Below are positions 1-64,000 of a DNA stretch of 64,000 bases, piece by piece. A program made the position numbers and the translations under genes. Within the stretch, counting starts at the first letter, position 1. Each line of letters opens with the position of its first letter. Under the pieces are notes generated by a model. That model saw nothing but the letters and a program-made list of their open reading frames with translations. It ran no database searches and was not told the origin of the DNA. This DNA is from a virus, in the IMG/VR virus record IMGVR_UViG_3300023178_000030, positions 1 through 64,000 of that record. One strand, given 5' to 3'.

Positions 1-2
1 AA

Positions 3-152
3 AATGTATCTGATGAAATTGTAGAAAATGCAGAAGATACCACAACTTTATTAGAAAAGTATATTGAAGAACTTGATGTTGATATTGATAAGAAAAGATT
101 AACAAGTATGATGAAATCTTTATATGTTGAAGCGAGTGATTTAGAATTATAA
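3..152 (+). CDS. gp47: 3' end of recombination endonuclease subunit gp47 (partial)
   Basis: Open frame ...AEDTTTLLEKYIEELDVDIDKKRLTSMMKSLYVEASDLEL* directly upstream of gp46; T4-like synteny. Confidence 0.8.
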   Translation, partial: NVSDEIVENAEDTTTLLEKYIEELDVDIDKKRLTSMMKSLYVEASDLEL

Positions 153-155
153 TTT

Positions 156-1868
156 ATGTTAAAGTTTAAATATGTGAGATATAAGAATCTGTTAAGTACA
201 GGTAATAACTTTACAGAGATTCAGATTGATAGAAATCCTACAACATTATTTGTAGGTGAAAATGGTGCAGGTAAATCTACCATTCTTGATGCATTATGTT
301 TTGGTTTATTTGGTAGGCCATATCGAACAATCACAAAATCACAATTAGTAAATTCAATAAACGAATCAGGAACTGTAGTTGAAATAGAACTTGAAACAAA
401 TGGTAAGTATGTAAAAATTGTTCGTGGTATGAAACCAAACAAGTTTGAAGTTTATATTGATAACACACTAATGAATCAAGATGCGGCCGCAAAAGATTAT
501 CAAGAACAATTAGAACAACATATTCTAAAATTAAACTATCGTTCATTTACTCAAGTTGTTATTTTAGGAACATCAACATTTGTTCCTTTTATGCAATTGT
601 CATCAAAAGTAAGACGAGAAGTTGTTGAAGATATTTTAGATATAAAGATATTTTCTTTAATGAATGTTATTCTCAAAACAAAAGCAAAAGAACTATTAGA
701 GAATACAACTGCATTAGAAAATAAAATGGTTATCACTCAAAAAGAAATAGACTTACATAAGAAGTATATAAAAGATTTAAGTGAAAACAAAGAATCAATT
801 ATTAAGAGTAACAATGACCAGATATCAGAAAACAATAAAACTATTGATACTAAAACAAAAGAATTAAATACTTTCAAAGAAGAATACGACAAAGAAAATA
901 AAAATATTGATTCTGTTGCATATGAAGAAAGTACAAAGAAAGTTACAAAGATAAATTCAACAAGTGGTAAATTAGAAAACAAGAAATCACATTTTGATAA
1001 TCAGATTGATTGGTGGAAAGATCATGATGATTGTCCAACTTGCGAACAAGTCATTACTGATGAATTTAAACAGAAAAAAATAAATGATTTCAATACAAAG
1101 ATAAAAGAATTAGATAAAGCTTTAGAAGAACTTTCAGATATGGAAAAAACTGAAAAAGGTAAACTATCTGCATGGAATAAATGTAAAACAAAGTTAGATG
1201 GTATTAAAGTAGAAACTGCAAAACTTACAACATCATTAAATGAATTGAAAAAGTTTAATAGTAAATTAGAATCAGATAATACAAAATATAGTAACAAAGA
1301 TATTTCTGATGAAGATGTAAAGAAGTTAGGTTCGCTTGAAGGTGAATTAAAAACACTAGAAGAATTAAAACAAAAATATAATGTAGATAAATTTTACATT
1401 GATGTTGCAAAGAATTTATTACAAGATTCTGGTATTAAAACAAAGATTGTAAAACAATATTTACCTATTATGAATAAGTTAATAAACACTTACTTGACAA
1501 GTATGGACTTTTTTGTTAACTTTAATATTGATGAAAATTTTAATGAAACAATTAAGTCAAGATTTAGAGATGTATTTTCATATGCAAACTTTTCAGAGGG
1601 TGAAAAGATGAGAATAGATTTAGCATTATTATTCACTTGGAGAGCTGTTGCAAAAATGAAAAATAGTGTAAGTACAAATCTATTAATACTTGATGAGATA
1701 TTTGACAGCTCATTAGATGCAAATGGTACAGATGAGTTTTTAAAAATATTAAATACTTTTCAAGATGAAAATATATTTGTTATATCACACAAACAAGATA
1801 TTTTGTATGATAAGTTTAGAAGTGTTGTTCATTTTAAGAAAGAAAGGAATTTTAGTCATATCGTTTAG
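156..1868 (+). CDS. gp46: Recombination endonuclease subunit gp46 (Rad50/SbcC-like ATPase)
   Basis: Walker A GENGAGKST, coiled coil with CPTC zinc hook, FSEGEK signature, LLILDE Walker B. Confidence 0.97.
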   Translation: MLKFKYVRYKNLLSTGNNFTEIQIDRNPTTLFVGENGAGKSTILDALCFGLFGRPYRTITKSQLVNSINESGTVVEIELETNGKYVKIVRGMKPNKFEVYIDNTLMNQDAAAKDYQEQLEQHILKLNYRSFTQVVILGTSTFVPFMQLSSKVRREVVEDILDIKIFSLMNVILKTKAKELLENTTALENKMVITQKEIDLHKKYIKDLSENKESIIKSNNDQISENNKTIDTKTKELNTFKEEYDKENKNIDSVAYEESTKKVTKINSTSGKLENKKSHFDNQIDWWKDHDDCPTCEQVITDEFKQKKINDFNTKIKELDKALEELSDMEKTEKGKLSAWNKCKTKLDGIKVETAKLTTSLNELKKFNSKLESDNTKYSNKDISDEDVKKLGSLEGELKTLEELKQKYNVDKFYIDVAKNLLQDSGIKTKIVKQYLPIMNKLINTYLTSMDFFVNFNIDENFNETIKSRFRDVFSYANFSEGEKMRIDLALLFTWRAVAKMKNSVSTNLLILDEIFDSSLDANGTDEFLKILNTFQDENIFVISHKQDILYDKFRSVVHFKKERNFSHIV

Positions 1869-1880
1869 AAAGGAGTTATA

Positions 1881-2423
1881 ATGGTATATAAATTATTAGA
1901 TTCTTCAAGTCCATCTTTGAGTGTTAAACTACCAGAGATTACTATTGAAGAATTAAAAGAAAAACATAATCTAACACCACAAGAATTAAAAGATAATTTA
2001 GTAAAGACTATGCAGAATTATCGTGGTATAGGTTTGAGTGCGAATCAATGTGGTTTACCTATTCGTGCATTTGTTATGTATACAAATTTACGAACTGATG
2101 AATTTGAATTGTATATTAATCCTAAAATTACATTTGAATCAGAAGAAACAGAAATGTTTACAGAGGGTTGTTTAACATACCCATTTTTGTTTTTAGCATT
2201 GAAAAGACCAAAGTTTATAGAGTTTACATATCTTGATATGGAAGGTAAAGAACAAACTGGTAAATTTACTGGACTAACATCAAGAGTATTTCAACATGAG
2301 TACGATCATATGCAAGGTAAAAACTTTACAATGTTAGCATCTAGATTGAAGTTAGACCTTGCACAAAAGAAAGCAAACAAAAAACTAAAACAAGCCATAA
2401 AAAGAAAAGAAGAAATGTCATGA
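1881..2423 (+). CDS. def: Peptide deformylase
   Basis: Motifs GIGLSANQ, EGCL, HEYDH. Confidence 0.95.
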   Translation: MVYKLLDSSSPSLSVKLPEITIEELKEKHNLTPQELKDNLVKTMQNYRGIGLSANQCGLPIRAFVMYTNLRTDEFELYINPKITFESEETEMFTEGCLTYPFLFLALKRPKFIEFTYLDMEGKEQTGKFTGLTSRVFQHEYDHMQGKNFTMLASRLKLDLAQKKANKKLKQAIKRKEEMS

Positions 2424-3022
2424 GTAAGAAAGTAATATTAACTGATTGTGATGGTGTTCTTTTAGATTGGTATAATCATTTTTCTAAATGGATGGACAAA
2501 AGAGGTTACAAAAGTAGACCAATAGAATCTTATGAAGTTTATGGTCAAGTGTTATTAAAACGATATGATTTAACTTTAGATGAACATGATGCATTATGTC
2601 AAGAATTTAATCATTCTGCATGGGTAAGATTTGTTCCATCAATTAGAGATGCAGTTGCAGGTATAAAAAGATTACATGAAGAATATGGTTATGAGTTTCA
2701 TGTGATAACTGCATTTGGTGGTGATTATTATTCAAAAGCATTACGAGTACATAATCTTAAAAAGTATTTTGGTGAAGCGATTACAAAAGTAGTATGGACA
2801 CCATTTAGAGGAAGTAAACTTGAGGCTCTATCAGAATACAAAGGAACAAATTATTATTGGTTAGATGATAAACCTAGACACGCAGAATCAGGTTTGACAC
2901 ATGGACTGAAATCTGTTATCATGGAACATGATTACAACTTAAAATACAAAGATGAAGGCAAATATCGAAAAGATATACATTTTGTTAAAGACTGGAAACA
3001 TTTCACAGAACTGGTTCAGTAA
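2420..3022 (+). CDS. HAD-family phosphatase / 5'-nucleotidase-like (T4 30.2-like)
   Basis: N-terminal DCDGV and a C-terminal LDDKP motif. Confidence 0.75.
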   Translation: MSKKVILTDCDGVLLDWYNHFSKWMDKRGYKSRPIESYEVYGQVLLKRYDLTLDEHDALCQEFNHSAWVRFVPSIRDAVAGIKRLHEEYGYEFHVITAFGGDYYSKALRVHNLKKYFGEAITKVVWTPFRGSKLEALSEYKGTNYYWLDDKPRHAESGLTHGLKSVIMEHDYNLKYKDEGKYRKDIHFVKDWKHFTELVQ

Positions 3023-3089
3023 GTCCTTGATTTTAAATAATTCTTTTTTCGTTATAAGTATTGACAAATGTTATCAAAACAAGTATAAT
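3020..3089 (+). promoter_or_regulatory. IHF-consensus site plus sigma70-type promoter
   Basis: TAAGTCCTTGATT (reverse complement AATCAAGGACTTA = WATCAR-N4-TTR) at 3020; TTGACA 3061, 17 nt spacer, TATAAT 3084. Confidence 0.8.
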
Positions 3090-3124
3090 GGACTCATAAA
3101 CTTAATTAACTAAAGGAGAGAAAA

Positions 3125-4030
3125 ATGTCACATAATGTAGAAACAATGGCTTATGCAGGTGAAGTTCCATGGCACGGTCTTGGAGAGAAAGTTCCTGCTG
3201 ATTTGACAACTGAACAATTTATGAGAAAAGCAGGTCTTGATTGGAAAGTTGAGAAAGAAACTATTACAACATCATCTGGTGCAGAAGTGCATGGTAAAAG
3301 AGCACTTGTAAGACAATCAGATAATACTGTTTTAGATATTGTTGGTTCTAATTGGAATCCAGTTCAAAATTCAGAAGCATTTGATTTTTTTACTGAATAT
3401 GTAAATGCAGGTGATATGGAAATGCACACAGCAGGTTCGTTGAAAAATGGTGAAATTGTTTGGGCTCTTGCTAAAACAAAAGATTCATTTGAATTATTCA
3501 ATGGTGATATTACTGATAATTATTTCTTATTTACAAACCCACATAAGTTTGGTAAATGTATTGATATCAGAATGACACCTGTTCGAGTTGTATGTAATAA
3601 TACTTTAACATTATCTTTAAATCAAAGTACAGATAAAATGTTAACAGTAAATCATAGAAAACCATTTGATGCAGAAGAAGTTAAACAACAAATGGGTATT
3701 GCAAGAGAAAAGATGGAACAATACAAATCAATGGCACAATTTCTTGGTAAAAAGAGATATACTGCTGAAAATGTTACTGCATACTTCAATGATGTTTTTG
3801 GTGAAAATTCTAGAAACGCTTCACTTGCACATGATAACTTACAAACTCAGCCTGGTGCAAAATATGGTGAGGGTTCTTGGTGGCAAGCATTTAATGCTGT
3901 TACTTACATGACTGACCATTTGCAAGGTAGAGAAAACGATTCAAGACTTGTATCTGCATGGTACGGTAGAAATCGTAAAGTTAAACTCAACGCTTTAGAC
4001 AAAGCACTTGAGTATGCTGAAGTTGCTTAG
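3125..4030 (+). CDS. DUF932 family phage/plasmid protein
   Basis: MAYAGEVPWHGLG N-terminus, TPVRVVCNNTL, WQAFNAVT. Confidence 0.85.
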   Translation: MSHNVETMAYAGEVPWHGLGEKVPADLTTEQFMRKAGLDWKVEKETITTSSGAEVHGKRALVRQSDNTVLDIVGSNWNPVQNSEAFDFFTEYVNAGDMEMHTAGSLKNGEIVWALAKTKDSFELFNGDITDNYFLFTNPHKFGKCIDIRMTPVRVVCNNTLTLSLNQSTDKMLTVNHRKPFDAEEVKQQMGIAREKMEQYKSMAQFLGKKRYTAENVTAYFNDVFGENSRNASLAHDNLQTQPGAKYGEGSWWQAFNAVTYMTDHLQGRENDSRLVSAWYGRNRKVKLNALDKALEYAEVA

Positions 4031-4131
4031 GTTCAGAGGTGGTCCTATTAGGTAGCCTCATATGAACGGATATGTTTTAAAAGTTTTTAATTCGTGAACA
4101 AAAAAAACTTTTATTTTGTTTATACTTTTTG

Positions 4132-4199
4132 TATAAATAGTTATCGTAATATGCCTTACGGGTATTACATTTTAATCTTGCTAAATAGGAGATAATACA
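4132..4199 (+). promoter_or_regulatory. T4-type late promoter plus ROSE-like RNA thermometer in the hsp20 5'UTR
   Basis: TATAAATA 4132-4139; hairpin GTAATATGCC-TTAC-GGGTATTAC; TCTTGCT (4176-4182) can pair with the SD AGGAGA (4187-4192). Confidence 0.65.
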
Positions 4200-4622
4200 A
4201 TGGTAGATTCATTAGCACACCTCGACCCTAGCAGGGTCAAAACATACTCAATTGGTTTTGATAGAATGTTCGACAGATTATGGGAGAATACATATTCTAA
4301 TCAAAGCTACCCACCATACAATATCATTCATGAGAAAGACGACAAGTACAAAATTGAAATTGCACTTGCTGGTTTTCAAAAAGATGATATCGAAATTGAA
4401 ACCAAAGAAAATGTTCTTGTTATAAGAACAAAAGATGTTTCTAAAGATGACGATCAAGATTATCTACACAGAGGTATTTCAAAAAGACATTTTGAAAGAA
4501 AGTTTAACCTTGCTGAAGATGTTGTTGTAAATGGTGCATCATTAGAACATGGACTTTTGGTTATTGACCTTGAAAGAATCATTCCAGAGGAAAAGAAACC
4601 TCGTTTGATAGACATAAAGTAA
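4200..4622 (+). CDS. hsp20: Small heat shock protein Hsp20 (IbpA-like)
   Basis: YPPYNI, IEIALAGF, YLHRGISKR, IPEEKKPRLI. Confidence 0.95.
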   Translation: MVDSLAHLDPSRVKTYSIGFDRMFDRLWENTYSNQSYPPYNIIHEKDDKYKIEIALAGFQKDDIEIETKENVLVIRTKDVSKDDDQDYLHRGISKRHFERKFNLAEDVVVNGASLEHGLLVIDLERIIPEEKKPRLIDIK

Positions 4623-4684
4623 TACTTGACAAATAAGTTTATTTTGTGTTATAATTTGTTTTTAAATCGTTATGGAGATATATT

Positions 4685-4939
4685 ATGTATAAAAAGTTAA
4701 GTAAAACTCAAAAAGTAGTAAATCTACTCATGAAGGGCAAAAATGTTTCTTGGAAAACTTTAAGAAGCAGATTTGACTTAACCTCACCTACGAAGTTAAT
4801 TCATACACTTCGCAAAAGAGGTTTCTGCATTTATGAGAATAAAGTAGATGGTGAAGTCAACTATAGACTTGGAACACCTTCTAAAGCAATCATAGCTGCA
4901 GGAATCGAAAAGGTTCTCGATACACAGTATGCCTATTAA
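4685..4939 (+). CDS. Conserved phage hypothetical protein (winged-HTH-like)
   Basis: Follows promoter TTGACA 4626/TATAAT 4650 and SD GGAG; YRLGTPSKAIIAAG C-terminus. Confidence 0.6.
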   Translation: MYKKLSKTQKVVNLLMKGKNVSWKTLRSRFDLTSPTKLIHTLRKRGFCIYENKVDGEVNYRLGTPSKAIIAAGIEKVLDTQYAY

Positions 4940-5213
4940 AAACTGTAAGTATAATGAGGACAAAATCCTTAAAGATGTTTCAGAGTATGTTGCAAAGACA
5001 TACTCTGAACATTACTCCAGAAATAAATTTCAAGCAACTGAATTTATAATGGACAATGGTCATGGTGAAGGTTTTTGTATTGGCAACATTATGAAGTATG
5101 CACAAAGATACGGAAAGAAAAGTGGATACAATCGTAATGATTTGATGAAAATAATACATTACACAATCATGGCAATTTATAATCATGATGAAATACTGAA
5201 AGGTAAAAAATGA
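4929..5213 (+). CDS. DUF3310-like conserved phage protein
   Basis: GFCIGNIMKYAQRYGKK...DLMKIIHY. Confidence 0.65.
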   Translation: MPIKNCKYNEDKILKDVSEYVAKTYSEHYSRNKFQATEFIMDNGHGEGFCIGNIMKYAQRYGKKSGYNRNDLMKIIHYTIMAIYNHDEILKGKK

Positions 5214-5383
5214 TAAGCAATGTTGATAGGCTAGTTTTCTTGATGGATGAAATAAGAATCTTGAAAGAAAGAATTCAACCTACTGATACAGGACATTTAC
5301 ACACAGCAGTTGGTGTTCTATACACTAGAGTTGAAGAAGTCACTAAACAATTAAATGAGGAAAATCGTAATGAAATTAAGTGA
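5210..5383 (+). CDS. Small hypothetical protein (57 aa; not in ORF track)
   Basis: MISNVDRL...PTDTGHLHTAVGVL...EIK*; overlaps both neighbours in operon fashion. Confidence 0.65.
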   Translation: MISNVDRLVFLMDEIRILKERIQPTDTGHLHTAVGVLYTRVEEVTKQLNEENRNEIK

Positions 5384-6029
5384 AGATACAAGAGAAGTTT
5401 TAAAAAACTTTTCTCAAATTAATCCCAATCTTTTAGTTAAAGGTGGTAGTAAAATTGCTACAATGTCTGCAATGAAAAACATTGTTGCATTGTCTAATGT
5501 ATCAGATAATTTTTCACAAGAGTTTGCAATATATGACTTAAATGAATTCTTATCTGCATTATCATTATTTAAAGAACCTGATTTATCTTTTTCTAATGAT
5601 AGTGTAAAACTTAAAGAACAAAATGGTAACAGTTCTTTAAACTATTATTTTTCAGACCCTTCAATTGTTACTGCACCAAAAACAGAAATAACAATGCCTA
5701 GTGTTGCTGTTGAATTTGTTTTGACAGAAAGTATATTTGCACAAATACAAAAAGCAGCTGCAGTATTGAATGTTCCTGATTTAGTTTTAAAGGGTGCTCA
5801 AGGTTCTGATATTAATCTGTTAATAACAGATAGAAAGAATACATCATCAAATGATTTTTCAATTAAAGTTGGTGAAAATGCAGAATCAGATTTTGCATAC
5901 AATTTTAAAGTAGAAAACTTAAAATTATTATCTGGCGATTATGATGTTAAAGTTAGTGATAAAGGTATCTCTAATTTTAAACATAAGAAAAAAGATATAG
6001 AGTATTTTATTGCACTAGAATCTAACTAA
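5370..6029 (+). CDS. gp45: Sliding clamp gp45
   Basis: MKLSEDTREVLKNFSQIN, FAIYDLNEFL, YFIALE; start placed after SD GAGG. Confidence 0.95.
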   Translation: MKLSEDTREVLKNFSQINPNLLVKGGSKIATMSAMKNIVALSNVSDNFSQEFAIYDLNEFLSALSLFKEPDLSFSNDSVKLKEQNGNSSLNYYFSDPSIVTAPKTEITMPSVAVEFVLTESIFAQIQKAAAVLNVPDLVLKGAQGSDINLLITDRKNTSSNDFSIKVGENAESDFAYNFKVENLKLLSGDYDVKVSDKGISNFKHKKKDIEYFIALESN

Positions 6030-6049
6030 TAATCGTTAGGAGTTATATA

Positions 6050-6988
6050 ATGAATGATGTGATGCTTTGGGTCGAGAAGTATCGACCCAATAAGATTGGT
6101 GATTGTATTTTACCAAAAGAAATAAAAAATACATTTCAAAAATTTGTAGATAATAAACACATACCTAATTTACTATTATCAGGTAAGCCTGGTGTAGGAA
6201 AGACTACTGTTGCAAAGGCAGTATTAGAAGAATTAGGTTGTACTTATATTCTAATCAATGGTTCTGATGAAGGTAGACAGATAGATGTTTTAAGAACAAA
6301 GATAAAAAACTTTGCTTCTACAATGTCTATTGGTGGTGAAAGAAAGTATGTTATTCTTGACGAGGCAGACTATCTCAATCCTGAATCTGTTCAACCTGCA
6401 TTAAGAAGTTTTATTGAAGAATTTCATAAGAATTGTGGTTTCATATTTACTTGTAATTACAAAAACAAAATTTTAGAACCTTTACAATCAAGATGTTCTA
6501 ATGTTGATTTTGTAATACCCACAGCTGAGAAACCAAAACTTGCACAAACTTTTTTCAAAAGAATAGAAACTATTTTAACTCAAGAAGAAATTGATTTTGA
6601 ACCAAGACCAGTTGTTGAATTGATTCAAAAACATTTCCCTGATTGGAGAAGAATACTTAATGAGTTACAAAGATATTCTGCATCAGGTAAAATTGATTCA
6701 GGTATATTAGTTAGTATTTCAGAAACTAATATGAAAGATTTAGTAACATTCTTAAAAGAAAAAGATTTTAAATCTATTCGTAAATGGGTTGTAAACAATC
6801 TTGATAATGATGCATCTATATTTAAAAAGATATATGATACATTATATGAAAAGATTGAACCATCAACTGTACCACATTTAGTTTTGTTAGTTGCAGATTA
6901 TCAATACAAGTCTGCATTTGTAGCCGATCAAGAAATTAATATGTTGGCATTTATGTTAGAAACCATGTCACAAGTGAAGTTTAAGTAA
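6050..6988 (+). CDS. gp44: Clamp loader ATPase subunit gp44
   Basis: LWVEKYRP, GKPGVGKT, DEAD, SRC motifs. Confidence 0.97.
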   Translation: MNDVMLWVEKYRPNKIGDCILPKEIKNTFQKFVDNKHIPNLLLSGKPGVGKTTVAKAVLEELGCTYILINGSDEGRQIDVLRTKIKNFASTMSIGGERKYVILDEADYLNPESVQPALRSFIEEFHKNCGFIFTCNYKNKILEPLQSRCSNVDFVIPTAEKPKLAQTFFKRIETILTQEEIDFEPRPVVELIQKHFPDWRRILNELQRYSASGKIDSGILVSISETNMKDLVTFLKEKDFKSIRKWVVNNLDNDASIFKKIYDTLYEKIEPSTVPHLVLLVADYQYKSAFVADQEINMLAFMLETMSQVKFK

Positions 6989-7374
6989 TGTATGAATTAA
7001 AAGATTATCTAAACGCAATTAATTACACAAAAGAAAAGTTACTAGATAGTGATGATGAAACTTGGAAGAAGAAATATCCACCTTACATTGTTAATAAATG
7101 TCTAGCACCACACAATGACACAATTATGTTAGTCAATGAGATTAACATGAGGCATCATTTAGATAAAAAGTTACAGTTTGACTTTTTGATAAATAGTATT
7201 AGAAAGCGAAAGCGATTTGAACCTTATGTCAGAAGTGGTAAAATTAAAGACATAGAGTATGTAAAAGAGTATTATGGTTACAGTAATGAAAAGGCTAAAA
7301 CTGCTCTGAAGATACTAACCAAAGAACAAATAACCACTATAAGAAAAAAACTAAACAAAGGTGGAAGAAAATGA
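6988..7374 (+). CDS. gp62: Clamp loader small subunit gp62
   Basis: Synteny; LQFDFLINSIRKRKRF, VKEYYGYSNEKA. Confidence 0.92.
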   Translation: MYELKDYLNAINYTKEKLLDSDDETWKKKYPPYIVNKCLAPHNDTIMLVNEINMRHHLDKKLQFDFLINSIRKRKRFEPYVRSGKIKDIEYVKEYYGYSNEKAKTALKILTKEQITTIRKKLNKGGRK

Positions 7375-7778
7375 ATGATGTAATATGGAATCCAGAGCAG
7401 ATGCTCGAAATCAAACTAAAAGAACCAGATGACTTTTTAAAAGTTAGAGAAACACTTTCAAGAATAGGTGTTGCATCTCGAAAAGAAAAAAAGTTATATC
7501 AAAGTTGTCACATCCTACACAAACAGGGAAGTTATTATCTAGTACATTTTAAAGAATTGTTTGCACTAGATGGTAAAACCACAAACATTTCAAGTAACGA
7601 CATTGCAAGAAGAAATTCTATAGCTCAACTATTAAAAGATTGGGGTTTAGTCGAAGTAGTTGGTAACATAGATAACAAAGCACCACTTTCCCAAATCAAA
7701 GTGATTTCATTTAAAGAAAAGGGTGAATGGATTTTAGAAACAAAATATAATATTGGAAATAAAAGGACAGAAGAATGA
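7371..7778 (+). CDS. regA: Translational repressor RegA
   Basis: DDFLKVRETLSRIG, LYQSCHILHKQG, VHFKELF. Confidence 0.96.
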   Translation: MNDVIWNPEQMLEIKLKEPDDFLKVRETLSRIGVASRKEKKLYQSCHILHKQGSYYLVHFKELFALDGKTTNISSNDIARRNSIAQLLKDWGLVEVVGNIDNKAPLSQIKVISFKEKGEWILETKYNIGNKRTEE

Positions 7779-8020
7779 TTATAAAAGCTTTACGAGCAAA
7801 ATACAAATATGAAATTGCATCTGCAAAGGCAAACATTGAAGTGTATAGGAATAATCCAGTTGGTGTAGGAGAACATCCTGATTTAGTGAGTGCAGTAGAT
7901 TGTGAATTGAAAAAACTTACTGACGCAGAGGATAAATTAAATACACTTATTAAGCATTACCCATATGAAGCCCATGGAGAAGATGATCCTGAAAAGAATC
8001 AAGAAACTCTTTTTGGTTAA
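7775..8020 (+). CDS. Conserved phage hypothetical protein
   Basis: NPVGVGEHPDLV motif; translationally coupled to regA. Confidence 0.65.
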   Translation: MIIKALRAKYKYEIASAKANIEVYRNNPVGVGEHPDLVSAVDCELKKLTDAEDKLNTLIKHYPYEAHGEDDPEKNQETLFG

Positions 8021-8024
8021 TTCG

Positions 8025-8094
8025 TAAGTCCCTGATTTTAAACAAATCTTTTTTGGTATTTTGTATTGACAACAAACCAGTATTTTGATAAAAT
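8025..8094 (+). promoter_or_regulatory. IHF-consensus site plus sigma70-type promoter
   Basis: TAAGTCCCTGATT at 8025; TTGACA 8066, 17 nt spacer, TAAAAT 8089. Confidence 0.8.
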
Positions 8095-8127
8095 ATTATT
8101 ATTAACTAAACAAATATGAGATAAATT

Positions 8128-9726
8128 ATGATTATGAAATTAATTGAAAATGCTAAACAGTTACTAACTGTACCAGAAGAATTAAAAGAAGAGTTTGAAA
8201 GTGATAAGAGAATATGGACTAGAGTTGAAATTCCTATCGAATTATATTTCAAACTTTCAATGACGGATAACTATTCTTTTAAACATTACCCTCCAAATAA
8301 AAATCAAGTTATTGATCCTAATGATAAATGTAATAGAACTGATAGAAATGATTTGTTGAAAAAACAAGGAATTTTAAAGTGTATATTTGCAGGAATGCCT
8401 ATTCCAGATTTGTCTTTAGTCATTAAAAATAAAAGAAGAAGTATACTTGATGTGAAACAACAAGTTGCTTCAGTTAATGATGGTGGCCACAGAAGTAGAA
8501 CAATTATAGAATTTAAAGCAAATCAAATTAAAACAAGTCCTGATACTGTTTTCTATACTGAAAATAATACTGAAATAAAAATTGGTGATATGACTTATGA
8601 CGAAATTAAAAAGAAATTTCCTAATGCAGTCAAAAAATTTGACGGATATCTTTTGTGTTTAACACTTCAATGGAATCTTGATTCTAAACAAAGAAAAATG
8701 GATTTTGATTGTAGAAATACTCAAAACAAAATTGAAAGACAAGAAGGTAGAAATGCTAATGACGATAATAGAGTTGCTGATGGTGTTCGTAATGCTGTTA
8801 ATAAAATTTTCGGTGAAATAGATGCACGACCTGTTCACAATGTTTTTACAAAAGATGTTTTAGGTTTTAAAAATGATAAAATGGTTTATGATGAAATTGT
8901 TGCAAAGATAATGAAAATGAATCATGAATATGAAGAGCATGGTGGTCATACAGATTTAACTAATGATTCATTAGATGAATTTTATCTAAAAGGTAGTTAT
9001 GCAGGAACTGATAATGGTATCTTTTATAAAAACACAAAGCAATTCAAGAAGTTATTAGATAATACTTATAAAGTTTTAGATTTTTTAGAAGGTGTATTAA
9101 CTGAATGGCCTCAAAAAATTTATGCAAAGAAACAATTAGTTGTTCATGCACTTTTAAGATGGTATTTTCAATATAAAAAAGATTTACAAAATGAAAATCT
9201 TTCTTTAGAATACAATGGAACATTTCGTATTGATTACAAAAAGTTTGCCACACAGTTTGCTAAAGTTGTTATGTTGGAAAATACAAACAATGAAGAAACA
9301 GGTAAATGGACAGGTAAAGAAAAACTTCCTAGAGTATTTGGTGAAGCATTTACTGGTTTTCTAGGTCATTTTAAAAATGATATTAAAATGCAATTAAGTG
9401 TTAAATGGATAATGAATAGTTTTTATGATTCACTTAAAACATTAGAAGATGAAGAAAAATTTGGTTTAACACATTTCGATAGTAGACCTTCTTTTAATAC
9501 TAAAGATATTATTCAAAAATGGATGGATAACGGTGAAAAAGATTGTTTAAAAAACGAACCTGTAAGTTCTGATGATATACAAGGTGACCATGCAATTCCT
9601 AGAAGTCATGGTGTAGTTGCAGGTGGTGTAACCGAGAAATCAAACCTTAAGATTCTTCACAAAGATGATAACAATAAAAAGTCAGATAGAACATTTGAAG
9701 AATATAAGAAAGTTATCAACGAATGA
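8128..9726 (+). CDS. DUF262(ParB-like)-HNH protein, GmrSD/SspE-like nuclease
   Basis: GMPIP and DGGHR (DGQQR-like) in the N-terminal half; C-terminal HNH GDHAIPRSHG...GGVTEKSNL...NNKKSD. Confidence 0.7.
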   Translation: MIMKLIENAKQLLTVPEELKEEFESDKRIWTRVEIPIELYFKLSMTDNYSFKHYPPNKNQVIDPNDKCNRTDRNDLLKKQGILKCIFAGMPIPDLSLVIKNKRRSILDVKQQVASVNDGGHRSRTIIEFKANQIKTSPDTVFYTENNTEIKIGDMTYDEIKKKFPNAVKKFDGYLLCLTLQWNLDSKQRKMDFDCRNTQNKIERQEGRNANDDNRVADGVRNAVNKIFGEIDARPVHNVFTKDVLGFKNDKMVYDEIVAKIMKMNHEYEEHGGHTDLTNDSLDEFYLKGSYAGTDNGIFYKNTKQFKKLLDNTYKVLDFLEGVLTEWPQKIYAKKQLVVHALLRWYFQYKKDLQNENLSLEYNGTFRIDYKKFATQFAKVVMLENTNNEETGKWTGKEKLPRVFGEAFTGFLGHFKNDIKMQLSVKWIMNSFYDSLKTLEDEEKFGLTHFDSRPSFNTKDIIQKWMDNGEKDCLKNEPVSSDDIQGDHAIPRSHGVVAGGVTEKSNLKILHKDDNNKKSDRTFEEYKKVINE

Positions 9727-10547
9727 TTGATACTATCTTATGTGATGTTATTAAAACAAATGTTAAATCAGAAAATTTTGTGGCCCTACTTTTATCAGGT
9801 GGGGCCGATTCTATCAGTATTGCGTTCTCTCTGCATCGCCTAGAAATCCCAGTTCACGCCTACTCATTTCGATTGGATACCCAAAACAATTACGATTTCA
9901 ATAAAGCCAAAGAAATTAGTGAAATTTTGAATTTTGAATTTACTGGTGTTGTTATTAATACATCTAATTTAGTTCAAGACTTTCATAAATTAGTTTCTCT
10001 TGGTGCAAAAAAGAAAACAAACTTTGAAGCAATCTATCCCTTTCTTCATGTCTTTCCAAAGATAAAAGAATCTTATGTTGCTACTGGCTGGGCCGCAGAT
10101 GGGTACTATGGTTTATCAAAAAAAGCAAACATACATTTCAAACATACTAAAGAATTATTTGATAAGTTTAGAGATAATTATTTTTTACCAGAAAATTGTG
10201 CTAGTTATTCTTTTCTTAAAAAAGTATCAGATATGCACAATAAAAAGTTAATTGCACCTTATCTTGATTCTAAAGTTAAAGATTATTTTTACACTATGGA
10301 TTGGGATGAGTTAAACAAACCTTATCAAAAACATCATGTTAGAAAAGCATTTGAAAAAGAATTTAATATGATTGGTAAAGTTAACAAACATTTGAATCTA
10401 CAATTAGAATCTAAAGTAGATAAATTATTTGAAACACTTATCGACAATAAAAGAATTAATTTTAAATCCAGACAAAGAGTTATGGATATTTGTAGAGATT
10501 GGTACTTGCTAAATAATACTAACACATTAGAAAACTTTTTTGAATAA
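9723..10547 (+). CDS. Asparagine-synthetase-like ATP-dependent amide ligase (no glutaminase domain)
   Basis: PP-loop LLSGGADS, TGWAADGYYG, APYLD. Confidence 0.75.
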   Translation: MIDTILCDVIKTNVKSENFVALLLSGGADSISIAFSLHRLEIPVHAYSFRLDTQNNYDFNKAKEISEILNFEFTGVVINTSNLVQDFHKLVSLGAKKKTNFEAIYPFLHVFPKIKESYVATGWAADGYYGLSKKANIHFKHTKELFDKFRDNYFLPENCASYSFLKKVSDMHNKKLIAPYLDSKVKDYFYTMDWDELNKPYQKHHVRKAFEKEFNMIGKVNKHLNLQLESKVDKLFETLIDNKRINFKSRQRVMDICRDWYLLNNTNTLENFFE

Positions 10548-10551
10548 AAGT

Positions 10552-10580
10552 TTGACAAAACACAATTAATACTATATAAT
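10552..10580 (+). promoter_or_regulatory. sigma70-type promoter
   Basis: TTGACA, 17 nt spacer, TATAAT; ATG only 8 nt after the -10 box, so possibly leaderless. Confidence 0.75.
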
Positions 10581-10588
10581 GGTTCTAT

Positions 10589-11737
10589 ATGAAATATAAT
10601 CCTTACACATTACAAGATGTTATCAAAGCATCTTCACAAAACAAATTTTCTGTAATATCAACATTCGCTGGTGGTGGTGGCAGTTCTACTGGCTATCGTC
10701 TTGCAGGTGGTAATATACTTTGCATGAATGAATTTGTTGAAGAAGCTCAAAACACTTATAGAGAAAATTACCCTAACACTCCGATCTTACCTGGTGATAT
10801 TAAAAAATTATCAGGTAAAGATTTTCTTGACATTGCAAAACTTGATGTTGGTGAATTAGATATTCTAGATGGTTCACCTCCATGTTCTGCATTTAGTGTT
10901 GCAGGTAAATTATCTCATAGTAAAGATGGTAAACATAGTGATGGTTGGGGTCAAACTAAAAATTATTCTGACGGTAAGATGGTAGAAAATATCGAAGATT
11001 TATTTTTTGAATTTCTACGAGTGGCTGATGAAATAAAACCAAAAGTTATTATTGCAGAAAATGTTGCAGGTCTTACTGTCGGTGAAGCAAAAACATATTT
11101 CAATAAGATACAGAATACATTTGAAGATATAGGTTATGATGTATGTGCAAAAGTTTTAGACAGTCGTTACTTTGGTGTATCACAAACAAGAACAAGAGTA
11201 TTCTTTATTGGTTTACGAAATGATATTACAACAAAAGCTGGATTAACATTTATGAATATTGCAAATGTATTTCCTGAAGAAAGTAGAGATATTGTTTCGT
11301 TAGAAGAAGCTTTAAAAGATTTAGAGTATGATTCTGAAGAAGTAAAGATGTTAACAGACAGATTTTCAAATACTGCATACTGGAAACAAACTGGTAGTAA
11401 AATGCCAAACAATCCAGACAAAGTTTTGACAGGTGGTGACTATCATCCTAAAGGACATCACTTTAATCTTAAGAGAGTTTCTCTAAAACAACCAGGTCCA
11501 ACATTAACTGCAATGGGTTCACAGATTACAACAGCAGGTGCTTTCCACTGGAACGAACCTAGAAAGTTAACAATAGGTGAATTGAAAAGAATACAATCAT
11601 TACCAGATGATTTTATTTTAACAGGTAAGTGGAATCAAAAAGCAGAACGCATTGGAAGAATGGTACCACCATTACTTCTAAAATCAATTGCAGATTCCGT
11701 TTATGAAAAAGTTATTAAGGAGTATAAGAATGGCTGA
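10589..11737 (+). CDS. C5 cytosine DNA methyltransferase-family protein, probable carboxymethyltransferase
   Basis: FAGGGG (motif I), GSPPC (IV), ENV (VI), QTRTR (VIII); motif X reads GRMVPP rather than GNxVP. Confidence 0.9.
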   Translation: MKYNPYTLQDVIKASSQNKFSVISTFAGGGGSSTGYRLAGGNILCMNEFVEEAQNTYRENYPNTPILPGDIKKLSGKDFLDIAKLDVGELDILDGSPPCSAFSVAGKLSHSKDGKHSDGWGQTKNYSDGKMVENIEDLFFEFLRVADEIKPKVIIAENVAGLTVGEAKTYFNKIQNTFEDIGYDVCAKVLDSRYFGVSQTRTRVFFIGLRNDITTKAGLTFMNIANVFPEESRDIVSLEEALKDLEYDSEEVKMLTDRFSNTAYWKQTGSKMPNNPDKVLTGGDYHPKGHHFNLKRVSLKQPGPTLTAMGSQITTAGAFHWNEPRKLTIGELKRIQSLPDDFILTGKWNQKAERIGRMVPPLLLKSIADSVYEKVIKEYKNG

Positions 11738-12425
11738 TTTTACATTCGCACATAGAGAAGAAGGTTTTGATGAACATATTGAAAACTCTATTCGTGGTTA
11801 CAGTAATTTATTAAATGACATTATTAGTTTCTCTACATATTTTGTAGAAGATTCAACTAACATAGTTGATATTGGATGTTCTACTGGTAAACTAACAGAA
11901 GCAATTATTGAAAAGAATCAAGACTGGGCTAAAGAAGCAACTTATATCGGTATTGAAGTTGCAGAAGGTTTCTTTAAAAATGTAGATGATAGATTAAAAC
12001 AAATCAATGATAAGTATGATTGGGCAGAAGTTGAATTTATAAAAGATGATGTTCGTAATTATAAGTTTGATAATTGTAATCTAGTAACATCAATATTTAC
12101 ATTACAGTTTATGCCTAAACAAGATAGACAGAAACTTATTGAAGATATTTACAATGGATTAAACCCAGGTGGTGCATTTATTTTTGCAGAGAAAACTATT
12201 TGTGAAGATGCAAGATTTCAAGATATGTTAACATTCAATTATTATGATTACAAAAGAAAATCATTTACTACAGATGACATTCTAAACAAAGAGATCACAT
12301 TAAGACACATGATGAAACCAAATACATACAAAGAGATAGAACAAATGTTATCTAGTGCAGGTTTCAAAAACATTCAACCGTTCTGGCGAAACTTTATGTT
12401 CGTTGGTATTCTAGCAGTTAAATAG
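11730..12425 (+). CDS. cmoA: Carboxy-S-adenosylmethionine synthase (CmoA-like)
   Basis: FDEHIENSIRGY, DIGCSTG, FTLQF, GGAFIFAEK, C-terminal F..ILAVK; start placed after SD AAGGAG. Confidence 0.85.
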   Translation: MADFTFAHREEGFDEHIENSIRGYSNLLNDIISFSTYFVEDSTNIVDIGCSTGKLTEAIIEKNQDWAKEATYIGIEVAEGFFKNVDDRLKQINDKYDWAEVEFIKDDVRNYKFDNCNLVTSIFTLQFMPKQDRQKLIEDIYNGLNPGGAFIFAEKTICEDARFQDMLTFNYYDYKRKSFTTDDILNKEITLRHMMKPNTYKEIEQMLSSAGFKNIQPFWRNFMFVGILAVK

Positions 12426-12436
12426 GAGGATATATA

Positions 12437-12844
12437 ATGATGAAAAACGCATACTTAAAAAAGTATCAAGATTTTGTAGATTTTACAACCAGTCAACAAA
12501 GTAAAGACACAAGATATTTCAAAGATACTGTTGACTTAATTCGTGAACATAGATTACCACCAGAAAGAATTATTACAGCCGCAATGGGTTTGTCATCAGA
12601 ATCAGGTGAATTCGCAGAGATTATTAAGAAGATAGTATTTCAAGGTAAACCAATTGAAGAAGAAACAAAGTTTCATTTGAAAAGAGAATTAGGTGATATA
12701 CTTTGGTATGTTTGTCAAGCTTGTATTGCACTTGATACAGATTTAGAAGAAATAATAGAAATGAATATTAACAAATTAGAAGATAGATACCCAGGTGGTT
12801 TTAGTGAGTTCAATTCTAATAATAGAAAAGAAGGTGACTTATGA
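12437..12844 (+). CDS. mazG: MazG-like NTP pyrophosphohydrolase
   Basis: [36 protein letters not shown]. Confidence 0.9.
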
Positions 12845-13881
12845 GTAATTTTTTAAAAGATATGTTGAAGGCTTCAGGTAATGAATATGCTTCAATAGTT
12901 GATGATGGTGTTGAAGGTGGTGATGTAGATAGTTTTATTGATACAGGTTCTTATGTATTAAATGGTTTATTATCTGGAAGTATTCATGGTGGATTACCTT
13001 CAAATAAAATAACTGCACTTGCAGGTGAATCTGCAACAGGTAAAACTTTTTTCTTGATGGGTATGGTAAAAAACTTTCTTGATTCAAACCCTGATGCAGG
13101 TGTTTTATATTTTGAATCAGAAAGTGCAATAACAAAACAAATGGTTATTGACAGAGGTATTGATCCAAAGAGAATGATTATTCTTCCTGTGACAACTGTT
13201 CAAGAATTTAGAACAGAAACACTTCGAGTTTTGAATAAGTATCTTGAAACACCTGAATCAGATAGAAAGAAAATGATGTTATGTCTTGATTCGTTGGGTA
13301 TGTTATCTACTACAAAAGAAGTTGAAGATACTAGTGAAGGTAAAGAAACTAGAGATATGACAAGAGCACAAGTTTTGAAAGCCGCATTTAGAGTTATCAC
13401 TCTAAAATTAGGTAGAGCTAAATTACCAATGGTAATCACAAATCATACCTATGATGTCGTAGGTTCAATGTTTCCCACAAAAGAGATGGGTGGTGGTTCA
13501 GGATTAAAGTATGCGGCTTCATCTATTGTTTATCTTTCAAAAAGAAAAGAGAAAGATGGTACAGAAGTTGTAGGTAATATTGTTCATTGTAAGAATCATA
13601 AATCAAGATTGACAATAGAAAACAAAATGGTAGATGTTAGATTATCATATGATAAAGGTTTAGATAGATACTATGGTTTACTTGACTTGGCAGAAAAGTA
13701 TAACATCATAAAGAAAGTATCAACAAGATATGAATTACCTGATGGTACTAAAGCATTTGGTAAACAAATCAATAGAGAACCTGAAAAGTATTTTACAGAA
13801 GATATTATGAATCAATTAGAAGATGCTTGTAAAAAAGAATTCAAGTATGGTAACAAATTAGAGGCTGTAGAAGTTGAGTGA
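12841..13881 (+). CDS. uvsX: RecA-like recombinase UvsX
   Basis: [24 protein letters not shown]. Confidence 0.95.
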
Positions 13882-14425
13882 TTCATATATAAGAGTTTAT
13901 GATAATGTTATCGAAACATCTTTATGTAAAGAGTTAATAGAACAATTTGAAAACAATCCAAAACAACAAGAAAATGTTGTTTTTGAAGAACAAATGTCAT
14001 TTAAACAAATCACATTACAACAACATGATAATTGGAAAAAGTATTGTGACAAGCTTCAGAAAGTATTTTTTTCATATATAGAAACATATTCAAAAGATTG
14101 CGATTTGCTTTCATATAAAGTATTTCCAGAGAAGTTTGCATTTGAAATGTTTCGTATGAAAAGATATTTACCTAACAATAAAGATATGTTTGATTATCAT
14201 GTTGATGTAGGTGATTATGAAAGTGCAAGAAGATTTTTAGTTTTCTTTGTTTATCTATCTGACAATGAACATGGACATACATACTTTCCAAATTACAGAA
14301 TGTCTGTTCAACCTGTAACTGGAAAACTATTAATGTTTCCACCATTATGGACACATGTTCACACAGGAATCAAACCAGTCAAAGAACCAAAATATATTAT
14401 AGGAAGTTATTTACATTATGTCTGA
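13874..14425 (+). CDS. 2OG-Fe(II) oxygenase (prolyl-4-hydroxylase-like)
   Basis: [20 protein letters not shown]. Confidence 0.85.
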
Positions 14426-14744
14426 TATTAGTAGTAAGTACACATATGTTGTAAATGAAAAACAAACTTGGACAGGAATAGGCTTGACAAAAGATGCAGG
14501 TAAATACCAAGGTGTTGTTTATCGTTATGGAAAAGTATCATTTGCAGATGAAGATGAAAATGGTAATATGCCATTAAAGTTTGAATGGGATATATTAGAT
14601 TCAAATGGTTTATCAAAAGAAGATATGCAAGAAGATTTTTTTAATTTAATAGGGGATATCCTAGTTGATATCATGGACAAACAAATTGAAGAAGGAAGTA
14701 TGGAATATGTCAACACCGACAATAGAGAGAACGACATTAAGTAA
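14418..14744 (+). CDS. Conserved hypothetical protein in the T4 gp40 position
   Basis: Lies between uvsX and gp41; acidic; function not recognised. Confidence 0.55.
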   Translation: MSDISSKYTYVVNEKQTWTGIGLTKDAGKYQGVVYRYGKVSFADEDENGNMPLKFEWDILDSNGLSKEDMQEDFFNLIGDILVDIMDKQIEEGSMEYVNTDNRENDIK

Positions 14745-16092
14745 TTTAGTTTATAATGAAAACTACACAAGAAAAGTTTTACCATTTTTAAAATCAGAAT
14801 ATTTTTCTGATAGACAAGAGAGAATTGTTTTTGAAGAAATTTCAAAGTTTGTAGAAAAGTTTAATAACAGACCAACTAAACAAGCATTATCAATTGAACT
14901 TGATAAAAGAAAAGATTTAAATGATGATGAGTTTAAAAAAGTTTTAGAAGTCGTTGAAACATTATCTGATGCAGAAGTTGATTTAAATTGGTTAGTTGAA
15001 ACAACAGAAAAGTTTTGTAAAGAGAAAGCTGTTTACAATGCAGTTTTAGAATCTATCAAAATTATTGATGGTAAAGATAAACAAAAACAAATAGATGCAA
15101 TACCAGATGTTTTATCTGATGCACTATCAGTTGGGTTTGACCAACACATTGGTCATGATTATGTTGATGATGGTGAAGGAAGATTTGAATTCTATCATAA
15201 GAAAGAAGAAAAGATAGAATTTGATTTAGATTATTTTAACAAAATAACTAAAGGTGGTTTACCACAAAAAACATTAAATGTTGCACTTGCAGGTACAGGT
15301 GTTGGTAAATCATTATTCATGTGTCACTTTGCATCATCACTTCTAATGCAAGGTAAAAATGTTTTATATATAACATTAGAAATGGCTGAAGAAAAGATTG
15401 CAGAAAGAATTGATGCAAACTTAATGAATGTCACAATGGATGAATTACATCAATTACCTAAAAAGATGTTTGAAGATAGATTGACAAAGATACAATCTAA
15501 AACTAAAGGTAGATTGATTATTAAAGAATATCCAACTGCATCTGCTCATGCTGGTCATTTTCGTGCATTGATTAAAGAACTTGCACTAAAGAAATCATTT
15601 AAGCCAGATATTATATTTGTTGATTATTTAAATATCTGTGCATCATCAAGATTTAAAGGAAATGCAAATGTGGGTAGTTACTTCTATATTAAAGCGATTG
15701 CAGAGGAACTTCGAGGGTTGGCAGTTGAGAATAATCTACCGATTGTTTCTGCGACACAAACAACTAGAGGCGGGTATTCAAACAGCGACATTGGAATGGA
15801 AGATACATCAGAATCTTTTGCTCTTCCTGCTACGGCTGATTTCATGTTTGCACTTATTTCTACTGAAGAGCTCGAAAAACTTAATCAAATAATGGTAAAA
15901 CAGTTAAAGAATCGTTATAATGACCCTAATATGAACAAAAGATTCGTTATTGGTGTTGATAGAGGTAAAATGAAACTCTATGACTGTGAACAAGAAGCAC
16001 AAGACGATATCATAGATAACGGTCAAGATGACGATAAACCTCTATTTGACAAGTCTAGAAGTTACGAAAAATTCTCTGATATTAAAGTTTGA
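14707..16092 (+). CDS. gp41: Replicative DNA helicase gp41
   Basis: AGTGVGKS, ITLEMAE, VDYLN, SATQTTR, LKNRY. Confidence 0.97.
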   Translation: MSTPTIERTTLSNLVYNENYTRKVLPFLKSEYFSDRQERIVFEEISKFVEKFNNRPTKQALSIELDKRKDLNDDEFKKVLEVVETLSDAEVDLNWLVETTEKFCKEKAVYNAVLESIKIIDGKDKQKQIDAIPDVLSDALSVGFDQHIGHDYVDDGEGRFEFYHKKEEKIEFDLDYFNKITKGGLPQKTLNVALAGTGVGKSLFMCHFASSLLMQGKNVLYITLEMAEEKIAERIDANLMNVTMDELHQLPKKMFEDRLTKIQSKTKGRLIIKEYPTASAHAGHFRALIKELALKKSFKPDIIFVDYLNICASSRFKGNANVGSYFYIKAIAEELRGLAVENNLPIVSATQTTRGGYSNSDIGMEDTSESFALPATADFMFALISTEELEKLNQIMVKQLKNRYNDPNMNKRFVIGVDRGKMKLYDCEQEAQDDIIDNGQDDDKPLFDKSRSYEKFSDIKV

Positions 16093-16122
16093 CATCTTTC
16101 AAAGATACTGTTATTATAAATA
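16089..16122 (+). promoter_or_regulatory. Overlapping sigma70-type and T4 late promoter
   Basis: TTGACA 16089, 17 nt spacer, TATTAT; TATAAATA 16115-16122. Confidence 0.7.
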
Positions 16123-16160
16123 GTTTGTAATTATTTGTATAAATGGAAAAGGTGTAAAAG

Positions 16161-17624
16161 ATGAAAACTTTCAAACAATATGTGTTGGCAGAAGCAGATA
16201 CATCTGGTGCAACCAACACAGAAATAGCAATTTGTTATCAATACAACTTAAATAGAACAAACGACCACGATAAGGCACTTTCTGACGGTGGTATTGATCC
16301 AAAAGACTTCCAAAAACTAACTCCAGAACTATTAGAAATCGGCAAAAAAGTTGCTGACCAGATGGGAAATAGAGGCCCAATGTTGGTTCATTCTGGTAGA
16401 GCAACTGCTAGTAAAAACTATTATGAGGGTGCAAGAGATGTTACTCCTAAAGCAGATTTCTTTGGTAATTCAAAAAATTACATTTCCTTAAAAAAATCAG
16501 GTGAAAGTGGTGCTGGTGCTCAATTAATGAGTGCTAAATCTGCTGAAGCTGCTGGTGTTGTAAAAGCCGCAGTTGGTCATTATGAAAATGCAACTGGTAG
16601 TGCTTTATCAAATAACAAAGATTTTGCAAAAGCAATTTCTATTCTAGAACAAGAAATGAAAAAAACTGCTCGTAATGATTTAAATGTTGAAGTTGCAAAA
16701 GGTAAAAAGAGTTTTGAAGATTGGTATGTATCTTCAAGTTCTCGTAGAGATAAAATACTTAAAAAAGAAAAAAATAAAAAGAAAGTTGATGCACATTTGA
16801 AAGCAGAACTTGGTTTGATTGGTGCTACAAGATTTAGTAAAAATCTTGAGAAAAATTTAATTGGTGGTATTGCACCAATTAGTCAAGCGCAACTTAAAGT
16901 GTATTATGATGAATATGCAAATGATTCCAAGTATAAAGTTGGAGATGTTACTGTTAGTGGTAAATATTTAAAAAATGTATCTAAAGATTTGTTATCTGAT
17001 GAAGCATTAAAAAAACAAATTACAGAAGTTATTGATACTTCCGTTAAATCTCTAACTTGGCAAAATGAACTTACAAAATTTTTTACTGATAATGAAGATT
17101 TAAAAAAATGGATAGTATATGAAGCAGGTTCTGGATTGTATAAATTCACAGGAGAATATTCTTCTGGTTCAAATTATTTTGGTTCAGATCAAAATGTTGC
17201 AAATAAAATATTAGTATTTTCTAGTGATGGTATTAAAACAGAATATGATATTATGAAATATGCAGAGGAGAATACATCACTAGTAAATAAGATATCTGTC
17301 AGTTATAAAGGTTCTGGTAGAAGCAAATATATTAAACTAGGTATTGCATCTGCAATGGAATACGAAATGCCATTTTTAAAAGAAGAAATGGATAAATTAG
17401 AAAAACAATATTACTTATCTGAAGGAATTTTTAGTGGTTTGAAAAAGAAACTTTCTACATTTGTAGATTCTGCAAAAAAACTGATAAAGAAGTTTTATGA
17501 AAATGTAATTAAAAGAGTAATAGGAAATATTAAAACACTTGCACAAAAAGGTGTTAATATTTTTCTAGATTCTATAGGATTGGAATATACTCCAAATGTG
17601 ACGATTGGAACTCCAAAATGGTGA
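16161..17624 (+). CDS. Putative capsid-internal protein with a possible PD-(D/E)xK-like nuclease motif
   Basis: N-terminus MKTFKQYVLAE resembles the T4 capsid-targeting sequence; TPKADF...ISLKK. Confidence 0.5.
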   Translation: MKTFKQYVLAEADTSGATNTEIAICYQYNLNRTNDHDKALSDGGIDPKDFQKLTPELLEIGKKVADQMGNRGPMLVHSGRATASKNYYEGARDVTPKADFFGNSKNYISLKKSGESGAGAQLMSAKSAEAAGVVKAAVGHYENATGSALSNNKDFAKAISILEQEMKKTARNDLNVEVAKGKKSFEDWYVSSSSRRDKILKKEKNKKKVDAHLKAELGLIGATRFSKNLEKNLIGGIAPISQAQLKVYYDEYANDSKYKVGDVTVSGKYLKNVSKDLLSDEALKKQITEVIDTSVKSLTWQNELTKFFTDNEDLKKWIVYEAGSGLYKFTGEYSSGSNYFGSDQNVANKILVFSSDGIKTEYDIMKYAEENTSLVNKISVSYKGSGRSKYIKLGIASAMEYEMPFLKEEMDKLEKQYYLSEGIFSGLKKKLSTFVDSAKKLIKKFYENVIKRVIGNIKTLAQKGVNIFLDSIGLEYTPNVTIGTPKW

Positions 17625-18868
17625 TAAGTTTTTCTGATTATCTAACAGAAGATAAAGGTGGTAAGAATTTACATCTCGAACATATCGAAGATGAGATTCT
17701 AAACTATGGTGTTGATGGTGGTAGAGCTGCAATTAATTTTGTTCAATCATTAAGAGATATGTTAGCAGGTTCTAGTCGTTCATCAATTAATATGACTGTA
17801 AAATGGGATGGTGCTCCAGCAATATTTGCTGGCATTGATCCTGAAGATAATAAATTTTTTGTTGCAAAGAAATCTGTATTTAATATCAATCCAAAACTTT
17901 ATAAATCAGTTGCAGAGATTGATGCAGATTTATCTGGTCAACTTAATGATAAATTTAAAGTTGCACTTGCAGAATTTTCTAAACTTAATATTAAAGGTGT
18001 TTTGCAAGGTGACTTAATGTTTACATCAGATGATATTAATACAGAAAATATAGATGGAACAAAGTATTATACATTTCAACCTAATACAATTGTTTATGCA
18101 GTTCCAGTAGATTCTGATTTAGGTAAACAAATTAAAAATGCAAAAGTTGGTGTTGTATGGCATACAACTTACACAGGTGATGCACTACAAGATATGAAAG
18201 CTTCATTTGGTGCAGATGTATCTAATTTAAATAAAGTATCTTCAGTATGGACTGATGATGCAACTTATAAAGATGTTTCAGGTAAAGCAACAATGACTGA
18301 AAAAGAAACTGCAATTGTAACAAAACATTTATCAAATGCAGGTAAAACTTTTAGAAAAATTAATTCATCATTGTTAAAGAGTTTTTTAAATTTACAAAAT
18401 ACATTTACTGGTGTGTATGCAAGTGCAGGTTTAAAAACATATAACAATTCAAAAGTAAGAGAAGGTAAACCAGTATCAGATGCAAAGAAACACGCACAAG
18501 GTTATTTAAAGTGGGTTGAAAATGCATTTGATAAACAGATGAATAAATTAAAGACAGATAAAAGTAAAGAAAAAGTAAAAGTCAAAAAGACAGAAGTATT
18601 AAGAGAATTAAAAAAACATACAGTTAATTTATCAAACATTGTAGATTTTCAGAATCACATTGTCAATGCAAAAATGGCTGTGGTGAAGAAACTAAATAAT
18701 GTTAGACAGTTAACAGATACATTTATCAAAACTGCAAATGGATACAAAGTAACAAATCCAGAAGGTTATGTTGCAATTGATAGAGTAAAAGGAAATGCAG
18801 TTAAACTTGTTGACAGAATGGAATTTAGTTTTAATAACTTTACGGCAATAAAAAATTGGGATAAGTAA
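17618..18868 (+). CDS. Conserved T4-like protein with ligase-type KxDG nucleotidyltransferase motif
   Basis: HLEHIED, TVKWDGAPA, QGD, PEGYV, KLVDRMEFS. Confidence 0.65.
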   Translation: MVISFSDYLTEDKGGKNLHLEHIEDEILNYGVDGGRAAINFVQSLRDMLAGSSRSSINMTVKWDGAPAIFAGIDPEDNKFFVAKKSVFNINPKLYKSVAEIDADLSGQLNDKFKVALAEFSKLNIKGVLQGDLMFTSDDINTENIDGTKYYTFQPNTIVYAVPVDSDLGKQIKNAKVGVVWHTTYTGDALQDMKASFGADVSNLNKVSSVWTDDATYKDVSGKATMTEKETAIVTKHLSNAGKTFRKINSSLLKSFLNLQNTFTGVYASAGLKTYNNSKVREGKPVSDAKKHAQGYLKWVENAFDKQMNKLKTDKSKEKVKVKKTEVLRELKKHTVNLSNIVDFQNHIVNAKMAVVKKLNNVRQLTDTFIKTANGYKVTNPEGYVAIDRVKGNAVKLVDRMEFSFNNFTAIKNWDK

Positions 18869-19267
18869 ATGAAAACTTTTAAAGAATTGATGCAATCACT
18901 ACCAGAGAAGAAAGCAATGAGTTTTGCACAAAGACGAAAAGTAGGTATTCGTATGGGAAGAATGGCAAGATCATCTGCATTTCAAGCTAAACTAAAAAGA
19001 CTTCGAGGTAAAATGGCAACACCTGAAAAGTTAATGAGAAGAGCAAGAAAACAAGCGAAGATGTTAGCAATTAAAAAGTTTGGTGGTGTGTCTGCAAAGA
19101 ATTATGCACAAATGCCTGCATCAAAAAGAGTTACATTTGATAACAGAATTCTTGCAACTAAAGGTGCATTTATACAAAAAGTTGCAAAGAAGTTATTAAG
19201 AGTAGTAAGACAAAAAGAAATACAAAGATTGAAAACTTACAAACAAAATTTGAGTGATAAAAAATGA
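18869..19267 (+). CDS. Highly basic hypothetical protein
   Basis: MKTFKEL N-terminus; K/R-rich. Confidence 0.65.
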   Translation: MKTFKELMQSLPEKKAMSFAQRRKVGIRMGRMARSSAFQAKLKRLRGKMATPEKLMRRARKQAKMLAIKKFGGVSAKNYAQMPASKRVTFDNRILATKGAFIQKVAKKLLRVVRQKEIQRLKTYKQNLSDKK

Positions 19268-21615
19268 AGGTAACAAAAGACCGAGCTATACAAAGATTTC
19301 AACAGAATCATCCTAAAACAAAAGACTATGATGCGTTTGTAAAAACTCAAGGTGCATCATTACAAAAAAAGTTACAGAAGATGGTTGATTTTGCAATGAA
19401 GATTCCAAATAAGAAAAATCAAGCAAAATACATTGATAACGAGGTTCGTGATATAGAAAGAGAATTAATTAAAAACTACGAAAAACAAATGAAAAAAGAA
19501 GAAGTTGTTTTAAAAACATTTAAAGATTTAAGGGAAGAAAAAAAGAAAACAGCTGTGTTTACTTTTGGTAGATTTAATCCACCAACAATAGGTCATGAAA
19601 AACTTATTGATAAAGTTTCTAAAGTTGCAGGTAGTAATTCTTATTTCATTTATCCATCTCATTCACAGAATACAAAGAAAGACCCATTACCACAATCTTT
19701 AAAGATTGCATATATGAGAAGTATGTTTCCAAAACACGCAAAGAAAATTATTGCAGGAACAGAAAAGAATGTATTTGACATTGCAGTATCTTTATACAAT
19801 AAAGGATTTACTGATATAGAAATGGTTGTAGGTTCAGATAGAATTAGAGAATTCAATAAGATATTAACAAAGTACAATGATGTACAAGGTAGACATGGAT
19901 TTTATAATTTCAAAACTATTACTGTAACTTCTGCTGGTGATAGAGACCCTGATGCAGATGGTGTAACAGGTATGTCTGCATCTAAAATGAGAGGTGCAGC
20001 TTTATCAAATGATTTTGAAACATTTAAATCTGGATTACCAAAAACATTTGGTCATGCACAGAAAATGTTTAAAGACATTCGTAAGTATATGAAAGTTGTA
20101 GAATCATTTAATACAATTTCACCTACATTAACTGAAGAAGATGTTATAAGAGATATGTATTTAGAAAATAAAATCTTTAACATTGGTGATATAGTTGAAG
20201 ATGTTTATACTGGAGTTTCTGGTGAGATAATTCGTAGAGGAACAAACTATCTTGTATTTGCAGAAGAAGATGGAACATCACACAAGAAATGGTTATTTGA
20301 AATACAACTAAAAGAAGATTGTTGGCCTGGTTACAAACAAGTTGGAATGAAAGATAAGAATGGAAAGAAAGTTCCTAATTGTGTTCCAGTAGGTGAAAAG
20401 AATGTAAAACAAGATAAAGATGTAAAAGATAAAGAAGGAACACAACCTGCAAAGTATTTTGCAAAAGATGCTGATGGTGATGAAATGTCAAAGTCTACAA
20501 AAGACAAAAGAGATGCACATTTCAAAAAAGGTGCAAGTAAGTCTGATGATGACCCAAGTGCATACAAACCAGCGCCTGGTGATAAGGGTGCAAAAACTAA
20601 ATTATCAAAATACACAAAAGCAATGAAAAAGAAGTATCCTGATTTATATAAAGAATCTGCTGATTCTTCACTAAAAAAGAAAGCAGAAAAGTCTGGAATA
20701 TCTTTCTCAATATTAAAGAAAGTTTACAATCGTGGTGTTGCGGCTTGGAGAACAGGTCACAGACCAGGTACTACTCCTCAACAATGGGGTCATGCAAGAG
20801 TTAATTCTTTTATGACTGGTGGTAAAACTCGTTCAACTGCTGATAAAGATTTATGGCAACAACACAAAGGTAAGAGCGAAGAAGTTAATACTGCTGATGC
20901 AATGAAAAGATACAAGTCTGGTAAAGCAGGATTTACTGACATTGCACATTTAAAAGCAAAAGGTTTAATTAAAAGAAGTGATGGAACAAAAAAGAAATCA
21001 GACAAATATGAAGATGGTGGTGCAGGTGATTGGGGAACTGATAAACTTGCAAACAAATATAAAAAAGATACGCCTGGTCAATCTGTAAAATCATTTACAG
21101 AGTTTCGTTCATCATGTTGTGAAGATTGCGAACAAGAATCTGATTTAATTGAATCAAATATTTACAGAGTTGGTTCTCAAAAGTATTTTGAATACTTTTT
21201 GGAAAAGAAAAAACTATACAAAGAAAATAAATTAAAAGTCGATAACAAATTTGACATTGAACTATTAGAAGGTGATATTGGTGAATATGCAGAATATGAA
21301 GGTAAAAATGTTGCATTAGATACACCAATGTTTGAAGAAGATGATGTTGAATTAAATAAACCTAAAAGGGGTGGCCCTAAAAAATATTATGTTTATGTGA
21401 AAGACCCATCAACAGGTAATGTTAAAAAAGTTACTTGGGGTGATACAACAGGACTTAAAGTTAAATTAAACGACCCTGAAGCAAGAAAAAGTTTTGCAGC
21501 TAGACATAAGTGTGATACTAGAACAGACAAAACTAAAGCATCATATTGGGCGTGTAGATTACCAAGATATGCAAAACAACTAGGTTTATCAGGCGGAGGA
21601 AACTTTTTTTGGTAG
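19264..21615 (+). CDS. Cytidyltransferase-like (HxGH nucleotidyltransferase) multidomain protein
   Basis: FGRFNPPTIGH, VVGSDR, MSASKMR, followed by several small modules (CWPGYKQVG...PNCVP; VYNRGVAAW; RKSFAARHKC). Confidence 0.8.
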   Translation: MKVTKDRAIQRFQQNHPKTKDYDAFVKTQGASLQKKLQKMVDFAMKIPNKKNQAKYIDNEVRDIERELIKNYEKQMKKEEVVLKTFKDLREEKKKTAVFTFGRFNPPTIGHEKLIDKVSKVAGSNSYFIYPSHSQNTKKDPLPQSLKIAYMRSMFPKHAKKIIAGTEKNVFDIAVSLYNKGFTDIEMVVGSDRIREFNKILTKYNDVQGRHGFYNFKTITVTSAGDRDPDADGVTGMSASKMRGAALSNDFETFKSGLPKTFGHAQKMFKDIRKYMKVVESFNTISPTLTEEDVIRDMYLENKIFNIGDIVEDVYTGVSGEIIRRGTNYLVFAEEDGTSHKKWLFEIQLKEDCWPGYKQVGMKDKNGKKVPNCVPVGEKNVKQDKDVKDKEGTQPAKYFAKDADGDEMSKSTKDKRDAHFKKGASKSDDDPSAYKPAPGDKGAKTKLSKYTKAMKKKYPDLYKESADSSLKKKAEKSGISFSILKKVYNRGVAAWRTGHRPGTTPQQWGHARVNSFMTGGKTRSTADKDLWQQHKGKSEEVNTADAMKRYKSGKAGFTDIAHLKAKGLIKRSDGTKKKSDKYEDGGAGDWGTDKLANKYKKDTPGQSVKSFTEFRSSCCEDCEQESDLIESNIYRVGSQKYFEYFLEKKKLYKENKLKVDNKFDIELLEGDIGEYAEYEGKNVALDTPMFEEDDVELNKPKRGGPKKYYVYVKDPSTGNVKKVTWGDTTGLKVKLNDPEARKSFAARHKCDTRTDKTKASYWACRLPRYAKQLGLSGGGNFFW

Positions 21616-21890
21616 AGATATACAAAGATGATAAAAAACCAGAGAACGATTATTTCATTAGAACATTTAAACAAACTTGTAGTGAATATGATCTTGTCTG
21701 GCATAGAGATAAAAAAGACAGAGATATTATTGTTCTTGAAGGAGAAGGTTGGAGTCTGCAAAAAGAAGATGAAGATCCTATCGAGCTCGTTAAAGAAAAC
21801 TTATATCAAGTTAAAGCATATCAGTTTCATAGACTGTTAAAAGGAACTACTGATTTAAAACTTAAAATTTGGGAAAAAGAAAATGACTAG
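21609..21890 (+). CDS. Cupin-like hypothetical protein
   Basis: LVWHRD...FHRLLKG. Confidence 0.6.
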   Translation: MVEIYKDDKKPENDYFIRTFKQTCSEYDLVWHRDKKDRDIIVLEGEGWSLQKEDEDPIELVKENLYQVKAYQFHRLLKGTTDLKLKIWEKEND

Positions 21891-22290
21891 ATACACAAAA
21901 ACAATGGCAGAAACTTTACTAGAAGTAAAGAAAAAACAAGAAGCTATTGATGCAACAGATACTGGTGGAGAAGAAGAAGTTTCCATGGCAGTAAGACAAG
22001 TTAGTGCAATGCAACATTTTTTACAAGGTATAGAATCCAGAGTTAAAGAAACTGGTGATATGGAAGAATGGTTTCAAAACAAACTAACAAAAGCACATGA
22101 TTATTTAAAGACACTTTATGCTTATGGTAAAGGTGATATGCAAGAAAAATTAAAAGTATCAGATGGACTTGGTGCATGGATATCTGACTTTCAAAAATCT
22201 GATGCACCACAATTCGATAACAAAACACCAGAAGAAAAAAAGAAAATGGCAATAGCTGCTTATGTTTCGGCTGGCGGAAAATTAGACTAG
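21883..22290 (+). CDS. Hypothetical protein
   Basis: ORF coupled to neighbours; no recognised motif. Confidence 0.65.
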   Translation: MTRYTKTMAETLLEVKKKQEAIDATDTGGEEEVSMAVRQVSAMQHFLQGIESRVKETGDMEEWFQNKLTKAHDYLKTLYAYGKGDMQEKLKVSDGLGAWISDFQKSDAPQFDNKTPEEKKKMAIAAYVSAGGKLD

Positions 22291-22299
22291 GAGAACAAG

Positions 22300-23547
22300 A
22301 TGAAATATCTTAATACTAAAAAAGGCAGTCTTGAAGAAGCTATTGTTAAGACTGTTGCAAAAGAAAACAATTTTATCTATGCCGCTAAAATGGCAAAGAA
22401 AAATGGTGAAAAAACTTTTACTATTGGTGGTAAACAATATGATGTCGAAGAATTTTTAGAAGGCAAAGTAGAGTGTCCACAATGTAAAGGTGAAGGTTGC
22501 GATCATTGTGATAATAAAGGTTATCATATGTCAGAAGCAAAGATTTCTAAAAAAGAAGTTGCTGATTTAGAGAAAAATAACCAACATGGTGAACTTGCAT
22601 TAAAACTTGCAAAGTCTTTTGGAACTCCAAAAGAAGTAAAGAAGATTGAAGATATAAACAAAAGACATGACAAAGCAGGTTCTATTGATCCTAAAGATCA
22701 AAAAGAAAGAGATGCAATTGCTAAAAAATATTACAAGATGGTAGAACAGATTGATGAACAACCAAGACAATTGAAAGACCCTAAAAAAGAAGTTATGGTT
22801 GTTAAGAACAATAATGTAATTGTAATCGACAAAAAAGATTTAGCTTCTTACAAGAAAAAAGGTTATGAAGTTGCAGAAGATAACACTAATGATGTTTCTG
22901 ATGATGGTGATGGTATGGACAAAGTACAACCTAAAGCATTAAAGAAAAAATTCAAAGATAGAAAAGATAAAGATATTGACAATGATGGAGATGTTGATGA
23001 TTCTGATGAATATCTACACAAAAGAAGAAAAACAGTATCTAAAGCAATTGCAAAGGAGAATGTTATGAATACACCAGGTAAAGATGATTATGTTGTAGTA
23101 ATTCAAGGACCAGGCGATAATAAACAAAAAATTATTGCAGTTTTTAAAGGTAAAGCAGAATTAAACAAAGCTCAAAAATTTAAAAACGATTGGAACAAGA
23201 AAAACGCAGACAAAATCAAGAAGAATAAAAAAGGTCAACCTATTCCATCTCATATGGCAAGAGTTTATATGCATCCAGCAACTGCCACAATGAATGGTAA
23301 GCCTCATGTTCCCAAAGTTGGTAATAGTGCTTCATGGTCTGATTTTAGTGATAGACTTATTAAAGAAGAAAATGTAGTAATTTCTAGAGCTGCACAATTC
23401 CTTTCAAGAATGTGGAAAGAATCTTCAGTAAAGAAAGAAGAAGAAAATGATGATGAAAAAGAAGTGAAAAAGAATGGAAAAACTATGACAGGAAAACCAA
23501 TGTCTAACATTGAAGTTAATCCTAAAGATGAAAGTAAACATAAATAA
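22300..23547 (+). CDS. Modular hypothetical protein with Zn-ribbon and EF-hand-like segments
   Basis: CPQCKGEGCDHC; DIDNDGDVDDSDEY; SD AGGAG. Confidence 0.65.
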   Translation: MKYLNTKKGSLEEAIVKTVAKENNFIYAAKMAKKNGEKTFTIGGKQYDVEEFLEGKVECPQCKGEGCDHCDNKGYHMSEAKISKKEVADLEKNNQHGELALKLAKSFGTPKEVKKIEDINKRHDKAGSIDPKDQKERDAIAKKYYKMVEQIDEQPRQLKDPKKEVMVVKNNNVIVIDKKDLASYKKKGYEVAEDNTNDVSDDGDGMDKVQPKALKKKFKDRKDKDIDNDGDVDDSDEYLHKRRKTVSKAIAKENVMNTPGKDDYVVVIQGPGDNKQKIIAVFKGKAELNKAQKFKNDWNKKNADKIKKNKKGQPIPSHMARVYMHPATATMNGKPHVPKVGNSASWSDFSDRLIKEENVVISRAAQFLSRMWKESSVKKEEENDDEKEVKKNGKTMTGKPMSNIEVNPKDESKHK

Positions 23548-23571
23548 AGTATAACAACAAGGAGAAATACT

Positions 23572-23841
23572 ATGGCTTTATGGGGAACAACAGACCAGAC
23601 TGCTGATAAACCTTTGAATTTAACAAGTGCAGAAAAAACAGCAACTGCTGGAATTTCTACAACAGAGGTTGCAGTCGCAGCTAACAAAGCGAAGGGCGTT
23701 GCACACGCTGGGTGGGTAACAACTAGAACCTACACAGATAGTGCTGGACAAACTCGTAACAAAACTGAAGTTTTGGTTGCAATGTCATCTATCACTAGTG
23801 ATGATTCAGCAGATGATACAACAATCGGAGCTAATGCTTAA
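23572..23841 (+). CDS. Small probable virion protein
   Basis: MALWG...AHAGWV...EVLVAM; strong SD; A/T/S-rich. Confidence 0.6.
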   Translation: MALWGTTDQTADKPLNLTSAEKTATAGISTTEVAVAANKAKGVAHAGWVTTRTYTDSAGQTRNKTEVLVAMSSITSDDSADDTTIGANA

Positions 23842-23860
23842 TATATAAAGGAAAATAATT

Positions 23861-24115
23861 ATGCCAAATAATTCAAAAAGTTTGAAAATTGAAGATATCA
23901 ATAAACAAAAAGAAACTCTGCAATCTGACCTTGATAAAGTTCAAGGTCAGTTACAGAACATAGATAAAGCGAAAGTTCAATTGCAATCGCAGTTAGTTGC
24001 ACTTAACGGTGCATTACAACAATGTGATTTGTTTTTGCAACAATTAGGTGAGGCGAATCCCGCTAGTAGCATTCCTTCGCAAGACAATAATGCTGTAACT
24101 GAAGCATTGAGTTGA
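23861..24115 (+). CDS. Coiled-coil hypothetical protein
   Basis: Heptad repeat ending ALNGALQQCD. Confidence 0.6.
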   Translation: MPNNSKSLKIEDINKQKETLQSDLDKVQGQLQNIDKAKVQLQSQLVALNGALQQCDLFLQQLGEANPASSIPSQDNNAVTEALS

Positions 24116-24142
24116 AGGTTAACATTATAAGGAGAAGAAAAA

Positions 24143-24589
24143 ATGGCAGATAAAAAAATAACTGCACTATCAGATTTAGGAACAGGATTAGCAGGTGAAG
24201 ATTTACTTCATGTTATTGATGATCCTTCAGGTAATCCTGTAAACAAAAAAATTAGTGTTAATGATGTATTTCATAACATACCTACATGGATTGGTTTAGA
24301 TGGTACACCACAATCAATCACAGCAACAACTGGTGATGTAAATGTAACAACATCAATTACACATATTGACACTACTAGTGGTGCTCATTCAGGTGGTTTA
24401 CCAGATGGAAGTAATGGTCAAATTAAAATTATCACTATGATTACAGATGGTGGTGATTCAGTAATTACACCAACTTCACTCGCAAATGGTACTACAATTA
24501 CTTTTGAAGATGTAAATGATACAGTTACATTACTATTTACTAATTCTAATTGGGTTGTTCTTTCTAACAATGGAGCTACAGTCGCATAA
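24143..24589 (+). CDS. Probable virion structural / fibre-like protein
   Basis: MADKKITALSDL N-terminus; T/G/S-rich beta composition. Confidence 0.6.
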   Translation: MADKKITALSDLGTGLAGEDLLHVIDDPSGNPVNKKISVNDVFHNIPTWIGLDGTPQSITATTGDVNVTTSITHIDTTSGAHSGGLPDGSNGQIKIITMITDGGDSVITPTSLANGTTITFEDVNDTVTLLFTNSNWVVLSNNGATVA

Positions 24590-24741
24590 TGTGGCCTGAA
24601 TTGATAGAAGAAAGACCAGTAGAAAAATCATCTGAAGATGATGAAAAAAATATTGAAGCATGGCCTTTTCCTACAACAGAAAGTATGAAAAGGTCAAAAC
24701 TTCAACAAGAAAAACAGGATAATAAAAATGAAAAAGTTTAA
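24589..24741 (+). CDS. Small protein with AWPFPT motif (50 aa; not in ORF track)
   Basis: MWPELIEE...EAWPFPTTES...; TAATG coupling to the upstream gene. Confidence 0.55.
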   Translation: MWPELIEERPVEKSSEDDEKNIEAWPFPTTESMKRSKLQQEKQDNKNEKV

Positions 24742-25135
24742 AGACTATATTACTGAAAAATCATTAGATACTCAAAATGCAGTTGATGATGCTAGTTTCA
24801 ATAATGATTTAAGTAATCCAGATACAATTGTAAAGATTAATTCTTATCTTGCACAGTTAGGTAAAATGGAACATTTAGTTCCAGAAAATGCACTTAACAA
24901 ATTAAAAGACAAACTTGGTAGATTAAGTATTTCTTTTGAAGATGTTGAGTTAACTGGTAAGAGTGATACTTATGATTTACCTTTAACACAGTTTGGTGGT
25001 CGTTTTGGAAAAGACGAAGAAGGTGATATCAATGATGACGGTATTTCACACAAAGTAGAAGGTGGTTTAAAATTACAACTTAAACATGAAGTAACATCAG
25101 GAAACACACATTTCTTAATGGCAAAAATAGTTTAA
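24728..25135 (+). CDS. Hypothetical protein with capsid-targeting-like N-terminus
   Basis: MKKFKDYITE; QFGGRFGK. Confidence 0.6.
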   Translation: MKKFKDYITEKSLDTQNAVDDASFNNDLSNPDTIVKINSYLAQLGKMEHLVPENALNKLKDKLGRLSISFEDVELTGKSDTYDLPLTQFGGRFGKDEEGDINDDGISHKVEGGLKLQLKHEVTSGNTHFLMAKIV

Positions 25136-25151
25136 TTAGTTTTTTTATATT

Positions 25152-25514
25152 ATGTTTGAAAAAATAACGAATGATAATGTCATTCTTTATGCAATAAAAA
25201 ATTATGATAATCCACAATGTGAGGGTGAAATAGAGTTTCATGATGACATGAAACGATTTAAGTACATTAAAAGACTTATTCGTAAATATCATGAAACTGG
25301 TGAATTAAAAGAAAGATTGATTTTAAATCACATGATTGTCATTAATAATTTGTTTGGTATAGAAGCTTCAAGTACATTGTTACTGTTTAAAGTAGAAAAA
25401 CAATACTGGCATATTTTAAAGTCATTTATGGTATTTCTAAATATGTTACAGAAACATGAATTAGATGATATAGAAGAAGATAAAAAAATAACAGAGGTAT
25501 TAGAGAAACTATAA
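25152..25514 (+). CDS. Conserved T4-like hypothetical protein
   Basis: YDNPQC..EF.DD.KRFKYIKRL, ELKERLILNH. Confidence 0.75.
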   Translation: MFEKITNDNVILYAIKNYDNPQCEGEIEFHDDMKRFKYIKRLIRKYHETGELKERLILNHMIVINNLFGIEASSTLLLFKVEKQYWHILKSFMVFLNMLQKHELDDIEEDKKITEVLEKL

Positions 25515-26128
25515 TGGGAAGAGCGATAGACTTATTTGTAACTTACAGATTTATAAAGTTGTTAGTTACGCCTTTTGAAAAGACACCTGCATATAAGATG
25601 GGTATCATTGATAAAGAAGGTTACAGAACAGATAAGATACTTTATAAACAAGTAGAACAAGATGCTTATACTGTTCTACATAAACTTGTATTTAACATAA
25701 AAAGAATATTTGCAAAAGTTCCAGGCTTGAGAACAAAAGTAGGAACATATGCAGCTGCGTTGTTTTTATTGAAAGATACTTTCAAAGAACACATGGATGA
25801 CCCAAGAGTATTTGAAAAAGAATTTTTAAAATACTTAAAAGAAAAAAATATAGAATTAGATAATTCTATCGTAGAAGAAGTTACTCTAGACAATGGTAAA
25901 TTACCAAAAGGTTTATATAAACTTGTTAATGATGTTGTAATAACAAGTGAAGATGATAACGAGATTAGTGCATTAATTGGTGATGAAGTAGAAGCTTACG
26001 AAGATACTGCATCATCTGACACAATTATGGGAATAGATGTATTTCCAGTTATACACAGTAACACTAGACAAAAAATATATGTCAGTTCAGAAGATTTAGA
26101 AGAATTAGGAATAGGGGATATAAAATGA
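25514..26128 (+). CDS. Conserved T4-like hypothetical protein
   Basis: YRFIKLLVTPF..TPAY..GIID; YAAALFLLK. Confidence 0.75.
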   Translation: MGRAIDLFVTYRFIKLLVTPFEKTPAYKMGIIDKEGYRTDKILYKQVEQDAYTVLHKLVFNIKRIFAKVPGLRTKVGTYAAALFLLKDTFKEHMDDPRVFEKEFLKYLKEKNIELDNSIVEEVTLDNGKLPKGLYKLVNDVVITSEDDNEISALIGDEVEAYEDTASSDTIMGIDVFPVIHSNTRQKIYVSSEDLEELGIGDIK

Positions 26129-27297
26129 CAACATTCAAAGACATCATGCAAAAATATTATGATGACGAAAAACTAGGAATCAAAAAAGAAGATGCACCAG
26201 TAAATGCAACAGGTGTTGCAGTTGCAGGAACAGGTGATGATAGTTCAACAGTCGTTGTAAAAAAGAAAAAGAAAAATCCATATGATGGTAGAACAAGAGA
26301 AGCAAAAGCGTTCTTAAAAAGAATGACTGAACGACAATCAAAACTTAAAGAAGCAGTTGAGTTAGATGAGTTTAATAAAATGACTGTTACTGTGAATGAC
26401 CCTAATCAAAGAAAAAAAGTATTTGATGATTTAAAGAAACAAAAAAGATTAGATGTTTCTATGGGGCCTGGTAAGACTATCAAAGTAGATGGTAAAGGTA
26501 AAGCACTAAATCTTTTTGCAAAAGACATAATGAATTTTTATGATGCAGAAATCAGAGCAGAAGAAATAGAAGAAGATGCAAAGATGGCTAAACAGTCTGA
26601 TGACAATCTAAAGTCACTAATGAAAAAGTTTCGTGACATGGAAAAGAAAGACCCAAAGATGCCTTCTACACAGTTTATGATTAAAAGAATTGGTAAAGAA
26701 ATGAAAAAACGAGGACTGAAAGAACAAGACATGAGTAATATGTGTTGTAAACAATGTGGTGATATGTTTGGTAAACCAACTGCTGAAAGTTCTTGTCAAT
26801 ATGACGCATACGATCCAAGTGGTAAAAATTGGGTTGCAAAGAATGAGTATTATGAAAGTGTAGAATATTTCAATGAAGCAAAGAAAGAGTTTCATTTATT
26901 TGATAACGAAAAAGAAGCACAAGCTTTTGCAAAGAAGTCTGGTGGTAAACTTGTCAAAGGTGTCAACAAATCTAAAGGTAAATTTGCAGTCGTTATCGAA
27001 GAAGTAAAACCAAGTTTCATTGATAATATCAAAGAAAAAATGTCAACATACTCAAGTGACTTAATGTTAAATGAAAGTAACTTGAAGATTGTTCAAGATA
27101 TTGTTAAAAGAAAAAGTGCAAAGAATATTAAGTTTAAAGATGGTTCTCTGAAAGTTGATATGTTTACTGCATCTGCACTTTCACAAATTTATGATAAAGT
27201 AAATACAGACAATAAAAAGAAAATGGAAAAGATGATGAATGGTACAAAAGATCAGTTCATGAAACTTGCCAAATTTGCATTGTCTAAAGTAGGATAA
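26125..27297 (+). CDS. Modular hypothetical protein, probable capsid-internal
   Basis: MTTFKDIM start; EDAPVNATG; DGRTREAK; VDMFTASA. Confidence 0.6.
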   Translation: MTTFKDIMQKYYDDEKLGIKKEDAPVNATGVAVAGTGDDSSTVVVKKKKKNPYDGRTREAKAFLKRMTERQSKLKEAVELDEFNKMTVTVNDPNQRKKVFDDLKKQKRLDVSMGPGKTIKVDGKGKALNLFAKDIMNFYDAEIRAEEIEEDAKMAKQSDDNLKSLMKKFRDMEKKDPKMPSTQFMIKRIGKEMKKRGLKEQDMSNMCCKQCGDMFGKPTAESSCQYDAYDPSGKNWVAKNEYYESVEYFNEAKKEFHLFDNEKEAQAFAKKSGGKLVKGVNKSKGKFAVVIEEVKPSFIDNIKEKMSTYSSDLMLNESNLKIVQDIVKRKSAKNIKFKDGSLKVDMFTASALSQIYDKVNTDNKKKMEKMMNGTKDQFMKLAKFALSKVG

Positions 27298-27307
27298 GGA
27301 ATAGATT

Positions 27308-27628
27308 ATGACAAATGAAAAACTAGAAGTGCTAAAATTAGAGGCTATGTCATCTTTAAGACCAAATGGAGAATGGTCGTATTCTCCTGGCACAGGTTTT
27401 GTGTGGGGAGATGGTAATACTGAAACACAACCCACAGATGCAGAATTAGTTGCTGAAATATCTAACATTGAATATAGGATTCATAGACAAAGTAGATATC
27501 CTAAACCAGAGGAACAATTAGATATGTTATGGCACGCTATTGATTCTGGTACATTGGATAAAACTTGTGACTTTTATACAACTTTAAAAGCAATAAAAGA
27601 TAATTATCCAAAAGGATATACAGAATAA
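27308..27628 (+). CDS. Tail-fibre-assembly-like small protein
   Basis: YR..RQSRYP..EEQLDMLWH...IKDNYPK. Confidence 0.5.
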   Translation: MTNEKLEVLKLEAMSSLRPNGEWSYSPGTGFVWGDGNTETQPTDAELVAEISNIEYRIHRQSRYPKPEEQLDMLWHAIDSGTLDKTCDFYTTLKAIKDNYPKGYTE

Positions 27629-27849
27629 TGGCATATGTAACAGTACCAGGCTCAAATAATATATGGGAATATGATAATGCGGCTGTTAGAGCAGACACAT
27701 ATTCAGATTCACCAGGCACTATTACTGGTGGAGTAAGAAGTTATACCTCACCTAGAGGAGTAACAACACAAACTTATATTAAAGCGAGAAAAGTAGGTGA
27801 AACTATTGTTCGTGGTGAAATTAGTAAAACTTATTACGATAATCAATAA
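27628..27849 (+). CDS. Hypothetical protein
   Basis: Coupled ORF. Confidence 0.6.
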   Translation: MAYVTVPGSNNIWEYDNAAVRADTYSDSPGTITGGVRSYTSPRGVTTQTYIKARKVGETIVRGEISKTYYDNQ

Positions 27850-27851
27850 CT

Positions 27852-28190
27852 ATGGCATCTTATGTTATAAGAAATACAACTAGTGAATATGCTTTCAAAG
27901 TAATTAATCAAGCATCTTTCACAATAACACTTGCAGATACAGCATTGAACGCTGTAACTCCAACTGGTTTATATATTAGTAGATATTATATAACTATGAA
28001 TTCAGGTAATGATTATGTAGAAATTGGTAGAAATGGTACAGCAGTTTTGGAACTTCATGGAAATGAAGTTGTTAATTTAGCTGCAATTAAGTTTCCTCTT
28101 TATGAAGAATCAGGTTCAAGTGTAGTTGTTACACCATCTAATTCAGGACATAAATACACACTAATCATGGCATTAGGAAAAATAATTTAA
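27852..28190 (+). CDS. Hypothetical protein, possibly structural
   Basis: Beta-rich composition; coupled ORF. Confidence 0.55.
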   Translation: MASYVIRNTTSEYAFKVINQASFTITLADTALNAVTPTGLYISRYYITMNSGNDYVEIGRNGTAVLELHGNEVVNLAAIKFPLYEESGSSVVVTPSNSGHKYTLIMALGKII

Positions 28191-28342
28191 TGAAAACATT
28201 TAAAGAATTAAAAAAAGAAATATTAAAACAACAATCTTATAGTTATGCACTAGATACCTCTAAACCTATCGGAGATATTGTCGATAGAGATAGAGATGAG
28301 ATAAAATCTAGTGTCAAAAAGACTAAACGAAAGGCGAAATAA
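28190..28342 (+). CDS. Small basic protein (50 aa; not in ORF track)
   Basis: MKTFKELKKEIL...KKTKRKAK*; TAATG coupling. Confidence 0.55.
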   Translation: MKTFKELKKEILKQQSYSYALDTSKPIGDIVDRDRDEIKSSVKKTKRKAK

Positions 28343-28344
28343 TT

Positions 28345-28812
28345 ATGTTATCAATATTAGGTTCATTATTAGGTTTCGCAAGTTCGAGTGTTCCAGCTGT
28401 CACAGATTTGTTCGCAAAGAAAGGTGACAGGAAACATGAACTTGAGAAAATGAAACTTGCTGCTGAATTAAAAGCACAAGGTATGGATGTTGACATGAAA
28501 CAATACGAAGTCATGGGTGCAGATAAAGAACATGAGAGATTAATTGCTCATGATACTGCAATCATGCAATCAACAGGTTGGACTTCAGCACTTCAAAAGT
28601 CTGTAAGACCAATTATCACATATGCCTTTTTTGGTTTGTTCTCTGTAATTGAAGTAACTCTATTAATGAGTGCATTAGAAAATGGAACAGATTTCAGAGA
28701 AGCGATTCAATTATTATGGGATGAAGATACTAAAGCGATATTTGCAGCTATTATATCATTTTGGTTTGGGTCTCGAGCTGTAGAAAAAGCAAGACAAAAT
28801 TACAGAAAATAA
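28345..28812 (+). CDS. Holin-like membrane protein (GTA 3TM holin type)
   Basis: SVRPIITY and IISFWFGSR with hydrophobic segments. Confidence 0.6.
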   Translation: MLSILGSLLGFASSSVPAVTDLFAKKGDRKHELEKMKLAAELKAQGMDVDMKQYEVMGADKEHERLIAHDTAIMQSTGWTSALQKSVRPIITYAFFGLFSVIEVTLLMSALENGTDFREAIQLLWDEDTKAIFAAIISFWFGSRAVEKARQNYRK

Positions 28813-28856
28813 CAAACTGTGCATGATTCTTGCATCTTTCAATCAATGGTAATACT

Positions 28857-29297
28857 ATGGTAGATAAAAGTATAGAAACAGAAGTAGCGTTAATAAAAAA
28901 AGACATACATGATTTAAAATCAATTCATGTTCGTTTAGATAATGCTATTGAAAAAATTGCAGATGTTTCTAGTCAGTTACACACTATCATGGCTGTCCAT
29001 GAAGAAAAACTAGTAAAACAGGAAGAAGCATTGGAAGAACAAGAAAAAGAATTTAAAGCAACAGTTCAAGAGTTACACACTAGAATTACGAGCAATGCAA
29101 AAGAAACATCTGATAAAATGAGTTCTATGGAAAGAAGAATATTAGATATGTTGCATGAACATAATACTAGAGAATCTGAACAGTTTGTAAAGTTAAGAGA
29201 AGAATTACAGAACAGAGTAGGAATATTAGAAAAGTGGCGTCATCTAATTATTGGTGGTGCGATTGTAGTAGGTTTTTTATTACAGAAATTCTTATAA
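28857..29297 (+). CDS. Coiled-coil protein with C-terminal membrane anchor
   Basis: LAVHEEKL-type segment; RVGILEKWR followed by a hydrophobic tail. Confidence 0.65.
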   Translation: MVDKSIETEVALIKKDIHDLKSIHVRLDNAIEKIADVSSQLHTIMAVHEEKLVKQEEALEEQEKEFKATVQELHTRITSNAKETSDKMSSMERRILDMLHEHNTRESEQFVKLREELQNRVGILEKWRHLIIGGAIVVGFLLQKFL

Positions 29298-29330
29298 AGT
29301 TTGACAAAGATACACATTTAATGTATAATT

Positions 29331-30356
29331 GTGTTTATGAATTTTGTAGACATAAAATACATTTCTTTACTTTCCCCTAGACTAGAAAAATTTCAGAAGA
29401 AAGATAACTTTCTCTGGAACTTTAGGTGTCCTTATTGTGGTGATTCAAAGAAAAATAGAAATAAAGCTAGAGGTTTTGTTTATAGAACAAAAGCAGATTT
29501 GTTTTATAAATGTCATAACTGTTCTGTAGGTGCATCATTCTCTAATCTATTAAAGTATGTAGATACAAACTTACATAAAGAGTACATATTAGAGAAATAT
29601 AAAGAGGGCCAGACATCAAAAGGTAGAGGTAGTAAGAGTAATGTTACAGTACCTAATCCTAAATTTGATTTCAAACCACCTGTTTTCAAAACAAGACTAG
29701 GTAATCTAAAAACATTTGCAGAATTAGACAAGAAACACCCAGCTGTACAATATTTGTTTAAGAGAAAACTTCCTAGAGATTCTTGGAATGATATATATTA
29801 CTGTTCTAAATTTTTTGAGTTTTCCAACACGATAGTTGAGAACAAATTCCCTACTTTGAAAGGTGACCACCCAAGAATACTGATACCATTCAGAAATAAG
29901 AATGGTCAGATATTTGGTTATCAAGGTAGGTGTTTTGGGAAAGAAACTCAAAAATATATTACGATTATTTTCAATAATTCGTATCAAAAACTGTTTGGTG
30001 TCGATAGATTAAATACTAGTAAAACAATTTACATAGTAGAAGGCCCCTTTGACAGTCTATTCATAGATAACTGTATCGCAGTTGCACAAAGCGATTTACA
30101 AGTTACTAAATACAAAAACAAGTCTGTGTTAATTCCAGACAACGAACCTAGAAATAGAGAAATCTGTAAACAGATTGAAAAATATATTTCTAATAAGTAT
30201 AGTGTCGTTATATGGCCTAGAGATGTAAAAGAAAAAGATATAAATGATATGATTCTTTCAGGTATGACAAAAGAAGAATTACAACTTATAATACAACAAA
30301 ATACATATTCTGGTTTAACTGCACTTACAGAATTCAATAAGTGGAAAAAAGTTTAG
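29331..30356 (+). CDS. gp61: DNA primase gp61
   Basis: FRCPYCGDS...CHNC zinc finger; TOPRIM EGPFD, DNEPRN, KDIND; promoter TTGACA 29301/TATAAT 29324. Confidence 0.96.
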   Translation: MFMNFVDIKYISLLSPRLEKFQKKDNFLWNFRCPYCGDSKKNRNKARGFVYRTKADLFYKCHNCSVGASFSNLLKYVDTNLHKEYILEKYKEGQTSKGRGSKSNVTVPNPKFDFKPPVFKTRLGNLKTFAELDKKHPAVQYLFKRKLPRDSWNDIYYCSKFFEFSNTIVENKFPTLKGDHPRILIPFRNKNGQIFGYQGRCFGKETQKYITIIFNNSYQKLFGVDRLNTSKTIYIVEGPFDSLFIDNCIAVAQSDLQVTKYKNKSVLIPDNEPRNREICKQIEKYISNKYSVVIWPRDVKEKDINDMILSGMTKEELQLIIQQNTYSGLTALTEFNKWKKV

Positions 30357-30365
30357 GAGAGAAGA

Positions 30366-32177
30366 ATGAGTGGTTTGGCACCTGTAATTAAATTACCAAC
30401 TGAAGATAAAAATAACTATCTTGGTATAACAATAGATAAAAGCAAAGATAGTATGTTATCAGAACAAGCATTTAAATTATTAAAAGATTACTATTGTGTT
30501 GACGGTGAAACATCTCCACAAGAATCATTTGCAAGAGCTGCTGTTGCATATTCATATAAAGACATGGCACTTGCACAAAGAATTTATGATGCAGCTGCAA
30601 ATGGTTGGTTTATGTTTGCATCACCAGTTTTATCAAATGCACCATTACCAAATCACAAAACAAAAGCATTACCTATTTCTTGTTTTTTAACTTATGTACC
30701 AGATTCATTAGAAGGTTTGATTGACCATAGTGCAGAGTTAAGATGGTTATCAGTAAAAGGTGGTGGTGTTGGTGGTCATTGGTCTGATGTCCGTGCAATA
30801 TCTGACAAAGCACCAGGCCCTATGCCTTTTCTACATACAGTAGATGCAGATATGACTGCATATCGTCAAGGTAAAACTCGTAAAGGTTCATATGCATCTT
30901 ATATGAATGTATCACACCCTGACATAATTGAATTCTTAAATATGAGAATACCTACTGGTGATGTTAATAGAAAGAATTTAAATTTACATCACGCAATTAA
31001 TATTACAGATGATTTCATGTTAGCAGTTGAAAGAAATGAAACATGGGATTTAAAAGACCCAAATGATAATACTGTTAGAGATAGTATGCCTGCAAGAAAA
31101 CTATGGCAACAAATATTAGAAACAAGATATAGAACAGGTGAACCATACTTAAACTTTATTGATACAGCTAATCGTGCAATGCCACAAAGTATGAAAGATA
31201 AAGGTTTAAAAATTCATGGTTCAAACTTATGTAATGAAATACATTTACCAACATCAAGTGATAGAACAGCAGTTTGTTGTTTATCATCACTTAATTTAGA
31301 AAAGTTTGATGAGTGGAAGAATACAACACTTGTAAGAGATTTAATTAGATTTTTAGATAATGTATTACAATTCTTTATTGATAATGCAGGTGATGAAATT
31401 AGTCGTGCAAGATATTCTGCAAAACAAGAAAGAAGTTTAGGTCTTGGTGCAATGGGTTATCATGCATTACTACAACAAAAGAGAATACCATTTGAATCTC
31501 AAGAAGCAAGAGATTTAAACAATGAAGTATTTGCATACATTAAAGACGAGGCAGTAAAAGAAAGTAACACTATGGGTTATGAAAGAGGTGAAGCACCAGA
31601 CATGGATGGTACTGGTAGAAGAAATGCACACTTACTTGCAATAGCTCCTAATGCAAATAGTTCAATTATTGTTGCAACATCACCATCAATTGAACCTAAT
31701 AAAGCAAACGCATATACACATAGAACAAGAGCTGGTTCACATTTAGTAAAGAATAGATATCTTGAAGAAGAATTAGAAAAAGTAAATAAGAACAATTCTG
31801 AAGTATGGAGTAGTATTATTACAAATGGTGGTTCAGTTCAACATTTAGATTTTCTATCTGAAGAAGTTAAAGATGTTTTCAAAACAGCAATTGAGTTAGA
31901 TCAATTAGAAATTGTAAAACAAGGTGCAGATAGACAAAAGTTTTTATGTCAAGGACAATCACTAAATTTATTCTTTCCTGCAAATGCAGATAAAAAAGAT
32001 TTACATAAAGCACATTTTAATGCGTGGAAAGAAGGTTGTAAAGGTTTATATTATTTGAGAACAGAAACATCAAACCGTGCAGAAAATGTTTCGCAGAAAG
32101 TTGTAAGAGATGCACTAAAAGATTACGAATCACAGGCACTCGAAACTCAAGACGAGTGTGTATCATGTCAAGGATAA
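30366..32177 (+). CDS. nrdA: Class I ribonucleotide reductase alpha subunit (no ATP cone)
   Basis: ISCF, SNLCNEI, AIAPNA, LYYLR, C-terminal CVSC. Confidence 0.96.
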   Translation: MSGLAPVIKLPTEDKNNYLGITIDKSKDSMLSEQAFKLLKDYYCVDGETSPQESFARAAVAYSYKDMALAQRIYDAAANGWFMFASPVLSNAPLPNHKTKALPISCFLTYVPDSLEGLIDHSAELRWLSVKGGGVGGHWSDVRAISDKAPGPMPFLHTVDADMTAYRQGKTRKGSYASYMNVSHPDIIEFLNMRIPTGDVNRKNLNLHHAINITDDFMLAVERNETWDLKDPNDNTVRDSMPARKLWQQILETRYRTGEPYLNFIDTANRAMPQSMKDKGLKIHGSNLCNEIHLPTSSDRTAVCCLSSLNLEKFDEWKNTTLVRDLIRFLDNVLQFFIDNAGDEISRARYSAKQERSLGLGAMGYHALLQQKRIPFESQEARDLNNEVFAYIKDEAVKESNTMGYERGEAPDMDGTGRRNAHLLAIAPNANSSIIVATSPSIEPNKANAYTHRTRAGSHLVKNRYLEEELEKVNKNNSEVWSSIITNGGSVQHLDFLSEEVKDVFKTAIELDQLEIVKQGADRQKFLCQGQSLNLFFPANADKKDLHKAHFNAWKEGCKGLYYLRTETSNRAENVSQKVVRDALKDYESQALETQDECVSCQG

Positions 32178-32182
32178 AATAT

Positions 32183-32860
32183 ATGACGGCATGGCCGACA
32201 ATTTGTGTAGATAATTTTTATGACGACCCTGATAAGGTGAGAGAATTTGCTCTTGGTTTAGACTACGCACCAGCAGAAGATGGAAGATGGCCTGGAAAAA
32301 GATCTAAAGAAATTATAGAAATTGATGAAGAATTTAGTTTAAAATTTGGTCGTAAATTAATGTCACATTATTTTGATCTGGAGGTAACTGAAGTAAGATG
32401 GAAGATTAGTTCACAGTTTCAATTAATAGAACCGTATGACAACGATATTAATTCACCTAAAAATATAGGTTGGATACATTATGATAATGCAGTTATAGGA
32501 GGCTTAATTTATCTTAACAAAGAACCAAATCCAAACAGCGGAACTTCACTTTATGCTGTTATAGAGTCTGCAAAATATAATAATGATCAAATTGCTAAAG
32601 AAAAATTTTATTTAGAAGGCAATGATAAAGACTACGAAAAATTGCTAAATAAACATAATGAAAATTTTATTGAAACTGTAAAATTTTCAAATCAATACAA
32701 CAGACTGATAAGTTTTGATTCTACTTTGCCGCATGGTGCTAACAATTTTACAATTAGCAACGAGCCAAGGTTAACACAGGTATTTTTTGTGCATGATATT
32801 AAATCTACTAGACCCAAAACATCAGATATTTATAGCAAAATTTATAGCAAAACAGTATAA
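32183..32860 (+). CDS. 2OG-Fe(II) oxygenase-like protein
   Basis: VDNFY..PD.VR, WPGKR, HYD, YNRL, H...RLTQVFF. Confidence 0.7.
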   Translation: MTAWPTICVDNFYDDPDKVREFALGLDYAPAEDGRWPGKRSKEIIEIDEEFSLKFGRKLMSHYFDLEVTEVRWKISSQFQLIEPYDNDINSPKNIGWIHYDNAVIGGLIYLNKEPNPNSGTSLYAVIESAKYNNDQIAKEKFYLEGNDKDYEKLLNKHNENFIETVKFSNQYNRLISFDSTLPHGANNFTISNEPRLTQVFFVHDIKSTRPKTSDIYSKIYSKTV

Positions 32861-32870
32861 AGGATAAAAT

Positions 32871-34115
32871 ATGAAAATAAGAATAGTATCAAAAACAGGT
32901 TGCCCATTTTGTGTAAAAGCTAAAGAATGGTTTGATGAACATGGTTTCATCTATACAGAAGATTTAATGGATAATGAAAATGAAAGACTTGCATTTTATC
33001 AGTCTATGAATAACATACAAGAAACTGTAGGTGAAAGTGTAGAAATTCGTAGAATTAATTCAGTTCCACAAATCTTTATTGATGATAATCATGTTGGTGG
33101 GTATGATGATTTGATGAAAATTTCTGATGACTTATTAAAGAAAAGAAGTGGTGGTTTATTAAAGTTTAGTAAAACATATAAACCATTTCATTATCCTTGG
33201 GCTGTTGAATTAACAACAAGACATGAAAAAGCACATTGGATTGAAGATGAATTAGATTTAGGTGAAGATGTTGCAGATTGGAAGTCTGGTAAAATGAATG
33301 ATATTGAAAAAGAATATGTAACAAACATATTAAGATTATTCACACAATCAGATGTTGCAGTTGGTCAAAACTATTATGACCAGTTCATTCCTAAATTTAA
33401 AAATAATGAAGTTCGTAATATGTTAGGTTCATTTGCATCAAGAGAAGGTGTTCATCAGAGAGCATATGCACTACTTAATGAAACACTTGGATTATCAGAC
33501 GAAGAATATCATGCGTTTTTAGAATATAAAGAAATGACTGATAAACTTGAGTTTATGGTTGATTCAGATATATCTTCAGTAAAAGGTCTTGCATTATCAC
33601 TTGCAAAATCTGTATTCAATGAAGGTGTAGCTTTATTTGCATCATTTGTAATGTTACTAAACTTTCAAAGACATGGTAAAATGAAAGGTATGGGTAAAGT
33701 TGTAGAATGGTCAATCAGAGATGAATCAATGCATGTTGAAGGTAATTCTAAATTGTTCAGAAGTTATTGTGCAGAACATCCAAAGATTGTAAATGATGAC
33801 ATGAAACTACAAATTTATGAGATGGCTCGTGTTGCTGTAAAACTAGAAGATAAGTTTGTTGACTTAGCGTATAAGTTAGGGGATATACAAGGTTTAAATT
33901 CTTCAGATGTTAAAAAATATATCAGATATATAACAGATAGAAGGTTATTACAACTTGGTCTAAAAACTAATTTTAAAGTCAAAGAGAATCCATTACCGTG
34001 GTTAGAGTGGGTTTTAAATGGTGCAGACCATACAAACTTTTTTGAAAATCGTGTAACAGAATATGAAGTTGCAGGACTTAAAGGAGATTGGGAAGAAGCG
34101 TATGAGGCAGCTTAA
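32871..34115 (+). CDS. nrdB: Glutaredoxin-ribonucleotide reductase beta subunit fusion
   Basis: N-terminal CPFC...SVPQIF...GGYDD; NrdB motifs EGVH, DESMH, NFFE. Confidence 0.95.
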   Translation: MKIRIVSKTGCPFCVKAKEWFDEHGFIYTEDLMDNENERLAFYQSMNNIQETVGESVEIRRINSVPQIFIDDNHVGGYDDLMKISDDLLKKRSGGLLKFSKTYKPFHYPWAVELTTRHEKAHWIEDELDLGEDVADWKSGKMNDIEKEYVTNILRLFTQSDVAVGQNYYDQFIPKFKNNEVRNMLGSFASREGVHQRAYALLNETLGLSDEEYHAFLEYKEMTDKLEFMVDSDISSVKGLALSLAKSVFNEGVALFASFVMLLNFQRHGKMKGMGKVVEWSIRDESMHVEGNSKLFRSYCAEHPKIVNDDMKLQIYEMARVAVKLEDKFVDLAYKLGDIQGLNSSDVKKYIRYITDRRLLQLGLKTNFKVKENPLPWLEWVLNGADHTNFFENRVTEYEVAGLKGDWEEAYEAA

Positions 34116-34264
34116 TGAAAATAGTAGTATGCGAAGAATGTTCTGCTGAATATCAAGTAAAACATGATTTAGAAGAAACACTATATATTATAAAATATTG
34201 TACATTCTGTGGTAATCCCATAGACTTACAAGATGATAATGCTATAGAAGAATGGGAAGATTGA
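34115..34264 (+). CDS. Small zinc-ribbon protein (49 aa; not in ORF track)
   Basis: CEEC...YCTFCG; TAATG coupling. Confidence 0.7.
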   Translation: MKIVVCEECSAEYQVKHDLEETLYIIKYCTFCGNPIDLQDDNAIEEWED

Positions 34265-34265
34265 T

Positions 34266-34619
34266 TTGAAAACGCAAAGTGCAAAATCAAAAGGTCGTAG
34301 ACTACAACAATGGATTCGAGATAAATTAGTAGAACAATTAGGTGTTCACCCTGAAGATGTAGAAAGTCGTTCAATGGGTGCATCTGGTGAAGATTTAATC
34401 ATGGCTCGTGCGGCTAGAGAAAAGTTCCCATATTCTATTGAATGTAAAAATGTAGAAAAGCTTAATGTATGGGAAGCATACAATCAAGCAATAGACAATA
34501 GTAACAATTATGAACCAATAGTTGTTATGAAAAAGAATGGTAAGAAACCATTAATCGTAGTTGATGCAGAATATTTTGTAAAACTACATCAAAAAGACAC
34601 TTATTCAAATAAAGAATAA
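34266..34619 (+). CDS. PD-(D/E)xK nuclease / Holliday-junction-resolvase-like
   Basis: SAKSKGRRLQ, GED, SIECKN. Confidence 0.7.
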   Translation: MKTQSAKSKGRRLQQWIRDKLVEQLGVHPEDVESRSMGASGEDLIMARAAREKFPYSIECKNVEKLNVWEAYNQAIDNSNNYEPIVVMKKNGKKPLIVVDAEYFVKLHQKDTYSNKE

Positions 34620-34693
34620 ATACTAGTATTATTCACATATAAATTCTTTTTCTAAATATAAGTATAAATCAACTTATTCAGAAAGGAGAATCA

Positions 34694-34768
34694 ATGTCAC
34701 AACTTATTCAATTTACAATATCACCCTTAACAATCGCATTTCTAATTTTTGTAATCACAATTCTTTAA
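34694..34768 (+). CDS. 24-aa hydrophobic peptide
   Basis: SD AAGGAG then MSQLIQFTISPLTIAFLIFVITIL*. Confidence 0.5.
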   Translation: MSQLIQFTISPLTIAFLIFVITIL

Positions 34769-34779
34769 GGGGACACTCA

Positions 34780-34878
34780 ATGTTAAAAACACTCAAAAAA
34801 ATCTATATGTTCCTACTAATCAGTAGAAAAAATCAAATCGAATCAAGAATCAAGCTATATGGGGGTAGAATCATATGA
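34780..34878 (+). CDS. 32-aa basic peptide
   Basis: SD-like AAGGGG then MLKTLKKIYMFLLISRKNQIESRIKLYGGRII*. Confidence 0.45.
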   Translation: MLKTLKKIYMFLLISRKNQIESRIKLYGGRII

Positions 34879-35048
34879 TACCTTTTAAAATCTCAACAAA
34901 AGGTATATACCCAATCGTATATGACTTGTACAAAAGATGGACAAGAACACCAACAGAAAACTATGTTGAAGATTACCTTGCAAAGTCAGTAGATAGAAAA
35001 GACTATGCTTGTAGAGTAAAATATCTCAAAAGTAAAAGTTTATTTTAA
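34875..35048 (+). CDS. 57-aa DUF3563-like protein
   Basis: EDYLAKSVDRKDYACRVKYL; ATGA coupling. Confidence 0.55.
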   Translation: MIPFKISTKGIYPIVYDLYKRWTRTPTENYVEDYLAKSVDRKDYACRVKYLKSKSLF

Positions 35049-35131
35049 TATAAGTAGTTGATGTAGCACAAACTTGACAAAACATATATCATTGTTGTAT
35101 AATGATGTCATTACTGTAAAGAGAGTTTACT

Positions 35132-35359
35132 ATGTCAACATTACAAACTGTGACACCTGAAGGTCAGAAATTTCTTGACGAATGTTATAGATTTTTAGGC
35201 CCAGAGGGTAAATTCAACATTAATGCAACTAAAGAAGAAATCTTTGATGCAACAAACCAACGAATGAAAGATGTTACATATGTTCCATTCATTGGTGATG
35301 CAGTCGATAGATTTATCGTCAGAGATATTATAAGTAAATCAAGAAGAATCAAAACTTGA
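35132..35359 (+). CDS. Hypothetical early protein
   Basis: Follows promoter TTGACA 35074/TATAAT 35098; F.GD..DR motif shared with the ORF at 55789. Confidence 0.65.
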   Translation: MSTLQTVTPEGQKFLDECYRFLGPEGKFNINATKEEIFDATNQRMKDVTYVPFIGDAVDRFIVRDIISKSRRIKT

Positions 35360-35404
35360 CATATTTAATATGTTTTGTTATACTTTAATTTTTGAAAGAG
35401 GAAT

Positions 35405-35668
35405 ATGAAAGAAAACAAATACAGACACAATCCATCTAAACCTAAAGGTATCATACGAGGTATTCGTGTAGATGTTAAAGGTGATGATGTAACTGGTGCA
35501 TTAAGAGTTTTAAAGAAACGAGTTGCAAAAGGTGGTATCTTACAAGATATCAGAGATAAAAGTTTTTTTGAATCTAAAGGAACAAAACGCAGAAAGATGG
35601 AAGCTGCTGGTGCTAGAAGATTTCAAAGAAAAATGGAAAAACTAAAGTCTTTAGGTTATGGCAGGTAA
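35405..35668 (+). CDS. rpsU: Ribosomal protein bS21
   Basis: V.V.GDDV..ALRVLKKRVAK.GIL.DIR...FFE....KRR; own promoter TTGACA 35356/TATACT 35379. Confidence 0.8.
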   Translation: MKENKYRHNPSKPKGIIRGIRVDVKGDDVTGALRVLKKRVAKGGILQDIRDKSFFESKGTKRRKMEAAGARRFQRKMEKLKSLGYGR

Positions 35669-36131
35669 AAGAAAAATGTCTCCTGAACAAAGGGAGGCCG
35701 CAATTGAGAGATTGAGAATTGCAAGAGAAAAGCGATTAAAAGAAAATCCACCAGAATATAAATCTATTCATCCATCTGTTCTTGCAAGAGATGAAGATGA
35801 CCCATTTTCATTTAAGAATGTAAAAGAATATATTAAAGTTCAGAAAGAAGCTTTGCGTTCAGAAAAGAGTTCTTTAATGAGAGATAGAAACTTACAAAGA
35901 ATATCTGATATAGAAGGTTACATTAGAATGTTAAACAGTTATCTATCTGATGGTATATGGGTAAGTAATTATGTCGGCCCTGAAGAAAATAGAAAAGTTA
36001 TTTGGAAGTGTATTGCACCTGCATACAATGATGATGGTAGTATAAAAAGAGTTGTAAATGTATACTATGAAGATATTGATGCAGTATGGACAAAAGAAAT
36101 GGATTACGATTATTACTCTAATAATTCTTGA
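35658..36131 (+). CDS. Conserved hypothetical protein
   Basis: MSPEQREAAIERLRIAREKR; coupled ORF. Confidence 0.65.
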   Translation: MAGKRKMSPEQREAAIERLRIAREKRLKENPPEYKSIHPSVLARDEDDPFSFKNVKEYIKVQKEALRSEKSSLMRDRNLQRISDIEGYIRMLNSYLSDGIWVSNYVGPEENRKVIWKCIAPAYNDDGSIKRVVNVYYEDIDAVWTKEMDYDYYSNNS

Positions 36132-36165
36132 CGCATATATATAATTGAAGTGATTGGAATATAAA

Positions 36166-37026
36166 ATGATATTAGTTGATACAAACCAAGTGATGATATC
36201 TAATTTGATGATGCAAATTAGTGCATCTAAAAATAATGATATTGAAGAAGATTTAGTTCGACATATGACACTTAATTCTATAAGGACATATCGTTCTAAA
36301 TTTAATGAAAGATTTGGTGAAATTGTATTATGTTATGATAATAGAAAAGTATGGCGTAGAGAAGTATTTCCTAATTATAAATTCAATCGTAAGAAAGATA
36401 GAGAAAAGTCTGAACACGATTGGAATTTAATTTTTGAAACATTTACGAATATTCGTAGTGAATTGAAAGAAGTATTTCCTTACAAAGTTATTGAAGTCGA
36501 AGGTGCAGAAGCCGATGACATCATTGCAACAGTTGTTAGTGATGTCAATAAAAGAGGTGGTCTGGAACAAGTTTTGATATTATCAAGTGACAAAGATTTC
36601 ATTCAACTACAAAAACACTCATTTGTAAAACAATACAGTCCAATGGCAAAGAAATTTGTTAATGGTATGAATCCTTTAACTTATATAAAAGAACATATAA
36701 TTAAGGGAGATAGAAGTGATGGTATACCTAACTTTTTATCACCAGACAATTGTTTTGTAGATGGTTTAAGACAGAAACCTATTACAAAGAAAAAACTGAG
36801 CACTTGGGTTGAATTAGAACCAGATGAGTTTTGTAGTAATGAAACTATTTTGAGAAACTATCAAAGAAATAGAACACTAATTGATTTTGACTATATACCA
36901 GAAGAAATACAAACAAAGATTATGAAAGAATTTGATAAGAAGCCTGTTGGTGATAGAAGTAAAATATTGAATTATTTCATATCTAAAAAATTAAAAAATT
37001 TAATTCAAGATATTGGAGACTTTTAA
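36166..37026 (+). CDS. rnh: T4-type RNase H (5'-3' exonuclease)
   Basis: MILVD, WRR..FP.YK..R, EADD, SSDKDF.QL, GD.SDGIPN. Confidence 0.93.
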   Translation: MILVDTNQVMISNLMMQISASKNNDIEEDLVRHMTLNSIRTYRSKFNERFGEIVLCYDNRKVWRREVFPNYKFNRKKDREKSEHDWNLIFETFTNIRSELKEVFPYKVIEVEGAEADDIIATVVSDVNKRGGLEQVLILSSDKDFIQLQKHSFVKQYSPMAKKFVNGMNPLTYIKEHIIKGDRSDGIPNFLSPDNCFVDGLRQKPITKKKLSTWVELEPDEFCSNETILRNYQRNRTLIDFDYIPEEIQTKIMKEFDKKPVGDRSKILNYFISKKLKNLIQDIGDF

Positions 37027-37027
37027 G

Positions 37028-37489
37028 ATGGCAGTACAAAACTACACACCCTTAATTTCTGAAGTATTAACGAAAGTTAATAATGCAAAAGTTAAAGACA
37101 AAAAAATTAAAGTGTTACAAGAACACGATTCACAAGCGTTAAGAATGATTATCAAATCATCTTTCGATCCAAAGATAGAATGGATAGTTCCTAAAGGTGA
37201 AGTTCCTTACATTAAGAACGAAGCACCTGAAGGAACTGAACATACTCTATTATCAAAAGAAGCTAAAAAGTTATATCGTTTCATTAAAGGTGGTGACGAT
37301 AAAACACCTATCTTCAAAAGAGAACAAATGTTTATTCAAATGTTAGAAGGTCTACATGATTCTGAAGCACAAGTTGTAATCAATGCAAAAGATAAAAGAT
37401 TACATCAAGTTTATAAAGGTTTATCAGAGAATGTAGTCAAAGAAGCGTTTGGTTGGAACGATAACTATATGCAAGAGGTGAAAAAATGA
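37028..37489 (+). CDS. Conserved T4-like hypothetical protein
   Basis: P.GEVPY, KREQMFIQMLEGLH; follows rnh. Confidence 0.75.
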   Translation: MAVQNYTPLISEVLTKVNNAKVKDKKIKVLQEHDSQALRMIIKSSFDPKIEWIVPKGEVPYIKNEAPEGTEHTLLSKEAKKLYRFIKGGDDKTPIFKREQMFIQMLEGLHDSEAQVVINAKDKRLHQVYKGLSENVVKEAFGWNDNYMQEVKK

Positions 37490-38070
37490 TAGGAAAAACT
37501 ATACCTGGCGTATTTTTGTATATGAGAGTAAGAGATGAATCTATTGGTGGAGATAATCCATACAAATGGGAACATAGATTTACTCACAATATTTTCAAAG
37601 ATAAACGAGTTGTATTGTTTAGTTTGCCTGGTGCATTTACACCAACTTGTTCAACATTTCAATTACCAAACTTTGAAAAGTTATATGACTTTTATATGAA
37701 AGAAGGTATTGACGAAATTTATTGTATGTCAGTAAATGATGCATTTGTTATGAACGCATGGGCAAAAGCTCAAGAAATCAAAAATGTAAAAGTATTACCT
37801 GATGGTAATGGACAATTTACTAGATTAATGGGTATGTTAGTTGATAAACATAATCTAGGTTTTGGTATGAGGTCTTGGAGATATGCGTGTGTGATTGATA
37901 ATAATAAAATAAAATTATGGTTTGAAGAGCCTGGTTTCAAAGATATTGCAGAAGATGATCCATATGGTGAAACAGACCCTGAACATATTCTAAAATCAAT
38001 CATGGAAGAAAATGAAAAAGAATATCCTCACATAAGTGAATTCACAACAGAAGGAGAAAAGTATACATGA
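37486..38070 (+). CDS. Peroxiredoxin (Prx5 type)
   Basis: LPGAFTPTCS, SVNDAFVM.AW, GFGMRSWRY. Confidence 0.93.
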   Translation: MIGKTIPGVFLYMRVRDESIGGDNPYKWEHRFTHNIFKDKRVVLFSLPGAFTPTCSTFQLPNFEKLYDFYMKEGIDEIYCMSVNDAFVMNAWAKAQEIKNVKVLPDGNGQFTRLMGMLVDKHNLGFGMRSWRYACVIDNNKIKLWFEEPGFKDIAEDDPYGETDPEHILKSIMEENEKEYPHISEFTTEGEKYT

Positions 38071-38528
38071 AGTTAAGTAAAAATTTCTCATTACATGAGA
38101 TGACAAAGTCAGAAACAGCGTTAAGAAAAGGACTTGACAATACGCCTGGTGAAACTGAAGAAAATAATTTAAAAGCATTATGCGAAAATGTTTTACAAAA
38201 AGTCAGAGATGAGTTTGGCCCTACAAAAGTTAATTCTGGTTTTAGACACCCAGATGTAAATTCAGCTGTTGGTGGTTCAAAGACATCAGATCATTGCAAA
38301 GGTATGGCCGCAGATATAGAAGTACCTGGCGTTGCAAATGGTGATCTAGCTCAATGGATTGTTGACAACTGTGAATTCAGACAAGTAATCCTAGAGTTCT
38401 ATACACCAGGCATACCAGATTCAGGTTGGGTTCATGTATCATACAATCCTGATGACAATAAGAAACAAATCTTAACTGCAATGCGTGAAAACGGTAGAAC
38501 AGTTTACAAGGTAGGTTTAATCAAATAA
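38067..38528 (+). CDS. Peptidase M15A endolysin-like protein
   Basis: SGFR..VN..VGG..SDH..G.AAD; WVHVS. Confidence 0.88.
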   Translation: MKLSKNFSLHEMTKSETALRKGLDNTPGETEENNLKALCENVLQKVRDEFGPTKVNSGFRHPDVNSAVGGSKTSDHCKGMAADIEVPGVANGDLAQWIVDNCEFRQVILEFYTPGIPDSGWVHVSYNPDDNKKQILTAMRENGRTVYKVGLIK

Positions 38529-38534
38529 CACTAT

Positions 38535-38587
38535 AAGGGTCAGTCTTTCTTTTCTCTCTCAACTCTCTCTATATGAGATTGACCCTT
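38535..38587 (+). other. Stem-loop with a pyrimidine-rich (CTCTCT) loop
   Basis: AAGGGTCAGTCT pairs with AGATTGACCCTT; loop TTCTTTTCTCTCTCAACTCTCTCTATATG. Confidence 0.55.
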
Positions 38588-38609
38588 CCTTTACTCTTTA
38601 GGTGATAAT

Positions 38610-39020
38610 ATGAATTATATTAACATTACTGGTGGTAAAAAATATCAAAGAGATATTGCACTAAAAGTAATTCGTTATATGATTTATGTATTGCTTCCAA
38701 AAATAAAAGTCATTGATATTGAAGTTGTTTTCAAAACAATTAAAGAATCTTATGGTTATGCAACACAATTAGACAATAGAGAATTTGAAATCGAGTTAGA
38801 TAAAAATGTTTCTATTGTAGAATTAGTTGAAACATTATGTCATGAGATGGTTCACATTCGACAATATGTTAGAAAAAAACTAAATGATTCAGGTACTAAA
38901 TGGGATAATCAACAAATAAATTCAGAAGAAATAGACTATCATGACTTGCCGTGGGAGAAAGAAGCCTATAATTTAGAAGAAAAACTCACACAAATGGTAT
39001 GGGATAACTATGTTATTTGA
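38610..39020 (+). CDS. Zincin-like metallopeptidase
   Basis: TLCHEMVHIRQ...PWEKEAY. Confidence 0.75.
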   Translation: MNYINITGGKKYQRDIALKVIRYMIYVLLPKIKVIDIEVVFKTIKESYGYATQLDNREFEIELDKNVSIVELVETLCHEMVHIRQYVRKKLNDSGTKWDNQQINSEEIDYHDLPWEKEAYNLEEKLTQMVWDNYVI

Positions 39021-39090
39021 TAAGTCCTTGATTTTAAACAAATCTTTTTTGGTATTTTGTATTGACAACAAGTCAATTTTCTGTCATAAT
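39021..39090 (+). promoter_or_regulatory. IHF-consensus site plus sigma70-type promoter
   Basis: TAAGTCCTTGATT at 39021; TTGACA 39062, 17 nt spacer, CATAAT; about 50 nt nearly identical to 8025-8075. Confidence 0.8.
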
Positions 39091-39121
39091 ATTCATATAT
39101 TAATAAGAAAGAGAGAATATT

Positions 39122-39385
39122 ATGAAAAAAATAACAAAAAAAATGAGTGAACTAGGTGGTTGGATAGGTATGATATTGATTCATAGTGCAACATTACCAA
39201 CATCAGTTAGTGTAATATTAGGTAAATCAACTAACTTACCACCACTTAACATGGTATTGTTAATATGGACTGGATTGTTCTTATTTTTATTAAGAGCCAT
39301 TCAGAGAAAAGATACATTATACATTGTATCAAATTCTGTTGGATTTTTCTTCAACACAATTTTATTATCATTAATCGTTTACTAA
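39122..39385 (+). CDS. Small three-helix membrane protein
   Basis: Three hydrophobic segments. Confidence 0.65.
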   Translation: MKKITKKMSELGGWIGMILIHSATLPTSVSVILGKSTNLPPLNMVLLIWTGLFLFLLRAIQRKDTLYIVSNSVGFFFNTILLSLIVY

Positions 39386-39396
39386 AGGAGAGAGAT

Positions 39397-39585
39397 ATGT
39401 TACCAATTATACCAGAAAGACTTATTGGAATAGATAAAAATTTTGTTGCATACAAATATATTGCAGATGCAATTAAGTTGTTAGAACAACAAATTAAAAA
39501 AGAATCTGATCCTGAAAAAAAGAAAAATTATATTTTTCAACAATCAGAGTTAGATAAATTTCTTAACAAAGAATTTCCATACTAG
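39397..39585 (+). CDS. Hypothetical protein
   Basis: SD AAGGAG before MLPIIPER. Confidence 0.6.
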   Translation: MLPIIPERLIGIDKNFVAYKYIADAIKLLEQQIKKESDPEKKKNYIFQQSELDKFLNKEFPY

Positions 39586-39593
39586 GAGTTATC

Positions 39594-39734
39594 ATGTTAA
39601 AATTTATTGTAGGTATTTTAATTGGTATCACTATCTCAACAAACTATCCATCTGTTGGTAGTGATTTGGCAAATGTGTTTTATAATCTTTTTAATGAAAT
39701 AAAAGAAGATTTAGAGATAGAGGAGAATGTATAA
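39594..39734 (+). CDS. Small membrane-anchored protein (46 aa; not in ORF track)
   Basis: SD AGGAG then MLKFIVGILIGITI... Confidence 0.55.
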   Translation: MLKFIVGILIGITISTNYPSVGSDLANVFYNLFNEIKEDLEIEENV

Positions 39735-39988
39735 TGTTTCTAGTAAAAATGGAATTAACATCAATTAAGGGTAAAGAAACTTTTTATCAATATTTTACTA
39801 TTAGTAGAAAAATTTCTGACGAAGAAATTATTAAAGTAATTTATGATGATAGAGTTACAATGGATTTTGAATCTTATATTCTCAATAATAAATTTAGAAT
39901 TAATGTTGCAAGGGTTGACAAAGTACATGGCAATGATGTACACTATCTAAATAGATATGGAGTTATAGAGGGTTCAAAAATATGTTAA
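39734..39988 (+). CDS. Hypothetical protein
   Basis: SD GAGGAG; coupled ORF. Confidence 0.6.
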   Translation: MFLVKMELTSIKGKETFYQYFTISRKISDEEIIKVIYDDRVTMDFESYILNNKFRINVARVDKVHGNDVHYLNRYGVIEGSKIC

Positions 39989-40494
39989 AAGAATTAATAC
40001 TATCAACATTGTTGTATACACCTGTTGTAGATTCTGATGACTTGCATAAAGAAATATCTTGCATGACACATAATGTATATCATGAGGCTAGAAATCAAGG
40101 AACGGCAGGTAGACTTGCAGTTATGGCTGTAACAATCAATAGAGTAAATGACGAAAGATTTCCAAATACAATTTGTGATGTCGTTTACGAAGGTGAACAT
40201 AGAAAACACCCAACAGAAGATAGATTGAAACCTATTATTAATAGATGTCAGTTTAGTTGGTATTGTGATGGTTTACCTGACAGTATAAAGTATCCACAAA
40301 TCTGGCATGAGATTTACACACTTGCAGAAAAAGTAGTTGAAGGTGAATACAGAGTTCCTGACATTACTGATGGTGCAACACACTATCATGCAGATTATGT
40401 TTACCCATCTTGGGCAGATACTAAAACAAAAACTATTGAAATACAAGATCATATTTTTTATCGTTGGGAACAAAATACTAAAAAAGATTTTTGA
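39982..40494 (+). CDS. Cell wall hydrolase (SleB/Hydrolase_2)
   Basis: NVYHEAR, V.INRV...FPNTIC.VV, CQFSWYCDG, GATHYH. Confidence 0.9.
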   Translation: MLKELILSTLLYTPVVDSDDLHKEISCMTHNVYHEARNQGTAGRLAVMAVTINRVNDERFPNTICDVVYEGEHRKHPTEDRLKPIINRCQFSWYCDGLPDSIKYPQIWHEIYTLAEKVVEGEYRVPDITDGATHYHADYVYPSWADTKTKTIEIQDHIFYRWEQNTKKDF

Positions 40495-40520
40495 AATATT
40501 AATTGAAATGAGAGGTAAGT

Positions 40521-40859
40521 ATGAGTGAATCAAATTGTTACTTTACAAGGTCAAATTATTTTGGGCCAAGAAATAAGTCAGGATATCATTATTATATAAC
40601 TGAATGTAATTGTAGAAATAAACATGAAATTGGTGAGTTAAATCTTGCTGGAAAAAATTATCTCTACAAAAACAAAAAAGGTAAAATTGTTGTTGGTTAT
40701 CATTCTTTTACAAATGATGGTGAAGAAAATCCATTATATAAAAAAATTGCAAAAATACAGTATGATGTTTTTAAAAAAATATTTAAAGGTGATAAAAGTT
40801 TTTTGGCTACAAAACCTTTTTATGAAAAAGTTGATGAATTAGTTAGAGAGAAGATATGA
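40521..40859 (+). CDS. Hypothetical protein
   Basis: SD GAGG. Confidence 0.6.
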   Translation: MSESNCYFTRSNYFGPRNKSGYHYYITECNCRNKHEIGELNLAGKNYLYKNKKGKIVVGYHSFTNDGEENPLYKKIAKIQYDVFKKIFKGDKSFLATKPFYEKVDELVREKI

Positions 40860-41413
40860 ATTATTTTATATTAGATGAAGATATTAGAAAAGCCGCACAG
40901 TATCATTTAGATAAACACATTGTAAAGATGCCTACTGAAACAATGCAGTTACTAGGAACTGCACATAGAATGATTGATGGTAATGTTTATGTCACTTGGA
41001 ACAAAAGAGGTGCAAGAATGACAAAGTATTATCTTAATGATGGTAGACAAGATATCATTTCTAAATGTGGTCATCACAAACATCCATGTCAAATATGGTT
41101 ACAAGAATCAGCAGATAACTACGATTGGTTGTTTGAATTTATGTTAGAGTTATGTAAAGAATACACATATCGTTATGGAAAGATTCATGGTGTAGAAAAG
41201 AAATCTTATCTATATAAAGATGCACCAAAGAATTTACCTAGAATTGGTTTGACACCATTTAAGATTGCAATACAACATCAAGACATCAAAGACGAATTTG
41301 CAATACATAAAAATGTTGTTAAAGCTTACAGAGAATACTATATATTATATAAGAAACATATTGCAAAGTGGACTAAAAGGCAAATACCAAACTGGTTTAT
41401 ACCACAGACATAG
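40856..41413 (+). CDS. Pyrimidine-dimer DNA glycosylase (DenV-like) family protein
   Basis: MN.F.LD...A..H.DKHIVKM..E..Q.L; HPC..W; EYT.RYGK.H. Confidence 0.75.
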   Translation: MNYFILDEDIRKAAQYHLDKHIVKMPTETMQLLGTAHRMIDGNVYVTWNKRGARMTKYYLNDGRQDIISKCGHHKHPCQIWLQESADNYDWLFEFMLELCKEYTYRYGKIHGVEKKSYLYKDAPKNLPRIGLTPFKIAIQHQDIKDEFAIHKNVVKAYREYYILYKKHIAKWTKRQIPNWFIPQT

Positions 41414-41422
41414 GAGAATACT

Positions 41423-41596
41423 ATGAAAGTAATAACTCAAGAGGAAATTTTTAGAAAAGAAATTGCAAGTTTAAATAAACAATATTATGATGCACTCAAA
41501 CGAATTAAACAGTTAACAAAAGAGAATCATGATTTAAAACACAATATAATTCGTTCAAGGAAGAAAGGAAAAAATGCCGACTTACAAATTTTATGA
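41423..41596 (+). CDS. Small coiled-coil protein (57 aa; not in ORF track)
   Basis: SD AGGAG then MKVITQEEIFRKEI... Confidence 0.55.
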   Translation: MKVITQEEIFRKEIASLNKQYYDALKRIKQLTKENHDLKHNIIRSRKKGKNADLQIL

Positions 41597-41885
41597 TTCA
41601 GAAACAAAAGAAACATTTGAAGACTTTCTATCAATATCTACTAAAGACGAATTGTTAGAAAAGAATCCACACATAAAACAATTACCAACATCTTTTGGTA
41701 TTGTATCAGGTGTGGGTACAATACAAGGTAAAACTTCCCAAGGATTTAAAGAAGTCTTATCTAAAATATCAGAAGCACATCCTGATAGTCCACTTGCACA
41801 ATCACATGGTACTAATAAAAGTATTAAAGATATAAAAACTCAAGCAGTTTTAAACAAACATAGAAAGAAATGGAAGAATCAATAA
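41574..41885 (+). CDS. FmdB-like conserved phage protein
   Basis: MPTY.F N-terminus; GFKEVLSKI..AHP. Confidence 0.65.
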   Translation: MPTYKFYDSETKETFEDFLSISTKDELLEKNPHIKQLPTSFGIVSGVGTIQGKTSQGFKEVLSKISEAHPDSPLAQSHGTNKSIKDIKTQAVLNKHRKKWKNQ

Positions 41886-41886
41886 C

Positions 41887-41973
41887 AGAGAGGACAATCG
41901 AGATTTACTTCAGCACCCTCAACTAGAGAAAGTAAGCTGTGAAGCCTCTCCGATTATGTCCTCTCTCTTTTTT
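41887..41973 (+). ncRNA. Candidate structured RNA / attenuator upstream of phoH
   Basis: AGAGAGGACAATCG pairs with CGATTATGTCCTCTCT; inner helices; T-tract follows. Confidence 0.45.
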
Positions 41974-41991
41974 AAAGGAAGTATAATATAA

Positions 41992-42690
41992 ATGGCAAAA
42001 GCAAAAGATATAAAACTAGATCAAATGGTTACAGTTAAACCAATAACTGATAATCAAAAATTAGCATTTGAATCATACGAAGAAGGTAAAAACTTATTTC
42101 TGTATGGTGCGGCTGGAACTGGTAAAACATTTGTATCATTGTATCTTGCATTACAAGATGTATTAAGTTATGATAACAATTACGAATGTGTTTATCTGGT
42201 TCGTAGTGCAGTACCTACAAGAGAAATAGGATTCTTGCCTGGCGATGAAGAAGATAAAACTGCATTATTTCAGATACCATATCAAAACATGGTACGATTT
42301 ATGTTTGAACAACCAAACGAAATTGCATTTATGCAGTTATATGATAGATTAAAAAATCAAGGAAGTCTTTATTTTTTGACTACATCATTCTTAAGAGGTA
42401 TTACATTAGACAATGCAATAATTATTGTAGATGAATGTCAGAATCTAAACTTCCACGAATTGGATTCTATAACAACTAGAGTTGGACAAGACAGTAAAAT
42501 AATATTCTGTGGAGATTTCTTTCAATCAGATTTAACAAAACAAAGTGATAGAGATGGAATGTCTAGATTTTTAAGAATATTAGAATCAATGGAACAATTT
42601 GAAAACATTGAATTTTCAGTTGGCGATATCGTTCGCTCTGGATTTGTAAGAGATTATTTAATTAACAAAATAAAATTAGGAATAGAATAA
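41992..42690 (+). CDS. phoH: PhoH-like ATPase
   Basis: GAAGTGKT, IGFLPG, SFLRG.T, IVDECQN, GD..QSDL, DIVRS. Confidence 0.95.
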   Translation: MAKAKDIKLDQMVTVKPITDNQKLAFESYEEGKNLFLYGAAGTGKTFVSLYLALQDVLSYDNNYECVYLVRSAVPTREIGFLPGDEEDKTALFQIPYQNMVRFMFEQPNEIAFMQLYDRLKNQGSLYFLTTSFLRGITLDNAIIIVDECQNLNFHELDSITTRVGQDSKIIFCGDFFQSDLTKQSDRDGMSRFLRILESMEQFENIEFSVGDIVRSGFVRDYLINKIKLGIE

Positions 42691-42839
42691 TGGCTAGATT
42701 GCGATTTGATAAAAGTGTTTTTGAAACAAGATCAAGATTTAAAAAGACAGGTCAAGGTTCAAGTAGAAGAACATCACTACAAATGATGAATAAAAGTAAA
42801 AGAAAAAGTTTTAAAGCTTATAGAGGTCAAGGTAGATAA
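42690..42839 (+). CDS. Small basic protein ending YRGQGR (49 aa; not in ORF track)
   Basis: MARLRF...KKTGQG...KAYRGQGR*; TAATG coupling. Confidence 0.65.
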   Translation: MARLRFDKSVFETRSRFKKTGQGSSRRTSLQMMNKSKRKSFKAYRGQGR

Positions 42840-42903
42840 TTTACTTGACAAAACTACAATATATTTGATATAATTTATATAATTTAATAAAGGTGAATAC
42901 ATT

Positions 42904-43575
42904 ATGTTTACACACAAAACATTTGAGTTACAAGATTTACAAACTAAAAACATAGATGGTAAAAGATTCTATGTCACACCAGATGATGAGTATTATCCAT
43001 CAATCACAACTGTTTTAAGTCCAAGAAAATCTAAAGGTTTACAAGAATGGCGTGATAGAGTCGGTCCTCAAGTTGCATCTTATATTTCAAGAACAGCTGC
43101 TAGACGAGGTACACAAGTACATTCTATCTGTGAAGATTTTCTAAACAACAAATCAATTGAACATCATAAAGAAAACTTTCTTGCATGGTGTTTATTCAAT
43201 CAATTAAAAGAAACCCTTACAAGTCGTATAAATAGTATACACGCACAAGAATGTGCGTTATATAGCACCAAGTACAGGGTCGCAGGTAGAGTTGATTGTA
43301 TTGCAGAATATAATAATGAGTTATCAATAATTGACTTTAAAACTTCTAGAAGTTCTAGAAATGATGAATACAATTTAGATTATTATTTACAAGCTACTGC
43401 ATATGCAGAAATGTGGGAAGAAAGAACAGGTCAACCTATCAATCAAATCGTGATTCTTGTAGTAACAGAAAACGGAGAGGTTCAAGAATTTGTAAAAGAT
43501 AAAACTGAATATATACCACAACTTCTCCAGGCGATTGATGACTTTACTGTACAATGGGAAAAGGAGAAAGTATAA
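42904..43575 (+). CDS. PD-(D/E)xK exonuclease (Cas4/lambda-exo-like)
   Basis: YPSITTVL, RGT.VH, AGRVDC, IIDFKTS; promoter TTGACA 42845/TATAAT 42869. Confidence 0.88.
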   Translation: MFTHKTFELQDLQTKNIDGKRFYVTPDDEYYPSITTVLSPRKSKGLQEWRDRVGPQVASYISRTAARRGTQVHSICEDFLNNKSIEHHKENFLAWCLFNQLKETLTSRINSIHAQECALYSTKYRVAGRVDCIAEYNNELSIIDFKTSRSSRNDEYNLDYYLQATAYAEMWEERTGQPINQIVILVVTENGEVQEFVKDKTEYIPQLLQAIDDFTVQWEKEKV

Positions 43576-43805
43576 TGGGTATGTCCAGAACGCAACAAGC
43601 TTTAGAAGAATTAAAAGTTAAAGATATTAATTCCTACGAAGCACTTAAACATCTATGGGTAGATTCTTTTAAAGGTGAATTCAATCATAAAGATGTAGAA
43701 GAATTTGTGGAAAAATACAAATTACTTGAACATGATGATATGGAAACAAAACATATCATTGAATCGATTATTAGAAGCATACATGGAGTGGTAGGTGTAC
43801 AATGA
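43554..43805 (+). CDS. Hypothetical protein (start may be 43575)
   Basis: ORF between the exonuclease and gp33. Confidence 0.55.
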   Translation: MGKGESIMGMSRTQQALEELKVKDINSYEALKHLWVDSFKGEFNHKDVEEFVEKYKLLEHDDMETKHIIESIIRSIHGVVGVQ

Positions 43806-44035
43806 AACTTGAAGAATTAACTGTTATGACACCAAAGAAGTTTTCTATACTAATTGAAGATTTAGTAAAGAAAGATAAAATATCCTACATGGATGCGATT
43901 GTTCATTATTGTCAGGTGAAAAAAATGGAGCCAGAGGCAATCAAACCTCTGGTTTCCAAACCTCTTAAAGAAAAACTCGAAGCAGACGCAAGAAGATTAA
44001 ATTACTTACCAAAAATATCACAACTACCAATTTGA
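43802..44035 (+). CDS. gp33: Late transcription coactivator gp33
   Basis: FS..IE..V...ISYMDAIV.YC...LKEKL..A..LNYL. Confidence 0.88.
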   Translation: MKLEELTVMTPKKFSILIEDLVKKDKISYMDAIVHYCQVKKMEPEAIKPLVSKPLKEKLEADARRLNYLPKISQLPI

Positions 44036-44041
44036 AAAATT

Positions 44042-44635
44042 ATGTACAATATTATGGAGCCGTGGGAAGCATATAAGATTTATCTAGGATTGAAATTACA
44101 TTTCAATTCAGACTATGACTATCAAAGATATGGTGGTAAATCTAGAGCATCAAAACAATCATTTTTAAATAGAAAAGACAGAAGTTTCTTCGCTCGTGTT
44201 GCAAGAAAGTATAAAGATTCTGTTAAAGATTTTTTTATTGCAAATTTTTTAGTAAATCAAAAAGGTTGGATTGGTAACTTTAATGATTTAAATTATACTG
44301 AATGGAATAAAAGAAAACAATCTTTAACATATACATTCAACAATGAGATGACTTCACTATGTCAACTTGAAAATAATTTTGATGACATTTTTAAAATAGA
44401 AAATAATACACACCCAATAATTATAAAAGAATTTTTAGCGAAACGAGTTAGTATAGAAACATTAATTATTTTACAAGACTTGGTAAACTATATAAAAGAT
44501 TTTGATAAAAAATTATCTGATGATTTGGTATGGCCAGACATAAGACGATTGATTGTCAAATACTCGGTGTTTTTGAATATTGATATTCAAAAATGTAAGA
44601 TTAACCTTTTGAAGATTATAAAGGAAAATTTATAA
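44042..44635 (+). CDS. gp59: Helicase loader gp59
   Basis: YKIYLGLKLHF..YDY..YGGK; synteny 33-59-32. Confidence 0.88.
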   Translation: MYNIMEPWEAYKIYLGLKLHFNSDYDYQRYGGKSRASKQSFLNRKDRSFFARVARKYKDSVKDFFIANFLVNQKGWIGNFNDLNYTEWNKRKQSLTYTFNNEMTSLCQLENNFDDIFKIENNTHPIIIKEFLAKRVSIETLIILQDLVNYIKDFDKKLSDDLVWPDIRRLIVKYSVFLNIDIQKCKINLLKIIKENL

Positions 44636-44820
44636 TGTCAAATGAAGAAACGATAAGAGAAGCAGGTTTTTATCTTTCCCAAATCGACAAACTTCAAGCT
44701 CGTGTCAAGTCATTAGAATTTGACAATGCAGAACTGCAAAAACGAGATGCAGAAGTTACGAAGAAGATTCAGGAATTTACAAAAACTGCTTTCTTCAAGT
44801 ACAGGAACAAGAGGGGTTGA
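44635..44820 (+). CDS. Small coiled-coil protein
   Basis: Coupled ORF followed by a terminator. Confidence 0.55.
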   Translation: MSNEETIREAGFYLSQIDKLQARVKSLEFDNAELQKRDAEVTKKIQEFTKTAFFKYRNKRG

Positions 44821-44835
44821 CCCTCTCTTGTTTTT
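44806..44835 (+). terminator. Rho-independent terminator
   Basis: AACAAGAGGGG-TTGA-CCCTCTCTTGTT followed by a T run. Confidence 0.7.
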
Positions 44836-44850
44836 AGAACAAGGATTATT

Positions 44851-45585
44851 ATGACTGCAAAATTAATATCATATTCACAATCACCATTACCCCTTCGCAA
44901 TAGTAATTACATTGAAGTATATAAACTAATATCTGATTTAGATGAAACACCAACAGACTTAATAGCTTATTGTGCAAGGGTATCAAATCCATCTAATCAA
45001 AACAATAAAGAAACAAGTGAAAAACTAATTCGATATTTAATTAAACATAAACATTTCTCACCATTTGAAATGATAAATGTATGTTTAGAAATAGAAACCA
45101 CAAGAGATATTGCACATCAAATAGTTAGACATAGAAGTTTTACATTTCAAGAATTTAGTCAAAGATATGCAGATTCAACTACTGCATTAGGTTTCACAAC
45201 TAGAGAAGCAAGACTGCAAGATGACAAGAATAGACAGAACTCTTTATTTTTAGATTTAACTGATGCAAAGAATATGAAGTTAGTAAGAGAATGGGAAGAA
45301 ATGCAACAACTAGTTATTTCTCAATCAGAAAGAACATACAAGTGGGCTATAGAAAATGGTATTGCAAAAGAACAAGCAAGAGTTGTTCTACCTGAAGGTT
45401 TAACAAAGACTAGAATCTATATGAATGGAACTATTCGTTCTTGGATACATTATATAGAATTAAGAAGTGGTCATGGTACACAAAAAGAACACATGGACAT
45501 TGCAAGAGAATGTGCAGTTGAAGTTGCAAAAGTATTTCCTATGATAAAAGAATTTGTAGAAGAAGATGTTATCAAAACAAAATAA
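44851..45585 (+). CDS. thyX: Flavin-dependent thymidylate synthase
   Basis: RHRSFTFQEFSQRY, H.SPFE, ARVVLP. Confidence 0.95.
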   Translation: MTAKLISYSQSPLPLRNSNYIEVYKLISDLDETPTDLIAYCARVSNPSNQNNKETSEKLIRYLIKHKHFSPFEMINVCLEIETTRDIAHQIVRHRSFTFQEFSQRYADSTTALGFTTREARLQDDKNRQNSLFLDLTDAKNMKLVREWEEMQQLVISQSERTYKWAIENGIAKEQARVVLPEGLTKTRIYMNGTIRSWIHYIELRSGHGTQKEHMDIARECAVEVAKVFPMIKEFVEEDVIKTK

Positions 45586-46384
45586 TGTTTATGTTTTAGG
45601 TAATGGTGAATCAAGAAAAAATATTGATGTAAATCATTTAAGAACACTTGGTAAAGTGTATGGCTGTAACGCAATCTATAGAGATACTAAAGTAGATGTT
45701 TTAGTATGTATTGATGATGGTATCAGTCACGAAGTTTATACTTCAGGTTATGCAAAAGATAATATTTGTTATCTAAAAGATTGGTCACCATTACCTGCCG
45801 AAATATTAAATAGTTTTGTTCATACTGATATGTTCAAAGACACAGAAGTTATTGAGAACGAAAGAGGTAACAAAGAATCATTTGTATTAAATGGTTGTGA
45901 TTCAAAAATGTATGACGAACTATTAGATGAAGGTTTGAAACTTGTATCAGATAAAGAAGATTTCAAAGTTAAAATGGGAAAGAAACAAACTTTTATAACA
46001 TGGTTAGAATTACAAGATAAAGTTAAAGATGTACCAAAAGAATATGAAGGTTGGAGTGCAGGCCCAATCGCAGTAAGAATTGCAGTAGAAAATGAGAAAC
46101 CTGATAATGTATTTTTATTAGGTTTTGATTTAAAAAGTAATGATGGTAAAATAAACAATCTGTACAAAGGAACAGATAATTATTATCCATCAGATTCAAA
46201 AGAAATTTATTCTGGTAATTGGATAAATCAACATTCAGAAAATTTTAAATTATTTCCTGATGTTAATTTTATTCGAGTAGTACCTGATGAAATAAATTCT
46301 AATGCAATATCAAGTGAAGTAGATGAATGGAAACAATTTCAAAATATTCGTCATGCAACACTTGACAAATTTGAAAATTTATAG
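45566..46384 (+). CDS. Hypothetical protein (GNG.SR / LGFD family, glycosyltransferase/DUF115-like fold)
   Basis: VLGNGESR, YGCNAIYR, WSAG, LLGFD. Confidence 0.55.
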   Translation: MLSKQNNVYVLGNGESRKNIDVNHLRTLGKVYGCNAIYRDTKVDVLVCIDDGISHEVYTSGYAKDNICYLKDWSPLPAEILNSFVHTDMFKDTEVIENERGNKESFVLNGCDSKMYDELLDEGLKLVSDKEDFKVKMGKKQTFITWLELQDKVKDVPKEYEGWSAGPIAVRIAVENEKPDNVFLLGFDLKSNDGKINNLYKGTDNYYPSDSKEIYSGNWINQHSENFKLFPDVNFIRVVPDEINSNAISSEVDEWKQFQNIRHATLDKFENL

Positions 46385-46459
46385 TATTATAAATACTTTT
46401 AATATATTATGATTTTGTGAATAAAAAAATAAACATACGATTACATACGGAGAAAAATT

Positions 46460-47347
46460 ATGTCATTTGATACATTACGAAAGTCTAATTCTTTAGACAA
46501 ATTACTTGCTCAAGTAAAGAAAGACGAAACCCCAACAACAGAAAAAAAGTCTTATGTAGATGAAAGACTGTGGAAACCACAAGTTGATAAAGCTGGTAAC
46601 GGTTATGCAGTTATAAGATTTTTGCCTGCTGTTGAAGGTGAAGAAGTTCCTTGGGTTCAAGTTTGGAATCATGCATTTCAAGGCCCTACTGGACAATGGT
46701 ACATTGAGAACTCTCTCACTACTATTAAACAGAAAGACCCTGTATCTGAATACAACACTCAACTTTGGAATTCTGGAGTTGAAAGTGATAAAGAAATTGC
46801 AAGAAAGCAAAAAAGAAAATTGCAATACTATGCAAATATCTATGTTGTAGAAGATAAAACAAATCCTCAAAACGAAGGTAAAGTTTTCTTATACAAGTTT
46901 GGTAAAAAAATATTTGACAAACTTATGGAAGCTATGCAACCAGAGTTTGATGATGAAACACCAATTAATCCTTTTGACTTTTGGCAAGGTGCGAACTTTA
47001 AATTAAAGATTCGTAAAGTAGATGGTTATTGGAACTATGACAAGTCTAGTTTTGATGCACCAACTAAACTGAAAGAAAGTGATGACGAAATCGAAAAGGT
47101 TTGGAAGAATCAATATGCACTAAAAGATTTTTTAGATGCAAGTAATTTCAAGTCTTATGATGAGTTAAAGAAAAGGTTAGATGCAGTATTATCTGGAACT
47201 ACAGTTACTAAAAGAGCTGAACAAATGGTCACAGAAGATTCTGAAGATATACCAACTCTGAAAGAAACTGCACCTAAACAGAAATCTATTGCGAGTGAAG
47301 ATGATGATGATACTTTAGGTTACTTTGAACAACTTGCAAAAGAGTAA
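46460..47347 (+). CDS. gp32: Single-stranded DNA-binding protein gp32
   Basis: DERLWKP, GNGYAVIRFLP, GKKIFDK, acidic tail. Confidence 0.97.
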   Translation: MSFDTLRKSNSLDKLLAQVKKDETPTTEKKSYVDERLWKPQVDKAGNGYAVIRFLPAVEGEEVPWVQVWNHAFQGPTGQWYIENSLTTIKQKDPVSEYNTQLWNSGVESDKEIARKQKRKLQYYANIYVVEDKTNPQNEGKVFLYKFGKKIFDKLMEAMQPEFDDETPINPFDFWQGANFKLKIRKVDGYWNYDKSSFDAPTKLKESDDEIEKVWKNQYALKDFLDASNFKSYDELKKRLDAVLSGTTVTKRAEQMVTEDSEDIPTLKETAPKQKSIASEDDDDTLGYFEQLAKE

Positions 47348-47374
47348 AAACTTCAACCCCAACTGAAGTTTTAT

Positions 47375-47401
47375 GAGACCCTCGAAAGAGGGTCTTTTTT
47401 T
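47375..47401. terminator. Rho-independent terminator between convergent blocks
   Basis: GAGACCCTC-GAAA-GAGGGTCT followed by a T run. Confidence 0.85.
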
Positions 47402-49253
47402 ATTGATTATGAACTAACTCTATATTATCATCATCAGAAAGCTTATCAACTCTTAAAAGATTTACTGGATGAGTAACACTTTGGTCGATATTATTAGTAG
47501 TAACAACCATATCACCTTGACCACTAGCACTTCTATCTTTTGCAGATAATTCTTCTACTTCAGCTGTTGCTTGTGTAAGTGTAGGATCGTCAGCTGAAAG
47601 TCTTTCACCTGATTTAGTAATTCCTGCAAACGCATAAACTTGATCAGGAATCGCTTCTGATATTGCTCTTTTAATAAATCCAAAAAATCCATCACCATCA
47701 CCAGATGATGTTGGTAAGATTGCTCTTAAAATCATTCTATAAAAATCTAAATATAAAGTACCTACACCTTTAAATAATGTTTTGATAAATCCTAATGGGC
47801 CACCTGTTCCATCACCAGTAAATGTTTCCTTGAGATAATCTACAAAATTAGTAATTAATCCAAGAAAATTTGTGAACATTTCTTTAACTTTATCTTTAAC
47901 CATAACACCAAAGTTTGTAAGTATTTCACCTAACTGGTCAAAAGCTGTTCCTGAAATAATCCAATCTGCAAAGTCAGAAAACGCTCCAAATATACCTGTA
48001 AACAAATTCATAATTTTATCTTTAATACTAAAACTTGCAAGCGATTCTTGTGCATTTTCAAATCCCATTTTTCCTAGAATCCAACCAATAACTTTTTTTA
48101 GTAAATCTAAAGGTATGCCAACTAGATTACCAAACAATTTGGCAAAACCACCACCAAGACCATCTAAAATTTTTGCAAGATCCGAATCACCTTTTGATTT
48201 CATAAAACCATCAATGAAACCAGTAACACTATCAAAGATAGCGATTGCTAATGTTATTGGAACAAAGATTTTTCCTAAAACTTGACCAAATGTTGTTGCA
48301 AAACTTTTTATCGTTGCAAATCCAGCTTTGAAACCATCCATAAGAGGTTTGAATAATTTGAATATTGAACTAAATAAACCTTTTATATAATTAAATACTT
48401 GTTTAACTTTACCACCAACTTTACTACCACTTCCTGTTATAAACTCCTTTACTATTCTAAATATGTCTACAAATGATTTTATTACATCATCAACAAAATT
48501 AACTAATAATCCAGTAAGTCCAGTAGTGAAAAAGGCTTTAATTGCAGTTATGGCTTTTGAATTTTTTATAATTCTACCTATTGTGCTAAAGAGAGATTTA
48601 AACGCATTAAATAAACCAGTACCAAGATTTTTAACACCTGACATAAGTTTCATGCCACCTAATGCTTTAAAAAGAACTTTTAATTCAAATAAAATCTGTG
48701 AAAATAATCCTGAAATTACAAATAGTGGTGCAAGTAAAGCACCTAAACCAAAACCAGCTGCCTTACCAACTCCTGCAAGTAATCCTTTAAAACCTTGAAC
48801 TGTTACTTTATATAATGCTTCAAGTATAGATGTTTGTTTCTTTTGAGCTCTTTGATCTTCTCTTTTTTTCTCAACTTCAAATGCACTTGCAACTTTTTTA
48901 CCTGCGGCTTTTGTTGCATCAACAATTTTAGTACCGCCAGGTATTGCACCAGGCAATGATTTAAAAAATCCAGTTATTGGACTTATAATGTTTGTTGCAA
49001 CATCAGTAAGTTTCATATCTTTTGCAACACCTTTAAATCCTTGAATAATTGCAGAAGATTGTTTATTATTTTTTTCATTATCTTTTTTATCATCATCAGT
49101 TTTTTGATTAATTTCATCTATACTATCACCCATATAAACAATTGCGTGTGCAATCGCCTTAAGACCCATAGTGTGACGACCATCTCTACCAGCTTCACTT
49201 CTATTGTTAAATTTTAATTGTGTTATTACATCATCTAAAGTTGCACTTGCCAT
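47400..49253 (-). CDS. Tape-measure / baseplate-hub-like protein (gp29-like)
   Basis: Long amphipathic G/F-rich helical repeats; lies downstream of gp26/gp51. Confidence 0.6.
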   Translation of the reverse strand: MASATLDDVITQLKFNNRSEAGRDGRHTMGLKAIAHAIVYMGDSIDEINQKTDDDKKDNEKNNKQSSAIIQGFKGVAKDMKLTDVATNIISPITGFFKSLPGAIPGGTKIVDATKAAGKKVASAFEVEKKREDQRAQKKQTSILEALYKVTVQGFKGLLAGVGKAAGFGLGALLAPLFVISGLFSQILFELKVLFKALGGMKLMSGVKNLGTGLFNAFKSLFSTIGRIIKNSKAITAIKAFFTTGLTGLLVNFVDDVIKSFVDIFRIVKEFITGSGSKVGGKVKQVFNYIKGLFSSIFKLFKPLMDGFKAGFATIKSFATTFGQVLGKIFVPITLAIAIFDSVTGFIDGFMKSKGDSDLAKILDGLGGGFAKLFGNLVGIPLDLLKKVIGWILGKMGFENAQESLASFSIKDKIMNLFTGIFGAFSDFADWIISGTAFDQLGEILTNFGVMVKDKVKEMFTNFLGLITNFVDYLKETFTGDGTGGPLGFIKTLFKGVGTLYLDFYRMILRAILPTSSGDGDGFFGFIKRAISEAIPDQVYAFAGITKSGERLSADDPTLTQATAEVEELSAKDRSASGQGDMVVTTNNIDQSVTHPVNLLRVDKLSDDDNIELVHNQ

Positions 49254-49256
49254 TTA

Positions 49257-49577
49257 TTATTTCCTTTTAAGATATGCTTCTTTACCATAGAAAGCCGCAA
49301 CGATACCTGCACTTGCAATAAAGTATAGATCAGCCATACTTGCAAGAATATCTGCTTTAAGTCCAATTGCATCTGCAATTAATGTTACGATAGGATAAAA
49401 CAACATTCCACATAACGCCATCCAAGCCATCTGTCTTTGAGAATCTTGTCTTTTATCCTCATTATCTAATTCAACTAATTTTCTATCCATTTCCAATTCT
49501 TTATCACTCACAACACCATCTCCATCTAAATCATATTTTGCATAATGTGATTCTTTTTCTAATTTCTTTTGTGCCAT
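49257..49577 (-). CDS. Membrane protein with EF-hand-like motif
   Basis: YDLDGDGVVSDKE; two hydrophobic segments. Confidence 0.6.
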   Translation of the reverse strand: MAQKKLEKESHYAKYDLDGDGVVSDKELEMDRKLVELDNEDKRQDSQRQMAWMALCGMLFYPIVTLIADAIGLKADILASMADLYFIASAGIVAAFYGKEAYLKRK

Positions 49578-49591
49578 AGTTTTACTCTCTT

Positions 49592-49723
49592 TTATTTATT
49601 GTTATTATGTCGATTTTTCATTTCCTCATCTTCAAGATGTTGAACTAATAATCCTGTGTATATCTCCCTTTCCCAAGGTATCATGTTTTCAATTTCAGTT
49701 AAACTATATTTGTGATGTTGCAT
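49592..49723 (-). CDS. gp51: gp51-like baseplate hub assembly protein (short ORF; possibly the frameshifted C-terminus of gp26)
   Basis: MQHHKYSLTEIENMIPWEREIY; frame stays open upstream to the T8 run at 49779-49786. Confidence 0.75.
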   Translation of the reverse strand: MQHHKYSLTEIENMIPWEREIYTGLLVQHLEDEEMKNRHNNNK

Positions 49724-49776
49724 CAATGCAAATGTTAATCTATAATAATTCTCTAAATTATTATGAGAAAGGGCTA

Positions 49777-50475
49777 TTAAAAAAAACTATTCATTCCTTC
49801 AATAACTATTTCACTTTCTACATTTGTATTTGGATTCATTACATTTATAGTGTGTTTAACTTTAGGAGCTGTTTCAAAAAACTCTTGAACTTTAATTAAT
49901 TGATTATGTGTCATAGAATCAATAAATTCAGTTAATTCTTTTTTGTTCATATCAGTTTTTTCATAAACATTGTCTTTGTCATAAATTTGTTTTACACAAC
50001 TTGCAATCAAATCAAAAACAACTTCCTGTTTTTCTAATTCTAAACTAGACATTTCATTTAATTTAGGATAACCCATAATCATACCAATATCATCAGTTAA
50101 CTTAATATTAGGATCATGACCCTCTGTTTTTATACATTGTACTTGATTTAAATCAATTTCAACTGGAACTTTTGTTTCATTATCATCAGGGCAAGTAACA
50201 TTAACTTTTGTTATTGATCCAACTGATTTGCTTCTCAATTGTATAAAAATGTATTCCATATCAAATGTTGGTAATTCTTTTACATTTAATTTATTGAAAG
50301 TACACGCATCTATTATTTGTTCTAATGCAAGTGCAATTTCATTTTGATTTTCTGAATTCTGTGCAATCATTAACAGTTTTTCTTCTTTCACTAAAAACGG
50401 TCTAAATGCAACTTTCTCACCTGTTGAAGGAAGTGTCAATTCATGTCTTGATGCGTTTAACGAAGGTAATGCCAT
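49777..50475 (-). CDS. gp26: Baseplate hub subunit/chaperone gp26
   Basis: MALP, FRPFLVKEEK.L, D.EYIF..LRSKSVG, FFET.PK. Confidence 0.88.
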   Translation of the reverse strand: MALPSLNASRHELTLPSTGEKVAFRPFLVKEEKLLMIAQNSENQNEIALALEQIIDACTFNKLNVKELPTFDMEYIFIQLRSKSVGSITKVNVTCPDDNETKVPVEIDLNQVQCIKTEGHDPNIKLTDDIGMIMGYPKLNEMSSLELEKQEVVFDLIASCVKQIYDKDNVYEKTDMNKKELTEFIDSMTHNQLIKVQEFFETAPKVKHTINVMNPNTNVESEIVIEGMNSFF

Positions 50476-50500
50476 AATATTTCTCCTATTACATTATAAT

Positions 50501-51472
50501 TTAAAATTTTCCTAATTTACCAAATATGTTTCTAACTCTTTTGTTTTTAAGTATTCCACCAAAAAACTTTTTGAGTGAAATAATTCTTTGACTATCTCTT
50601 GCAATTCCAGCTGGTAATGCAACTCTACCTCTTTGTATTGCAGGATTAAATCCAGTAGTAATTTCTTCTCTATACTGATCATATGGTCTACCAACATCTT
50701 TTATGTATGGTGCCCATTCTCTAAATGCAAAACCTACTGTTAATCTTAATATGTCATTGTTTGTTGCTTGACCATAATCTAAAACACTTATTGTTTTAGG
50801 AAATATATCTCTTATTTCTACTGTTGATGTAATTACATCATTTCTATCTAATTGGTGAACTAACATAGTTGTAACATATTCATTATAATAACTTACATTA
50901 TATGTTTTTTGATCTATTATTGTATCTTGCCAATCAGTAAAGAATTGTTTTTCTGAATGGTCATCACTTAAATAAAATACACAAGTAATTTCTTCTGCAA
51001 ATGTTAAACCTTGTGCAACCTCATGTGTTGGGCCATATATATTTTCATTAGTAACTGTTCTTATATTTCTTCCAGGCATTTGAACCTGTGCAAGTCTTAA
51101 TGACACAAATCTAGATGCGTCTACATTTGATGCGGCTTTTTGAGTTTGTATTTGATTTAAAGGTTCAGCTTGAACTGCATCAGTTTGTAATGTTGAAGGT
51201 GCAATTATAATTGCTTCAAATCTATTTGGTCTTGCAAATGAATTAGACCTAGTTTGAAATTGATTTAAATCAAAATTAGCTGTTCTTTTATTTGCAGTAT
51301 CTTGTCCATTAATTAATGGTATTTTATTATCAGGTTTGATAATATTTTCTAATTGTGGTAACTTATCTTTTGGAACTCTATTTCCTACAATATCTTCAAT
51401 CGCTCTTTTAGCTTTATTCTTTACATCATTTATTTTTTTATTGATAGGTGATATTGGTGGTATTAACGCCAT
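50501..51472 (-). CDS. Tail-tube-fold baseplate protein (gp54-like)
   Basis: ARPNRFE, QMPGR, FF.DWQ, YY.EY, IFPKT. Confidence 0.7.
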   Translation of the reverse strand: MALIPPISPINKKINDVKNKAKRAIEDIVGNRVPKDKLPQLENIIKPDNKIPLINGQDTANKRTANFDLNQFQTRSNSFARPNRFEAIIIAPSTLQTDAVQAEPLNQIQTQKAASNVDASRFVSLRLAQVQMPGRNIRTVTNENIYGPTHEVAQGLTFAEEITCVFYLSDDHSEKQFFTDWQDTIIDQKTYNVSYYNEYVTTMLVHQLDRNDVITSTVEIRDIFPKTISVLDYGQATNNDILRLTVGFAFREWAPYIKDVGRPYDQYREEITTGFNPAIQRGRVALPAGIARDSQRIISLKKFFGGILKNKRVRNIFGKLGKF

Positions 51473-52041
51473 TAGTAAAATCCTCTATTAATTCTTTTTC
51501 TTGAATCTGAATATACTTTTTCAGGAGTTGCTTTTACAAATCTTTGAACTGGTAATAAAACTGCAACCATCATTTCTTCTGCATTAATAACTCTAAAAGG
51601 TGTTTGAACATGGTCAATTAAATATCTTTTTACAGTAGGTTGAACTAAAGGATTTCTCTTAATTCTATTCCATGTCAATCTTATTCTAGTATCCTCATTC
51701 ATAAGTGTATTATTAGAATATTCAGAAATTACATTTAACAATCGAACTCTTAAAGGTATTGATAAGTAATGAAAATTCAAACCTAAAAAACCATTGTTGT
51801 AAGCTTCGATTGGTAAAACTAAAGGGAATCTGTCATAGTATGGTAATTTTTCCTCATGTTTAGGACTGTACACAAAGAAATTCATAAGTCCAAAGTTTGG
51901 TCTTGCACGAACTCTACCATCACTTACTAATTTTCTAATAGTAGGTGTTCCAAACTCTTTAACCTGATTTCTAAACCATTGAATAGAACGCTCTTTTCCA
52001 CCAGATTTTTTTAATATATTATCAAATATTGATTCTGCCAT
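51472..52041 (-). CDS. gp2: DNA end protector protein gp2
   Basis: LPYYDRFPLV, FLGLNFHYL, KRYL; late promoter TATAAATA on - strand at 52047-52054. Confidence 0.9.
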   Translation of the reverse strand: MAESIFDNILKKSGGKERSIQWFRNQVKEFGTPTIRKLVSDGRVRARPNFGLMNFFVYSPKHEEKLPYYDRFPLVLPIEAYNNGFLGLNFHYLSIPLRVRLLNVISEYSNNTLMNEDTRIRLTWNRIKRNPLVQPTVKRYLIDHVQTPFRVINAEEMMVAVLLPVQRFVKATPEKVYSDSRKRINRGFY

Positions 52042-52049
52042 AGAAGTAT

Positions 52050-52484
52050 TTATACGCCTAATTCATGTTCAGTTAAGATTTTAAACTCCATTTGTCTATC
52101 TAAACAGAACTCATTTGCGGCTTTCCATTTTGCTTTATTGATACCCCATGTTCGCACTTCATTTATAAATTTTGGTGTTTTTCTCTTTGGTATTTGGGGT
52201 GGTTGACATTGATTATAGGGTTTGATTTCAATTAACATTTTTTTAATTGAACCATTTTGTTGTTTGACTTTGATATAGAAATCAGGGAAATATCTATGAA
52301 TTTTACCATCAATTGGAGAACGATATGGTATAATTACTTCCTCACTTCCCCATTCGATAATCTTATCATTTCTGTCACAATAGACCATAAATCGTCTTTC
52401 CCATGACGAACGATAGTATATTTTGTCTATATCACCACGATATTTTTTTGAGTTTGTTGGTCTATATCTTCCACTATACGGCAT
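52050..52484 (-). CDS. gp4: Head completion nuclease gp4
   Basis: YRSSWE, W.SEE..IPY, HRYFPDF, IEIKP, KW.AA. Confidence 0.92.
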   Translation of the reverse strand: MPYSGRYRPTNSKKYRGDIDKIYYRSSWERRFMVYCDRNDKIIEWGSEEVIIPYRSPIDGKIHRYFPDFYIKVKQQNGSIKKMLIEIKPYNQCQPPQIPKRKTPKFINEVRTWGINKAKWKAANEFCLDRQMEFKILTEHELGV

Positions 52485-52491
52485 AATCTAT

Positions 52492-52531
52492 TATAAATAC
52501 TTTAAAACACTTCATTTAAAGGATATTTATA
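52492..52531. promoter_or_regulatory. Pair of oppositely oriented T4 late promoters
   Basis: TATAAATA on + at 52492-52499 and on - at 52524-52531, between divergent gp4 and gp48. Confidence 0.8.
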
Positions 52532-53490
52532 TGATAGTAAATTCAGGATATGGTGGCATGGACTTTGGTAGTAATGTCAACAACAATGGTTCACTCTCTA
52601 ATTCACAACCAGAAAAACAAATAGAAGATACAGGCCTGTCAAAGAAATTTGCAGCTGGGTTAGTATATCCTCAAGATACTGCAACAATGAAACGAACAGA
52701 ACATTATGTTCAATTCTTTATCAATCAACAAGATAATGCAAGAATAAAATGGAACGCAGATGAAGGATATGAACCACCAAAAGAAAATAGAAATATCACA
52801 ATAAGACGAGCACCAACTACTAGAACACTTGGTTCAATAACATTATTCTTACCTGCACAATTAAATGTTTCGCATAAAACAAACTATGGTGAAGCAGAAA
52901 TAGGTTTGGGTGTTGCGGCCGCAATTGCATCTGCAAAAGGAATTGCAAATATGCAAATGACTTTAGAAAGTTTTAAAAATGCAGCTTCAGCTGCAGGTAG
53001 ACAATTTTCACAAACTGCAAAACAAACTTTAGTAAATGCAGTTGAAACAGCAGGTGCAACTGGTGCTAAAGCCGCATTTGCAATTAGTCAAGGTGAAACT
53101 CAAAACAACAGAACTGAAATGAAATTTGAAGGTATTGATAGAAGATCATTTTCATATTCATTTAGATTGTTACCCCGTTCAAGTGCAGAAGCTGAAACAG
53201 TAAAAAATATTGTAAATGTTTTTCGTATGCAGTCATTACCAGAAGTTAGTGCAAGAGATGGTTTAGGAAGAACTCTTATTGCACCATCAACATTTGATAT
53301 AGAATATAGTAATACTGTCAGAGATCAACTACACAAAATATCAACTTGTGTTTTAGAATCAGTAAATGTAAAGTATGGTGGTGAAAGACCACAGTTTTTT
53401 AAAGATGGTTATCCAGTAGAAACACAATTAGATTTACAATTTAAAGAACTCGAAATTATTACAAAAGAAAGAGTTATGGCAGGATATTAA
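52531..53490 (+). CDS. gp48: Baseplate tail-tube cap gp48
   Basis: F.G...R.FSYSF.L.PRS..EA, P.TF.I, CVL..V.V.Y, L.FKELE; start placed after the late promoter. Confidence 0.85.
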   Translation: MIVNSGYGGMDFGSNVNNNGSLSNSQPEKQIEDTGLSKKFAAGLVYPQDTATMKRTEHYVQFFINQQDNARIKWNADEGYEPPKENRNITIRRAPTTRTLGSITLFLPAQLNVSHKTNYGEAEIGLGVAAAIASAKGIANMQMTLESFKNAASAAGRQFSQTAKQTLVNAVETAGATGAKAAFAISQGETQNNRTEMKFEGIDRRSFSYSFRLLPRSSAEAETVKNIVNVFRMQSLPEVSARDGLGRTLIAPSTFDIEYSNTVRDQLHKISTCVLESVNVKYGGERPQFFKDGYPVETQLDLQFKELEIITKERVMAGY

Positions 53491-53491
53491 A

Positions 53492-54016
53492 ATGTATTTT
53501 GAAAAATTTCCAAAAATAGATTACGAAGTAAAAGGTGATGGTGTCAATTATAAAATGACAGACATTACTCGTAGAGTTAGATTTTTTAATTCTAAAATTT
53601 TAGATAGTGTTAGTTTTGATTACTATGATGTTAAGTCTGGTCAAACACCAGAAATGATTGCAAATGAAATATATGATGATCCAAACTTACATTGGGTTAT
53701 ATTAGTTGCAAATAATATTACAGATGTATATACACAATGGCCTATGTCAGTACAACAGTTTGAAAATTTTGTAAAAGAAAAGTATAACAATCCAGCTGCA
53801 ATACATCATTATGAAATATTTCAAACATCTGGTGATACAACTCTAAAGATTGAATTACCAAATGAAAGTGCAACAACAATACCAGTTGATGCAGTTGCAG
53901 TTTCTAATTATCAATATGAAGAATCAGTACAAGATACAAAAAGAAAGATACGATTGATTCGTTCTCAATATATACAACAAATAGAACAAGAGTTTGAAAG
54001 AATAATTGCAATATAA
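53492..54016 (+). CDS. gp53: Baseplate wedge protein gp53
   Basis: YF..FP.I.Y, PE.IA..IY.D..LHWVIL..N, WP, IHHYE. Confidence 0.9.
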   Translation: MYFEKFPKIDYEVKGDGVNYKMTDITRRVRFFNSKILDSVSFDYYDVKSGQTPEMIANEIYDDPNLHWVILVANNITDVYTQWPMSVQQFENFVKEKYNNPAAIHHYEIFQTSGDTTLKIELPNESATTIPVDAVAVSNYQYEESVQDTKRKIRLIRSQYIQQIEQEFERIIAI

Positions 54017-55416
54017 TGTCAGAAAATAGTTTAAATTATGCAGGTGAGTTTTATGTCGAAATATGTGCATTACTAACTCTAACTGGAACAAACATAAGTC
54101 TAAAAGACCAATTCGCAAGTGTAAACATTTATGAAAGTATCTTCAATAATACTCTTACTGGTGATATATCATTTATTGATACAAATGATTTAGTAGCTAA
54201 TCTACCAATTGTCGGTCAAGAGAAACTCGCATTACGATTAACAACTCCAAGTGAAAATGGTAAAGATAGAAATGTATCTATTGATTTTACAGATGTACCA
54301 TTAAGGATTACGAAAGTAAATGCAGTAACAGACTATAATGAAAATACAAAAGTAGTTGTATTATCATTTACCACACCAGAACTACTACAAAACGAAAGAA
54401 CAAGAATCGCACAAAAATATGAGGGAGAACCATCAGTTGATATGGTTCAAAATATATTACGAAATGAATTAAACTCTCAAAAAGAATTCTATTACGAAAA
54501 AACATCAAACAATTTTAAAATGATTGCAATGAATGAAAGACCATTTGCATTTATTAATAAGTTATCAAAAAGATGTCTATCTGCAAAACATAATTATGCA
54601 CCAACATTTTTATTCTATGAAACTACAAAAGGTTTTCATTTTAGAACATTAGATAGTATGTTAAATACAGATAGTGTAAGAATGTCTTATCAAGAAATAA
54701 TACCAAATCTTCAAGAAACAGGCCCAATAGGAAATATGTTTAACTTATTGAATTATGAATTTTTTTCTGCACCAGATGTTTTGAAATCAACTAGACATGG
54801 TATGTATTCTTCAAAACTTTTATTGTTAGACTTACATAACAAAGTAAGTAAAACATATGATTATAGTTACCTAGATGATTTTGAAAACAATAAACATACA
54901 GATACAAAAAATGAATATGCACAAACAAAACCAATAATATCAACTGCAACAGATGATGATGGTACTAAAATGTCAGATAACTATGATTCAGTATTTCATA
55001 TGCAAACAATAGATAGAAATGTTGTTGATGGACTTTACAACGCAAATCATGTTGAAGAAGATGGAACTTTTATATATAATTATAATGGAACAGATCAATG
55101 GTTACAGAGAAGAAATTCAAGACTTGCAAATTTCAAAACTTCACATGGTGTTAAAATAAAAGTGCCAGGAAATTCTACAATGCAATCTGGTGACTTATTA
55201 CATTTAGTTTTTAACAACAAAACAGATGTAACAAATCAATATATGACTGGAAGATATCTTAATACTAGAATGAAACATAGTTTTGTTCGAGGTGACGGTG
55301 TTCACAGATACGAATTACTCATAGAGTGTAGAAAAGATTCACTCGCATCTGAATTACCAACAGCTGGTGTTGCATATTCAGATCAAGGAAAATCAACAAA
55401 TCAAGAAATAGAATAG
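54016..55416 (+). CDS. Baseplate hub protein (gp27/GpD-like)
   Basis: NIYESIF...TG, LPIVGQE, FLFYET..GFHF, VPGNS..GD. Confidence 0.65.
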   Translation: MSENSLNYAGEFYVEICALLTLTGTNISLKDQFASVNIYESIFNNTLTGDISFIDTNDLVANLPIVGQEKLALRLTTPSENGKDRNVSIDFTDVPLRITKVNAVTDYNENTKVVVLSFTTPELLQNERTRIAQKYEGEPSVDMVQNILRNELNSQKEFYYEKTSNNFKMIAMNERPFAFINKLSKRCLSAKHNYAPTFLFYETTKGFHFRTLDSMLNTDSVRMSYQEIIPNLQETGPIGNMFNLLNYEFFSAPDVLKSTRHGMYSSKLLLLDLHNKVSKTYDYSYLDDFENNKHTDTKNEYAQTKPIISTATDDDGTKMSDNYDSVFHMQTIDRNVVDGLYNANHVEEDGTFIYNYNGTDQWLQRRNSRLANFKTSHGVKIKVPGNSTMQSGDLLHLVFNNKTDVTNQYMTGRYLNTRMKHSFVRGDGVHRYELLIECRKDSLASELPTAGVAYSDQGKSTNQEIE

Positions 55417-55469
55417 AAAGGAGATACTGTATAAGAACTTTAAAAACTTTAAAAACGAAAGGAAAATCA

Positions 55470-55619
55470 ATGACCCAAAAACTCAAAAATAGAATCCAAA
55501 GAATGACATTTCAGAAACAAAAAGTAAGGAGAGATAAGGTCGACATTAATGATGATGTAAAAGTTGCAGAATTTATTTTCAATAAAAAAGTTAAGGAGAT
55601 GATACAGAAATCAGTTTAA
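55470..55619 (+). CDS. Small basic protein (49 aa; not in ORF track)
   Basis: SD AAGGA then MTQKLKNRIQRM... Confidence 0.45.
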   Translation: MTQKLKNRIQRMTFQKQKVRRDKVDINDDVKVAEFIFNKKVKEMIQKSV

Positions 55620-55642
55620 AATTCAGTAAACATAGTGATTAT

Positions 55643-55671
55643 AAGCCCTTGATTTTCAAGGGCTTTTTTTT
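55643..55671 (+). terminator. Rho-independent terminator (also matches the IHF consensus)
   Basis: AAGCCCTTGA-TTT-TCAAGGGCTT followed by a T run. Confidence 0.8.
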
Positions 55672-55684
55672 CGTCTAAATATTG

Positions 55685-55754
55685 TAAGTCCTTGATTTTA
55701 AAAGAAACTTTTTTTGGCATATGTGTTGACATAGTGTGTTTGTTTTGATAACAT
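55685..55754 (+). promoter_or_regulatory. IHF-consensus site plus sigma70-type promoter
   Basis: TAAGTCCTTGATT at 55685; TTGACA 55726, 17 nt spacer, TAACAT. Confidence 0.7.
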
Positions 55755-55788
55755 AGCTATAATGATTAACAAAACACAGGAAAACAAA

Positions 55789-56049
55789 ATGAATACATAT
55801 CAAGAATTTGCAAACTACTGCTACGATTTCTACGGTAAAAACGGTACTTTTGAATTAAACTATACTAGAAAACAAATTGCCGCAGGCATTTATTCTTATC
55901 TCTTAAAATTAAATGATGACATTACCTGGGGTGGTGGTGACAGTATCGACAGAGAAAGAGTTAGAATCGAAATGCAAAAACTTTATCCAGAAGTTGAAAA
56001 TTTGGCAGAAGTTGCACTTGACAATTTTAAAGTTAAAGGAATATTATGA
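55789..56049 (+). CDS. Hypothetical early protein
   Basis: F..YC.DFYG..G; WGGGDSIDRE.VR. Confidence 0.65.
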   Translation: MNTYQEFANYCYDFYGKNGTFELNYTRKQIAAGIYSYLLKLNDDITWGGGDSIDRERVRIEMQKLYPEVENLAEVALDNFKVKGIL

Positions 56050-56240
56050 AAAAATACTTACCAACAATTCAAGTTATTATCGGCTTCTTTGGTGTTCTTT
56101 TATGTTTTGGTGCAGTTGGAACTGTTGAAGTCGAAGAAAATCCTGATTACATGATAGTAATTATTCAAGGTCTTTCAGGTTTATTATTATTGTTTTTATC
56201 AATGTTAATTCCTTTCACTACGGAGAAAAATGATGACTAA
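56046..56240 (+). CDS. Small two-helix membrane protein
   Basis: Two hydrophobic segments. Confidence 0.6.
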   Translation: MKKYLPTIQVIIGFFGVLLCFGAVGTVEVEENPDYMIVIIQGLSGLLLLFLSMLIPFTTEKNDD

Positions 56241-56796
56241 ATTTTTATTTAAATTATGTGTTTTCATGTTAGGTTTATATTTGTTTGTTATTTTCAATAT
56301 ACAAGAAAAAATTCATACATCAACAGATAGAGTTGATAAGTTAGAAACAAAATATCTTAACATCAACTACGAAGATTTAAATGCAGAACATCAAAAAGAT
56401 ATTGATTGTCTTGCAAGTAACATTTATTTTGAAGCTCGTGGTGAACCAACAAAAGGTAAAGTTGCAGTTGCAATGGTTACTTTAAATAGAGTTGTATCAA
56501 AAGATTTTCCTAATACAGTATGTGGTGTTGTTCTTCAGAGAACTAAAAAAGTATGTCAATTTTCTTGGTTCTGTCAAAAGAGAGAAAGTTGGTTACATAG
56601 GAGTGCAAGAGTTAAATCTAAAAAACATTATGATGATATAGAAAATCTTGCAGTAAAAGTCTATACAAATTATCAAACATTAAAGAAAGAAGATTTAACT
56701 TATGGTTCTACTTTTTATCATGCAACTTATATAAACCCAAAATGGGATTTGTATAAAACTAGAACTATTGGTAATCATACTTTTTACAAACATTGA
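56230..56796 (+). CDS. Second cell wall hydrolase (SleB/Hydrolase_2) with N-terminal membrane anchor
   Basis: CLA.NIYFEARGE, VTLNRV, CQFSW, FYHA, IGNH.FY. Confidence 0.9.
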   Translation: MMTKFLFKLCVFMLGLYLFVIFNIQEKIHTSTDRVDKLETKYLNINYEDLNAEHQKDIDCLASNIYFEARGEPTKGKVAVAMVTLNRVVSKDFPNTVCGVVLQRTKKVCQFSWFCQKRESWLHRSARVKSKKHYDDIENLAVKVYTNYQTLKKEDLTYGSTFYHATYINPKWDLYKTRTIGNHTFYKH

Positions 56797-56835
56797 CTTG
56801 ACAAACAATAATTTTTATGATAATATTTCTGTGTT

Positions 56836-57195
56836 ATGAGTAAACGAATTAATAAAAAACATTATATTGATGACTGGAGAGAAAATAATAAGTTTCTCAA
56901 AAGATTAAATTTATCAAAGATTACTTTAGAAGAATATATAGATGAAAGACACGGTAAAGGTAAATACAAACCTAGAGTGTTAGATACTTTTACAGTAACA
57001 AAGAGTTATGTTAGGACAACAGAACATATTCCTAGTTTATCAATGTCTACTAGAGGTGATTGTTCTAAAAGAGATAATTCTGAAAAACTCAAAGTTAGTA
57101 GTAAATATATAATAGGTCAGGCTTATAATAAAGGTGGGTTTCAAGTGTTGACTGATTTTGAATCAAAAGACCCACAAACAGGAAAGAGAAGATAA
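56836..57195 (+). CDS. Conserved phage hypothetical protein
   Basis: IGQAYNKGG.QV; promoter TTGACA at 56798. Confidence 0.65.
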   Translation: MSKRINKKHYIDDWRENNKFLKRLNLSKITLEEYIDERHGKGKYKPRVLDTFTVTKSYVRTTEHIPSLSMSTRGDCSKRDNSEKLKVSSKYIIGQAYNKGGFQVLTDFESKDPQTGKRR

Positions 57196-58041
57196 TTGTT
57201 TTTTGCGTTTATTACATTAATTATTGCGATTAGTATTAGTGCAGTTGCGGCTTACTATTCTATTATAGGTTTAGTTGCAATTTTTTCAAGTGCAGTATTA
57301 CCAGTTGCAATCATGGGCATAGTGTTAGAAGCAGGTAAGTTAGTTACTGCATCATGGTTATATCAAAATTGGAAACGAATAAATTTTGTTATCAAAACAT
57401 ATCTAACATTTGCAGTAGTAGTATTGATGTTCATTACATCTATGGGTATCTTTGGTTTTTTATCTAAAGCTCATATAGACCAAACATTGACAAGTGATAC
57501 ATCAAATATCGAAATCGAAAGAATCGAATCATTAATCACAATAGAAAATAGGAGAATTGAAAATGCTCAAAAAAATCTTGACAACCTTGAACGGCTGGTG
57601 GAAAACCTGTCAGCAGAAGATGCTGCTTATACTCGCAGAATTCAAAGACGAGAACGAAGTGCAATTGACAAAACCATCAAAGAAGCCAGTCAGAAAATCT
57701 CGAACTACAAAGAAGAAATCATCCCCTACAAAAAAGAAGCAGTCAAGCTCGAGGCGGAAGTCGGCCCGATAAAATATATTTCTGAACTAATTTATGATAA
57801 CTCTAACTCTGAACTATTAGAAGATGCAGTTAGGGTTGTCATAATTATTTTAGTATTTGTATTTGATCCACTTGCAGTTGTATTACTCATTGCGGCTAAT
57901 ATGTCATTTCAACAAGAGAAGTTGCGAAGAAAAAGAAAACGACAAGCTCAAATCAAGAAAGAACTACCTCAAAAGAAAAAGGGTGAAATGGTAAAAGTTA
58001 CCAGAGAACTCAATGGTGTTTCAACCACTACTTACGAATAA
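57196..58041 (+). CDS. Membrane protein with coiled coil
   Basis: Three N-terminal TM segments (ITSMGIFGFLSKAH), coiled coil, EVGPIKYI, FVFDPLAV. Confidence 0.75.
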   Translation: MFFAFITLIIAISISAVAAYYSIIGLVAIFSSAVLPVAIMGIVLEAGKLVTASWLYQNWKRINFVIKTYLTFAVVVLMFITSMGIFGFLSKAHIDQTLTSDTSNIEIERIESLITIENRRIENAQKNLDNLERLVENLSAEDAAYTRRIQRRERSAIDKTIKEASQKISNYKEEIIPYKKEAVKLEAEVGPIKYISELIYDNSNSELLEDAVRVVIIILVFVFDPLAVVLLIAANMSFQQEKLRRKRKRQAQIKKELPQKKKGEMVKVTRELNGVSTTTYE

Positions 58042-58126
58042 TTACAAACTCATTACAATAAAATCACTTTTTATTTTTTTGTAATATTTTCGTGTTAAAT
58101 AATATGTGTAATGTGAAGGAGAAATT

Positions 58127-58711
58127 ATGAAACATTTATTATTAATATTTTTTATGTTATTTTCATTACCAGTTTTTGCAGATGATAGAAACTGGGAAAA
58201 GTCAGAACATAATATAAACATTAAACACAATAACTTTGGTCTTAACATTCGTCAGTATGCACAAGATGATTATGACCATATTCAATTTGAATACAATGTA
58301 GTCAAGAGTGTGAAACTTGCATTAAGACTTGCAGAAGAAGGTGAAATCAAAGAAAAAAGACCAAGTATCACTCATACTGTTGGTAAGTTTGGGCCTATAA
58401 AAGTTGCACATAGATTAGGTTATAGAATGTATGAGAGTGATTTAAAATCTGATTTTGCAAGATATAGAATCATACTTGGTGCGAACTATGGTATGTTTTG
58501 GACTAAAGTACAACCAAGATGGAAAGTTGGTGGTGAAGGTGTTCATGTAGATGCAAAAATAGATGACATTAAATCTTCAGTTGGTATCAAACTAAACTTG
58601 AATGAACATACAACATTTAAACCATATGTTGAATATCTTGCAGATGGTGAATTAAATGATTATAAGAAAAAATATGTGATGTTGGGTACTGAACTAACAT
58701 TTAAATTTTAG
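58127..58711 (+). CDS. Small outer-membrane beta-barrel (porin-like)
   Basis: Signal peptide ending VFA; alternating amphipathic strands; C-terminal LGTELTFKF (BAM-type terminal Phe). Confidence 0.75.
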   Translation: MKHLLLIFFMLFSLPVFADDRNWEKSEHNINIKHNNFGLNIRQYAQDDYDHIQFEYNVVKSVKLALRLAEEGEIKEKRPSITHTVGKFGPIKVAHRLGYRMYESDLKSDFARYRIILGANYGMFWTKVQPRWKVGGEGVHVDAKIDDIKSSVGIKLNLNEHTTFKPYVEYLADGELNDYKKKYVMLGTELTFKF

Positions 58712-58823
58712 TGAAACCAGAAATTAAAAAATTGATAAGACAAATAATTTTTGAAATAATATTGCCAGTAGCATTACTTATTTGGTTTATGTTATGGTTA
58801 TTAGGGCCAGTAGGAAAAGGTTA

Positions 58824-59126
58824 ATGTATAGTACATTAAGAGAAACATTACAAGAGAGATATGGAGATAATAGGAGACTTTATCTCCAAGCTCTCTATCT
58901 TAATGTTGAAGTTGGCCCATATACACCAGACCCTGTCGAGGGAATGTATGCATTAGAAAATTACAAGTATGGTAATTTAGAATTTGATGAAGCTATTTCA
59001 CACATAAACAAAAACAGAAAAAAGACATTCGATTTACAACAATACAATGATGACTGGCAAGAATATTTAAATTTATGTGAAAAGGAAATATTAGATGAAA
59101 AAGATAATAGAGAAAATAAAACTTAA
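58824..59126 (+). CDS. Hypothetical protein
   Basis: SD AAGG before MYSTLRE. Confidence 0.55.
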   Translation: MYSTLRETLQERYGDNRRLYLQALYLNVEVGPYTPDPVEGMYALENYKYGNLEFDEAISHINKNRKKTFDLQQYNDDWQEYLNLCEKEILDEKDNRENKT

Positions 59127-59181
59127 ATTCAAATACAAATCTACTATGTGGGTGAAACCATATTTTGAAGATTGTTTATAA
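59095..59181 (+). CDS. 28-aa peptide ending MWVKPYFEDCL
   Basis: SD AAGGA; stops immediately before the terminator. Confidence 0.4.
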   Translation: MKKIIEKIKLKFKYKSTMWVKPYFEDCL

Positions 59182-59183
59182 AC

Positions 59184-59218
59184 AAAAAAAGGGAGTATAA
59201 AAACTCCCTTTTCTTTTT
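59184..59218. terminator. Bidirectional Rho-independent terminator
   Basis: A7-GGGAGT-ATAAA-ACTCCC followed by a T run. Confidence 0.8.
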
Positions 59219-59234
59219 CTATTTGAAATAAAAT

Positions 59235-59306
59235 TTACTTGTTTGCAATGTACATTGTAACTTCAAAACCAAATCTCATTTCAGTATATTCTGGTGACTT
59301 CCACAT
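59235..59306 (-). CDS. pqqA: Pyrroloquinoline quinone precursor peptide PqqA (23 aa; not in ORF track)
   Basis: MWKSPEYTEMRFGFEVTMYIANK*: W..P leader, RFGF and invariant E-x3-Y core; SD TAAGGAG 7 nt before the ATG. Confidence 0.95.
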   Translation of the reverse strand: MWKSPEYTEMRFGFEVTMYIANK

Positions 59307-59398
59307 AATACTTCTCCTTAATAATTATTAACACTAATATATATAATAAACACAAAAAAATCACATAGTGATAATCATTAAAATCAAGTGAGAAAATC

Positions 59399-59632
59399 AT
59401 GAAAAAAGAAGATGCTAAAATAATCTTACTAAAAGATGTTATTGAAACAAAACTACGAAAAGAAAAAGAATTAGATTACTATCAAAAACAACTTGAAGAG
59501 CTTCAGATGAAAATGGTGTTTCTAAAAAAAGATATTCATTTAACTAACACTATTATTAATATTATCGAAAGTGAAAATATTATGCAATTAGAACCTTTAA
59601 TACTTGACAAAAACATAAGAGATGAGTTATAA
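59399..59632 (+). CDS. Coiled-coil hypothetical protein
   Basis: DVIE..LRKEKEL.YY...LEEL. Confidence 0.65.
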   Translation: MKKEDAKIILLKDVIETKLRKEKELDYYQKQLEELQMKMVFLKKDIHLTNTIINIIESENIMQLEPLILDKNIRDEL

Positions 59633-59654
59633 TTACTGTTCTTTCTTAAAATAA

Positions 59655-59729
59655 AAGAGTATGTAAGGCGCTAGTATTCGTGATGAAGTTGAGTCTGGAT
59701 TCAGGTGCTAGGTCTTACATATTCCTCTT
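59655..59729 (+). ncRNA. Candidate structured RNA downstream of a sigma70 promoter
   Basis: GTATGTAAGGC pairs with GTCTTACATAT; CTAGTA pairs with TGCTAG; promoter TTGACA 59604/TATAAT 59628. Confidence 0.5.
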
Positions 59730-59735
59730 ACGATT

Positions 59736-59984
59736 ATGAAAAAATATATCCATGTAGACACAATCAAAATCAGAACTAACATCAAAAAGAAAAAGTTAGA
59801 CCCTAACTATGAGGTTGAGCCTGTTGTTATTGTTAGAACTAAAAGTAAAGTATTAGAGAAATGTCATGAGGTCGAAATACTAGGCCCAAGTAAAGTTGTA
59901 TATGCAGAAGGTGGTGAGAAAATACTGAACTGTGGTGCAAGAACTGTAATTGAAACAGAAAGTGAAATAAAGGTGATAAGATGA
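59736..59984 (+). CDS. Conserved phage hypothetical protein
   Basis: CHEVEILGPSKVVY...L.CGAR.VIET. Confidence 0.7.
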   Translation: MKKYIHVDTIKIRTNIKKKKLDPNYEVEPVVIVRTKSKVLEKCHEVEILGPSKVVYAEGGEKILNCGARTVIETESEIKVIR

Positions 59985-60712
59985 TGTTTAATTTAAATAA
60001 AACAATTGAAGTCCATTGTTATACATGGAGAAAAATAAATGCAGAAGAATTTTGTATTAAAGAGATGAAACCACATAGACCAAAATGGTTTAGAGATATG
60101 GGAAAAATGACTGGAACTAAATGGAATCTTCCAAAGTTAAATATAAAACATTGTCATGGTATTCTTGAATTATTTAAAAGAAGTTTTTATCTTCCTTTAT
60201 GGACTGACTTATATATTATTAATGAAATGCATGATATAAATGCTATATCGAAAGATTCTTACCTGATAGTTTCAAAACATTTTGATAAAGCTAATTCACA
60301 AGCTCCAACTTTATCAGAAAAACACAGAAATCTTAAAATAGATGCTCCTTGGATTTTTGATTGTGATAAAGATATTAATTTTTATATTACTGGTGCATCA
60401 TGGGATTATATAAACAACGACTTATTTTATAATTTTCATTTACCTCCAGCTATACTCGATTTTAAGTATCAATCATGTCTTAATACACAATGGTTATTTC
60501 CAATACCATTTACAAAAGAACAAGAAACTTGTATAAGTTTTCAAGCAGGTGATCCATTATATTACATAACTCCATTAACAGATAAAAAAGTTAAATTTAT
60601 AAGTCATTGTATTACTAAAACAGAATTTTTTGATAAATTTGATAGTTTAGATCGTACTACTTCGTTTTGGTCAAATGCTTATGCAAGAGGAAAAAAACTA
60701 ATGGGTAAATGA
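59981..60712 (+). CDS. Hypothetical protein, paralog of 61326..62057
   Basis: P.WF, K.C.G..LF, P.W.D, PW.F, GASWDYINN, F.AGDP. Confidence 0.7.
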   Translation: MMFNLNKTIEVHCYTWRKINAEEFCIKEMKPHRPKWFRDMGKMTGTKWNLPKLNIKHCHGILELFKRSFYLPLWTDLYIINEMHDINAISKDSYLIVSKHFDKANSQAPTLSEKHRNLKIDAPWIFDCDKDINFYITGASWDYINNDLFYNFHLPPAILDFKYQSCLNTQWLFPIPFTKEQETCISFQAGDPLYYITPLTDKKVKFISHCITKTEFFDKFDSLDRTTSFWSNAYARGKKLMGK

Positions 60713-61323
60713 TGGAACAAGTATTAGAGAATTTTTATACTGAAGATGAGATAGATAGAATTTGGAAAGAAATACAATATTTAGATTCTAATACTTATGG
60801 TTGGGCATATCCAAATCCACAAATAAATGCAGTTGATAAAAAAGGTAATCTACTATTACAAGGTGCAAGACAATTTAAGTTTAGTATATTTGGTTATAAT
60901 AACCTTGAACTGTTGAGAAAGTCTAACATTTATACTTCAGGTAAAAAACTTATGAATTACCATGATTATTTAGTTGGTAAACATGATATTTATAAAAATA
61001 TTAAGGAATTAGATCGTCATTTTTCTTTTTTAAATTACTACTATAAAGATGATGGTTGTTACAAATTACATCATGATATATCCATGTATACAATGTTATC
61101 GTATTTTTACGAAGAGCCTAAAAATTTTACAGGTGGTCAATGTCTTGTAGGAAATAACAAATATGAAATACATAATGGATTTACAATCGTGTTACCAGGC
61201 TGGTTAAAACATGGTTCAACACCAATAAAAATAATCGATAAATCTAGAAAAAAATCTGGAAGATATTCTATTGCACACTTTTTCTGGTCAGCAAACTCTA
61301 ACGATTTTGAGAGGAAATCATAA
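60709..61323 (+). CDS. 2OG-Fe(II) oxygenase
   Basis: YKLHHD, FTGG, H, RYSI. Confidence 0.8.
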   Translation: MMEQVLENFYTEDEIDRIWKEIQYLDSNTYGWAYPNPQINAVDKKGNLLLQGARQFKFSIFGYNNLELLRKSNIYTSGKKLMNYHDYLVGKHDIYKNIKELDRHFSFLNYYYKDDGCYKLHHDISMYTMLSYFYEEPKNFTGGQCLVGNNKYEIHNGFTIVLPGWLKHGSTPIKIIDKSRKKSGRYSIAHFFWSANSNDFERKS

Positions 61324-61325
61324 AT

Positions 61326-62057
61326 ATGATGTTCAATTTTAATAAAACAGTTGAAATTCATTGTTACACATACAATAAATTTATTGCAGATAATTTTTGT
61401 GTACAAGAAATGAAAACTACAAGACCATCATGGTTTAAAAACTTACCTAAAAAATCTGAAAAAAAATCAACAATGAAAAGTTGTTATGGTTTTATAAATT
61501 TATTTAAAAAAGGATTTGTTCTCCCTTTTTGGAGTGATATTGAAATTACAAACACAATAGAAGAATTGGTTGTAAATTGTGCAAATCAAGATACAACTAA
61601 TGTTTTACATCACTTAAATCCAAATAATTCATCGGCTGAAACTTTATCAACATATCACCGTCATGCACAAATACAACCACCTTGGGTTTTTACATCTGAC
61701 AAACCTACTGAATTTGCAGTTGTAGGTGCTTCATGGGATTATATAAACAATAATCTATATGATTTTCATTTACCCACAGGTATTATTGATTTTAAATACA
61801 ACAATACAATTAATGTACAAATGTTGTTTCCTAAACCAACTGGAAATCAAAGACAATCAAATATAATTTTTAAAGCTGGCGATCCAATATTATATTTGAT
61901 TCCTTTAACTGAAAAGAAAGTTAAATTTATTACACATAATATTACTAGAATGGAATATTATGATATGATAGACAATGTAGATTCAAAGTCACATTTTTTT
62001 AGTAACAAATATGTTAGGTCTAGAACATATGGATATAAAGGATATATGAAGGAGTAA
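61326..62057 (+). CDS. Hypothetical protein, paralog of 59981..60712
   Basis: Same motifs: MMFN.NKT.E.HCYT, GASWDYINN, KKVKFI. Confidence 0.7.
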   Translation: MMFNFNKTVEIHCYTYNKFIADNFCVQEMKTTRPSWFKNLPKKSEKKSTMKSCYGFINLFKKGFVLPFWSDIEITNTIEELVVNCANQDTTNVLHHLNPNNSSAETLSTYHRHAQIQPPWVFTSDKPTEFAVVGASWDYINNNLYDFHLPTGIIDFKYNNTINVQMLFPKPTGNQRQSNIIFKAGDPILYLIPLTEKKVKFITHNITRMEYYDMIDNVDSKSHFFSNKYVRSRTYGYKGYMKE

Positions 62058-62059
62058 TT

Positions 62060-62305
62060 ATGACACCACAAGAATCAAATACCCTATATAGATTACATAC
62101 AGTAATAATGCAAGAGATCGAAAACTATCACTTTAGAGGTCAATATGACTATCATTTGAGAGTGAGAGTTGAAGATGATGAGATAAAATTTAGATATTTA
62201 AATGAGTGGCATCCTATATCAAAAGAAACACTATTTAAGATGTTAAAACAGAGTAACTTACCACAAAGTTTATATACTAAATTAATGTTAAGGATAGTAC
62301 AATGA
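62060..62305 (+). CDS. Hypothetical protein
   Basis: SD AAGGAG. Confidence 0.6.
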   Translation: MTPQESNTLYRLHTVIMQEIENYHFRGQYDYHLRVRVEDDEIKFRYLNEWHPISKETLFKMLKQSNLPQSLYTKLMLRIVQ

Positions 62306-62622
62306 TTAAATTTATTTTAATGTTTTTATTTACATTCAATGTCTATGCAACAGATGAAGGTTACAAGATGTTGAAGAACAACAATTGTTTAGCTTGTCAT
62401 GCAGTTGATAAAACACTAGTAGGCCCATCATATCAAGATGTTGCGAAGAAATATGAGAATGACGATAGAAGTATTGTAGTACCTGTTCTTGCAAGAAAGA
62501 TGCGTGAAGGTGGAGTTGGTAATTGGGGAGTTATTCCTATGCCACCAATGAACTTAAGACATAATCAATCAGAGTATATAGTTAAGTGGATTTTGAATAG
62601 AGAGTGGGAAACTACTAAATAA
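62302..62622 (+). CDS. Class I cytochrome c (c551/c552 type)
   Basis: Signal peptide; CLACH heme motif; VGPSY..VA.KY; G.WG.IPMPP with the axial Met. Confidence 0.93.
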   Translation: MIKFILMFLFTFNVYATDEGYKMLKNNNCLACHAVDKTLVGPSYQDVAKKYENDDRSIVVPVLARKMREGGVGNWGVIPMPPMNLRHNQSEYIVKWILNREWETTK

Positions 62623-62624
62623 AA

Positions 62625-62915
62625 ATGTATATAAACGATAGAAAGAATTATTATCACAATCGTTATCATAACAAAACATACTATAGAGATGCAGTACAAG
62701 GAGTTAGAGAGATGCCCGTTTCAAATGTTACTCAAGGTATCAATGCAGATATCTTAACAAACATGAAATCATCTAAAAATGTTTTATCAAAAGTAGATGA
62801 GGATAGAAAAGAAGCCGTAGAAAAATCAAAAGTTTATTTCAAGGAAGTGTTACAAACATCAACAGATATCAAAGATAATGTTGCAAAAGGTATTAATGTT
62901 GATGTGACTACATGA
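62625..62915 (+). CDS. Hypothetical protein
   Basis: C-terminal KG.NVDV. Confidence 0.55.
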   Translation: MYINDRKNYYHNRYHNKTYYRDAVQGVREMPVSNVTQGINADILTNMKSSKNVLSKVDEDRKEAVEKSKVYFKEVLQTSTDIKDNVAKGINVDVTT

Positions 62916-63109
62916 GAAGAAATGTTCACCATATTGCTTTTAATATTTGGTTATATTCTTTTGTGGTTTTATGTACTTTACCGATTACAATAGTTATCGT
63001 TTTGAATCTTCTAGAGTTGTACCTATGGTTGACAGACCGCCCTGCCTTGCCTTCTTTTCTGCATCCCATTGAAGTGATAAAGCAACTAGCTCAAAAATTA
63101 TCCACATAA
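62912..63109 (+). CDS. Small membrane protein (uncertain; overlaps a convergent ORF)
   Basis: ATGA coupling; one TM segment. Confidence 0.4.
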   Translation: MRRNVHHIAFNIWLYSFVVLCTLPITIVIVLNLLELYLWLTDRPALPSFLHPIEVIKQLAQKLST

Positions 63110-63533
63110 CACCACCAACGAATAAAGATACAAGTACACCATCTCTGATTTGTTTTTTTCGTCTTAATTTTTTATAGACTTGTTCTTCTCTTTGTCGTTT
63201 TAATTTTCTTCGTAGTGCAATCATTTCTTCGTAAACTGTTCCACCATAACGCCACTTAATCATAGTTGCAAGATCAGCTTCCATTTGTTGTATTTTCTTT
63301 TTATGAACGATAATGTCTAACGCCTCTTGTTCAACAGACTTTGCAGCCATGAACTTTTTCATACTAGATGGATTTTCTCGTTCCTGTCTTGCATGATTGA
63401 AATCGGAGACTGCACTAAACCATTTACCGATTTGTCCTGTGACATCTTCGATATCTCTACCTGCATCAACTAATTTTTTGATACCATTAAATGCAGCTGT
63501 AGCCGCAGTAATGGCAGTAATTGGATCTATCAA
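62994..63533 (-). CDS. Conserved hypothetical membrane protein (probable TTG start)
   Basis: IDPITA..AATAAF..IKK...AGRDIED...W; SD AGAGGA; TM segment near the C-terminus. Confidence 0.7.
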   Translation of the reverse strand: MIDPITAITAATAAFNGIKKLVDAGRDIEDVTGQIGKWFSAVSDFNHARQERENPSSMKKFMAAKSVEQEALDIIVHKKKIQQMEADLATMIKWRYGGTVYEEMIALRRKLKRQREEQVYKKLRRKKQIRDGVLVSLFVGGVMWIIFELVALSLQWDAEKKARQGGLSTIGTTLEDSKR

Positions 63534-63620
63534 TAGATTATCCTCTGTTATATTGTTACGATAACAAAAAATGATATAAGAATAGTAAAATGTGGGGTTC
63601 AAGTGAATCAACTCTACAAC

Positions 63621-63634
63621 TATTTATATAAATA
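63621..63634. promoter_or_regulatory. Overlapping divergent T4 late promoters
   Basis: TATTTATATAAATA contains TATAAATA on both strands. Confidence 0.65.
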
Positions 63635-63659
63635 TAATATAACAAGGAGAGATAATAAG

Positions 63660-63905
63660 ATGATAAAATCAATGTTATTAAAGAATGATACGGCAATACA
63701 AATCACAATAGGACTATTAATCGCAGTATGTATAGGAATTGTTTCAATGTTAATTTCATTTATAGGTTTCTGGCCTTTCATGTATGCATTATTGTGTGGT
63801 GTTTGTATTTTCTTTCTAATTATGATAATGTTGTGTTTATCAGCTGATTTAGAGAGGGCTCGTGCAAAAGACAGTCCTATGATGGACAGAAATGATTTCT
63901 CGTAG
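63660..63905 (+). CDS. Small two-helix membrane protein
   Basis: SD AAGGAG; two hydrophobic segments. Confidence 0.6.
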   Translation: MIKSMLLKNDTAIQITIGLLIAVCIGIVSMLISFIGFWPFMYALLCGVCIFFLIMIMLCLSADLERARAKDSPMMDRNDFS

Positions 63906-64000
63906 TAAAAACCCAGACGGTTCTTCATATTATGTTGTAACAAATGATTATGATGATGTATTATTAATTACACAAAATTCATCTATCGCAAACTTTTACA

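Follow-up and report, generated by a model that had tools for sequence, protein, structure and literature searches.

A probable orthologue of the CmoA-CmoX-CmoY DNA hypermodification pathway in an uncultured marine T4-like phage

Results

A Cmo cassette in the early replication module

Positions 9723-12425 of the window (the whole stretch of 64,000 nucleotides analysed) very probably carry, as judged by sequence comparison, an orthologue of a DNA hypermodification pathway that is already published, CmoA-CmoX-CmoY. The host of this block is an uncultured marine T4-like phage (IMG/VR record IMGVR_UViG_3300023178_000030), and the three enzymes encoded there on the + strand, an amide ligase, a C5-cytosine transferase and a CmoA homologue, represent a further member of a known anti-restriction system rather than a new system. 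Structural and chemical work on the Cmo system appeared in December 2025: the trio of Synechococcus phage S-B43 makes carboxy-SAM (Cx-SAM), 5-carboxymethylcytosine at GC sites and then the glycine amide (Yang et al., Nat Commun 2025, PMC12783734). This is the cyanophage system that an earlier note on the same DNA had mentioned, and the three genes which that note had described were recovered by the profiles Pfam Asn_synthase, Pfam DNA_methylase and TIGR00740, respectively. Comparisons with the S-B43 proteins yielded E-values from 1e-82 to 1e-171 for the three enzymes, which excludes chance resemblance; orthology is accompanied by conservation of all named catalytic and cofactor residues. The block and its predicted control sites are as follows.

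8066..8094, + strand: predicted sigma-70-like promoter (TTGACA, 17 nt with TG, TAAAAT; 11/12 consensus matches)
8128..9726, + strand: accessory gene, 532 aa, with predicted ParB/Srx-fold (GmrSD_N-like) N-terminal domain and C-terminal HNH nuclease
9723..10547, + strand: predicted CmoY orthologue, 274 aa (46% identity to SpCmoY; Pfam Asn_synthase)
10552..10580, + strand: predicted sigma-70 promoter (TTGACA, 17 nt, TATAAT; 12/12 consensus matches)
10589..11737, + strand: predicted CmoX orthologue, 382 aa (PDB 8YF3, E 4.2e-148; Pfam DNA_methylase, E 3.7e-59)
11730..12425, + strand: predicted CmoA orthologue (59% identity to SpCmoA; TIGR00740, E 1.3e-38; ribosome-binding site AAGGAG at 11717-11722)

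Four co-directional genes, the nuclease-like gene followed by cmoY, cmoX and cmoA, thus span positions 8128-12425, and all minus-strand open reading frames of the region are shorter than 85 aa. Signs of an operon include an ATGA overlap, an 8-nt overlap and a sigma-70-like site in each of the only two gaps of the block. Both promoters were assigned by consensus match only: the site in the 41-nt gap ahead of cmoX is top-ranked in the region, and the one located in the other gap, before the nuclease-like gene, ranks second within 7700-13000. The cassette is located in the early replication module, and dozens of IMG/VR contigs show the same linkage of cmoY, cmoX and cmoA. In its backbone the phage resembles Melnitz and the pelagimyophages rather than cyanophages; the closest UvsX proteins are those of Methylophilales phage Melnitz (81%) and Pelagibacter phage HTVC008M (73%), and the GC content is 30%.

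Conserved residues of CmoX and the KExxLR motif of CmoA

The product of cmoX is predicted to be a DNA cytosine-C5 carboxymethyltransferase. It is 60% identical to crystallised SpCmoX (PDB 8YF3) and every named catalytic and Cx-SAM-contact residue is conserved between the two. The SPPC motif, S96-P-P-C99, with the nucleophile C99, aligns to S95-C98 of 8YF3, whereas the Cx-SAM contacts F26, E48, F49 and D70 correspond to F25, E47, F48 and D69 of SpCmoX, all in invariant alignment columns; equally invariant are the columns of the cytosine-contacting residues E157 (ENV) and R201/R203 (QxRxR, 199-203). The basic residue in the motif X region, which had drawn attention in the earlier note, withstands alignment: the region reads ERIGRMVPP, and its second Arg, R357, matches R350 of SpCmoX (ERVGRMVPP) and occupies the position of the motif X Asn of methyltransferases. 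It is kept in 24 of 25 relatives, Melnitz alone differing, with Leu. SpCmoX accepts Cx-SAM as its only cofactor, not SAM, and its R350N mutant is dead (PMC12783734). With only 43% identity to SpCmoX in the variable (target-recognition) region, the enzyme may not have the GC specificity of SpCmoX. Another Arg-bearing paralogue of CmoX (56% identity) is encoded in this record at a distance of 62 kb.

The gene at 11730..12425 is predicted to encode a carboxy-SAM synthase acting on SAM and prephenate. Its product is 59% identical to SpCmoA over 229 aa (E 2e-107), an enzyme that produces Cx-SAM with a kcat of 2.33 per s (PMC12783734), and matches E. coli CmoA 4GEK over the full length (E 2.6e-29). 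NCBIfam TIGR00740 covers the protein completely at 133 bits, below its equivalog cut-off of 193.3 bits, and NF011995 scores 108.8 bits, below a cut-off of 285; the window CmoA falls in a divergent phage clade. The overlap of cmoX and cmoA, as originally proposed, is real, but it amounts to 8 nt (ATGGCTGA) rather than 50 nt, since the likely start is ATG 11730, 7 nt after AAGGAG, and not TTG 11688. The concern that the catalytic-Arg region reads NKEITLR carries little weight against CmoA function, because active SpCmoA has DKEKELR at the corresponding position. A set of 20 phage CmoAs, one of them SpCmoA with its biochemically proven activity, shows no variation in the KExxLR motif. Within it, a Glu is aligned to Arg199 of E. 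coli CmoA, the sole contact of the Cx-SAM carboxylate, and an invariant Arg follows four residues later, at the position of E. coli Glu203; this i, i+4 swap is identical in 20/20 phage CmoAs, SpCmoA among them.

CmoY and the choice of amine

CmoY is predicted to be a stand-alone AsnB-type, ATP-dependent (AMP-forming) amide ligase. It aligns to SpCmoY over the full length (46% identity over 262 aa, BLASTP E 3e-82), the two proteins being of nearly the same size (274 and 271 aa) and of the same domain make-up. Pfam Asn_synthase covers residues 6-117 (E 1.4e-11), the PP-loop (SGGxDS) is intact as S25-G-G-A-D-S30, and a glutaminase domain is absent from the protein. A PDB sequence search with CmoY returned no match at E 0.01. 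Foldseek with the AlphaFold model (pLDDT 91) matched beta-lactam synthetase, AsnB and human ASNS (1MC1, 1CT9, 6GQ3; E 1e-10, TMq 0.70-0.75), with coverage limited to the synthetase halves of these proteins. The description in the earlier note of an Asn-synthetase-like PP-loop enzyme lacking the glutaminase domain is therefore accurate.

That note had left the amine to be identified. SpCmoY converts its substrate to 5gcxmC with ATP and glycine (PMC12783734), and by its match to SpCmoY the ligase of this phage would most likely use glycine as well. The same pathway could also lead to 5-carboxymethylcytosine and then couple a different amine, such as another alpha-amino acid, ammonia or a polyamine, to give a final base other than 5gcxmC. 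We regard this as possible but rather unlikely. CmoY is indeed the least conserved of the three enzymes relative to S-B43. However, the cluster of SpCmoY is defined by a network threshold of E 1e-56 (PMC12783734), and the E-value of the window pair, which is that of a single pairwise comparison and not taken from the published network, lies far inside it; the full-length alignment, the similar size and the missing glutaminase domain likewise argue against a different amine. A caution for the pathway as a whole is that ligase homology alone does not fix the substrate: at about 18 IMG/VR loci, a CmoY-like gene (46-49% identity) occurs with neither cmoX nor cmoA on the fetched flank (<=5 kb).

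A putative ParB-fold/HNH gene coupled to cmoY

The stop codon of the 532-aa gene overlaps the start of cmoY (ATGA), and the two genes are translationally coupled and under the same predicted promoter. Pfam HNH is found at residues 472-521 of the protein (E 3.7e-6), and DGGHR is invariant in the N-terminal domain across the family. VIA-align of residues 20-202 gave Z-scores of 7.3 for BrxU, 7.1 for SspE and ~6 for ParB, all below the clear level of the tool, and GmrSD_N and HNH domains occur in the closest clusters of the ESM Atlas. Searches of 13 family members and the genome with PF03235 (GmrSD_N) and PF02195 (ParB_N) produced no sequence match up to E 1, nor did PADLOC models match the 532-aa protein. 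Homologues adjoin cmoY-X-A in three loci (L004, L005 and L006) and lie 2 kb off in L007.

This arrangement raises the question of whether the cassette serves mainly as self-immunity for a coupled GmrSD-like HNH nuclease, in the manner of restriction-modification, instead of protecting the phage from restriction by the host. The shared promoter and ATGA overlap point in that direction, as do the small size of the nuclease family (22 clusters) and the location of all four members with enough flank beside or within 2 kb of cmoY-X-A. Nevertheless, we consider it improbable. Most Cmo cassettes, including those of S-B43 and of the near-identical relative L009, in which a different gene stands in place of the 532-aa gene, do not carry the nuclease gene, showing that the modification works without it. 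Furthermore, solved GmrSD relatives target modified, not unmodified, DNA. An elaboration of the same idea, in which 8128-12425 would form a phage-borne restriction-modification-like module whose nuclease attacks unmarked or rival-marked DNA and whose two CmoX paralogues, their recognition regions having diverged, mark two self motifs, appears equally doubtful. The self mark would then be the 5cxmC-amide and the rival mark, for example, the TET-type cytosine modification of Melnitz-like relatives.

Proposed pathway

Under the preferred reading, a Cmo pathway directed against host restriction, CmoA would convert SAM and host prephenate to carboxy-SAM. CmoX would flip the target cytosine, probably in GpC as in S-B43, out of the duplex phage DNA; Cys99 would attack C6 and the carboxymethyl group would be transferred to C5, with Arg357 holding the carboxylate of the cofactor, to yield 5-carboxymethylcytosine. 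CmoY would then adenylate the carboxylate of this base and couple the amine, most likely glycine, to give 5-glycylcarboxymethylcytosine. The order of steps put forward in the earlier note, from Cx-SAM through C5 carboxymethyl transfer to amidation, is the one shown experimentally for the orthologous S-B43 genes, and S-B43 virion DNA contains 5gcxmC at GC sites (PMC12783734). The chemistry is shown for S-B43 only; the GC target, the glycine amine, early expression and the anti-restriction role are inferred for the present phage. Because the genes lie behind sigma-70-like promoters within the early replication module, the enzymes would act after replication on phage DNA, shielding it against host restriction enzymes.

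The transferase might instead be an ordinary 5-methylcytosine methyltransferase, coincidentally adjacent to a CmoA that boosts host tRNA cmo5U modification, as the textbook role of CmoA in tRNA wobble modification and the database label 'tRNA methyltransferase' of phage homologues would have it, but this is highly improbable in view of Arg357 in place of the motif X Asn, the exclusive use of Cx-SAM by SpCmoX with the same Arg, the 8-nt overlap of cmoX and cmoA and their linkage in dozens of loci, and the lack of a CmoB homologue in the published S-B43 phage (PMC12783734).

Palindrome statistics fit a protection of GpC and lend it weak, indirect support, although they are no proof. Many palindromes are strongly avoided in this genome, whereas those with a GC core are not (AGCT 1.73, GGCC 2.11 and TGCA 1.20 times expectation); CGCG and GCGC, which contain GpC, are nevertheless depleted. 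GC-core palindromes show no significant avoidance in S-B43 and S-CRM01, the two other Cmo phages sampled, and Melnitz, which lacks Cmo, avoids AGCT (0.66).

Discussion

The complete pathway of three enzymes is thus predicted for uncultured marine myophages that belong to the Melnitz/pelagimyophage clade; in cultured phages of this clade, the corresponding slot encodes either a TET-type cytosine chemistry or no such chemistry. Two Arg-type carboxymethyltransferases may occur in one phage, which raises the prospect of dual target specificity. Otherwise, little is added for the field: the chemistry, the structure and thousands of homologues, including 5,615 candidate CmoX sequences, have already been published (PMC12783734).

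The closest known system is that of S-B43. All three enzymes are full length in the window (identities of 59% for CmoA, 60% for CmoX and 46% for CmoY), conservation extends to the catalytic Cys, the Arg that binds Cx-SAM, the remaining cofactor contacts and the PP-loop, the ligase lacks a glutaminase domain, and in both cases a T4-like myovirus carries the cassette in its replication module. The differences lie in gene order (A-Y-X in S-B43, Y-X-A here), in the backbone, which is closest to Melnitz and HTVC008M rather than to cyanophages, and in the second Arg-bearing CmoX paralogue and the cmoY-coupled ParB-fold/HNH gene added in the window record. Engineered M.MpeI N374K similarly has a basic residue for the motif X Asn and transfers carboxymethyl from Cx-SAM on a C5-methyltransferase fold (as cited in PMC12783734), but the window CmoX is a naturally occurring member of the CmoX clade with Arg in place of Lys; the target is CG for M.MpeI N374K and GC for SpCmoX.

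E. coli CmoA of the tRNA cmo5U pathway (4GEK, 4IWN) shares full-length homology and the same SAM-binding motif I with the window protein, which has Glu at the position of Arg199 and an Arg four residues on, and which has no CmoB partner among the genes of the block. AsnB, beta-lactam synthetase and carbapenam synthetase have the fold and PP-loop of CmoY, yet the latter is half as long and devoid of the N-terminal Ntn glutaminase domain, and the acyl substrate of SpCmoY is a DNA base. Melnitz, the nearest cultured relative, carries in the same slot just upstream of mazG-uvsX a TET/JBP 5mC-derived hypermodification cassette centred on a C5-methyltransferase 39% identical to the window CmoX. That enzyme, however, has Leu at the R350 position, and in place of CmoA and CmoY it is accompanied by a Tet_JBP oxygenase, a P-loop kinase and an unknown protein of 427 aa; the chemistry differs. 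Finally, the 532-aa protein resembles GmrSD-family type IV enzymes (BrxU) and SspE in its predicted ParB/Srx-fold N-terminal domain, DGxxR-type motif and C-terminal HNH-type nuclease, although with Z of only ~7 and no GmrSD_N, ParB_N or PADLOC model match; unlike those enzymes, it is encoded by a phage and has a linked modification cassette, and its family offers a candidate identity for the ParB-type partners that PMC12783734 mentions without explanation.

The cassette belongs to a published system of cytosine hypermodification

Three genes on the + strand, all in the same direction, occupy positions 9723-12425 of the window:

9723-10547, +, amide ligase of 274 aa, CmoY orthologue
10589-11737, +, C5-cytosine methyltransferase-fold protein of 382 aa (Pfam E 3.7e-59), CmoX orthologue
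11730-12425, +, CmoA-like gene, most likely starting at ATG 11730, matched by NCBIfam TIGR00740

Gene calls and Pfam/NCBIfam matches confirm this block as the earlier note had described it from the sequence alone, except for the start of cmoA. The overlap of cmoA with the transferase gene exists and, with the start corrected to ATG 11730, amounts to 8 nt. TTG 11688 was rejected as the start codon, given that ATG 11730 is preceded by an AAGGAG site (11717-11722) and fits the N-termini of Escherichia coli CmoA and of SpCmoA, the enzyme of Synechococcus phage S-B43.

A CmoA-CmoX-CmoY system has been described in S-B43 (Yang et al., Nat Commun 2025; PMC12783734). There, CmoA converts SAM and prephenate into carboxy-SAM (Cx-SAM), with which CmoX carboxymethylates cytosine at C5 within GC sites; the carboxylate so introduced is joined to glycine by CmoY, which consumes ATP. 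In virion DNA the modified base occurs as the glycine amide 5gcxmC, free 5cxmC being absent. All three window proteins align with their S-B43 counterparts over essentially the full length (CmoA, 59% identity, E 2e-107; CmoX, 60%, E 2e-171; CmoY, 46%, E 3e-82), and the transferase matches the structure of CmoX with Cx-SAM (PDB 8YF3; PMC12783734) at E 4.2e-148. Orthology to this experimentally solved system supports the pathway proposed earlier, namely synthesis of 5-carboxymethylcytosine followed by its amidation. The cassette is thus a member of an already published system, for which 5,615 candidate CmoX sequences have been catalogued (PMC12783734).

Cofactor-binding residues are conserved in CmoX

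Counted along the 8YF3 alignment, S96-P-P-C99 of the window CmoX corresponds to S95-C98 of the published numbering, and R357, the second Arg of ERIGRMVPP, to R350. This residue contacts the carboxylate of the cofactor; the R350N mutant is inactive, and wild-type SpCmoX accepts only Cx-SAM (PMC12783734). The named Cx-SAM contacts F25, E47, F48 and D69 are F26, E48, F49 and D70 in the window protein, all in invariant columns. ENV and QxRxR are kept in each of the 25 relatives compared with the window CmoX, and the Arg at the R357 position in 24 of the 25.

The same record encodes a second CmoX (CmoX-2; record positions 73565-74683, equivalent to L069:1444-2562, outside the window), which carries SPPC and ERIGRMVAP and is 56% identical to the window CmoX and 54% to SpCmoX. 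Between the two copies, the catalytic N-terminal part is more alike (68% identity) than the variable region (37%). The record holds only one cmoA and one cmoY, and cultured Cmo phages have one CmoX copy each. In other contigs, CmoX-2-type orthologues (73%) serve as the cassette's own CmoX, in the order gp44, X, A, regA. The presence of two paralogues in one record is worth keeping in view.

A rearranged Arg marks the phage CmoA clade

TIGR00740 matches the CmoA-like protein over its full length (E 1.3e-38), with 133 bits lying below the equivalog cut-off of 193.3 bits. The earlier note had cautioned that the catalytic-Arg region, NKEITLR, needed alignment. In the HMMER alignment, E. coli Arg199, the only residue touching the Cx-SAM carboxylate in that enzyme (PMC4482062), pairs with the Glu of NKEITLR, and the Arg of the window protein pairs with E. 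coli Glu203; this exchange is an i, i+4 swap on what is presumably one helix. The arrangement thus differs from that of E. coli, but SpCmoA, which reads DKEKELR at this place, shares it and is ten times faster than E. coli CmoA (PMC12783734). The reading that loss of Arg199 leaves CmoA inactive was rejected, since active SpCmoA carries the same substitution. All 20 distinct phage CmoAs collected have KExxLR, which, given also the fast SpCmoA, is probably a mark of the phage clade and not a defect. In the window protein, KEITLR spans residues 185-190 (window 12281-12301), Arg199/Glu203 being replaced by Glu/Arg in phage CmoAs. Tight binding of its product probably limits E. coli CmoA; on that basis one may speculate that the displaced Arg has something to do with the tenfold higher turnover of SpCmoA.

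CmoY is a glutaminase-free ligase that probably couples glycine

Pfam Asn_synthase covers residues 6-117 of CmoY (E 1.4e-11), which include the PP-loop S25-G-G-A-D-S30; the 274-aa protein has no glutaminase domain. Because phmmer against PDB sequences gave no match at E 0.01, placing it required a fold search. In Foldseek, the AlphaFold model (pLDDT 91, pTM 0.89) matched beta-lactam synthetase, carbapenam synthetase, E. coli AsnB and human ASNS, each in its synthetase half (E 1e-10 to 1e-8, TMq 0.64-0.75). Membership of the SpCmoY cluster in the published similarity network is defined at E 1e-56 or better (PMC12783734), and the pairwise value for the window protein and SpCmoY (3e-82) falls inside this threshold. 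Glycine is the likely amine of the window CmoY.

About 18 IMG/VR loci (L045-L062) encode CmoY-like proteins, 46-49% identical, and on their fetched flanks (up to 5 kb) no cmoX or cmoA was found; the alternatives are partner genes located elsewhere in those genomes and a ligase family with another substrate. In one of them (L053:5001-5822), the gene adjoins a T4 RNase H-like gene and a DUF6433 gene.

A gene for a putative ParB-fold/HNH protein precedes the cassette

The gene directly upstream of cmoY is the following:

8128-9726, +, 532-aa protein, its stop codon overlapping the cmoY start in ATGA

Searches of Pfam to E 10, of PADLOC and, by profile, of PDB sequences detected in it only an HNH domain (472-521, with H488 as the HNH His); ParB_N, GmrSD_N and PADLOC sequence models gave no match, nor did tblastn against 50,697 phage records. 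Foldseek with the whole model returned nothing significant (best BrxU, E 0.24). Model residues 20-202 align with ParB/Srx-fold proteins, albeit with middling values: Z 7.3 for BrxU, a GmrSD-family enzyme, 7.1 for SspE, and 4-6 for ParB, KorB and sulfiredoxin. Its ESM Atlas neighbours include GmrSD_N and HNH clusters (score 0.95-0.97; TM 0.55-0.69). The family is small (22 clusters among 5.8 billion proteins), with an invariant VNDGGHRSR motif, in which the Arg of DGGHR is R122 of the window protein. All IMG/VR members with enough flank are near cmoY-X-A: the gene lies directly upstream of it in three loci (L004, L005, L006) and 2 kb off in a fourth (L007).

ParB-domain proteins of unknown role occur near many CmoX genes (PMC12783734), and the 532-aa protein may be a nuclease-bearing version of this partner. 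That gene and cassette together form a restriction-modification-like module is improbable; most Cmo cassettes lack the gene. Furthermore, L009, a near-identical relative matching the window at 97% up to position 8053 and at 93% from 9722 on, shows a clean swap, with window 8054-9721 (putative promoter and the gene of the 532-aa protein) replaced by L009:1311-2471, which holds a 341-aa ORF that also abuts cmoY and has only weak ParB_N/Srx leads in the Atlas. The cassette-linked, putative ParB-fold/HNH family merits retention.

Palindrome usage

The window contains 1,363 GpC sites, accounting for 14% of all cytosines. Palindromes were counted in the whole 79-kb record (window 1-64000 plus L082, a further stretch of it) against a second-order Markov expectation. 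GC-core palindromes without CpG are over-represented (AGCT, GGCC and TGCA at 1.73, 2.11 and 1.20 times expectation). Neither S-B43 nor S-CRM01 avoids GC-core palindromes significantly, whereas Methylophilales phage Melnitz avoids AGCT (0.66). The pattern fits GpC-site protection, if only as a weak suggestion from three genomes with possible codon-usage effects and with CGCG and GCGC as exceptions.

ACGT, CCGG and CGCG are missing (86, 7 and 10 expected, respectively), GATC and GCGC are reduced to 75 of 278 expected (0.27) and 3 of 20 (0.15), and GTAC and CATG stand at 0.54 and 0.66 times expectation. Depletion of the first five, together with CpG odds of 0.47 in the record, points to strong restriction-site avoidance, apparently not relieved by Cmo modification.

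Genomic context and comparison with related phages

The window takes up the first 64 kb of an IMG/VR virus record of 78,962 bp (estimated 53% complete). The backbone is T4-like, with gp45, gp44, gp62 and regA upstream of the cassette and mazG, uvsX, a 2OG-Fe(II) oxygenase and a gp41-type helicase downstream. UvsX is 81% identical to that of Melnitz, 73% to that of Pelagibacter phage HTVC008M and 64-67% to those of cyanophages, and the backbone is therefore, judged by this marker, not that of a cyanophage. An oxygenase gene stands behind uvsX in Melnitz and in many cyanophages too; for that of the window (13874-14425), no link to the Cmo cassette was found.

The block has only two intergenic gaps, and these hold the two best sigma-70-like sites of 7700-13000:

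8066-8094, 11/12 consensus matches
10552-10580, before cmoX, 12/12 consensus matches

These consensus matches suggest early transcription of the cassette by the host polymerase.

Among cultured phages, close CmoX homologs are confined to the S-B43 group and S-CRM01, and more distant CmoA and CmoY homologs are found in jumbo phages of Erwinia, Dickeya, Pseudomonas and Yersinia and in Staphylococcus phages. Gene order is Y-X-A in the window and most marine contigs, A-Y-X in S-B43 and A-X in S-CRM01; in another group, X-A is separated from Y by 1.8 kb. In Melnitz, the nearest cultured relative, the corresponding position ahead of mazG-uvsX (L003:4010-8386) is taken by a different cytosine cassette, made up of a C5-methyltransferase whose residue at the R350 position is Leu, together with a Tet_JBP oxygenase, an unknown protein of 427 aa and a P-loop kinase. 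That Cmo-type and TET-type cytosine chemistry alternate at one slot within a single phage clade is an observation worth keeping.

Follow-up and report, generated by a model that had tools for sequence, protein, structure and literature searches.

What would a phage gain from carrying a 72-bp gene for one peptide of a cofactor pathway? In PQQ synthesis, PqqD binds the PqqA peptide and PqqE joins its Glu and Tyr residues by a cross-link; after trimming, PqqB and PqqC oxidise the product, and one PqqA peptide is consumed for each PQQ cofactor made (Barr et al. 2016 and Zhu and Klinman 2020, cited in PMC7678222 and PMC9851590). A first-pass annotation placed such a gene on the minus strand at 59235-59306 and proposed that the virus supplies the substrate alone, leaving the enzymes to its host. 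The window, by which we mean the whole 64-kb stretch of DNA analysed here, is the first 64 kb of a linear 78,962-bp IMG/VR virus record with 30% GC and an estimated completeness of 53%.

A complete PqqA peptide with its own expression signals

The features at the locus are as follows.

59235..59306, minus strand: pqqA CDS, 23 codons plus TAA (translation; PF08042 and TIGR02107 matches)
59314..59320, minus strand: Shine-Dalgarno sequence TAAGGAG, 7 nt before the ATG at 59306-59304 (read from the sequence)
59187..59212, no strand assigned: bidirectional intrinsic terminator hairpin, GGGAG/CUCCC stem extended by A/U pairs (fold and terminator scan)
59335..59385, minus strand: AT-rich block upstream of pqqA, kept in the relative L250 (pairwise alignment)

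Translation of the minus strand reproduces the earlier reading exactly, giving the 23 residues MWKSPEYTEMRFGFEVTMYIANK and then TAA. The assignment to PqqA likewise holds up, as both curated models match the ORF far above their cut-offs: the match to the TIGR02107 equivalog spans all 21 model positions at 44 bits (cut-off 20, E 1.3e-11), and that to Pfam PF08042 (PqqA) spans all 19 positions at 38.5 bits (cut-off 21.1, E 1.1e-9). When all six frames of the complete 78,962-bp record are searched, 59235-59306 is the sole PqqA match (E 1.6e-11). The leader carries W2 and P5, E15 and Y19 lie within G-F-E-V-T-M-Y, and the conserved positions W2, P5, G13, E15, V16, T17 and Y19 are all present. The phage peptide therefore has the size and leader of the family (about 20-40 residues, N-terminal W-x-x-P) as well as its G-x-E-V-T-x-Y motif with the Glu-x3-Tyr pair. 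The ORF is a genuine member of the PqqA family and not a chance frame, and from the motif E15 and Y19 are the predicted cross-linked pair.

Co-occurrence with pqqB, C, D and E in one genome, another mark of the family, is not seen in this record, which is about 53% complete. As the annotation had stated for the window, tblastn with PqqB, PqqC, PqqD and a partial PqqE, all taken from a bacterial contig mislabelled as an Acinetobacter phage, returned nothing in the window or in the 78,962-bp record. A gene for a PQQ-dependent alcohol or methanol dehydrogenase was not found in the record either.

The ORFs on either side, 58782-59126 and 59399-59632, both lie on the plus strand, so that pqqA is antisense to both. 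The Shine-Dalgarno sequence TAAGGAG is present at 59320-59314 at the spacing given above, and the terminator said to lie just downstream is a hairpin at 59187-59212 with a folding energy of -18.6 kcal/mol (z = -4.1; 0 of 200 shuffles fold as well). A terminator scan also detects this hairpin, with 0.1 expected by chance, and a T-run follows it on the minus strand at about 59190-59184. With A-runs at one flank and T-runs at the opposite flank, the hairpin can also terminate the convergent plus-strand gene 58782-59126. No strict sigma-70 consensus promoter is present on the minus strand in 59307-59400; the AT-rich block at 59335-59385 is a candidate for the pqqA promoter. The earlier view of pqqA as its own transcription unit set against plus-strand genes is supported by the opposite orientation, the ribosome binding site and the terminator, but not by a strict sigma-70 promoter. 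A separate, 12-of-12 sigma-70 consensus (TTGACA, 18 nt, TATAAT) occurs on the plus strand at 59604-59633, at the end of ORF 59399-59632, and faces the genes from 59736 onward. An Rfam scan of 58000-60500 gave nothing near gathering score.

Contigs of three metatranscriptomes were placed on 56000-62000; such contigs cannot show the strand, the ends or the level of a transcript. In the bin 59216-59416, summed contig depths reach 834, 8216 and 4269, compared with at most 30 elsewhere. These deep contigs part from the phage at the edges of the ORF, with loose ends at 59228, 59241 and 59310, and were rejected as phage pqqA message, since they run into unlike sequence there and come from the pqqA of other organisms. 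The RNA-library contigs that contain the phage's own flanks are shallow, no deeper than those on adjacent genes, and may stem from carried-over DNA. As an observation on the communities themselves, the contigs matching the pqqA ORF alone, at depths of 834-8216, hint at very abundant pqqA messages in salt-marsh and aquatic communities.

The record is a Melnitz-like T4-type myophage

The phage origin claimed for this DNA is upheld by a T4-type gene set. The record encodes a gp46-type SbcC-like ATPase, a DnaB-type helicase, a ribonucleotide reductase whose small-chain ORF has a glutaredoxin domain at its N-terminus, and a B-family DNA polymerase. Its structural and lysis genes comprise a baseplate tail-tube cap, a gp53 wedge protein, a tail protein and a SleB-type endolysin, and it further encodes a C5 methyltransferase, a PurN-like formyltransferase and several 2OG-Fe(II) oxygenases. 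For the gp46-like protein, identity is 60% with Melnitz, 47% with pelagimyophage HTVC008M and about 46% with cyanomyophages; the record is therefore a Melnitz-like T4-type marine myophage. The closest cultured phage is Methylophilales phage Melnitz (Kyanoviridae), which infects OM43 strain H5P1. A 5-kb piece used as a megablast query matched none of the GenBank phages. DNA of the record was detected in salt-marsh metagenomes, which are its probable source, and partially in marine, estuary and seawater metagenomes. The PurN-like formyltransferase lies at record positions 76287-76901 (PF00551, 134 bits), and methylotroph viruses of Lake Baikal likewise carry purine-synthesis genes (PMC7678222).

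Proposed role as a substrate for the host PQQ pathway

We favour the reading, at a probability of roughly 0.8, that phage pqqA provides host PqqBCDE with the substrate peptide that the pathway uses up. The 23-residue peptide would be translated during infection from its own small transcription unit and handed to the host PQQ pathway, where the chaperone PqqD would bind it and the radical-SAM enzyme PqqE would cross-link Glu15 to Tyr19; host proteases, PqqB and PqqC would then complete the cofactor. Because the peptide is destroyed for every PQQ made while the host enzymes are reusable, a 72-bp substrate gene would be the cheapest route by which a phage could keep or raise the PQQ supply of a periplasmic PQQ-dependent dehydrogenase. 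In the likely OM43-like host, the enzyme served would be the XoxF-type methanol dehydrogenase, and sustained PQQ would maintain energy flow while the phage replicates. In one methylotroph, which has five copies of the gene, transcription of pqqA increases with the rate of PQQ synthesis (PMC9851590). 

This is the inference that the first-pass annotation had drawn, and it gains support from the family assignment, the expression signals, conservation, the absence of pqqB-E from the record, and the presence of the pathway and of dispersed pqqA copies in candidate hosts. Transcription, translation in infection, processing by the host and a fitness benefit are parts of it that we infer. Recognition of the diverged phage leader and tail by host PqqD and PqqE is assumed, as is a limiting role of PqqA in OM43. 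Culture medium for OM43 usually contains added PQQ (PMC9004378), which could hide an effect of phage pqqA in culture.

An OM43-like methylotroph is the probable host

A pattern for the peptide core has at least 120 matches in species-representative bacterial genomes, and those listed fall mostly in Methylophilaceae or likely Methylophilaceae MAGs. The listed carriers include Methylotenera, Methylophilus, Methylovorus, Methylobacillus, Ca. Methylopumilus and an OM43 single-cell genome, with a minority of listed matches in other Burkholderiales, Rhodocyclaceae and Pseudomonadales. Five OM43-genus genomes (about 1.3 Mb each) all carry pqqE (>516 bits) and an XoxF-type dehydrogenase (>588 bits). 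Each of the five also has three pqqA genes, a lone copy and a tandem pair, at distances of over 100 kb from pqqE. Dispersed copies number three in Ca. Methylopumilus and four or five in larger Methylophilaceae. A stand-alone pqqA feeding a distant pqqBCDE is therefore the normal arrangement in Methylophilaceae, one that the phage copy imitates, and the partners missing from the record would be supplied by the host in trans, as the hosts' own pqqA copies are unlinked.

The suggestion that the peptide core resembles Methylophilaceae or betaproteobacterial PqqA, and that the gene hints at the host, holds up. Residues 8-19 are identical to those of OM43 PqqA and are shared with other Methylophilaceae, and the closest cultured phage infects OM43. 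Overall, the peptide matches OM43 copies at 17 of 23 residues and differs at positions 3, 4, 6, 7, 20 and 21; its leader (P-E-Y) and tail (I-A-N-K) are not of Methylophilaceae type and resemble copies from high-GC Burkholderiales, Rhodocyclaceae and Pseudomonadales. The tail variant is absent from all 361 Methylophilaceae species genomes, so the assignment of an OM43-like marine methylotroph as the host is probable but not certain.

These differences are the main grounds for a second reading, in which the peptide does the same job in another host, a low-GC marine proteobacterium outside Methylophilaceae, and the PQQ serves alcohol, glucose or other quinoprotein dehydrogenases. Non-Methylophilaceae MAGs of Burkholderiales, Rhodocyclaceae and Pseudomonadales do have the P-E-Y / I-A-N-K type, none of the 361 Methylophilaceae genomes has the tail, and the gp46 protein is merely 60% identical to that of Melnitz. 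However, among the matches listed, the bacterial carriers of that type all have 53-70% GC, compared with 30% for the phage; the core is identical to that of OM43 PqqA, and the host of the closest cultured phage is OM43. Melnitz PqqA has a diverged tail despite its OM43 host, which argues that phage copies drift outside the core. The nearest peptide among the copies compared, with two differences and the I-A-N-K tail, is encoded at 1714-1785 (minus strand) of contig L094 (4986 bp, 39% GC). Four upstream genes of this contig are collinear with a bacterial genome, L231, at 44-82% amino-acid identity. The pqqA of L231 itself is of Methylophilaceae type, and the L094 gene may be a chromosomal copy from the true host lineage. 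We consider a host outside Methylophilaceae unlikely on this evidence, and supply of the peptide to an OM43-like host remains the preferred reading.

pqqA is retained among methylophages

Searching the peptide by tblastn against 50,697 GenBank phage records matched 12 of them: MEP301, P19250A, MEP401, MEP402, Venkman, four Melnitz records, one spring metagenome virus and two contigs of a record mislabelled as an Acinetobacter phage. One of the latter two was opened and is a bacterial pqqABCDE locus. In the true phage copies the ORF is intact at 23-24 codons, and AAGGA or AGGAG stands upstream in six cultured or GenBank phage records. Carriers of a stand-alone pqqA span Kyanoviridae, Zobellviridae and unclassified Caudoviricetes. 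The gene is unannotated or overlain by a called opposite-strand ORF in all seven GenBank loci that were opened (Melnitz EXVC044M, MEP301, P19250A, MEP402, Venkman, ctXG6705 and the mislabelled Acinetobacter contig), and in the hit table the other matching records show no feature, or only 'hypothetical protein', under the match. Tblastn with PqqB-E found nothing in the six cultured-phage loci or in the 120 IMG/VR loci listed.

A relative of this phage, the IMG/VR contig L250 (also L108), was found through a neighbouring gene and hence independently of pqqA. Its pqqA has the same neighbours, at about 78% nucleotide identity, and again lies on the strand opposite to them; the contig keeps GAGGAG at the Shine-Dalgarno position, the AT-rich upstream block, and a hairpin of unlike sequence followed by a T-run. 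Its PqqA differs from that of the window at four residues, all in the leader (positions 3, 4, 6 and 8). The T4-like IMG/VR relatives L064, L100 and L108 all carry pqqA, with UvsX 57-81% and polymerase 42-45% identical. In L100 the gene order is UvsX, cytochrome c, MazG, pqqA, gp5, and in Melnitz pqqA likewise precedes gp5. Tblastx of the Melnitz pqqA region against this record found no counterpart, so that pqqA has been kept in the clade while its genome position has changed. Conservation in related phages, on which the proposal depended, is thus evident in the Melnitz, MEP and Venkman records and in L250/L108, L064 and L100. Residence in a true phage genome together with retention in relatives, as expected of an auxiliary metabolic gene, is seen in L250/L108, L064, L100 and Melnitz.

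Pooled over eight phage pqqA copies, pN/pS is 0.23, a value drawn from only 23 codons and from copies sampled partly by similarity. Within core residues 8-19 of these copies, pS is 0.63 and pN is 0.06, although most copies in the test were found by amino-acid similarity, which biases it towards conservation. A scan of IMG/VR used a degenerate DNA pattern for the 11-residue core, for which at least 120 contigs match; core conservation among them arises by construction and is no evidence. The ORF is intact in all 120 contigs listed. Of these, 84 share proteins with cultured methylophage loci or with this record, 22 match bacterial pqqA loci in their flanks (many at 80-97% identity), one belongs to both groups and 15 belong to neither. 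About 22 of the 120 (for example L047, L043, L032 and L040) are probably host chromosome or prophage-flank DNA, and a figure of 'more than 120 viral contigs' therefore needs a discount. Single-linkage clustering of flanking proteins was also tried for counting phage lineages and was set aside as uninformative, as mosaicism produced one giant component.

These comparisons bear on a third reading, in which pqqA plays no part in infection and is neutral cargo, a moron captured recently from a host. The gene lies within a mosaic accessory region that is rearranged between relatives, and its nucleotide sequence is still close to bacterial pqqA, at 84% identity over 70 nt (positions -12 to +57 of the window gene). 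Against this, the Shine-Dalgarno sequence and terminator are kept in relatives whose neighbouring genes are only 39-78% alike, pqqA occurs across unrelated phage families, and the core amino acids are fixed even though synonymous sites approach saturation. Divergence from all host copies further indicates that the capture was not recent. Neutral carriage is accordingly very improbable in our judgement, and we return to the preferred reading of a peptide retained for the host PQQ pathway.

Respiratory genes in the accessory neighbourhood

The accessory region that holds pqqA also contains a gene for an electron carrier, 3 kb away.

62302..62622, plus strand: exported class I cytochrome c-551/552 (PF00034, PDB match, CxxCH)

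The assignment rests on a PF00034 score of 28.9 bits against a cut-off of 21.3 and on a match to PDB cytochromes c-551/c-552 (E 2.5e-20); the product has a CxxCH, a Met-ligand motif and a signal-like N-terminus. No homologue was found at E <= 1e-3 in the 50,697 GenBank phage genomes. OM43-genus genomes have homologues of 43-47% identity that are unlinked to pqqA, and the T4-like relative L100 has one 1.2 kb from pqqA. Two further contigs, L263 and L264, were dropped as phage pairs of cytochrome c and pqqA (1.3 kb apart), as their local genes are bacterial in type (porins, D-Ala-D-Ala carboxypeptidase, lipase, FecR); both contigs, although filed as viral, are probably host chromosome or prophage-flank DNA. 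Just beyond the window, at record positions 64369-64740 and about 5 kb from pqqA, lies a gene for an A-type Fe-S carrier (PF01521, 65 bits). Fe-S scaffold genes have been reported as auxiliary genes of other OM43 phages (PMC10580990).

Tentatively, and with more doubt than conviction, pqqA of the T4-like clade might be viewed as part of a phage set for quinoprotein respiration that comprises PqqA, the exported cytochrome c-551/552 and the A-type Fe-S carrier. In such a set, the cytochrome would carry electrons from the periplasmic dehydrogenase and the Fe-S carrier could serve Fe-S enzymes such as PqqE.

Two other neighbours deserve mention. The plus-strand ORF 58127-58711 encodes 194 residues with a signal-like N-terminus and a C-terminal aromatic residue, is 74% identical in two related viral contigs, and has no Pfam or PHROG match; its product is possibly an outer-membrane beta-barrel. 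The SleB-type endolysin gene at 56230-56796 (plus strand, PF07486) has homologues that adjoin pqqA in divergent orientation in at least seven viral loci (L011, L026, L039, L093, L102, L104 and L121), so that pqqA tends to border the lysis module.

The same genes weigh on the idea that the peptide is a decoy or regulator that binds host PqqD/PqqE or another target and blocks or redirects PQQ synthesis. Residues outside the core are indeed unlike those of host copies. Yet E15, Y19 and the G-x-E-V-T-x-Y context needed for cross-linking are all kept, the equivalog score extends over the full length, and a respiratory cytochrome c and an Fe-S carrier in the phage fit support of energy metabolism over sabotage, all of which makes a decoy highly improbable. 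Recombinases near pqqA in MEP301, P19250A and Venkman could recall integration into host pqqA, but a remnant carried from such a site is scarcely credible here, given a T4-type lytic genome with no integrase among its annotated genes, a complete ORF with its own Shine-Dalgarno sequence, and similarity to bacterial copies that stops at the ORF and Shine-Dalgarno sequence (median alignment 74 nt).

Significance and comparison with known systems

Provision of a substrate peptide to host PqqBCDE would mean that 72 bp encoding the one consumed component of a pathway suffices, so that little DNA is needed to steer host metabolism and the reusable enzymes are left to the host. Gene callers skip pqqA in phage genomes. 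The search of 50,697 phage genomes found the gene in methylophage records, in one spring virus and in one mislabelled bacterial contig but nowhere else, and it could serve as a compact marker for methylotroph phages. OM43 bacteria link algal methanol to CO2, and phage control of the PQQ supply would therefore bear on coastal carbon turnover.

The concept of a viral pqqA is already published. PqqA was described as an auxiliary metabolic gene in Methylophilaceae viruses of Lake Baikal, population VP_266 (Coutinho et al. 2020, Microbiome 8:163, PMC7678222), where it was proposed to boost PQQ-dependent methanol oxidation in the methylotrophic host (PMC7678222), and a 2026 reservoir study lists pqqA among virus-encoded genes (PMC13188868). 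The present case adds breadth and no new principle. The presence of pqqA in cultured methylophages goes unmentioned in the Coutinho et al. 2020 paper, the Melnitz paper and the MEP40x papers.

Like VP_266, the record encodes the PqqA precursor peptide in a phage genome. The Baikal virus is from freshwater and encodes a methanol dehydrogenase, whereas this record is of marine or salt-marsh origin, lacks the dehydrogenase and belongs to a T4-type myophage; its peptide also has a diverged leader and tail. The gene resembles the orphan pqqA genes of Methylophilaceae (the OM43 genus, Ca. Methylopumilus, Methylotenera and Methylophilus) in its 23 residues, its core 8-19 and its stand-alone position far from pqqBCDE, but it differs from them in being borne by a virus and in having a tail variant foreign to the 361 species genomes. 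Melnitz, L100, L064 and L108 are phages of the same type, each with one stand-alone pqqA. Melnitz and L100 have the gene in the same orientation as its neighbours, immediately before the gene for the gp5 baseplate hub; in this record, by contrast, it is antisense and lies between the baseplate/lysis block and an accessory island. The present record contributes a Melnitz-like clade with a diverged PqqA leader and tail and with a cytochrome c and an Fe-S carrier nearby, and the analysis adds an estimate, from the 120 contigs listed, of about one fifth for the share of host DNA among the 'viral' pqqA contigs of IMG/VR.
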